DNA from: a virus | Taxonomy: Duplodnaviria; Caudoviricetes | Strand: one strand, 5' to 3' | Virus record (IMG/VR): IMGVR_UViG_3300048855_000202 | Location: 1-28,491 of that record | Length of the DNA: 28,491 nt | Part shown: positions 1 through 28,491 of the stretch, piece after piece | Numbering within the stretch: the stretch's first letter is position 1 | How the letters are laid out: each line of letters begins with the position of its first letter | Notes under the pieces: generated by a model | What the model was told of the DNA's origin: nothing | The model's database searches: none | Seen by the model: only the letters and a program-made list of their open reading frames with translations | Translations under genes and position numbers: made by a program

Positions 1-1455
1 GAATTGGACCTCCAGCGCCTGCATGGCGCCAAGATGCGTCGTGGTGTCTATCGCCGCGAGCTGCAGCCTGGCATTCAGGTTCTGGATGCGCTGCTGCGCG
101 GCTGCCGCCGCCTGCGCCTCCGCGGCCTCGCGCTGCTGGAGCTCCTGCTCTTCCTGCTGGCGGCGCTGTGAGTTGCCGCCGAAAAGGCCGCCGATCGCAC
201 CAATGACACCGCCGAGCACCGCGCCGGCCGGGCCGAACGACGCGCCGGCCATCGCGCCGCCGAGCGCGCCGGTGCCGGCATTACCTGACTGGTAGCCTGC
301 CATGCCGGCGCTGGCGATTCCCAGCGCGCCGGCGCCGGACATCAGGCTCTGCGTACCGAACACGCTACCGCCCTGCAGCAGCCGCGACAGGTTCGCCGAC
401 GCCAGCTTCGCGACCAGGTTGGTGGCGGCGGCCGTCATCGACTTCAGCCCGCTCTCGCCGCGCAGGAACGACGACAGCATATCGTTGCCGAAGCCGACGG
501 TGATCTCCTTGGCCTCGCGCAGCTGGTTGTTGAGGCGCATCTGGGCGGCCTCAGCCGAATTGATGGCCTCAGTGACGTCAGGATAGATGCTGCGCAACTG
601 CTGCGCGATCTGGGCGTTCTCCGGAGTCAGACCGATCGTAGCGGCGTCGAATTTGATCTGGTCGTTGATCTGGGTCTTGGCCGCAAGCTGTACGCGCTCG
701 GCGTATTTCTTGTTGATCGCCTCTAGGCGACCCAGCTCGGCGTCCTGAGCCGGGCCCCATTGCTGGTGGGTCTGCAAAAGCTGCTGATCGAGCGCCTGCC
801 GAGCCTGGAGATTCGCGCGCATTTCTGCTTGCTTGCCGATTGACTGGCCGATCATCTTGATTTCGAGTTCGGAGCTATCGACGGCCTGCTGAGCGGACAA
901 AGCGCGGGCGCGGGCCTGCTCACTAAGCGCAACGGTCGACTGCTTCAACGATAGGTTATAGGCGTCCTGCGCGATCTTGGCAGCGTTGGGATCCTGACTA
1001 GAATTCAGCTGTGCTTGGCGCTTCGCAATGTCGGCCTTTGCCGACGCCGAGAATGCCGTCACCGCGTCCATTGCGATGGCGTTGCCGGCCTGCAAGCGCT
1101 GGAAGTCGGTCATAAAGCCGCTGACGTTCGCCTTCGACTTTTCTAGCGCCTTGCTGAACAGCTCCAATGCATCCGTGAGGATTTTCAGCCGTGCGCCGGT
1201 CGCTTCGTCCGGGACAAGATTTGCGATCTCCCGACGCGTGTCCTCGATCGCGCCCTGAAGTGCGATGGTTTGGTTTTTGAACCCTTCAAGCTGGGCAACT
1301 TCGGGCAAAACAGACCGCATGGCGGCGTCTTGAGCGAACGAACGCTGCCTATCTTGAGCGGCCTGCGTCGCGTCAGCGTTCCGCTTCGTAGACGCGGTCA
1401 ACTGGTCAATCTTAGCGATCAAACTATCAATTCGCGCGTCGTCCCGAGGCTCTGG
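1..1455 (-). CDS. Tail tape measure protein, C-terminal continuation (frameshifted; runs off the left edge)
   Basis: Frame read by hand is open from 1455 (TAA at 1456-1458) to position 1: DDARIDSLIAKIDQLTAS...GALGGAMAGASFGPAGAVLGGVIGAIGGLFG. It is Ala/Gln-rich and helical, and is missing from the ORF track because there is no stop in the window. Confidence 0.88.
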
Positions 1456-3329
1456 TTAACGGCCGGAGACCGAACAGCAGCGATTTTCTGAAGTTCCTCA
1501 AGCCGCGCGCGCGCATCCTTTAGCTGGTCGTCCAGGCCCTTCGTCAAGCCTATGCCCGTGGCGCGGGATGCCAGGTTGCCCATCTTATCCCACGCGTTTG
1601 ATGCGGCGTTCCCAATTGCAGTCCAGAATTTGGTGGAGGTAGAAACCGCTTCGGATACGCCGGTCAGGCCAGACACGACGCCAGCCTGAAGCGTTTTTTG
1701 CGCTTCCTGCAGTCGCCCTTGAGCCACCAGGTTCGCAATGTTCCGTTGCATAGCTGCGTCAAGGAAGCCGAGACGCTCATTGAGCTGCTCCGCGCCAGAA
1801 ACTGGATCAGCGAACGCCTTTCCAAGCAATTGAGCGGCACCGGCGGCATCAATCCCATACACCGTCGCGATATCGTGCCCGATCTTGACGATCGGCTCCA
1901 GATTATCCTTTCCGATTTTGCCGACCGAAGCCAATTCGGCGGCAAACGCGCGTGCCTCCGCCGTGGAAAGTCCGGTAGTAGACGATGACGATTGAGCAAC
2001 CGCATTGATGCTGCTGACGCTCTGGCCCGATGCTCGGCCAGCACCGAGCAGAGACATCTGCACTTTTTGCTGGCTGTCCAGATAGGAACTGAGCGCCAGC
2101 CCGGCAACGCCGATGGCTGCAGCAAGCCCCCCGAACGCAAGCCGGCCGGCCGTGGCTACCGAACCGAGAAAGCCGGTGATTGACTTCAACGCGCCGCCGA
2201 CCCCGCCATTGGCTCCAGACAACACTTGATAGACCTGACCGCCCTGCGTTGCGACAACTTGAAACACGCTGGAGCCGCTGGCCAACATTGTAACGGCGTC
2301 ATTGACCTGAAAGCCGAGATTTTGCCATTCGTGAACGTTCAAGCCGACGGCGGTGCCAAGTTTCGTGGCGGACCCAGCGGCAATCGTCTGCGCGTCGTGA
2401 ACACCCCGAAGGGAGTTCACCTGCTGGACGAACGCGACCTTCGTATTCATAACCGCAGCAGCGCGTTCGGCCTCGCTAATTGCACCGACCCGGGCGGCTT
2501 CGTTGATCTCGGTCAAACTGTCTTTGTAGGATCGACTGGCAGCATAAAGCCGACTGTATTTCGCGCGCAGATCATCGAGCTGCTTCCCGTAGGCCGCGAT
2601 ATCGGCGCCCCGGTTGGGCACGATGGTCTGCTGATTGACTGCGGACTGAGCGACTGCCTTCTGAACCTGCGCTATACGCTCCATAGCGGCCACCTGGCCA
2701 TTATAGGCGGCCGTTTCTTTCAGGCGCGCTGCCGTCGCAGCCTCGGAAGATATAGCCCCGACTCGTAGAGCGTCGTTGATCTCTGCGAGTGTCGATCGAT
2801 AGCGCTGCGTTGCGGCGAACATCGGGTCGAATTTTGCCTGCAAGCGATCAAGCGCCTGCCCATACGCTTCGACGTCGGCCGCCCGCGCCGCGCTATCGGA
2901 TCCCCCGCTGACGCCGGTCATGGCGTTAACGCGCGCTTGGACAGCCGCGGCGCGCTCCAGCGCAGCTGTCTGCCGAGCTGCGGCCAGCGATACAACCCCG
3001 AATTTCTCCGCGACCATCTCCAAGCCGCGTGAGTAAGCTGCGGCGCCGATCTGCCCCTGCTGAAGGGCGCGTTCAAGCACCGCCTGCCCGCTCGCGTACC
3101 GCTGTTCTGCCCGGTACGTTTCGTCGATCGACCGGAGCAGCCGGTCATATGCACTGGCCGCAGACAGCTGCCGCCGCGCGCTGGTTTCGGTCTTGGTCGC
3201 CATCCCCTCGGCCGTCGTGCCGACCGTCGTTTGGGCGCGCGAAAGCGCCTCCAGCTTGGTCTTGGTTTCATCCAAGCCCGAGCTGGTTCCGACGACTTCG
3301 ACCCGACGTATGACGTTCAAAGCGACCAT
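1419..3329 (-). CDS. Tail tape measure protein, N-terminal part (lambda-type)
   Basis: Ala-rich; motif NLGFQVNDAVTMLASGSSVFQVVATQGGQV typical of lambda-like tape measures; internal repeats; follows the tail chaperones. Confidence 0.92.
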   Translation of the reverse strand: MVALNVIRRVEVVGTSSGLDETKTKLEALSRAQTTVGTTAEGMATKTETSARRQLSAASAYDRLLRSIDETYRAEQRYASGQAVLERALQQGQIGAAAYSRGLEMVAEKFGVVSLAAARQTAALERAAAVQARVNAMTGVSGGSDSAARAADVEAYGQALDRLQAKFDPMFAATQRYRSTLAEINDALRVGAISSEAATAARLKETAAYNGQVAAMERIAQVQKAVAQSAVNQQTIVPNRGADIAAYGKQLDDLRAKYSRLYAASRSYKDSLTEINEAARVGAISEAERAAAVMNTKVAFVQQVNSLRGVHDAQTIAAGSATKLGTAVGLNVHEWQNLGFQVNDAVTMLASGSSVFQVVATQGGQVYQVLSGANGGVGGALKSITGFLGSVATAGRLAFGGLAAAIGVAGLALSSYLDSQQKVQMSLLGAGRASGQSVSSINAVAQSSSSTTGLSTAEARAFAAELASVGKIGKDNLEPIVKIGHDIATVYGIDAAGAAQLLGKAFADPVSGAEQLNERLGFLDAAMQRNIANLVAQGRLQEAQKTLQAGVVSGLTGVSEAVSTSTKFWTAIGNAASNAWDKMGNLASRATGIGLTKGLDDQLKDARARLEELQKIAAVRSPAVNQSLGTTRELIV

Positions 3330-3395
3330 GGACTACCTTCCGGCAAGCCGGCGCGGGATGACTAGGTTCAAAGAAGTAGCGAAAGACCGGCACTA

Positions 3396-3764
3396 TCAAA
3401 CGGGCCGGTTCCTTTTTTGCGTTTCGCTATCGCGATCGGTCTGGTCCGATCGGATGCTCAGATATTCGCGGTCGATCGCGTGAATAAACGACCTGAATTC
3501 GTCAAAGGAATCGAGGTCATCCATCCCGTAGCGTTGAGCGAAGCGATCAATAGAGGCGAAGGGGATGGCGCCTTCCCCCATCCCGATTGCTCGGTCGGAC
3601 GAGAGCGCCCAGAACGCGTCTAGGACATACTCAAGGCAGGGATTAAGCTCCGGGCGCTCCAAATAGCCTTCTGGGACTTTGCGCCCCTCAGCTATCCACC
3701 CCTCCAGGATCTCAACCTCAGTCCCCCAGCTTAGGTACCAGCGGAGGTAGTCCCGGAGTTTCCC
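3396..3764 (-). CDS. Tail assembly chaperone gpT-like portion, expressed as a G-T fusion by -1 frameshift
   Basis: The -1 frame is open from the slippery site (KLRDYLRWYLSWG...) into the 3396..3662 ORF (AFWALSSDRAIGMGEGAIPFASIDRFA). Confidence 0.85.
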   Translation of the reverse strand, partial: GKLRDYLRWYLSWGTEVEILEGWIAEGRKVPEGYLERPELNPCLEYVLDAFWALSSDRAIGMGEGAIPFASIDRFAQRYGMDDLDSFDEFRSFIHAIDREYLSIRSDQTDRDSETQKRNRPV

Positions 3765-4156
3765 ACCTCGGCTTCCTTCGCCGCGGCCTCCTGCCGACCA
3801 ACACGGTTCGCGGCCCAGCTGATGGCCTCGCGGAAGGTGATGAGGTCCGGGTCATTGAGCAGCTCCGCTGCTTTCTCCGGCGTGTAGGGGATGCCTTCGA
3901 GGTTGCGCCATTCGAGAAGCAGGACGTCGGCGCAGATCGTCGATTCCATACGATCGAGAACTTCGATGGGCAGACCGTTGGGATCATTGCGCACCTTCGC
4001 CGGCAGCGCGCGGAGCATTTTGTTGCGCATGACGCGCGCCGACACGCAGGACTGGCCGCGGACGCGCAGCTCGAGGTCTTCCATCTCGGGGATGTTTCGC
4101 ACCCACTCACCCTCTTCCGAGCGAGCGTGGTCGATTTTCATGTTGGATAGCTTCAT
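3731..4156 (-). CDS. Tail assembly chaperone (gpG-like)
   Basis: 141 aa, between tail tube and tape measure; LLEWRNLEG..YTPE motif; ends at a slippery heptamer. Confidence 0.85.
   Translation of the reverse strand: MKLSNMKIDHARSEEGEWVRNIPEMEDLELRVRGQSCVSARVMRNKMLRALPAKVRNDPNGLPIEVLDRMESTICADVLLLEWRNLEGIPYTPEKAAELLNDPDLITFREAISWAANRVGRQEAAAKEAEVGNSGTTSAGT
3758..3764 (-). promoter_or_regulatory. Programmed -1 ribosomal frameshift heptamer G GGA AAC
   Basis: X XXY YYZ heptamer in frame near the chaperone 3' end; the -1 frame joins the downstream ORF, as in lambda G-T. Confidence 0.85.
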
Positions 4157-4473
4157 TTTGCACCTGTCGGGGTTGTTCGGTTGACGCGCGGGGCGCCGTC
4201 TTCGAGGAATTCAATGCGCCACCCGTCCTTGAACTGGATGGAAGCAATCGGCTGGAGGTCTTTGGAGATCGGATGGGAAGCTAAGAATTCAGTTTTCCCC
4301 ACCGCGAGATCGAGCTCCACTAGGGCCAGTTCACATCGCGCGGTGACGATCTCGCCAATAGTCACCGTCGCGCCGTAGGAGATCGGAACGACCTTTGAGA
4401 TGTCCTCGCCGGTTTCCGTGTCGATGAACTTGGTGCCATGACCAAGCCCGCCTTCGGATACGATCCGCAGCAT
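4153..4473 (-). CDS. Hypothetical protein inserted between tail tube and chaperone
   Basis: 106-aa ORF with AGGTG RBS; ATGA overlap with the chaperone start; flanked by an 18-bp direct repeat. Confidence 0.75.
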   Translation of the reverse strand: MLRIVSEGGLGHGTKFIDTETGEDISKVVPISYGATVTIGEIVTARCELALVELDLAVGKTEFLASHPISKDLQPIASIQFKDGWRIEFLEDGAPRVNRTTPTGAK

Positions 4474-4481
4474 TTTTCACC

Positions 4482-4541
4482 TGTCGGGTTTGTCGGGATT
4501 TGTCGGGGGTGGGCGGCGATGCCCCGACGACACCGCCGCCC
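4482..4541 (-). repeat. 11-bp hairpin plus three tandem CCCGACA repeats
   Basis: TGTCGGG (+) at 4482, 4491 and 4501; stem 4511-4521/4531-4541 with a loop complementary to the repeats. Confidence 0.85.
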
Positions 4542-4558
4542 TCACTCGCGAGTGATTG

Positions 4559-5041
4559 TTACGAGCCGGCCGTCGGGGCCACCTCGGTGATGCCGGAAGT
4601 CACAGCGCAGCCGAAGGTACGGGTGACCAGCGCGTCATTGTCGCCGCCACTGCCCTTCTTCGACGTGATGAGTGCCATGAAATAATCGATGCCATCCGTG
4701 CCGGTCGCGTTGAGGCGATCGGGGTTGATGATTTTGATCGGGTAATAGAGGTTCGTCGCTTCGGCGGCGACGAGAGCGGCCTGACCGACGTCGACCGGAT
4801 CGGGGTAAACCACGATCTCGGTATCACCCGCATCTCGCGAGGCTTTGGCCTTGCGCATGCGACCGTCGCCCACAACCGCGCCGGTTACGACGGACGCGCT
4901 GTCGCCGTAGGACGGCGTGGTTCGCACCATGCCGATCTCGGTCCAGGTCAACCCGGCATATGCCGTAGCGTCCGCCGGCGTCGTTGCCTGGGAGGGGCCG
5001 ATGAAGATTTTGGTACCGCTTGCAGTGCGAATATTAGCCAT
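4559..5041 (-). CDS. Major tail tube protein
   Basis: 160 aa; TASGTKIFIG...LTWTEIG...YGD...RKAKASRDAG pattern typical of siphovirus tube proteins; position. Confidence 0.85.
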   Translation of the reverse strand: MANIRTASGTKIFIGPSQATTPADATAYAGLTWTEIGMVRTTPSYGDSASVVTGAVVGDGRMRKAKASRDAGDTEIVVYPDPVDVGQAALVAAEATNLYYPIKIINPDRLNATGTDGIDYFMALITSKKGSGGDNDALVTRTFGCAVTSGITEVAPTAGS

Positions 5042-5112
5042 CGTAGGGCTCCATTTTTGTCAACGCCTTGCCCAAGGGCGCATGATGGGCGACGACGCGA
5101 GTGACCGCGCCG

Positions 5113-5319
5113 TTATTCCTTGGCGGTCGCCACGTGCCCGCGCGTTTCGACGTCGACCATGCCGGAGGCCAGACGGCCGCGGTACGTCGCGTTATCGATC
5201 GCATTGATGTTTCGGGTTTCGCCCGGCGCGAGACTTTCGGTCGGCGGAACCCCGTCCTTCGCGTCTCCCTTGACGATGAAGTCGATGGTTTCGCGCGTGC
5301 GGTTTGTCAGACGTGGCAT
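5113..5319 (-). CDS. Small phage hypothetical protein
   Basis: 68 aa with GGAG RBS, in operon orientation. Confidence 0.7.
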   Translation of the reverse strand: MPRLTNRTRETIDFIVKGDAKDGVPPTESLAPGETRNINAIDNATYRGRLASGMVDVETRGHVATAKE

Positions 5320-5331
5320 GGGATGCTCCGA

Positions 5332-5733
5332 TCAGGTTGAGAAATTGAAGGTGTATGGCACGACGATCGAGACCTGAAAGTAATTGCCGTCCTCGTTGTC
5401 GTCGTCGATGAAGGGCGAGCTCGGCACCTGGCACACGACACCGCCGAATGAGACGTCTCGAAACAAGGTGGCCAGCGCCTCACACCGCTCCGTTGTTTTA
5501 GCGAGCCCGAATCCTCGAGCTTCGTTCAGGACAAGGCGGAAGCCGCCCTCTTCCCTGTAAACTCGCGAATTCACGGTCGCTCGACGCGTGTCCGACGTCG
5601 GGTACTGAACCATCAAGAAGGGCGTGCCATCGGAGGGCGGCTCCCCCTCTGCGTTCGACCCGAACACTGGAAGACCGTCCCAAGACGAGCCGAGGCGCGC
5701 CTCAACGGCGTCGATTACTTGCTTTTTTGCCAT
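5332..5733 (-). CDS. Tail terminator-like protein
   Basis: 133 aa; position before the tube gene; YREEGGF...G.G...LATLFR...VVPY pattern. Confidence 0.7.
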   Translation of the reverse strand: MAKKQVIDAVEARLGSSWDGLPVFGSNAEGEPPSDGTPFLMVQYPTSDTRRATVNSRVYREEGGFRLVLNEARGFGLAKTTERCEALATLFRDVSFGGVVCQVPSSPFIDDDNEDGNYFQVSIVVPYTFNFST

Positions 5734-5737
5734 GGCT

Positions 5738-6400
5738 TCAGATCGTCACGATAATGGCGGGCTGACGTCGCAACCATTCTGCCCGCGCTTCGGATTTCAT
5801 GCGCCGGCCGCGGCGCTGCATGTTCGTTTTGCCCGCCCAATCGTGAATTGCGCCAAACTGAGGGACGACAAATGAAAATCTGATCCTGGCAACATTCCCG
5901 AACCGACGACTGGCGAGGACCGAGACCACTTCATAGACGCCCGACCTGGCTTGCGCAGAAAGGCCGCGCTCAATCTTGCGAGCGTAAGGCTGCGTGTTGA
6001 CGAAGATGTATTCCCTTGCTTCAGGGACCGTGGCGCCGAACTGCACCTCGACGTTGTCAGCGAATAGAACGTGCGATTTCGAATAGCGTCCGGTGCGTTC
6101 GGGCGAATGCTGGATCAGCATTAGCTCGATCCATTCGATAACGTCCTCGACCAGAGCGAATTCGAAAACGATGACGCCGCTCGGCTTGACGCTGTCAGCA
6201 GAAGCGCCACGGCGCCCGTCCACAAACGTCTCGTGCCTCGGCAGTCGCCCGAGCGCCCGGCTATTTATGTCCTGCGCCTCCGTTAATTGCTGGCGCGCAT
6301 ACGACGCCAAGACTGCGCTCTGAGCCTGCGGCGATAGATCCTCGGCGATCATCAGCGAGATGTCGCGGTCGATCGGCTGCACCCGGGTGCGAACGGCCAT
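5738..6400 (-). CDS. Neck/tail completion protein (HK97 gp10-like position)
   Basis: SPERTGRY...SH and NTQPYARKIERGLS motifs; position. Confidence 0.7.
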   Translation of the reverse strand: MAVRTRVQPIDRDISLMIAEDLSPQAQSAVLASYARQQLTEAQDINSRALGRLPRHETFVDGRRGASADSVKPSGVIVFEFALVEDVIEWIELMLIQHSPERTGRYSKSHVLFADNVEVQFGATVPEAREYIFVNTQPYARKIERGLSAQARSGVYEVVSVLASRRFGNVARIRFSFVVPQFGAIHDWAGKTNMQRRGRRMKSEARAEWLRRQPAIIVTI

Positions 6401-6760
6401 CTAGCTGCCTGTCGCCGTGATGTCGTAGGCGATCAGCACGCCGCCTATGCGTCGGGTGCTGTCATCGACGATGCCGATGTTCAGCACCTTGTCGCGGACG
6501 ATGGCCTTGTAGGTTCCGTTGGTCAGGAACGGCACCGGAAATCCCGTCGTTTCGACATCCTCGGCTAGCACGATCAGGTGCCGATCGCCTTGCTTGATAC
6601 CCCCGACCAGCTCTTCCGGCTTGTAGCCGACGACCCGAGCCATGACCTGCGCTTCCGTCGGCGCGGCCGGCGCCGCGTTGATGCGTCGCAGCGTGATTGT
6701 CTCGCCTACATCGGCGAGCACTTCCCGGTAGTCCCGGCGGGCCTGGGCGGCGGTGCTCAT
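6401..6760 (-). CDS. Head closure / head-tail joining protein
   Basis: Likely start is MSTAAQ at 6760 (ATGA overlap with the upstream stop); GETITLRR, ELVGGIKQGDR motifs. Confidence 0.75.
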   Translation of the reverse strand: MSTAAQARRDYREVLADVGETITLRRINAAPAAPTEAQVMARVVGYKPEELVGGIKQGDRHLIVLAEDVETTGFPVPFLTNGTYKAIVRDKVLNIGIVDDSTRRIGGVLIAYDITATGS

Positions 6761-7290
6761 ACGCGGGGCACCCGGAATTGAGCGACCAAGCTGTCGGCGG
6801 CCTTCTGCATTGATGCAGCGGCGCCGTCTGGCAGGCTGTAGTCCCAACGGCCGACGCCGTCGACGGTCTTGCTCTTCAGAACGCCCTCGTCAGCCGGTAC
6901 CGCATCGCGTAGAACGCCCGCCATCATAATGATGGCGTGCTTTAGCGCGGGCGGCACTGGCTGCGCCGGTGTCGCCCCATACCCTGCGCGCCAACGGAAA
7001 GCTCGCGTCCGACCGTCCACTGACAACGTATCGCTGACGGTGTTGACGTAGTTCGGAAGCGGCAGGCGCGACGTGTCGACCGTGCAATGGGCCGGGACGG
7101 TAATTTCGAGAGTTTGCAGGCCGATTGCACGCCCGAGCGTGCCCTCAGAGCCGTCGATCTGCGACTGCGCGACAGCCAGCAGCGCGTTGATATAGGAATC
7201 CCCGTCCTCGGCCGAGAAGACCTTGGCAGCTTTTGCCTCCGCTGCCGTAACGACAGCGGCTGGCCCCTCGATGACGACGGGGATCTGCAC
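6757..7290 (-). CDS. Head-tail connector (adaptor, HK97 gp6-like)
   Basis: VVTAAEAKA...IDG..GTLGRA...AGYG...VPPALKHAI motifs. Confidence 0.85.
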   Translation of the reverse strand: MQIPVVIEGPAAVVTAAEAKAAKVFSAEDGDSYINALLAVAQSQIDGSEGTLGRAIGLQTLEITVPAHCTVDTSRLPLPNYVNTVSDTLSVDGRTRAFRWRAGYGATPAQPVPPALKHAIIMMAGVLRDAVPADEGVLKSKTVDGVGRWDYSLPDGAAASMQKAADSLVAQFRVPRV

Positions 7291-7293
7291 GGC

Positions 7294-7542
7294 TTAGCCC
7301 TGCTTCTTCAGGTTCTCGACGACGGCTTCTTCTTCCGAGAGGCTCGGATCGTTGAAGTCGATGCGGTTCTGATCGAGCGTGGTGTCTTTGCGCGGGTCAT
7401 TGTCGACCGCAGGGTGGTCGGCGTCGATGCCGGCCGTCTGATGCGGCGCGCCGGACGGCGAGAAGGTGGTCGCGGGAGCGATGTTGGCTTTCTCGCTGCC
7501 CTTGTCGGCGGTCGTTTCGTGGTTCTGCTTGTGAGCGGCCAT
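7294..7542 (-). CDS. Small acidic phage protein after the capsid gene
   Basis: 82 aa with strong AGGAGG RBS. Confidence 0.75.
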   Translation of the reverse strand: MAAHKQNHETTADKGSEKANIAPATTFSPSGAPHQTAGIDADHPAVDNDPRKDTTLDQNRIDFNDPSLSEEEAVVENLKKQG

Positions 7543-7577
7543 GCTGGCCTCCTGTGATTGGAATGAAGAACAAGCAT

Positions 7578-7603
7578 CACCGACGGGTCGAAACCCGCCG
7601 GTG
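7578..7603 (-). terminator. Hairpin after the major capsid gene (attenuator or mRNA stabiliser)
   Basis: CACCGGCGGGT-TTCG-ACCCGTCGGTG followed by a weak T tract (ATGCTTGTTCTT). Confidence 0.55.
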
Positions 7604-7616
7604 TCCGCGGCGAGTT

Positions 7617-8903
7617 TTACGAGGCCGCGATTTTCATAGCGCGCATGGGCTCGGGATTGTAGACGCCGCCGCCGACGCGCTTGACGGTGTAGAAGTGCAC
7701 GAACGGCTTGTTGGTGTAGGGGTCGCGCAGCACCGAGATGCCGATGCGATCGATCACCAGGTAGGTCGCCTCCATGTCACCGTAGAGCGCGGCGATGTTG
7801 CCGGCGCCGACGGCCGGCATGCCAGGCACTTCGACGATCGGCGCGCCGTTCAGCGTCGGCGGTTCGCCGGCGATGTAGGACGGCTGCCAGAGGTAGTTGC
7901 CCTGACCGTCCTTCAGCTTCCGAGCGGCGCCGAGCGACTGGCGATTGATGTACAGCTTGGCATTCGCCGCGAACTCCGACGGTAGGCTGTACATCAGGTC
8001 CAGGAAACCGTCGCCGGTGACCGCCGCGGCGCTCCCGGAAACGACGGTGCCGATGGCGCCCCACGGATGCCGGGCCGCGTTGGCGGCGCCGGTGACGTAG
8101 GTGAGGATGCCATAGGGCTTGTTGGTGCCGTCACCGGACAGGAAGGCGATGCCCTCCTGACGAGCGAACTCGGTGTCGACCTCGGCGGCCAGCCATTCCT
8201 CGAGGTTGATCGCGGCGTCGTCCAGGAGCTGCGCCGAAATCGCCGGGTTTGCATAGAGTTCGCCCGGCGCGAAGTCGAGCGAGCCCAGCGCCGGCGTCGT
8301 GGTGGCCGGACGGGACGCGGTTTCACCGACCCAGCCGGAGCCGATCGCCCGGTCGCTGAAAAGCTTGCGGAAGCCGGCGACCGAAATCGACTGCACCCGC
8401 GCGTTCTGGCGGATCATGGAGATCTGCTTCAGCTTGTTGACGATGGTGCGGTCCCACTCCACCGGAGCCAGATAACCGCCTTCAGCGTCAGAGCTCTTGG
8501 TGAGCGCCGCGTTGAGAGTGCCGGCGCGCATGTGAGCCTTGAACGCCGCCAGGTATTCCGGGGAGGTGGGCGGCAGATCGCCGATGACGCTGCCGCGGTT
8601 CGCGCCGGCGGCGACCTTGGCGTTCAGATCATCAATCGCCTTCTGGAAGGACGACTGGAGATCGCCGACCGCGGTGTTCACCTTGTCGAGTTTCTCGGAC
8701 GTCACAACGTCCGCGAAGCCCTTCTTGACCCCGGCAATTTCCTCGCTGTGGATCTTCTTGAAGTCCTCGAAGGCGGACTTGAGCTGGTCGAGCATGGCCT
8801 TCGGATCAGTCGCGTCGGCGCGTGGCCGGGCGAACTGAACAGCGCGCGGGACGCCAGCGAGAGCGGTAGAGGCCGACAGCGCGGCCGGAGAAAGATGCTT
8901 CAT
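7617..8903 (-). CDS. Major capsid protein, HK97 fold with delta domain
   Basis: EGGYLAP, GWVGE, ISAQLLDD, GDGTNKPYG, KDGQGNYLW, RVGGGV motifs. Confidence 0.97.
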   Translation of the reverse strand: MKHLSPAALSASTALAGVPRAVQFARPRADATDPKAMLDQLKSAFEDFKKIHSEEIAGVKKGFADVVTSEKLDKVNTAVGDLQSSFQKAIDDLNAKVAAGANRGSVIGDLPPTSPEYLAAFKAHMRAGTLNAALTKSSDAEGGYLAPVEWDRTIVNKLKQISMIRQNARVQSISVAGFRKLFSDRAIGSGWVGETASRPATTTPALGSLDFAPGELYANPAISAQLLDDAAINLEEWLAAEVDTEFARQEGIAFLSGDGTNKPYGILTYVTGAANAARHPWGAIGTVVSGSAAAVTGDGFLDLMYSLPSEFAANAKLYINRQSLGAARKLKDGQGNYLWQPSYIAGEPPTLNGAPIVEVPGMPAVGAGNIAALYGDMEATYLVIDRIGISVLRDPYTNKPFVHFYTVKRVGGGVYNPEPMRAMKIAAS

Positions 8904-8915
8904 GGAATTTCCCTC

Positions 8916-9845
8916 TCAGGGTTGAAGCGTTGCGAGAAGTCCGGCGAGACCGGACCATTCATCGCCAGCGTTTGGCTGGGCGGGGCCGTCTTTCGACGGG
9001 TCGAGAGCAGCGCCTGGCGTACCCTCTTTCGGAGCAGCGCCTGGCGTGCTCCTGATTGCGTTGAGCCGGGCGCGCGCATCGGTGCGCGACATGCCAGTAG
9101 AAACCAGAGTGAGCTCCATGGAGCGGAGTTCATTGGACGACTTGTCGCGCGCCTTGGCGCCCTCGTCCTCGGTCAGGGCATCAGCAGATAGGAGCGCGTC
9201 AGCGAAGCCTCGCTCGATCGCCTGGGACCCGGACATGTAAGTCTCGGTGTCCATCCACTTCGCCACGGCCTTGGCGTCCTGCCCGGTCCGAGCGGCGTAG
9301 AGGTCGACCATGGCTTGGTCGAACGGCGCGAGCCACTCCGAGGTTTCGGCCATGTCGTGCCGGTTGCCGACGGCAATGATCCAGCAATTGTGGATCATGA
9401 TGAAAGATGCGGCACCGATCTCGATTGTATCGCCAGCCATCGCGATGATGGAGGCCGCCGAGGCCGCCATGCCCATGACTTTCACCGTGATCGGCTGCGG
9501 ATGCTCGCGCAGCACGTTGAAGATCGCGATCCCTTCGAACATGTCGCCGCCAGGCGAATTGATCTGAACTTCGATCGGTCGCGGCCCGATGGCGCGCAGT
9601 GCTGCGGCAACCGACTTGGCGGTAATGCCACCGCCCGACCAGAAGTCCTCGCCGATGACATCGAACATAGTGATGACATTGTCACCACGCTCGAGAGCGC
9701 GCAGGCCGGCTGCGTCGGTCGCCCAACGATCGAACACTTCCGGCTTGGTAAACGCGTGCACGTCCTGCCGTACTGGCAAAGGCATTGCGCCGGGGCGCGC
9801 CTTAGCCATCACGCGCGGACGATGCCGGCTATTCGTCTTCGTCAT
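8916..9845 (-). CDS. ClpP-like (S14) prohead protease
   Basis: INSPGGD, AASAASII, MIHN, ETYMS...GFAD motifs; likely start MTKTN at 9845, overlapping the portal end. Confidence 0.93.
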   Translation of the reverse strand: MTKTNSRHRPRVMAKARPGAMPLPVRQDVHAFTKPEVFDRWATDAAGLRALERGDNVITMFDVIGEDFWSGGGITAKSVAAALRAIGPRPIEVQINSPGGDMFEGIAIFNVLREHPQPITVKVMGMAASAASIIAMAGDTIEIGAASFIMIHNCWIIAVGNRHDMAETSEWLAPFDQAMVDLYAARTGQDAKAVAKWMDTETYMSGSQAIERGFADALLSADALTEDEGAKARDKSSNELRSMELTLVSTGMSRTDARARLNAIRSTPGAAPKEGTPGAALDPSKDGPAQPNAGDEWSGLAGLLATLQP

Positions 9846-11169
9846 CTTCGTCGTCCTCGGTTTTCCGCGAAGGCGTCGGCGCCGGCGGTTTCTTTCCGTC
9901 ATCCATCGGCGAGCCGCCGTTGTGTCCCATGAGACCCTGGCCGAGCTCGTCTGCGCCGTCCGATTTTGATCCGGGCATATCAAGCAGGTCGCGGACCTCG
10001 TTCTGGGTCATGAACGGCTTTGAGCCGCCTGAGCCCAGCGCCTTAGCGAAGAACTCGCCCTGCTCCGCGATTGAGCCCCGCAACAATGCGCCGGCGTTGA
10101 ACTTGATTGAGAACTTTTCCTGGTCTGCATCGTCGAGCAGCACGCGCTCGCCGGCCTGCTGCCAAGCCTCGAACCAGGGGCTCAGTGCGTACTGAACGAA
10201 AAATTGACCGAGCGCATAGATGCCCGAACCCCAGCTCGTCTCATCGACCATCAGCAGCGGACGCGGCACGCCGGTGAAGCGAGCAACTTCCTCGACCTGC
10301 ATCTTGCGGATATCGGTGAGCTGCGCGTCACGGGATGACAGCGCGATCGCTGACATCTTCATCCCCTCTTCGAGGATTAGATTTTTTCCGGCGTTCTCCG
10401 CGCCCTCTTTCGCCTCAAGGCTTCGCTGCAATCGGATGAAGGCAGCGTCCGACATCTTCTGAGGATGCTCGAGCGCGGTGCCGGCCAACACGCCGTTCTT
10501 GAACACGCGCCCAGCAGCCAGATCCGCGGCCAACGCAAGTGCGATGGCTTCCGCAGCCTGTTTGACCAACGAAATGCCGACTAGCCCGTCAAGCGACAGG
10601 CCGCGCAGATGGAAGATGTCCTTGGCTTCGTAGTCGCGGTAACCGCCGGACTTCGGCGTGTATCGGTAGAAGACGGACCAGTCATCTCGCTGTTTCGCCT
10701 CGACGCGGTCGGGATCTAGCGGGATCAATTGCGAGACGGTCTGCTTGCCTGACTTCAGGTTGAAGCTGCGCAGCACAAGCGCGTAGGCATCGCCCTTGGT
10801 CAGCGCCCGCAACTGCATCAGCACTTTGAAATCAAAGGCCGACTGCCAGCCGTTCGGCTTGCGGTGTAGCACTTTGTAGAGACTGTGCCCGACGGCCTTC
10901 TTTTTGGTATCCTCTTCAATCAACTGAAGCGGCAACATGCCGACGGCATAACTGATCAGACTGACTGCCCGGAACATGGCAGGGTTTCGCAACGCTCGCT
11001 CGACGTTGACCGATATTCCGGTCGCCGTCATGTTTCCCATACGGAGAAATTCGATGAGCCGAGGATCATCGAGCGACAGATAGGTGGACGCCTCCGCATG
11101 AATCGACGGCTCGATGCGTGCCGTCGGAGGTTGAGCCGCAGCCGGCCTGAATAGATCCAAAATGCCCAT
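9829..11169 (-). CDS. Portal protein, HK97 family
   Basis: PNGWQSAFDF, IFHLRGLSLDGLVGIS, ILEEGMK, EEVARFTGVP motifs; start at 11169 or 11178. Confidence 0.96.
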   Translation of the reverse strand: MGILDLFRPAAAQPPTARIEPSIHAEASTYLSLDDPRLIEFLRMGNMTATGISVNVERALRNPAMFRAVSLISYAVGMLPLQLIEEDTKKKAVGHSLYKVLHRKPNGWQSAFDFKVLMQLRALTKGDAYALVLRSFNLKSGKQTVSQLIPLDPDRVEAKQRDDWSVFYRYTPKSGGYRDYEAKDIFHLRGLSLDGLVGISLVKQAAEAIALALAADLAAGRVFKNGVLAGTALEHPQKMSDAAFIRLQRSLEAKEGAENAGKNLILEEGMKMSAIALSSRDAQLTDIRKMQVEEVARFTGVPRPLLMVDETSWGSGIYALGQFFVQYALSPWFEAWQQAGERVLLDDADQEKFSIKFNAGALLRGSIAEQGEFFAKALGSGGSKPFMTQNEVRDLLDMPGSKSDGADELGQGLMGHNGGSPMDDGKKPPAPTPSRKTEDDEDDEDE

Positions 11170-11174
11170 CGGCC

Positions 11175-13058
11175 TCATACCATCAAGATGCCGCGGGTTT
11201 CGTAAACCGAGGGGCCGACCTTGCCGAGATCGTTAGAAGCGGCGCCGACGGCCATGGCGGTGGTGACGATCCCGTCGATGCGCCCGCGCGACTTTGCTTT
11301 GTCGAACATCCGATTGTCTTGGCCATCGGACTCGATGATCGCGTTCGCGGCGCACATGTAAGTTACCGGCGAGTCGTCGATCGTCAGCGAGCCGTCCAGG
11401 ACGTGATCCTCGAGCTTCTCGATCGAGGTCGGCATGGTCAGCTGCTTCTCCTCGAAAACGCGGCGCTTGCCCTGATTGTGTCGAACCAACCTTAGGCCGG
11501 AACCTTCCGGCTTATCCGGGCCTTCGTACAACCAGACGTCCAACCCGATCTGCTCACAGGCAGCCATGAAGTCAGCCATGCCTGCGACGTCGTAGGCTAG
11601 AAACTCCACGTCGTGCTCGTTGACCAACCGTGCAACTTCCGCTGCGGCAAACGTCTTGTCGATCGTAGCTCCGGGCAGCGCCGTGAAGTTCACCTCGGGA
11701 TCGGCAGCCCATTCAACATATTTCGCGACGTCTCGGCGCGCCCGATCGGCAAGCCCGACCTGTGTTGTCCAGTACCACGTCTTGACGAACAGATGCTCCG
11801 GCTCACCGGTGCCCTCGTCGGCCTCTCGCTTCCAGCACGCCGACAGCGCGGTCAGGTCGTTCTTCTTCGACAGATCCAGGGACAGCCAGCACTTCTCACC
11901 CTTGTGCTCGGCGGGGTCGACCTTGCCCTGCACCGCGGCCCAAGGCTCCTCGTCCATCCAGAAGTTGACGACGCCAAGAGGGATGCCAAAGTAGAGGCGC
12001 TTGACCGACATCGCCGTCGACAGGCGCTCGCGAGCGGTCGCGATCTGGCCGCGGATGTTCTCCACGGGGAATGTGATGCCAAGCGCCGGCAGAGCTTTTA
12101 CCCAGCAATCCTCATTTTCAAAGACGGTCTCGTGATCCGCCTTGTCGACCCGCGCGATGTAGGCAAAGGCCTCATCGTCTATAAACTCGCCGCGGCAAAC
12201 TCGCTGGTAAAAGTTCGAGTATTCAGTGCCGACCAGCTGTGTCGACGCCGGCGTGTTGGTGCCCAGCAACATGAGCGCGTCGCCGGGCATCTTCGCGATC
12301 GCGCGCTGCCAGGTTTCAATTGACGACCCGCTCTTGAACTCGTGAATCTCGTCGGCCGACACCAAGATCGGGCGTGGGCCGGAGATCGCCTCGCCGTTCG
12401 CCAGCGACTGGAAAACAGAATTGGTCTCCGGGTGCTCGATCTTGAAGGCATTGTCGTGGAAACCGCGGATGATGACGTCACCGCGGGATTCCAGCGTATC
12501 ATTGTCTTCCGGGTCGGTACCCGGGATAGGCGCGCGGCACATAGACGCCGCGTCCTTGAACAGGACGTTCGCCGTCGCCTTGTCCTGCCCGATGGCATAC
12601 ACCTTGGCGCGCTTCACGCCGTAGTAGCCCATCATGTAGATGCCGATGGCGGCCATCAGCGGCGACTTCGCCTGCCCTTTCCCCGTCTCCAGCCATGCGG
12701 ACCGGAAACGCATCCGACCGCTGGCCATGCGCCAGCCGAACAGCGAGCCGACGACGAAGGTGTGCCAAGGCAATAGGTGGAAAGGCTCGCCAAGCTTGGC
12801 GCCTTCGGTGATGGACAGGACCGCCGGAAAGAACCCGATGGCATGATTGGCCTTCTCCAGATCCCAGCGAAGACCGCGCGCCGCGCCGTCAGCCAGATCC
12901 CTCAGATGTCGCTCAGCAGCAGAGCGCGCGAGTTCCCCTGAGACTATGCGCCCATCGACAACGTCGTGAGCCCATTGCGTCGTCGGGTCATTTGGGAACC
13001 GCTTTGAGATAGCCCCCGCCGACGACCGTCGGCTTTTGCCTTTGGACTTTTCCGCCAT
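11175..13058 (-). CDS. terL: Terminase large subunit
   Basis: LLPWHTF, Walker A-like GKGQAKS, Walker B ADEIHE, nuclease LDLS..DL and RIDG motifs. Confidence 0.96.
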   Translation of the reverse strand: MAEKSKGKSRRSSAGAISKRFPNDPTTQWAHDVVDGRIVSGELARSAAERHLRDLADGAARGLRWDLEKANHAIGFFPAVLSITEGAKLGEPFHLLPWHTFVVGSLFGWRMASGRMRFRSAWLETGKGQAKSPLMAAIGIYMMGYYGVKRAKVYAIGQDKATANVLFKDAASMCRAPIPGTDPEDNDTLESRGDVIIRGFHDNAFKIEHPETNSVFQSLANGEAISGPRPILVSADEIHEFKSGSSIETWQRAIAKMPGDALMLLGTNTPASTQLVGTEYSNFYQRVCRGEFIDDEAFAYIARVDKADHETVFENEDCWVKALPALGITFPVENIRGQIATARERLSTAMSVKRLYFGIPLGVVNFWMDEEPWAAVQGKVDPAEHKGEKCWLSLDLSKKNDLTALSACWKREADEGTGEPEHLFVKTWYWTTQVGLADRARRDVAKYVEWAADPEVNFTALPGATIDKTFAAAEVARLVNEHDVEFLAYDVAGMADFMAACEQIGLDVWLYEGPDKPEGSGLRLVRHNQGKRRVFEEKQLTMPTSIEKLEDHVLDGSLTIDDSPVTYMCAANAIIESDGQDNRMFDKAKSRGRIDGIVTTAMAVGAASNDLGKVGPSVYETRGILMV

Positions 13059-13494
13059 TGTTGCGCCGGCGCGGCGTAATGGTCAGTTCGGCCTCAGCGG
13101 CCGACGCCATCCCGTTCGCGTCCTTCAATACTGTGAACCACGGATTGTACGCGGGCTGCTTCTTGCCCTTGGCCGGGAACACCGCCCCTTCGTCGGCGAC
13201 ATGCCGCATGGCGATTTCGTAAAGCACGTACGCGTCGACCAGGCGCTTGACCTGCCGCTCGTTGGCGTTGGCCAGCTTCTCGGAGCCACGCAGCTCGCCG
13301 ATGATGATGCGCCACTGCCGACGCGCTAGATCATGGTCGAGTTCGTCGGTGAACTGCGCAGCCCAGCTGGGCTCGGTCAATCCCTCGACGACTGAGGGAG
13401 GCATCCGCACCGCCTGTACCGCAGCGATGCGTGGCGGCGGCGAATTCCTCGTTGGCTTGCGCCCAGCGCCCTCGCGTTTACCGCCTCTCGGCAT
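12988..13494 (-). CDS. terS: Terminase small subunit (P27-like)
   Basis: MPRGGKREGAGRKP start; NPW...ELTITPRRR end; immediately before terL. Confidence 0.9.
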   Translation of the reverse strand: MPRGGKREGAGRKPTRNSPPPRIAAVQAVRMPPSVVEGLTEPSWAAQFTDELDHDLARRQWRIIIGELRGSEKLANANERQVKRLVDAYVLYEIAMRHVADEGAVFPAKGKKQPAYNPWFTVLKDANGMASAAEAELTITPRRRNNGGKVQRQKPTVVGGGYLKAVPK

Positions 13495-13671
13495 CGTTTG
13501 ATTTCCGTTTATTCAAACAGCGGAGAAAGTTAAGCAATATCAACACTGCCACTTAGCGTCTGGCCTTTGATTGCGATGGGTCGCCTTTGATTTTTGCTCT
13601 CAGTGCGTATGCTTGACCCATACCGGTGTCCGCTCCCTTGTCTCCGAGTTTCAGACCGCCCCCTGGGGTGG
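13495..13671 (-). other. Probable cos packaging region
   Basis: Intergenic gap between HNH and terS; GCCTTTGATT direct repeats at 13563 and 13583 plus a variant at 13495. Confidence 0.5.
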
Positions 13672-14001
13672 TCATCGGTTCCATGGATGGGCGGGGTCGA
13701 GCGGCCTGCCGTTGATGTCGCTGCCGTGCACTACGCGGTGGCCGAACTGCTCTGCGGTTCTGATCTTATGGCACGCGGCACAGAGGCAGCGGATGTTGGC
13801 GTCGATATCCGGACCGTCGCAGGCCAGCGGGATGATATGGTCGGGCACCGTCGATGGAGTGAGGACGCCCTTGGCGTAGCAGTCGCGACACAGCGGCTCT
13901 GCCGCCAGGCGGCGCTGTCGCTGCGCTACACCGCGGCGACCACGAAGACGATTGGGCTCCGGCTTCCTGTTTCGGAGTCGCCTGTTGATTAGCTTCCCCA
14001 C
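13672..14001 (-). CDS. Terminase-associated HNH endonuclease (start uncertain)
   Basis: EPLCRDC...DHIIPL...NIRCLCAACHKIRT...G.PLDPAHPW. Confidence 0.92.
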   Translation of the reverse strand: MGKLINRRLRNRKPEPNRLRGRRGVAQRQRRLAAEPLCRDCYAKGVLTPSTVPDHIIPLACDGPDIDANIRCLCAACHKIRTAEQFGHRVVHGSDINGRPLDPAHPWNR

Positions 14002-14075
14002 TCTGGCGGTATCCCTGAGCGTCTCGTTCAGCTATAATGCTCCGATAGGCGCGCCAAGCAGGCAGTCGCCGAACA

Positions 14076-14384
14076 TTGGAGCGATCGACGTTGGCACCCG
14101 AAGAGCTAAGCTCGATCAAAGCCCGCTATTTTCGATCCATTGTCGCCGCAGCTCGGTCATACGACGAAGCTTCAGCCCTGCGTCTGATACGGTCGCTAGC
14201 GAATGACTTGCCGACACCTGGCCTGCCCCCGTATCTCGAGGCGGCAGAACAGGCGGCCGTAGCAGCAGTTCGGAACTTGATGGAGAACATGGTAGCGGGG
14301 GACAGTAAGTCGGTAGGCTCTTGGAACAACGCAACGCATGCTGTTCAGAACTGGCTTGTGCTGTCAGGCGACGAGCCGAAATAA
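14076..14384 (+). CDS. Hypothetical moron, antisense to the late operon (start possibly TTG at 14091)
   Basis: Helical-looking ORF; TATAAT at 14033-14038 and GGAG at 14078 upstream. Confidence 0.6.
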   Translation: MERSTLAPEELSSIKARYFRSIVAAARSYDEASALRLIRSLANDLPTPGLPPYLEAAEQAAVAAVRNLMENMVAGDSKSVGSWNNATHAVQNWLVLSGDEPK

Positions 14385-14476
14385 TGGGACGTTTGAGCGC
14401 GACGACCACATCCTCGCTCAAGCGCCAGCATGTGCCGTGGCAGTGAAATAGTGTCCAGGATACTAAACGAAAGATT

Positions 14477-14623
14477 GCCTCAGAGGCGCTCCGCGCGCAC
14501 CCGATCTACGCCGATCAGGTCGTGACCACCGCCGAAGCGGGGGTATGGGGCGTATCCCTTTTGATCGTTCGCCGCCCAACTCGCATCAGTGCAACACCGA
14601 AGCGAACACGGCTGCACTATGCG
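14477..14623 (-). promoter_or_regulatory. Structured late-leader element (tandem hairpins)
   Basis: Stems at 14582-14623, 14525-14544 (C-UUCG-G loop), 14499-14520 and 14477-14487. Confidence 0.6.
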
Positions 14624-14666
14624 GTGCGTCGTCAGTGGTGTGAGGTACAATTGACGGATTATTCGC

Positions 14667-15284
14667 TCACGACTGTGAATAACCACCAGCTATCAGCGTC
14701 GTGTCGTCGACCGTCACCTGCTTGCGGCTAAGGATCTCCATCTCGAGCAGCACCTCGACGTTCTTGCCAGCCACGTTGGTGATTTTGCCCGCCAGCTGAC
14801 CGAACATGCCGACTGGCACCTTCACAGGCTGGCCTATCTCGAACACGCCGCCGTTCGTCGACTTGATGAAGCGCCCTTGCCGCAGACATTCGATGGCAGA
14901 TTCGCGCGCGCGGATCGCTGCCACGGCATCGTCGGGCAGGATCGCCATCTTCTGCCGATCATCAGATGCACGCATGAGGTCGAAGATGCCGGGCACCTTC
15001 ATCAACGCTTCAAACTTGGTGAAGCCCGTCGGCAATACTACGAAGGAATAGCACGGGAACATCGGCCTCGGCACTTCCTGGAACTTCCCACGCGGCGCCT
15101 TTACACGCTTGTAGACCACCGGGGAATATGGTGCGAAGCCTCGCGAGGTTAGGCCACGGCTCGCCGTCTCCTCGCGATTGGGCTCGGTGATGAGGATATG
15201 CCACCTGCCTCCGCTAGCGATTTGCTGAGGTTTTGCTACGTCGATGAAGTCGACGAAGTCACCCTTTTGAAGGTGCTGGAGCAT
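14667..15284 (-). CDS. NusG-family transcription antiterminator (NGN + KOW domains)
   Basis: WHILITEPNRE...PMFPCYSFV...VPGI NGN motifs; FEIGQPVKVPVGMFGQLAGKI KOW motif; occupies the lambda Q position. Confidence 0.9.
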   Translation of the reverse strand: MLQHLQKGDFVDFIDVAKPQQIASGGRWHILITEPNREETASRGLTSRGFAPYSPVVYKRVKAPRGKFQEVPRPMFPCYSFVVLPTGFTKFEALMKVPGIFDLMRASDDRQKMAILPDDAVAAIRARESAIECLRQGRFIKSTNGGVFEIGQPVKVPVGMFGQLAGKITNVAGKNVEVLLEMEILSRKQVTVDDTTLIAGGYSQS

Positions 15285-15498
15285 GGTCGTTTCCCTGTTT
15301 TGGAGAACATGGTGGCGCTGAGACGGCTTCGAGCCCGAACTCCACAAGCTGACGCATCGCCTCGGCCAAGCTGACCCCGTGCTCGGCGGCATAGATCTGG
15401 GCCTGGCCGACCGTCTCAGTGTCGTAATAGCCGGACACGCGGAACATCTCGCTGTTGCGCAGGCGCGAGCCCCTCCCCGGCTTCTTGCGGCGCGTCAT
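15259..15498 (-). CDS. Small putative DNA-binding protein (ribbon-helix-helix-like)
   Basis: RVSGYY...YAAEHGVSLAEAMRQLVEFGL. Confidence 0.6.
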   Translation of the reverse strand: MTRRKKPGRGSRLRNSEMFRVSGYYDTETVGQAQIYAAEHGVSLAEAMRQLVEFGLEAVSAPPCSPKQGNDHAPAPSKG

Positions 15499-15879
15499 TC
15501 AGCGCCCTCGCCGCTTGTAGATCGGCCGCAGCTTCTCACGATCGGAAACCCGGTCGATCTCATTGGCGCGCTCGAGCGTCTTAGCGATATCCCGCTCGGT
15601 CCACTTGTCTCCGAACCTGGCTGCACCGATCCGGACCTGGGCCGTTTGCGACTTCGACGGACGCCGAGTGCGCGTCAGCAGCCTGATCTCATGCGGTGAT
15701 GCCGTCGGCGGGATGGCAGCAGACTTGTGCTCAACCGTTGTGCGGCTGTAGGTGGCCTCGTAGAACTTGCCCTTCAGCACCCACGCGGCGTCGCGTTTCC
15801 AGTCGCCGAAGTGCGGCTCCGGAATTGTGGGATAACTCAGGTGGGTCGCGGTCTTCGAATTCAATGAAGAGCCTCCCAT
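15499..15879 (-). CDS. Hypothetical protein, possibly 5'-truncated
   Basis: ORF abuts the next gene (TGA then ATG); 5' end is unconvincing. Confidence 0.45.
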   Translation of the reverse strand: MGGSSLNSKTATHLSYPTIPEPHFGDWKRDAAWVLKGKFYEATYSRTTVEHKSAAIPPTASPHEIRLLTRTRRPSKSQTAQVRIGAARFGDKWTERDIAKTLERANEIDRVSDREKLRPIYKRRGR

Positions 15880-16016
15880 AGACCGCGACTAGGGAGACGG
15901 GAGCCACTGCCAATTTTCCGGCGGCCACCGATATTCACCTGCCAACCTGTGTCGAGCATCTCTATCGATTTCGTTGGGGCTATGGTACTAGGCAATCCTC
16001 TGACGAGGGATGGAAC

Positions 16017-16250
16017 ATGAGGAAGATCAGCATACAGGCCGACGAGCTCGTCATGCTGATTCAAACTAGGCTTGCGGAAAGCGGGGATTGCCCCCGGGGA
16101 ACGGCTGTGGCGGTCGTCCCGAGCCGAGGTACATCGTCTGGCTGGAGCGCTGTGATGGGCCGCGGCGCTCGGTTGGCGCAATCCAAATGTGCTTCTCGAC
16201 TCGCCGAGATCGAATCGGAGTTGCAGAGGCTTTACATTCTTCGGGACTAG
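16017..16250 (+). CDS. Small hypothetical moron
   Basis: 77 aa with GAGGGA RBS; opposite strand to the surrounding operon. Confidence 0.7.
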   Translation: MRKISIQADELVMLIQTRLAESGDCPRGTAVAVVPSRGTSSGWSAVMGRGARLAQSKCASRLAEIESELQRLYILRD

Positions 16251-16255
16251 CGGGG

Positions 16256-17149
16256 TCATCGACCACCCGCCGCCTGCTCCGAATATTCGCGGTCGACCGT
16301 TACGGTGCCTTCAACCATAACGTTACGGTCACCGTTACGGATCGTCGGCTTCGGCTGGAAGAGGAAGCCGTGGGTCTTGTAGTGCTCGACCAGCGCGGCG
16401 CCCTGCAGCGGCTTGAACCCGGTCCCCGCCTCCTGGTGCTGCGGTAGCCGCTCGGCACGTTCGTCGTCGTCTAGCTTCTGGATCAGCGACTTGAAGCCCG
16501 CGTTGATGACCTCCGCCGATTTCTTGGCCATTTCGTCGTTGTCCGGCAGCACCCTGCCGGGCGTCGGCTCTTCATCCCGCCAATCAGGACGGGAGGCACC
16601 GGCCGCATGCACAGTCACCGGCGTCTTCGGTCGGAACGTGCCGACCATCAGCATATCGCGAGGCTTGTCCCGCAATGGCCGCTCGCCGCCTGGTCCAAAC
16701 CAGCCACGCAGCGCACGATCGCCCGCCTTGCCCCACCCAGCTTTAGGCGCGCGCGGCTGCTGCTGCCTCTTGAAGTCATTGACCGACACCAGCCCAGCGA
16801 GCGGTCCGGCAATCTGATCGAGGCTCCGCGCCCAAGCGATCACCACCGGTTCAAGCTCGGCTACGGCGCGCTCCAGGGCCTCCGCATCGGGATCCGGCAC
16901 GCCGAAATCATAGCGTTGCGCTCCGCCGCCCCCGCTATCGACATCAATGCCGCCGTGCCGGCCGAAGTCGTCGATCCGATCCCAGACCGCCTCCGCGGCA
17001 GAGGTCTGGCGCTTGGACAGTTCGTCGCGCCAGGCCCACCGCAGCGCCATCTCAACGTCGATTTCCGTTTTCGGCGTAGCAATGTTTGCTTTTTGCTTCA
17101 CTTTTCTAATCCGTCTCTTGTCGGCCATTGCGAGATTGCTTCTGACCAT
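16256..17149 (-). CDS. Phage hypothetical protein (nin-like region)
   Basis: 297 aa; IDVEMALRWAWRDELSK and PDPDAEALERAV motifs recalled from Rhizobiales prophage proteins. Confidence 0.75.
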   Translation of the reverse strand: MVRSNLAMADKRRIRKVKQKANIATPKTEIDVEMALRWAWRDELSKRQTSAAEAVWDRIDDFGRHGGIDVDSGGGGAQRYDFGVPDPDAEALERAVAELEPVVIAWARSLDQIAGPLAGLVSVNDFKRQQQPRAPKAGWGKAGDRALRGWFGPGGERPLRDKPRDMLMVGTFRPKTPVTVHAAGASRPDWRDEEPTPGRVLPDNDEMAKKSAEVINAGFKSLIQKLDDDERAERLPQHQEAGTGFKPLQGAALVEHYKTHGFLFQPKPTIRNGDRNVMVEGTVTVDREYSEQAAGGR

Positions 17150-17165
17150 CGGCGGCGGCTCTCAA

Positions 17166-17483
17166 TCAATGGCGCTGCAGCCACGTTAACGGCCGGCCGA
17201 ATAACTTGGCATCGGCCCTGCCAGCGACCTCGACGACCAGAAAGCCGTCGCCGTGCACGGTCGCATCGTCAAGCACCGACCGAATGATCTCGATAGGCTT
17301 CGACGACTGCATGAAAACCCCAAATGTGAGACCCTCCGCTGAGCGAAATACTTGCTCCATGTTTCCCTTGCAGAGGCTCGAGATTTGCTTCTGAATTTCC
17401 GGGACACGCTTCGCCAGTTCAGGGATCGACGTATCAGCCCTGAATTGTACGATGACGAGGTATTTCGAATTGTGCTCATCCAT
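17166..17483 (-). CDS. Small accessory protein, possible ferredoxin-like (Cas2/VapD-like) fold
   Basis: GGAGGA RBS before MDEHNSK at 17483; alternating beta/alpha hydrophobic pattern ending in WL. Confidence 0.65.
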   Translation of the reverse strand: MDEHNSKYLVIVQFRADTSIPELAKRVPEIQKQISSLCKGNMEQVFRSAEGLTFGVFMQSSKPIEIIRSVLDDATVHGDGFLVVEVAGRADAKLFGRPLTWLQRH

Positions 17484-17550
17484 TTGATGTCCTCCAGAAC
17501 CTGACCGATCGATGTTGATCATGCTCATCATTTTCACCGGTACGAGCGGT

Positions 17551-18651
17551 TCAATGGATGTCATCTATACTGCTCACTTCGTCTGCTGCCGGCGGGCTGC
17601 GGCTTCGCGCCGGCATGAGCGCCAGGGGCACCAGACAGCCCGGGGAACCGGGAGGCGGCCCCCAGTGAGCAGCCCATTCGCCGCCGCGCGCGTGCAGCGT
17701 AAGCATCTGCTGCCAGCGAGCGTCTGTGAAGGTTTTCGGATCCTGCGCTGGAGCCGGCGCCTTGATTGCTTGGTCATCGGGCTCGTCGGCATATTCGCCA
17801 TCGTTCAGCCATGTCGCTGGATACGGGATGAATTTCCGATCGGCTGCGGTTCGCTTCGCCCATTCCGCTGCAAATAGCTTGGTGCGGACCAGCAGATCTT
17901 CTTCGGAAATCCGCCCACTTGCGATCACTCGAGCGTAGGCGCGCAATGCTGCGTCGGGCTTCTTCTTTTTCGGGTAAGCCAAATACCAATCGCCAAAGCC
18001 AGCAGGCGCACCAGCGCGAGAGCGCGTATTCTTTCTTTTCTTATTTAAACCTTCTTCTAGTTGCTGCCCATTTTTCGAAGTTGGTCTGCCCTTTGGTTCG
18101 CCCTTTGGCTGGTCTTTTGGTTCGCCCTTTTCCGCGTTAGGGAAGAGCGTTTGGCCTTCGAAACAAGGCTCGTCGACTGTTTTTGGTTCGCCCATTGGCT
18201 TGCCTAAAGGCAGGCCTGATGGCGTGTCTGTTTTTTCGGAATGGTCTGCCCCACTACTGCCCGTTGGTCTGCCTGCGACCAGCTCACCGAACTGATAGTC
18301 GTCGTATTTGCAGATAGTTATGATGGCGGATGGTTGGCCCGATGGTTTGCCCGCGTGGCGTGAGATGCGTCCATCAGCTTCCAAACGATCGAGGAATGTC
18401 CGCACGGCCTTCTCCGACGACCACCCCCATGCCTGCAGCATGAAGGCCTTACTGTGCGCCAGTTGGCCGCGCTCCAGCGACACGACTGTCGCGCCGCGCC
18501 CGTTGCCAACGTTTACCTTGCGCGGTTTCCACGCGGCTTCGGCGATCAGCCATTGCCATGCCTCACGACGCGAGAACGGGTCGGCACCGAAGAACGGGTC
18601 CTCGCGGTCCATCAGTCTCCGGCTAACGGCGAATACCCCGTGCTTTGTCAT
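17551..18651 (-). CDS. Phage replication initiator (lambda O / DnaD-like)
   Basis: ATGA-coupled to dnaB; FSRREAWQWLIAEAAW...LERGQ...WGWS..VRTFL..L...ITICKYDDYQ N-terminus; YPKK and FIPYPATWLN C-terminal motifs; internal iterons. Confidence 0.88.
   Translation of the reverse strand: MTKHGVFAVSRRLMDREDPFFGADPFSRREAWQWLIAEAAWKPRKVNVGNGRGATVVSLERGQLAHSKAFMLQAWGWSSEKAVRTFLDRLEADGRISRHAGKPSGQPSAIITICKYDDYQFGELVAGRPTGSSGADHSEKTDTPSGLPLGKPMGEPKTVDEPCFEGQTLFPNAEKGEPKDQPKGEPKGRPTSKNGQQLEEGLNKKRKNTRSRAGAPAGFGDWYLAYPKKKKPDAALRAYARVIASGRISEEDLLVRTKLFAAEWAKRTAADRKFIPYPATWLNDGEYADEPDDQAIKAPAPAQDPKTFTDARWQQMLTLHARGGEWAAHWGPPPGSPGCLVPLALMPARSRSPPAADEVSSIDDIH
18029..18353. repeat. Putative phage replication origin: 12-bp iterons and an AT-rich tract
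   Basis: TTGGTYYGCCCN-like units at 18081, 18093, 18105, 18117, 18183, 18195, 18241, 18264, 18330 and 18342; AT-rich tract at 18029-18060. Confidence 0.75.
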
Positions 18652-20074
18652 GACCACCTCGCGGCGGTGCTCAGAGCGTTGCAGCCGGCATCGAAGAACA
18701 GATCGACGGTGCATGTCGGTCCATTGCGATTCTTCGCGATTGCGGCCTCCAGCTTGTTCTGCACCTCGACCAGCCGATCGAGCCGGGCGAGATCCTTGGC
18801 GTCGTCGTCGATCTTGTCCTTGAGGTAATAGGCCTCCCGGTACAGGAAGATGATGAGGTCGGCATCCTGCTCGATGGCGCCAGATTCACGAAGGTCGGAT
18901 AGGCCCGGCCGCTTGTTGTCACGGGCCTCAACCTGCCGAGACAGCTGCGCCAGCGCCAGCACAGGAACGCCCAGTTCCTTCGCCAACGCCTTCAAGCCTG
19001 CGGATATCTCAGTCACCTCGTTGACGCGCTGACCGGCATAGCGGTTGGACGCGGACATGATGTGCATGTGGTCGACGATGAGGAGGCCAAGGGCCTTCCC
19101 TTTTCGCTCCAATACCTGATTGTGCTTCCGCGCTCGCGTTGCGATCTGCGACAGCGCCAGGCCGCCCTGTACTTCAATAGACAGCGGTCTGTCTGCAAGT
19201 CGTCGTCGCGCATCGATCACGCGATTGGCCTGCCCCGGCGTCAGGGTGCCTCGAGCGATCGATTCGTAAGTGATCGGATCGCGGTGCTCGAAGCACAGCT
19301 CGCCAGGATGCGATCAGCTAGGCTGACCTCGCCCATTTCAAGGGAGAAATACAGGGTCGGCACATCGTCGAACGCCGCGGCACGAGCGATGCTGACGGCA
19401 ACGCCGCTTTTGCCCATCCCAGGACGGCCTGCGAGGATAATGAGATCGCCGGGCTGCAGCCCCCCGGTCTTCATGTCCAGGTCTTGAACGCCGGTCGATA
19501 CGCCGGATATTCGCCCCATGTTCTGCATGCCGGTCTGCATGCGCTGCAGCGATCGTTCAGCGGCGTCGTAGATGTTAATGCGAGCCGTGCCCCGATCCGG
19601 CTTTACCGTGCATTCATCGATGATATCGATAGCGATGTTGGCGCATTCCGCAGGCGGCATGTCGCTTCGAGCGTTGATCAGCATCGTTTCGGCCGCGTCG
19701 ATCAGCTTCCTGCGCGCGCTCAAGGTGCCAATGGTCCGGGCATAATCTGGCGCGTTGACGACCGTCGTCGCCGATCTGGCAAGCTGCGCAGCATATTGCG
19801 CTACCGTCATGTTGAAGGCGGTGACGACGATCTCGCCAGCGGCGCCCAAGGCGAGCATCGCCAGTTTGTAATCCAGCCGATGTCCGGCGGCGTGCTCGTG
19901 CTGGAACTGTTGCCAGAGAAATTGGTGGAGTGGTTCGAAGAAATCCGCCGGAACAAGCGGCTGCTTTCGCTCGATGACGTCGAACGCATCCTGATTGGTG
20001 ATGACAGCACCGATCACGGCCTGTTCAGCCTCGATCGAATGAGGCGGCGTGGGCGCTTCAGGCGGAAAGATCAT
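18648..20074 (-). pseudogene. dnaB: Replicative DNA helicase split by a 1-nt deletion near 19302 (real lesion or sequencing error)
   Basis: PHSIEAEQAVIG, LAGRPGMGKS and FSLEM in the first ORF; IVDHM, LAQLSR, SDLRESGAIEQDAD and KNRNGP in the second; about 475 aa when joined. Confidence 0.93.
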
Positions 20075-20280
20075 CGTTGCTCCGACGGCTTTCCGTGGAC
20101 CGCTTCTCTCAGGTCGCGATCAGGAACGAACTCCGCCATGAACGCGCTCCATGCCCGGCCAGCTTGTATGCCGAGATCGAGATCCCGCGGGCCGGCATCC
20201 ATCGCGCGGTCCCGCGCTTCGATGAATTCGCGCCAAAGCCGCTCGGGGCGTGTTTCAAGGCGCTGAAGCTGCTGTGACAT
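20071..20280 (-). CDS. Phage hypothetical protein
   Basis: GGAGG RBS; ATGA overlap with the dnaB start. Confidence 0.7.
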   Translation of the reverse strand: MSQQLQRLETRPERLWREFIEARDRAMDAGPRDLDLGIQAGRAWSAFMAEFVPDRDLREAVHGKPSEQR

Positions 20281-20477
20281 CAAAGCCGCCCTCCAGAAGA
20301 ACCGATTGTTTCGGATTCGATCGTCGGATCAATCCACAACGCCAAATCCTCAGCCCATTTCGCCGAGTGATTGCCGATCCGCAGGAAGCCGCGGGCCACC
20401 GAGCGCCGGATCCGTCGCTTCGAGAAGCCGTTCCAGACGGGCGATTCTAGTACGGAGCGCAGCCAATTCATCGACAT
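20280..20477 (-). CDS. Possible small overlapping gene
   Basis: 65 aa; stop is TGATG-coupled to the next gene; overlaps the upstream gene in another frame. Confidence 0.4.
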   Translation of the reverse strand: MSMNWLRSVLESPVWNGFSKRRIRRSVARGFLRIGNHSAKWAEDLALWIDPTIESETIGSSGGRL

Positions 20478-20742
20478 CCGCTTTCTTCTCTTGGCGCTGA
20501 TCGACCAGCGCTCGTAAATACTCGACCTCGTCCGCCCGGATGCGCACGCGCGGGTCTCGGTACCAGACGTCTTTGATACGAGACGCCGTCCAGTCCTTGA
20601 CCTCGCGCCCTAGCCTGCGCAGCACGGCCTTCTTGGACTCGTCAGCGCGGCGATTGCCGGCGACTTGTCGCAAAAGGCTTGATGCTTCGTTCAGCAGCAG
20701 CTCACTCATTTTGTCCGACCGAATTTCGGATTTTTCCGACAT
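20350..20742 (-). CDS. Putative regulator in the cII position
   Basis: HTH-like segment LRRLGREVKDWTASRIKDVWYRD and a coiled-coil tail; first gene after cro. Confidence 0.7.
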   Translation of the reverse strand: MSEKSEIRSDKMSELLLNEASSLLRQVAGNRRADESKKAVLRRLGREVKDWTASRIKDVWYRDPRVRIRADEVEYLRALVDQRQEKKADVDELAALRTRIARLERLLEATDPALGGPRLPADRQSLGEMG

Positions 20743-20744
20743 CA

Positions 20745-21025
20745 CCTGTGTCCCTATGTCTGGGACAGGAGACGCTACGCACGACAACGCGAACTAAAGA
20801 ACGACCAGGCAGCGCGCCGCCAGGGTTTGGCGACAACGACGGCGACTGCTGATGCAAAAAGATTTTGTGAGAGAGCGCGCACATGAGGAAGGCTCAAAGC
20901 TGAGCCGTCCGAAATCAGGTCCCAGATTTCTGACCTGCGGCACACGCCGGCGGTCAAATGAAGGTTGCCTGCAGGGTTCGCCCCGGCCCTACCAGGCGCA
21001 CAAGGGCGAGCGGGCGCGGGCAACC
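20745..21025 (-). promoter_or_regulatory. Structured intergenic element between cro and the cII-position gene
   Basis: Stems at 20963-20969/21019-21025, 20931-20956, 20911-20930, 20891-20906 and 20745-20769. Confidence 0.55.
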
Positions 21026-21088
21026 CCGCCGCGTCTGCTCGCCGCTGTGCACGAATGGAGAACTGAATGAGAGTGCGATCCGATGCCA

Positions 21089-21469
21089 TCACCCCTCCGC
21101 CTCGCGTGCGATTGCGCGCTGCTGACGTCCGGACGGTCGCTGCGATTCTGCGATATCAGGAGTGGGATCGGGAGATGATCCGACTGCATGGGCCGATGTA
21201 TCATCGGAAGTTGGGTTATCCAGTGCAGTAGATTTTTCACACCAAGGCAAATCCGGGCGTAGTTTCTCTTTCGGAATCGCTCCACCTGTAGCTCGATCAA
21301 TTCGGATCGCCATTTCTGCAGAAGTCCGCCCTGAGCGTTTTGCGCTCCAGATCGCGTTCTGCGAGTATCCTGTTGCGCGTGCGAGTTTAGTTTCCGAGCC
21401 GCCGCAGAGGATAGCGGCTGCTTCCAAAAGGATGACAGTAGTGCGTGAGGCGATGCGCATATGTGTCAT
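21089..21469 (-). CDS. Cro-like (YdaS-type) HTH regulator
   Basis: GSETKLARATGYSQNAIW...AIRIDRATGGAIPKEKLRPDL; divergent from the repressor. Confidence 0.88.
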   Translation of the reverse strand: MTHMRIASRTTVILLEAAAILCGGSETKLARATGYSQNAIWSAKRSGRTSAEMAIRIDRATGGAIPKEKLRPDLPWCEKSTALDNPTSDDTSAHAVGSSPDPTPDIAESQRPSGRQQRAIAREAEG

Positions 21470-21470
21470 T

Positions 21471-21520
21471 CAACACACTTACAGGCAAAGTTCAACACAT
21501 TTTTGGTGTTATACGCCCGT
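21471..21520. promoter_or_regulatory. Putative OR operator/promoter region
   Basis: Palindrome AACAC-N7-GTGTT at 21504-21520 and half-site CAACACAC at 21471, between cro and cI. Confidence 0.65.
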
Positions 21521-21543
21521 CATTAAATGTGTCAGAAAGAGCC

Positions 21544-22209
21544 ATGCAACAGCCCGCGATCATGCCCGGAGACGAAATTCGTAAATGGCGGGAGACATTT
21601 GGCTGGTCTCAGGCTGAATTGGCTCGCCGCGCAAATACGAATCAGCAAACCGTGGATAGGATCGAGCGCGGACTAACCAAACACTCTCGATCAGCTGGAG
21701 CAATCACCGAGGTCATTCGGAAACACTTCGATGTATTGGAAGGCAGGCTGACCCGTTCCGGGGACATTATAAAGGCGAACTATAAGCTGAAGGCCTCCCC
21801 AGTGCCTACTCTTGAGCATTCTTTTCCGGTTTTTATATACGAAAATAATACAGTTTTTGGATTAGCTCAATATAGTCAGATACCTACGGCTTTTGTAGAC
21901 AATCCAGGTGACTACGCAATTCAGGTCTTTGCAGACGATCTTCCGCTTGGGGTCCAGAGAAACGATTATCTATTCTTTGATAACCGAGCTCCGGTCGAGC
22001 TGGGCCGCTTCGTTTTTTGTTTTAAGCATGCCCGCCCAAACTGGCGATTTGTGCTCGGCGTGCTCGTCGAGGAAAATGCGGAGACACTAGTCGTCAAGAC
22101 CAGCTCGACGAGCGGCGCAAAAGAAATAATATCTAGAGACGATTTTCATGTGACTAGCGCGATTAGCATATTTAGCCTGCGTGCGCCCCTCGCGGAAAGC
22201 TCTATATAA
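21544..22209 (+). CDS. CI-like repressor (XRE HTH plus degenerate S24-like domain)
   Basis: IRKWRETFGWSQAELARRANTNQQTVDRIERG; C-terminal S24-like scaffold; start at 21544 or 21562. Confidence 0.88.
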   Translation: MQQPAIMPGDEIRKWRETFGWSQAELARRANTNQQTVDRIERGLTKHSRSAGAITEVIRKHFDVLEGRLTRSGDIIKANYKLKASPVPTLEHSFPVFIYENNTVFGLAQYSQIPTAFVDNPGDYAIQVFADDLPLGVQRNDYLFFDNRAPVELGRFVFCFKHARPNWRFVLGVLVEENAETLVVKTSSTSGAKEIISRDDFHVTSAISIFSLRAPLAESSI

Positions 22210-22250
22210 CACATTAGTGTGTTGACATTCGTTGTTGTGTGTGAAAAATG
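22208..22250 (+). promoter_or_regulatory. Putative OL operator and PL promoter
   Basis: Palindrome AACACA-TTAG-TGTGTT at 22208-22223 overlapping a perfect TTGACA at 22222-22227. Confidence 0.7.
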
Positions 22251-22274
22251 CTCTCGATCACACGGGAGCCAGCC

Positions 22275-22607
22275 TTGTCGCAGACAGACACCACCTCCCC
22301 CATCCCAGCAGAAGACCGGCTTCCGACCTTTGCCGAAGTCGACTGCTTTGACGCCAATGCCGCGTGGGATCGCCTCTCACCGACCGAGCAGCGTCGCGTG
22401 GGCATCTTGGCCGTCCGGCTAGGCGTCATGGGCCAGCGCCTGAATTTCGAACACGACGATTTTACGCACCGGCAGGTCCGGCTGCTCGAGTGTCGCGAGA
22501 GCGACGAGCTCAACGCATTTTACGACGCCGTCGAGCCGCTCTGGCAGACGTTGTTCGGCTGGGTCCGCCCTCTTTGGTCGAAGCCCGTCATCAAGCAGGT
22601 GGCGTGA
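22275..22607 (+). CDS. Hypothetical early protein
   Basis: GGGAG RBS then in-frame TTG at 22275 (the track start at 22248 overlaps the putative -10); TGATG coupling to the antirepressor. Confidence 0.7.
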   Translation: MSQTDTTSPIPAEDRLPTFAEVDCFDANAAWDRLSPTEQRRVGILAVRLGVMGQRLNFEHDDFTHRQVRLLECRESDELNAFYDAVEPLWQTLFGWVRPLWSKPVIKQVA

Positions 22608-23350
22608 TGGCATCAGTTCAGAGCCAAATCAGCCCGTTTGGAGCCGCCCCGCCGACGATGTCCAGCCGCGAGATCGCCGATCTGGTGGAAAGCCGTCACG
22701 ACAGCGTTAAGCGAACCATTGAGCGCCTTGCTGAAAAGGGGGTGATTAGGTTCACACCGACGGTGGAGACCTCTCACGAAGGCGCAGGCGCGCGTGACGT
22801 TGAGGTCTACCGCATTGGTAAGCGCGACAGCTACGTCGTCGTGGCTCAGTTGTCTCCGGAATTCACGGCTCGCCTTGTCGATCGATGGCAGGAGCTCGAG
22901 GCTGCGCTGGTTAAGGCTATTCCTTCTAGCTTCGCCGCGGCCTTGCAGCTTGCAGCCGACCAGGCTCGTGAAATCGAGGCACAGCAGAGCCAGATCGCCG
23001 ATCTGTCGCCCAAGGCCAACAAGTACGACGCCTTCGTCAGCGCGGACGGATTGATCGGATACCAGAACGCCGGCCGTGAGCTCGGCTGCCGCCCCCGCAT
23101 GTTCACCGACTGGCTACAACAAAGATTCTGCTTCCATCAGGGCGGCGTCCTGATCCCGCGCCAACAATACGTGTCGGCCGGATACTTCGTCGTCAAAAGC
23201 GAACTCGGCACCGACGACGTTGTCCGGCCCCGCGGCTATGTAACCCCAAAGGGCCTCGACTACCTCGCAGACCATGTCCCGTCGGAAATCGTGGCGATTC
23301 CGCCAGCGGGTTCAACGGGATTACTCCTCTTTAACCGGACGGAGCACTGA
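22607..23350 (+). CDS. Phage antirepressor (Rha N-domain plus ANT/KilAC C-domain)
   Basis: TMSSREIADLVESRHDSVKRTIERL, VVAQLSPEFTARLVDRWQELE, PSSFAAALQLAAD, PKANKYDAFV, VTPKGLDYL. Confidence 0.93.
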   Translation: MASVQSQISPFGAAPPTMSSREIADLVESRHDSVKRTIERLAEKGVIRFTPTVETSHEGAGARDVEVYRIGKRDSYVVVAQLSPEFTARLVDRWQELEAALVKAIPSSFAAALQLAADQAREIEAQQSQIADLSPKANKYDAFVSADGLIGYQNAGRELGCRPRMFTDWLQQRFCFHQGGVLIPRQQYVSAGYFVVKSELGTDDVVRPRGYVTPKGLDYLADHVPSEIVAIPPAGSTGLLLFNRTEH

Positions 23351-23353
23351 CCC

Positions 23354-23542
23354 ATGCAGACATCTAAGAATATGGCCAATCTGCTCGCCGTGTCCGGCTG
23401 CGACCTGGGCGACGAGCGCGAGGTTCTGCGCGTCCTGCAGCGTGCCGAGTTCGGCGCCGGCACGATCGTGGCTCATTGCGACACCGCTACCGAGCTGGCT
23501 CGCGTCATTCGCGCGAACAGCAACAAGCTGGCGGTGTCGTGA
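23354..23542 (+). CDS. Hypothetical protein
   Basis: GGAG RBS; TGATG coupling to the next gene. Confidence 0.7.
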   Translation: MQTSKNMANLLAVSGCDLGDEREVLRVLQRAEFGAGTIVAHCDTATELARVIRANSNKLAVS

Positions 23543-23760
23543 TGAACGCTCCCACAGTGTCCCTTCCCGACCTCACCAAGCTGACAGCCGAGAATGTCGC
23601 GCTCCGAAAAGCCTGCCGGCATGCGCGGACCGATCTCGAAGCAATCATCCCCACTGTTGAAGCAGCATTGCCGGGCGTTCCAGCATCCGGACTGCGCCAT
23701 ACGTTGGGGCTGATCCACCGTGCGCTCGCGCTGACACTACCAAGCGACGGCGGACTTTAA
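23542..23760 (+). CDS. Hypothetical protein
   Basis: Coupled start MNAPTV at 23542. Confidence 0.65.
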   Translation: MNAPTVSLPDLTKLTAENVALRKACRHARTDLEAIIPTVEAALPGVPASGLRHTLGLIHRALALTLPSDGGL

Positions 23761-23797
23761 CCGCAGCAATCCAATCATCGCGACAACTCATAGGGGT

Positions 23798-24277
23798 ATG
23801 ACAATGTACACCGCGACCGCAGAACAGACCGCCGACGTGATCACTCCGAACTTCGGTGCAGGCGCCGAAAAGGTCGTCCCGCCGCGAGCGACACCCTCCC
23901 AGCGCCGCCGCCAGCATGCTGACCATAAGCTGATCGAGCTGTGCATCGATTTCACGGCGAACATGGCTGCTGCGGACGGGGCATTCAAAGCGGATCCGAG
24001 CGGCAACAGCGATTTTGCTGCGGCTTCGGACAACCTGTATCGCGCTCGCGCTAACCAAGCACTATCCAAGGCGACCAGACTGAAGGCTCAGACGGCAGAC
24101 GGCATACGTTCTAAGGCCGCCGTTTCTGAAGTGATCTACACCTGGCTCAGAATGTTTACGTGCGAGCCGGAGCATACGGCGTTCCTCGCCTCGTTTACCT
24201 CTGATGTAATTCGGTTCCAAGAGACACTGCTTCACCAACATATCTCTAACCAGAAATTCCAGGAAGCTCGCGCGTAG
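23798..24277 (+). CDS. Hypothetical protein
   Basis: 159 aa; ADHKLIELC...A.T..GIRSKA pattern recalled from Rhizobiales phage early proteins. Confidence 0.75.
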   Translation: MTMYTATAEQTADVITPNFGAGAEKVVPPRATPSQRRRQHADHKLIELCIDFTANMAAADGAFKADPSGNSDFAAASDNLYRARANQALSKATRLKAQTADGIRSKAAVSEVIYTWLRMFTCEPEHTAFLASFTSDVIRFQETLLHQHISNQKFQEARA

Positions 24278-24343
24278 ACGTGAAGTTTTTGATCCGCGGA
24301 TATTTGCGGAGCGTGATCGGCGCGTCCGATCGGGGTAACTTCA

Positions 24344-25174
24344 ATGCTTGACGTTCTTTCTTTCAGCTCGACATCTGCTCGCTCGGTTAGTGTTGGCCGT
24401 GAACGCGACACCGCCACCACATCGGCGCCGCCGGTTATCGTTGGGGAAACGGCTCAGGATGAGACGGTTTTTCCGCCTTCCATCTTCGGCAAGTTGCCGG
24501 CCTGCTTTGATCTTGCTCGCACCGAAATTCACGCTCTTGGCTTCTGGCTTCGGAAGGCAATGGCCTTCGTAGACAACCTTCCCACGTTCCCCGAGCCAGA
24601 GGCCGACAACGAGGCTATGGCCCAGGGCATGGATACGGTCATGCGAATATTCGAAGCTATCAAAGGTCTCTCGCCCAATACACCGTCCGGCGCTGCTCTA
24701 CAGCTGAAAGCCATCTCGGAGTTCGTTGACTGGCATTATCGTTCAATCGATTCGGAGACATACAACGGACCGATCGAAGAAATTAGCGCAGACGAGTTTC
24801 GGCATCTTGCGACGAACCTCGGCGCCGCCGTCAGATCCGACGATCCCACGAAGCTCGTCGGTCCTTTGACTAAGGGGCGGAAGCTAACACGCGCCGGCTT
24901 GCTGCACCGTTATCACGCCTTCCTGGTCGGCGAGCTTGAAACGCTTAGCTGGAATCTCTACGGCTCCCGCGATTATGCGATGCAGTATCGGCCGCGGGAT
25001 TCCGCCGTTTCCGCCCGCGTTACCAACAGGTATGGCGACGGTCCGAATGTGGACCGCCGGAAAACCTACCCCTTTTTCGATGAAAGCCGGCTGTCAATCA
25101 GAGCCCGTACCGTATTGGGGAGTCTCGACATCGACACAGAGCGAGACGAAGACGCCACCCGGAAGCAAGGGTGA
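24344..25174 (+). CDS. Hypothetical protein
   Basis: 276-aa ORF in the early operon; start uncertain. Confidence 0.7.
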   Translation: MLDVLSFSSTSARSVSVGRERDTATTSAPPVIVGETAQDETVFPPSIFGKLPACFDLARTEIHALGFWLRKAMAFVDNLPTFPEPEADNEAMAQGMDTVMRIFEAIKGLSPNTPSGAALQLKAISEFVDWHYRSIDSETYNGPIEEISADEFRHLATNLGAAVRSDDPTKLVGPLTKGRKLTRAGLLHRYHAFLVGELETLSWNLYGSRDYAMQYRPRDSAVSARVTNRYGDGPNVDRRKTYPFFDESRLSIRARTVLGSLDIDTERDEDATRKQG

Positions 25175-25179
25175 CGTGG

Positions 25180-25623
25180 ATGCCCCGCAAGGCCCGAGAT
25201 CATCTGGTCCGTGTCCGGGCGCGCCCACGCCCCCAGGACTGGGCTGACGACGACAGCATGACTCTAATCGAGGCCGTAGCGGTCTTTTTCCCGCACGGCC
25301 CCCTCACATTGTCGTCTTTTCGGACCGAGATCGCTGCCGGCCGGCTTGAAGTCGCGCGCGTGGCGGGCAAAGATTTGACGACCCCACGTGCAATCAGGAA
25401 GCTGGTGACCCCATGCCAGGCAGGAAAGCCAAACCGCCTCGCCTCTGGTGCCGGCCAGACGATGGAACCTGGGTCATCCTCGATCGAGGACGGCAAGTCC
25501 GCACAGGCTTCAGCCGCACTGAAACTGAGGGGGCTGCGCGCGCGCTCGAAACCTACCTCGGCACGCGACACAAGCCCACAATTGGCACCCGTGATCCCGC
25601 TGCGCTCGCCGTCGCTGACGTAA
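25180..25623 (+). CDS. Excisionase-like winged-helix protein
   Basis: MTLIEAVAVFFPHGPLTLSSFRTEIAAGRLEVARVAGKDLTT; directly upstream of and overlapping int; start at 25171 or 25180. Confidence 0.8.
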   Translation: MPRKARDHLVRVRARPRPQDWADDDSMTLIEAVAVFFPHGPLTLSSFRTEIAAGRLEVARVAGKDLTTPRAIRKLVTPCQAGKPNRLASGAGQTMEPGSSSIEDGKSAQASAALKLRGLRARSKPTSARDTSPQLAPVIPLRSPSLT

Positions 25624-26681
25624 TCACGGCCTACGAAGAAACGAAGCGGCCGAAGAACTATGACCTGCTCCGCGGCAAGATTGCCGACAAACACCCGATT
25701 TCGAACGATGAGCGCAAGATTGTGCGCCGCCACGACGAGTTACTGATCCGCCTCGACAGCGCCAATTCATTTTTCGGGCGATACAAGCTGGCCGACATCA
25801 AGGCTCAGCTCTGCCGCGACTATGTCGACTGGTGCACCGGCGCGGCGAATGACCGTAACCGCGATTTGGAAAAACGGCGCATTGTCTCTGATCAGACAGC
25901 CAGGCGCCACCTCGAGGATCTGCGCGCAGCGATCAACGTCTATCACGGCGAGCACACCCTCGACGTCGTGCCGAAAATCGCCCTCCCGGAGAAGCGCAAG
26001 GGCCGGGAGCGCTGGCTGCGCCGATCAGAAGCCGCTCGCCTGCTAGGCGCGGCCCTCGGCTTTGTCTGGGATGTCGATCACGACAAGTGGAAGCGCAACG
26101 ATGCCGGACGCTTGGTTCGGCGGGCGACATGGCTAGTCGCACGACGACGGCCAGTGGCGCGATTCATTTTGCTCGGGATTTACAGTGCCCGTCGCGAAGA
26201 GACGATTCGGCGGACCCAGTGGATGGCAACGACGACGCATCCGTGGATGGACTGCGAGCGCTGGGTCTACCACGGCCGCGGCGGTGATGAGGCCATTACC
26301 AAGAAGCGGCGGCCGCCGGCGAAGGTGGCTTCGCGCCTGCGACCGCATCTATCGCGCTGGCGCCGGCTCGACCTGAAGCTTGCCGACAAGCTGGGTAAAC
26401 CTGTGCTGTTTATCGTTCATCGATCCGACGGCGAGCAGTATGCCGAGAAGATTAAAACGGGCTGGGATTCGGTCATCGCGGACGCTGGGCTTGGCACAGA
26501 CGTCGTACGGCACATTCTTCGGCATACTGCTGCAACATGGCTCATGCAGCTTGGCACCGACCCGTGGCAGGCCGCAGGGTGGCTAGGGATGACGCTGGAG
26601 CAACTGCAAGAAAACTACGGGCACCATCATCCGGACTTCCAAGATGAAGCTGCTGAAGCTTTTAGCGGCCGAAAACTGTAG
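25413..26681 (+). CDS. int: Tyrosine recombinase / phage integrase
   Basis: Catalytic motifs YSARREE, HILRHTAATWL, GWLG and NYGHHHP. Confidence 0.95.
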   Translation: MPGRKAKPPRLWCRPDDGTWVILDRGRQVRTGFSRTETEGAARALETYLGTRHKPTIGTRDPAALAVADVITAYEETKRPKNYDLLRGKIADKHPISNDERKIVRRHDELLIRLDSANSFFGRYKLADIKAQLCRDYVDWCTGAANDRNRDLEKRRIVSDQTARRHLEDLRAAINVYHGEHTLDVVPKIALPEKRKGRERWLRRSEAARLLGAALGFVWDVDHDKWKRNDAGRLVRRATWLVARRRPVARFILLGIYSARREETIRRTQWMATTTHPWMDCERWVYHGRGGDEAITKKRRPPAKVASRLRPHLSRWRRLDLKLADKLGKPVLFIVHRSDGEQYAEKIKTGWDSVIADAGLGTDVVRHILRHTAATWLMQLGTDPWQAAGWLGMTLEQLQENYGHHHPDFQDEAAEAFSGRKL

Positions 26682-26694
26682 GCCAGAACCAGCG

Positions 26695-26912
26695 CACTTC
26701 GTTCAAACGTTTAAGAAGCAGGGCAAGCGGCTTGTTGCCGGTCAGCCGCAACATTCAAGACGCCGGACCAGGCGCGGATCCGTGGCCTGAAGGCTGCTGA
26801 CAGCGCGGCCGGCGTCGTGGTCTTCTCGGTTACAGGTGAGCCGAAGTTTGGGGAGTTCGATGCGCCGCTCGTCCTCGCACGGAATGGCGAGATGCCGCAA
26901 GACTTCCAGTAG
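26695..26912 (+). pseudogene. Remnant of a small Rhizobiales-type conserved protein (no start codon; frameshift near 26750)
   Basis: HFVQTFKKQGKRLVAGQPQ in one frame joins FKTPDQARIRG...AGVVVFSVTGEPKFGEFDAPLVLARNGEMP in the -1 frame. Confidence 0.65.
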
Positions 26913-26939
26913 GCGTCTAAGACACATTTTGAGCGCCGG

Positions 26940-27722
26940 TTACCCGGCTCTCTTGTATTGCAAAATGTCATCGTTGGCAGCGATCACTAGGTCGGCTGCC
27001 GACGATAGAATCGACCTAAAGGATGGTTCTGTCTTTTGATAATCGGCCAGAGCGGCCACAGCGTAGGGAGCTGAAGCTAGTCCCTTAATATCGCCGAGTT
27101 TCATATTGGTCGAGGCGACTGCGCTAAATGCAGGAGAGACGAACTCAAACACGGCCGCTATGCCCATCTTATTCTCGACAACGGCATCGATCTGCCAAGG
27201 CCTGGTCGCGCCTCGTACTTCGGCATCAAAATGGGCTCTCGACCCAAAAGCTTCGCTAATACGGGCTACAAACACCTCGCGCGTTCGCTTCACTTTTATT
27301 GCGTCGAGAGCATAAATTGTCCTCTCAACCGCGCTGACTGAAGTGTTCGCAATGGCGGCTACTGCGGCTGGCAACTGGTCCCGCTGCACATGCAGAACGA
27401 AGAAAGAGCGGTGATCAAATTGGACGCCCCACCGCTGTGCAGCTGCAGCAGCAACTTTGTTAAAGGTAGGCATGGCGCCCATCAGGTCGGCGCTCAATGC
27501 GCCATATCCATCGTCGGATACGAAATAACCGCTATCGTCTTCATCGATCCGCACAACCGAGGCTGTGCCATTCGGATACGTCACGGCCGTCGAAACGAAG
27601 GCAGAGGTACCATCTACGCGCGCAAAAGAGAGAGCCTTGGCTACTCCGTCCGCGACGGCGCTTAGGCTGATCCGAGGGGCTACCACCTCGATAGATTGGC
27701 TTATATCAAAGTTCGAGACCAT
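26940..27722 (-). CDS. DUF1828/DUF1829-like protein with possible restriction-endonuclease-like C-terminus
   Basis: VSTAVTYPNGTASVVRI...YFVSDDG N-terminal motif; VRGATRPWQIDAVV...VFEFVSP C-terminal motif; lower GC. Confidence 0.7.
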   Translation of the reverse strand: MVSNFDISQSIEVVAPRISLSAVADGVAKALSFARVDGTSAFVSTAVTYPNGTASVVRIDEDDSGYFVSDDGYGALSADLMGAMPTFNKVAAAAAQRWGVQFDHRSFFVLHVQRDQLPAAVAAIANTSVSAVERTIYALDAIKVKRTREVFVARISEAFGSRAHFDAEVRGATRPWQIDAVVENKMGIAAVFEFVSPAFSAVASTNMKLGDIKGLASAPYAVAALADYQKTEPSFRSILSSAADLVIAANDDILQYKRAG

Positions 27723-28240
27723 GGCGGTGGTGGAATCCTATTTGCGTCGGGGCAGTTCCACAATTCTGCGCACAGCGCAGTGTAATCCTTAAACGTTGAA
27801 ATTGCACGCGGCAGCATTACGGCGACGCCCACTTCGGCTTGCTGGAAAACCCTTATCCCTAATGGCAAATTAAGCTCGAAAGGGTGCCATCGGTCGGTGA
27901 GAGTCTTGAAACGATGATCGGCTGGCGCATTGGCTGAATTGCGGTGCTCTCGTTTCGGACCCCATTCGATAGGCGCAAGCCGCAAACTGGATCTCGCTTG
28001 CGGGACCGCGACTTCGATTTGGCCATAGACATCGTTGTCCCAGCCCGTCATCGGCGTAATTAGCCGAATTGACACGCCGCCGCCGAGCGCGCCTTCGAGC
28101 CTGACTGCGACGACATATTGAAGCGTGGTCGAAGTTCGGTCGGTCACCGCATTCCAGTCCGGGAAAGAATCGAAGCTCTTTGCTGCGGCGTTTACAGCGG
28201 AAAGCCTTGCAAGGAGCGCTTCGATTTGTGCTTCAGTCAC
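27701..28240 (-). CDS. Hypothetical protein, operon partner of the DUF1828-like gene
   Basis: 179 aa; overlaps both neighbours; IEWGPKREHRN and IPPPPW motifs. Confidence 0.8.
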   Translation of the reverse strand: MTEAQIEALLARLSAVNAAAKSFDSFPDWNAVTDRTSTTLQYVVAVRLEGALGGGVSIRLITPMTGWDNDVYGQIEVAVPQARSSLRLAPIEWGPKREHRNSANAPADHRFKTLTDRWHPFELNLPLGIRVFQQAEVGVAVMLPRAISTFKDYTALCAELWNCPDANRIPPPPWSRTLI

Positions 28241-28491
28241 CCGAGCAGTTCCCGCGGCTTCAAAACGCGGAATATCTCCTTGACCTCGCCAGCGTCGAAT
28301 TCGACCTCCTTGGGCGGATTGAACCGGCTGCAGGTTACCCGGCGTCCGGTCCGGCGCACGAGCTGCTTCAGAAAGCTTTTGCCGGCGTGCCCATCGTCCT
28401 CAGGATAGAGCTCGACCACGACATAATCGCCCACTGCCGGGTTCGTCCGCTGCACATAGATCGGCTCCCTGAGCTCATATCGCGGCATCAT
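28237..28491 (-). CDS. S24 peptidase C-terminal domain of a second CI/LexA-like repressor (partial, cut by the window edge)
   Basis: MMPRY...IYV...GDYVVVEL...SFLKQL...FNPP; catalytic Lys present; the Ser would lie just outside the window. Confidence 0.88.
   Translation of the reverse strand: MMPRYELREPIYVQRTNPAVGDYVVVELYPEDDGHAGKSFLKQLVRRTGRRVTCSRFNPPKEVEFDAGEVKEIFRVLKPRELLG

Follow-up and report, generated by a model that had tools for sequence, protein, structure and literature searches.

A NusG paralog and a conserved 140-base element as a candidate late antitermination module of a prophage

Introduction

To our knowledge, the NusG paralogs tested so far control chromosomal or plasmid operons, and the phage late antiterminators tested so far are of the Q type. 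The put RNA of HK022 forms tandem hairpins ahead of long phage operons; it binds polymerase and needs no protein. LoaP of Bacillus velezensis is a NusG paralog able to load at a leader RNA hairpin (the dfn/mln leader); it requires a UNCG hairpin, and its targets are intrinsic terminators (PMC12691694). RfaH with ops is another NusG-paralog system (PMC5995543, PMC7819879, PMC7593976); ops has 12 bases, of which G5, T6 and a pair between C3 and G8 serve for its recognition (PMC5995543), and rfaH-like genes on prophages are mentioned (PMC7593976). Binding of the polymerase clamp and exclusion of host NusG are traits of the NusG family (PMC7819879), and the Rho-binding loop of NusG is I-F-G (PMC7593976). 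For phage 21 Q, AlpA and Caulobacter GafZ the loading site is a DNA element that lies between -35 and -10; their fold bears no relation to that of NusG (PMC11150451).

Here we analyse a prophage locus for which a sequence-only reading had proposed that a NusG-family gene in the place of Q, together with a densely folded leader behind it, antiterminates the late operon. The locus shares with LoaP a NusG paralog gene beside a long operon and a hairpin-bearing leader proposed as loading signal. It differs from LoaP in that the paralog scores 29 against 125 bits for that family, the UNCG loop is not conserved and no intrinsic terminator was found behind the element (13000-16300); moreover, the genes concerned are late genes of a phage whose host is likely a member of Nitrobacteraceae, and the element is larger, with invariant, apparently single-stranded motifs. 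Like RfaH, the paralog is without the I-F-G Rho loop, but here the ops word is not conserved, the ops-facing residues differ, and a tree separates the paralog from ops-linked chromosomal paralogs of the same order (support 99/99). With phage 21 Q, AlpA and GafZ the module shares its genomic slot and its inferred job, processive transcription of virion genes; in this prophage, however, the gene that was truncated and likely displaced is the one whose family weakly resembles Q21/AlpA. HK022 put resembles the element in that both form a series of hairpins in a phage transcript, upstream of long operons; put is protein-independent, whereas every copy of the element found neighbours a NusG paralog and no Rfam model matches it. 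By analogy, the module would work like LoaP and fill the role of Q or GafZ, and it falls outside LoaP, RfaH and UpxY by the cut-offs of these families.

Results

Genomic setting

The window analysed is a whole provirus record of 28,491 nucleotides (IMGVR_UViG_3300048855_000202), 55% complete by the tool's estimate. On its minus strand a Cro-like gene, DnaB, a replication initiator, the NusG-like gene, an HNH gene, terS, terL, portal, protease, capsid and tail genes follow one another to the left end. The late cluster starts at the HNH gene (13672-14001), spans more than 14 kb and leaves the window at the left end; Pfam names its HNH, terminase, portal, protease and capsid genes. Since the named homologues of window genes come from Bradyrhizobium, Rhodopseudomonas and Nitrobacteraceae, the prophage host is likely a member of Nitrobacteraceae.

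An accessory gene in antisense orientation (14076-14384, plus strand) lies between the element described below and the late genes. It has a homologue in locus L086 and, by eye, a similar ORF in L158; relatives also occur in contigs from the sequencing runs X2, X6 and X8, and the DNA between this gene and the element has been exchanged among relatives. DnaB is split into two minus-strand ORFs in different frames (20074-19241 and 19220-18648), each with a DnaB_C match, and the split at 20074-18648 is a frameshift or an assembly error. Three minus-strand genes past the integrase (26940-28491) have no Pfam match at E 0.01. In several unrelated phages an integrase-like gene separates the slot of the late regulator from the late genes (L005 1872-2798; L104, L105).

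The NusG-family paralog

The paralog gene (15284-14667, minus strand) encodes 205 amino acids. Its assignment to the NusG family held up: the NGN domain passes Pfam NusG PF02357 with 35.6 bits against a cut-off of 22.2, and the protein model has its best Foldseek matches in NusG and RfaH chains, matching NusG over the full length at E 8.5e-10. The model (pLDDT 84.6) consists of an NGN domain and a beta C-terminal domain, in which structure prediction places KOW strands at residues 153-193 (pLDDT 81-87). As a single prediction, the model presents only the beta KOW state and is compatible with fold switching to an RfaH-type autoinhibited alpha-helical state.

The protein stays below every NCBIfam cut-off (UpxY, 46.8 against 100 bits; RfaH, 40.2 against 144.5; LoaP, 29.2 against 125; NusG TIGR00922, 26.6 against 135.7). 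Searches returned 13 close homologues; with the E value limited to 1e-10, the number of representatives was 139. A tree of 64 rows places it outside the housekeeping NusG clade (support 100/100) and apart from 24 chromosomal paralogs; the paralog of locus L005 falls in a sister sub-clade whose join is weakly supported. The phylogeny and family comparison proposed with the sequence-only reading therefore separate the paralog from housekeeping NusG and leave it below the RfaH, LoaP and UpxY thresholds.

In place of I-F-G, the paralog loop has I-L-S and a two-residue insertion; the loop F is present in 1 of 14 close homologues as against all 4 housekeeping NusG proteins. Of the RfaH residues that contact ops (K10, H20, R23, R73), the first three correspond to E34, G44 and S47, as mapped via 11 ops-linked paralogs rather than E. 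coli RfaH itself. On the ops-facing surface, an R found in 8/11 and a Q found in 11/11 ops-linked paralogs are replaced by S or A, and by R, respectively, in 14/14 close homologues. With 5 K+R against 6 D+E, the C-terminal domain is not basic, a point against the RNA-loading proposal made below.

A small conserved gene (15498-15259, minus strand) overlaps the paralog start. It has no Pfam family, looks ribbon-helix-helix-like by eye only, and has a recognisable homologue immediately upstream of the paralog in L002, L003 and L005; it is retained even where paralog identity is 33%. Its product could be a partner or a promoter regulator.

A conserved element behind the paralog

The element, which is non-coding, occupies 140 bases (14625-14486, minus strand) and starts 41 bases past the paralog stop codon. 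The intervening spacer (14666-14626) is variable, with 15/41 positions differing in L002. In that locus, whose paralog is 94% identical as protein, the element carries 12/140 changes against 35/98 at four-fold sites of the gene (Fisher p 3e-7, an optimistic value as the edges were set after the alignment was seen). In L005, whose paralog is 33% identical, a 93-column match stands at the same place and scores 49, against a shuffled mean of about 21 and with none of 300 shuffles reaching it. The 3' edge of the element (14486-14476) is a module boundary: the L002 alignment diverges wholly beyond it, and the X2 and X8 contigs also diverge just past it. X2 retains 14476-15523 and swaps the following 253 bases, and X8 shows no difference from the window over 14479-14572 before it departs. 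The comparison with X2 over 14476-14700 draws on 18 of 19 differences; among the nine of these in the element, five fall in loops, two keep a pair, one repairs the inner hairpin and one lies outside that hairpin.

The five stems of the sequence-only reading and its ops-like 8-mer (14533-14526) are all where it had placed them, but the description of the leader as densely folded did not survive comparison with dinucleotide shuffles (z -1.16 for 14670-14460; -1.98 to +0.71 over nine windows). Judged from the window alone, the stem observation is no more than chance. The L002 region folds equally on both strands (z -2.5 on the other strand, -2.3 on this one). Rfam 15 covariance models gave no match to the window at gathering score, nor to 14000-14720 down to E 5.

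Hairpins and invariant motifs

The last hairpin (14520-14499; 8 bp, with a conserved G-C-G-N-A loop) is the best supported. It is in the minimum-energy fold of the window, L002 and L005, two of its pairs change on both sides among these three sequences, and 95.8% of cells are paired. Pair 14517/14502 is U-G in the window, A-U in L002, U-A in L005 and C-G in X2, that is four pair types in four sequences, and pair 14519/14500 occurs as C-G, U-A and G-C. A shuffle control with three rows is not decisive, as 33/500 shuffles reach the covariation score and 9/500 the pairing. The G-U pairs favour the mRNA strand, on which they are retained or newly formed.

Further 5', the long first stem of the earlier reading (14623-14582) has to be given up: its pairing probability is 0.05-0.16 in the window and 0.00 in L002, it is outcompeted by an inner hairpin, and it is broken in relatives. 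This inner hairpin (14605-14581; 11 bp with one mismatch) takes its place. It pairs with a probability of about 0.8 in the window and 0.94-1.0 in L002, where the mismatch is repaired; X2 and X6 carry the same repair, which breaks the first stem. The middle hairpin (14544-14525), with its UUCG loop and ops-like word, has a pair probability of 0.95. X2 keeps the stem via a C-G to U-G change and has a CUUG loop, L002 has one pair broken, and L005 has at this site a 7-bp inverted repeat that its minimum-energy fold leaves unused. Across these sequences the stem appears moderately supported, and the loop and the word are not conserved. The 3-bp and 4-bp stems of the earlier reading amount to -2.2 and -2.9 kcal/mol, and its last stem (14487-14477) is absent in L002 and L005.

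Two motifs accompany the hairpins. A purine-rich core motif (14577-14555) has 19/23 positions common to the window and L005 and is probably largely single-stranded; for its 5' end, every sequence yields a different predicted pairing. A 9-base motif (14494-14486) closes the element, identical in the window, L002 and L005 and unchanged in X2 and X8.

The ops word, promoter and terminator

In the window, X2 and X8, the ops-like word, one mismatch from the ops core, retains G5 and T6 as well as the C3-G8 pair. It is present as described and fails as a conserved signal, since G5 and T6 are lost in L002 and the word is absent in L005. A UNCG-type hairpin fares no better as the signal: the loop is UUCG in the window, L002 and X8, CUUG in X2 and absent in L005. 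No exact ops core stands behind the paralog in the window, L001, L002, L003, L004 or L005. As a control, the exact core was found behind the paralog in 9/23 order-level and 2/20 class-level genome loci.

Alphaproteobacterial chromosomal RfaH-like genes have the ops core after, not before, the gene, with a conserved upstream motif (L119, L126, L127, L128, L129, L130, L134, L135, L137, L048 and L062). Genes and core often lie ahead of polysaccharide-looking genes, as judged by eye.

Within 13000-16300, a promoter scan gave no sigma-70 promoter and a simple scan no minus-strand intrinsic terminator. The 475 bases before the HNH gene, with 140 C and 130 G, show no C-richness. The scanned region thus offers no candidate for the stop that read-through would overcome. 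A candidate -10 hexamer (14616-14621, minus strand), unchanged in L002 and X2, lacks a -35 consensus and was passed over by the promoter scan; speculatively, it would place the start right before the inner hairpin. By eye, L005 has a plausible promoter (1681-1710, two hexamers 16 bases apart) directly before the first hairpin of its element.

Where the paralog and the element occur

The element was found at 3/11 paralog loci examined, namely the window, L002 and L005, and not at L001, L003, L004 and L150-L154, the last five extended to 8-9 kb. L003 (62% identical, with 236 bases past the stop) and L004 (63%, a partial gene) are weak negatives. The distant support for the element comes from one contig, as L005, L014, L040, L075 and L163 are the same sequence. 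The alignment of downstream regions and the covariation check that had been proposed thus yielded a conserved element and a covarying hairpin, at 3 of 11 loci and with a covariation score that 33/500 shuffles also reach.

The paralog lies between replication and packaging genes in L001, L005 and five prophages from a set of 401 genomes, the neighbours in these five being named by eye; the sixth paralog hit from that set is chromosomal. Locus scans with the protein gave no relatives in viral contigs or GTDB genomes and four loci in the metagenome scan. Class- and order-level searches returned mostly chromosomal paralogs without the element, and L166 has no paralog. DNA-pattern scans for the element recovered only the L005 contig again (1/16, 1/18, 1/4), with 0/17 in GTDB and no hit for an exact 26-mer. 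A covariance model of the element found only its own three training sequences among 73 sources and nothing convincing in 45 more. In 1 of 151 genomes it matched inside a coding gene, and this candidate was rejected as not a true element. Neither the pattern scans nor the model searches gave a true element match away from a paralog, blastn gave no match to the element among phages, and no RNA holder was found among the sequencing runs listed.

A chimeric gene upstream and a sister phage without the module

Upstream of the paralog lies a chimeric gene (17149-16256, minus strand). Its residues 1-200 match the family phrog_9306 (about 310 aa), and residues 200-297, the last 98 codons of the gene, correspond at up to 89% to the terminal part of a 255-aa family unrelated to the first. 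The junction is near 16553, and the X2, X6 and X8 contigs stop at that position. The earlier reading had recognised no Q or N homologue in the window. This needs amending in that a truncated member of a family occupying the Q slot is present (17149-16553); the likeness of that family to Q is weak.

In 18/24 loci an intact phrog_9306 gene is followed on its own strand by a terminase subunit (16 by Pfam, 2 by BLAST). The 24 are what is left of 32 loci once 6 apparent duplicates are removed, together with 2 loci whose DNA ends at the gene, and Pfam covered 85/120 ORFs. A NusG neighbour was seen in 0/32 viral loci within the available DNA. The sister phage L083 is 97% identical to the window in terS and terL, 96% in portal and 89% in the upstream gene. 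It has a whole phrog_9306 gene and no counterpart of window 13628-16346, so that the NusG module is absent. We consider it likely, from these comparisons, that recombination near 16553 swapped one late regulator for another. This likely swap supports a late role of the paralog independently of the RNA.

Pfam, PDB sequences, a viral fold library and the Atlas give phrog_9306 no name. Its model (pLDDT 70) has no significant Foldseek match (E 7-8), and Q21 makes up 3 of 17 weak rows. Alignments to Q21 (Z 4.0-5.0, 125-126 residues, rmsd 9.7-9.9) and to AlpA (Z 4.0, 113 residues, rmsd 9.8) are weak; these two are the only ones among 50 rows of a wide search to align over more than 100 residues. The modelled likeness is a lead, not a result. 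The truncated copy in the window is without a C-terminal helix that falls in the Q21/AlpA-aligned range.

Discussion

We propose that the paralog is a late antiterminator and that the 140-base element is the nascent-RNA signal at which it loads on host RNA polymerase. For this full reading we see the probabilities as evenly balanced. Its two parts stand on firmer ground: the paralog likely makes polymerase processive over the late operon, and the element is, to the same degree, likely a functional structured RNA. Transcription would probably start right before the inner 5' hairpin. Going by the NusG family, the NGN domain would bind the polymerase clamp and displace host NusG, and the bound paralog would shield the transcript of more than 14 kb from Rho and pausing; the altered loop of the C-terminal domain probably gives Rho no assistance. 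Specificity would come from the last hairpin and the flanking invariant motifs, neither from the ops word nor from the UNCG loop. The module likely came in by recombination near 16553, replacing a probably Q-like regulator that it truncated. The earlier core idea, a paralog acting with an RNA, is thereby kept in that a conserved cis element with a covarying hairpin lies behind the paralog in two sister sub-clades; the signals then put forward (ops word, UUCG loop and first stem) are not.

The same element could be read as DNA. The paralog would then still be a late antiterminator, acting at a late promoter and pause site with a hairpin in the non-template strand, in the manner of RfaH with a new word. 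The long invariant motifs (14577-14555, 14494-14486) suit sequence recognition, inverted repeats can function in DNA, and L002 folds equally on both strands. However, read as mRNA the element retains or acquires G-U pairs, an 8-bp stem with its flanks far exceeds the 12 bases of ops (PMC5995543), and the surface common to ops-linked paralogs is changed in all 14 close homologues. We hold DNA read-out to be unlikely, while giving it real weight. That the element serves the message of the paralog itself, as a small RNA, 3'-end stabiliser or autoregulatory site without a part in late read-through, we judge distinctly unlikely. Its position 41 bases past the stop codon, its movement with the gene as one block ending at a recombination boundary and its absence from other paralog-bearing prophages would fit such a role. 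But there is no terminator tail after the element, which in both L005 and the window lies on the path to the packaging genes, and tested paralogs as a rule use leader signals (PMC7819879, PMC12691694).

The RNA might also bind polymerase itself as a factor-independent, put-like antiterminator, the paralog being a general processivity aid. Several tandem hairpins with invariant linkers fit such an RNA and paralogs do exist without the element, yet pattern scans and model searches found the element only beside a paralog and Rfam has no match, which makes this explanation improbable to us. The reading of the stems as chance folds in GC-rich DNA, conserved through recent exchange, draws on folding that is no better than shuffles and on the X8 contig, identical over 14479-14572. 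Recent exchange cannot yield the L005 match behind a 33%-identical protein, however, nor the four pair types at one position; these comparisons largely refute this explanation, and we regard it as very improbable.

Among the papers listed by a literature search that took in few subscription titles, none describes late antitermination by a phage NusG paralog together with an RNA leader. The paralog lists in the data sets of PMC7593976 may include this clade. More tentatively, and with less than an even chance in our view, the locus would represent a new phage late-gene switch, in which a distinct clade of phage NusG paralogs loads on a hitherto undescribed multi-hairpin RNA without ops or UNCG and the module is interchangeable with a highly diverged Q-like family not recognised before, phrog_9306. 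The swap would be recorded in this prophage. This natural swap gives a testable function to a common, unnamed family of alphaproteobacterial phages. If the proposal is true, an RNA-loaded NusG paralog in the role of Q would add another way in which phages control their late genes, and 205 amino acids with 140 bases would offer a compact system for how NusG paralogs gain RNA specificity.
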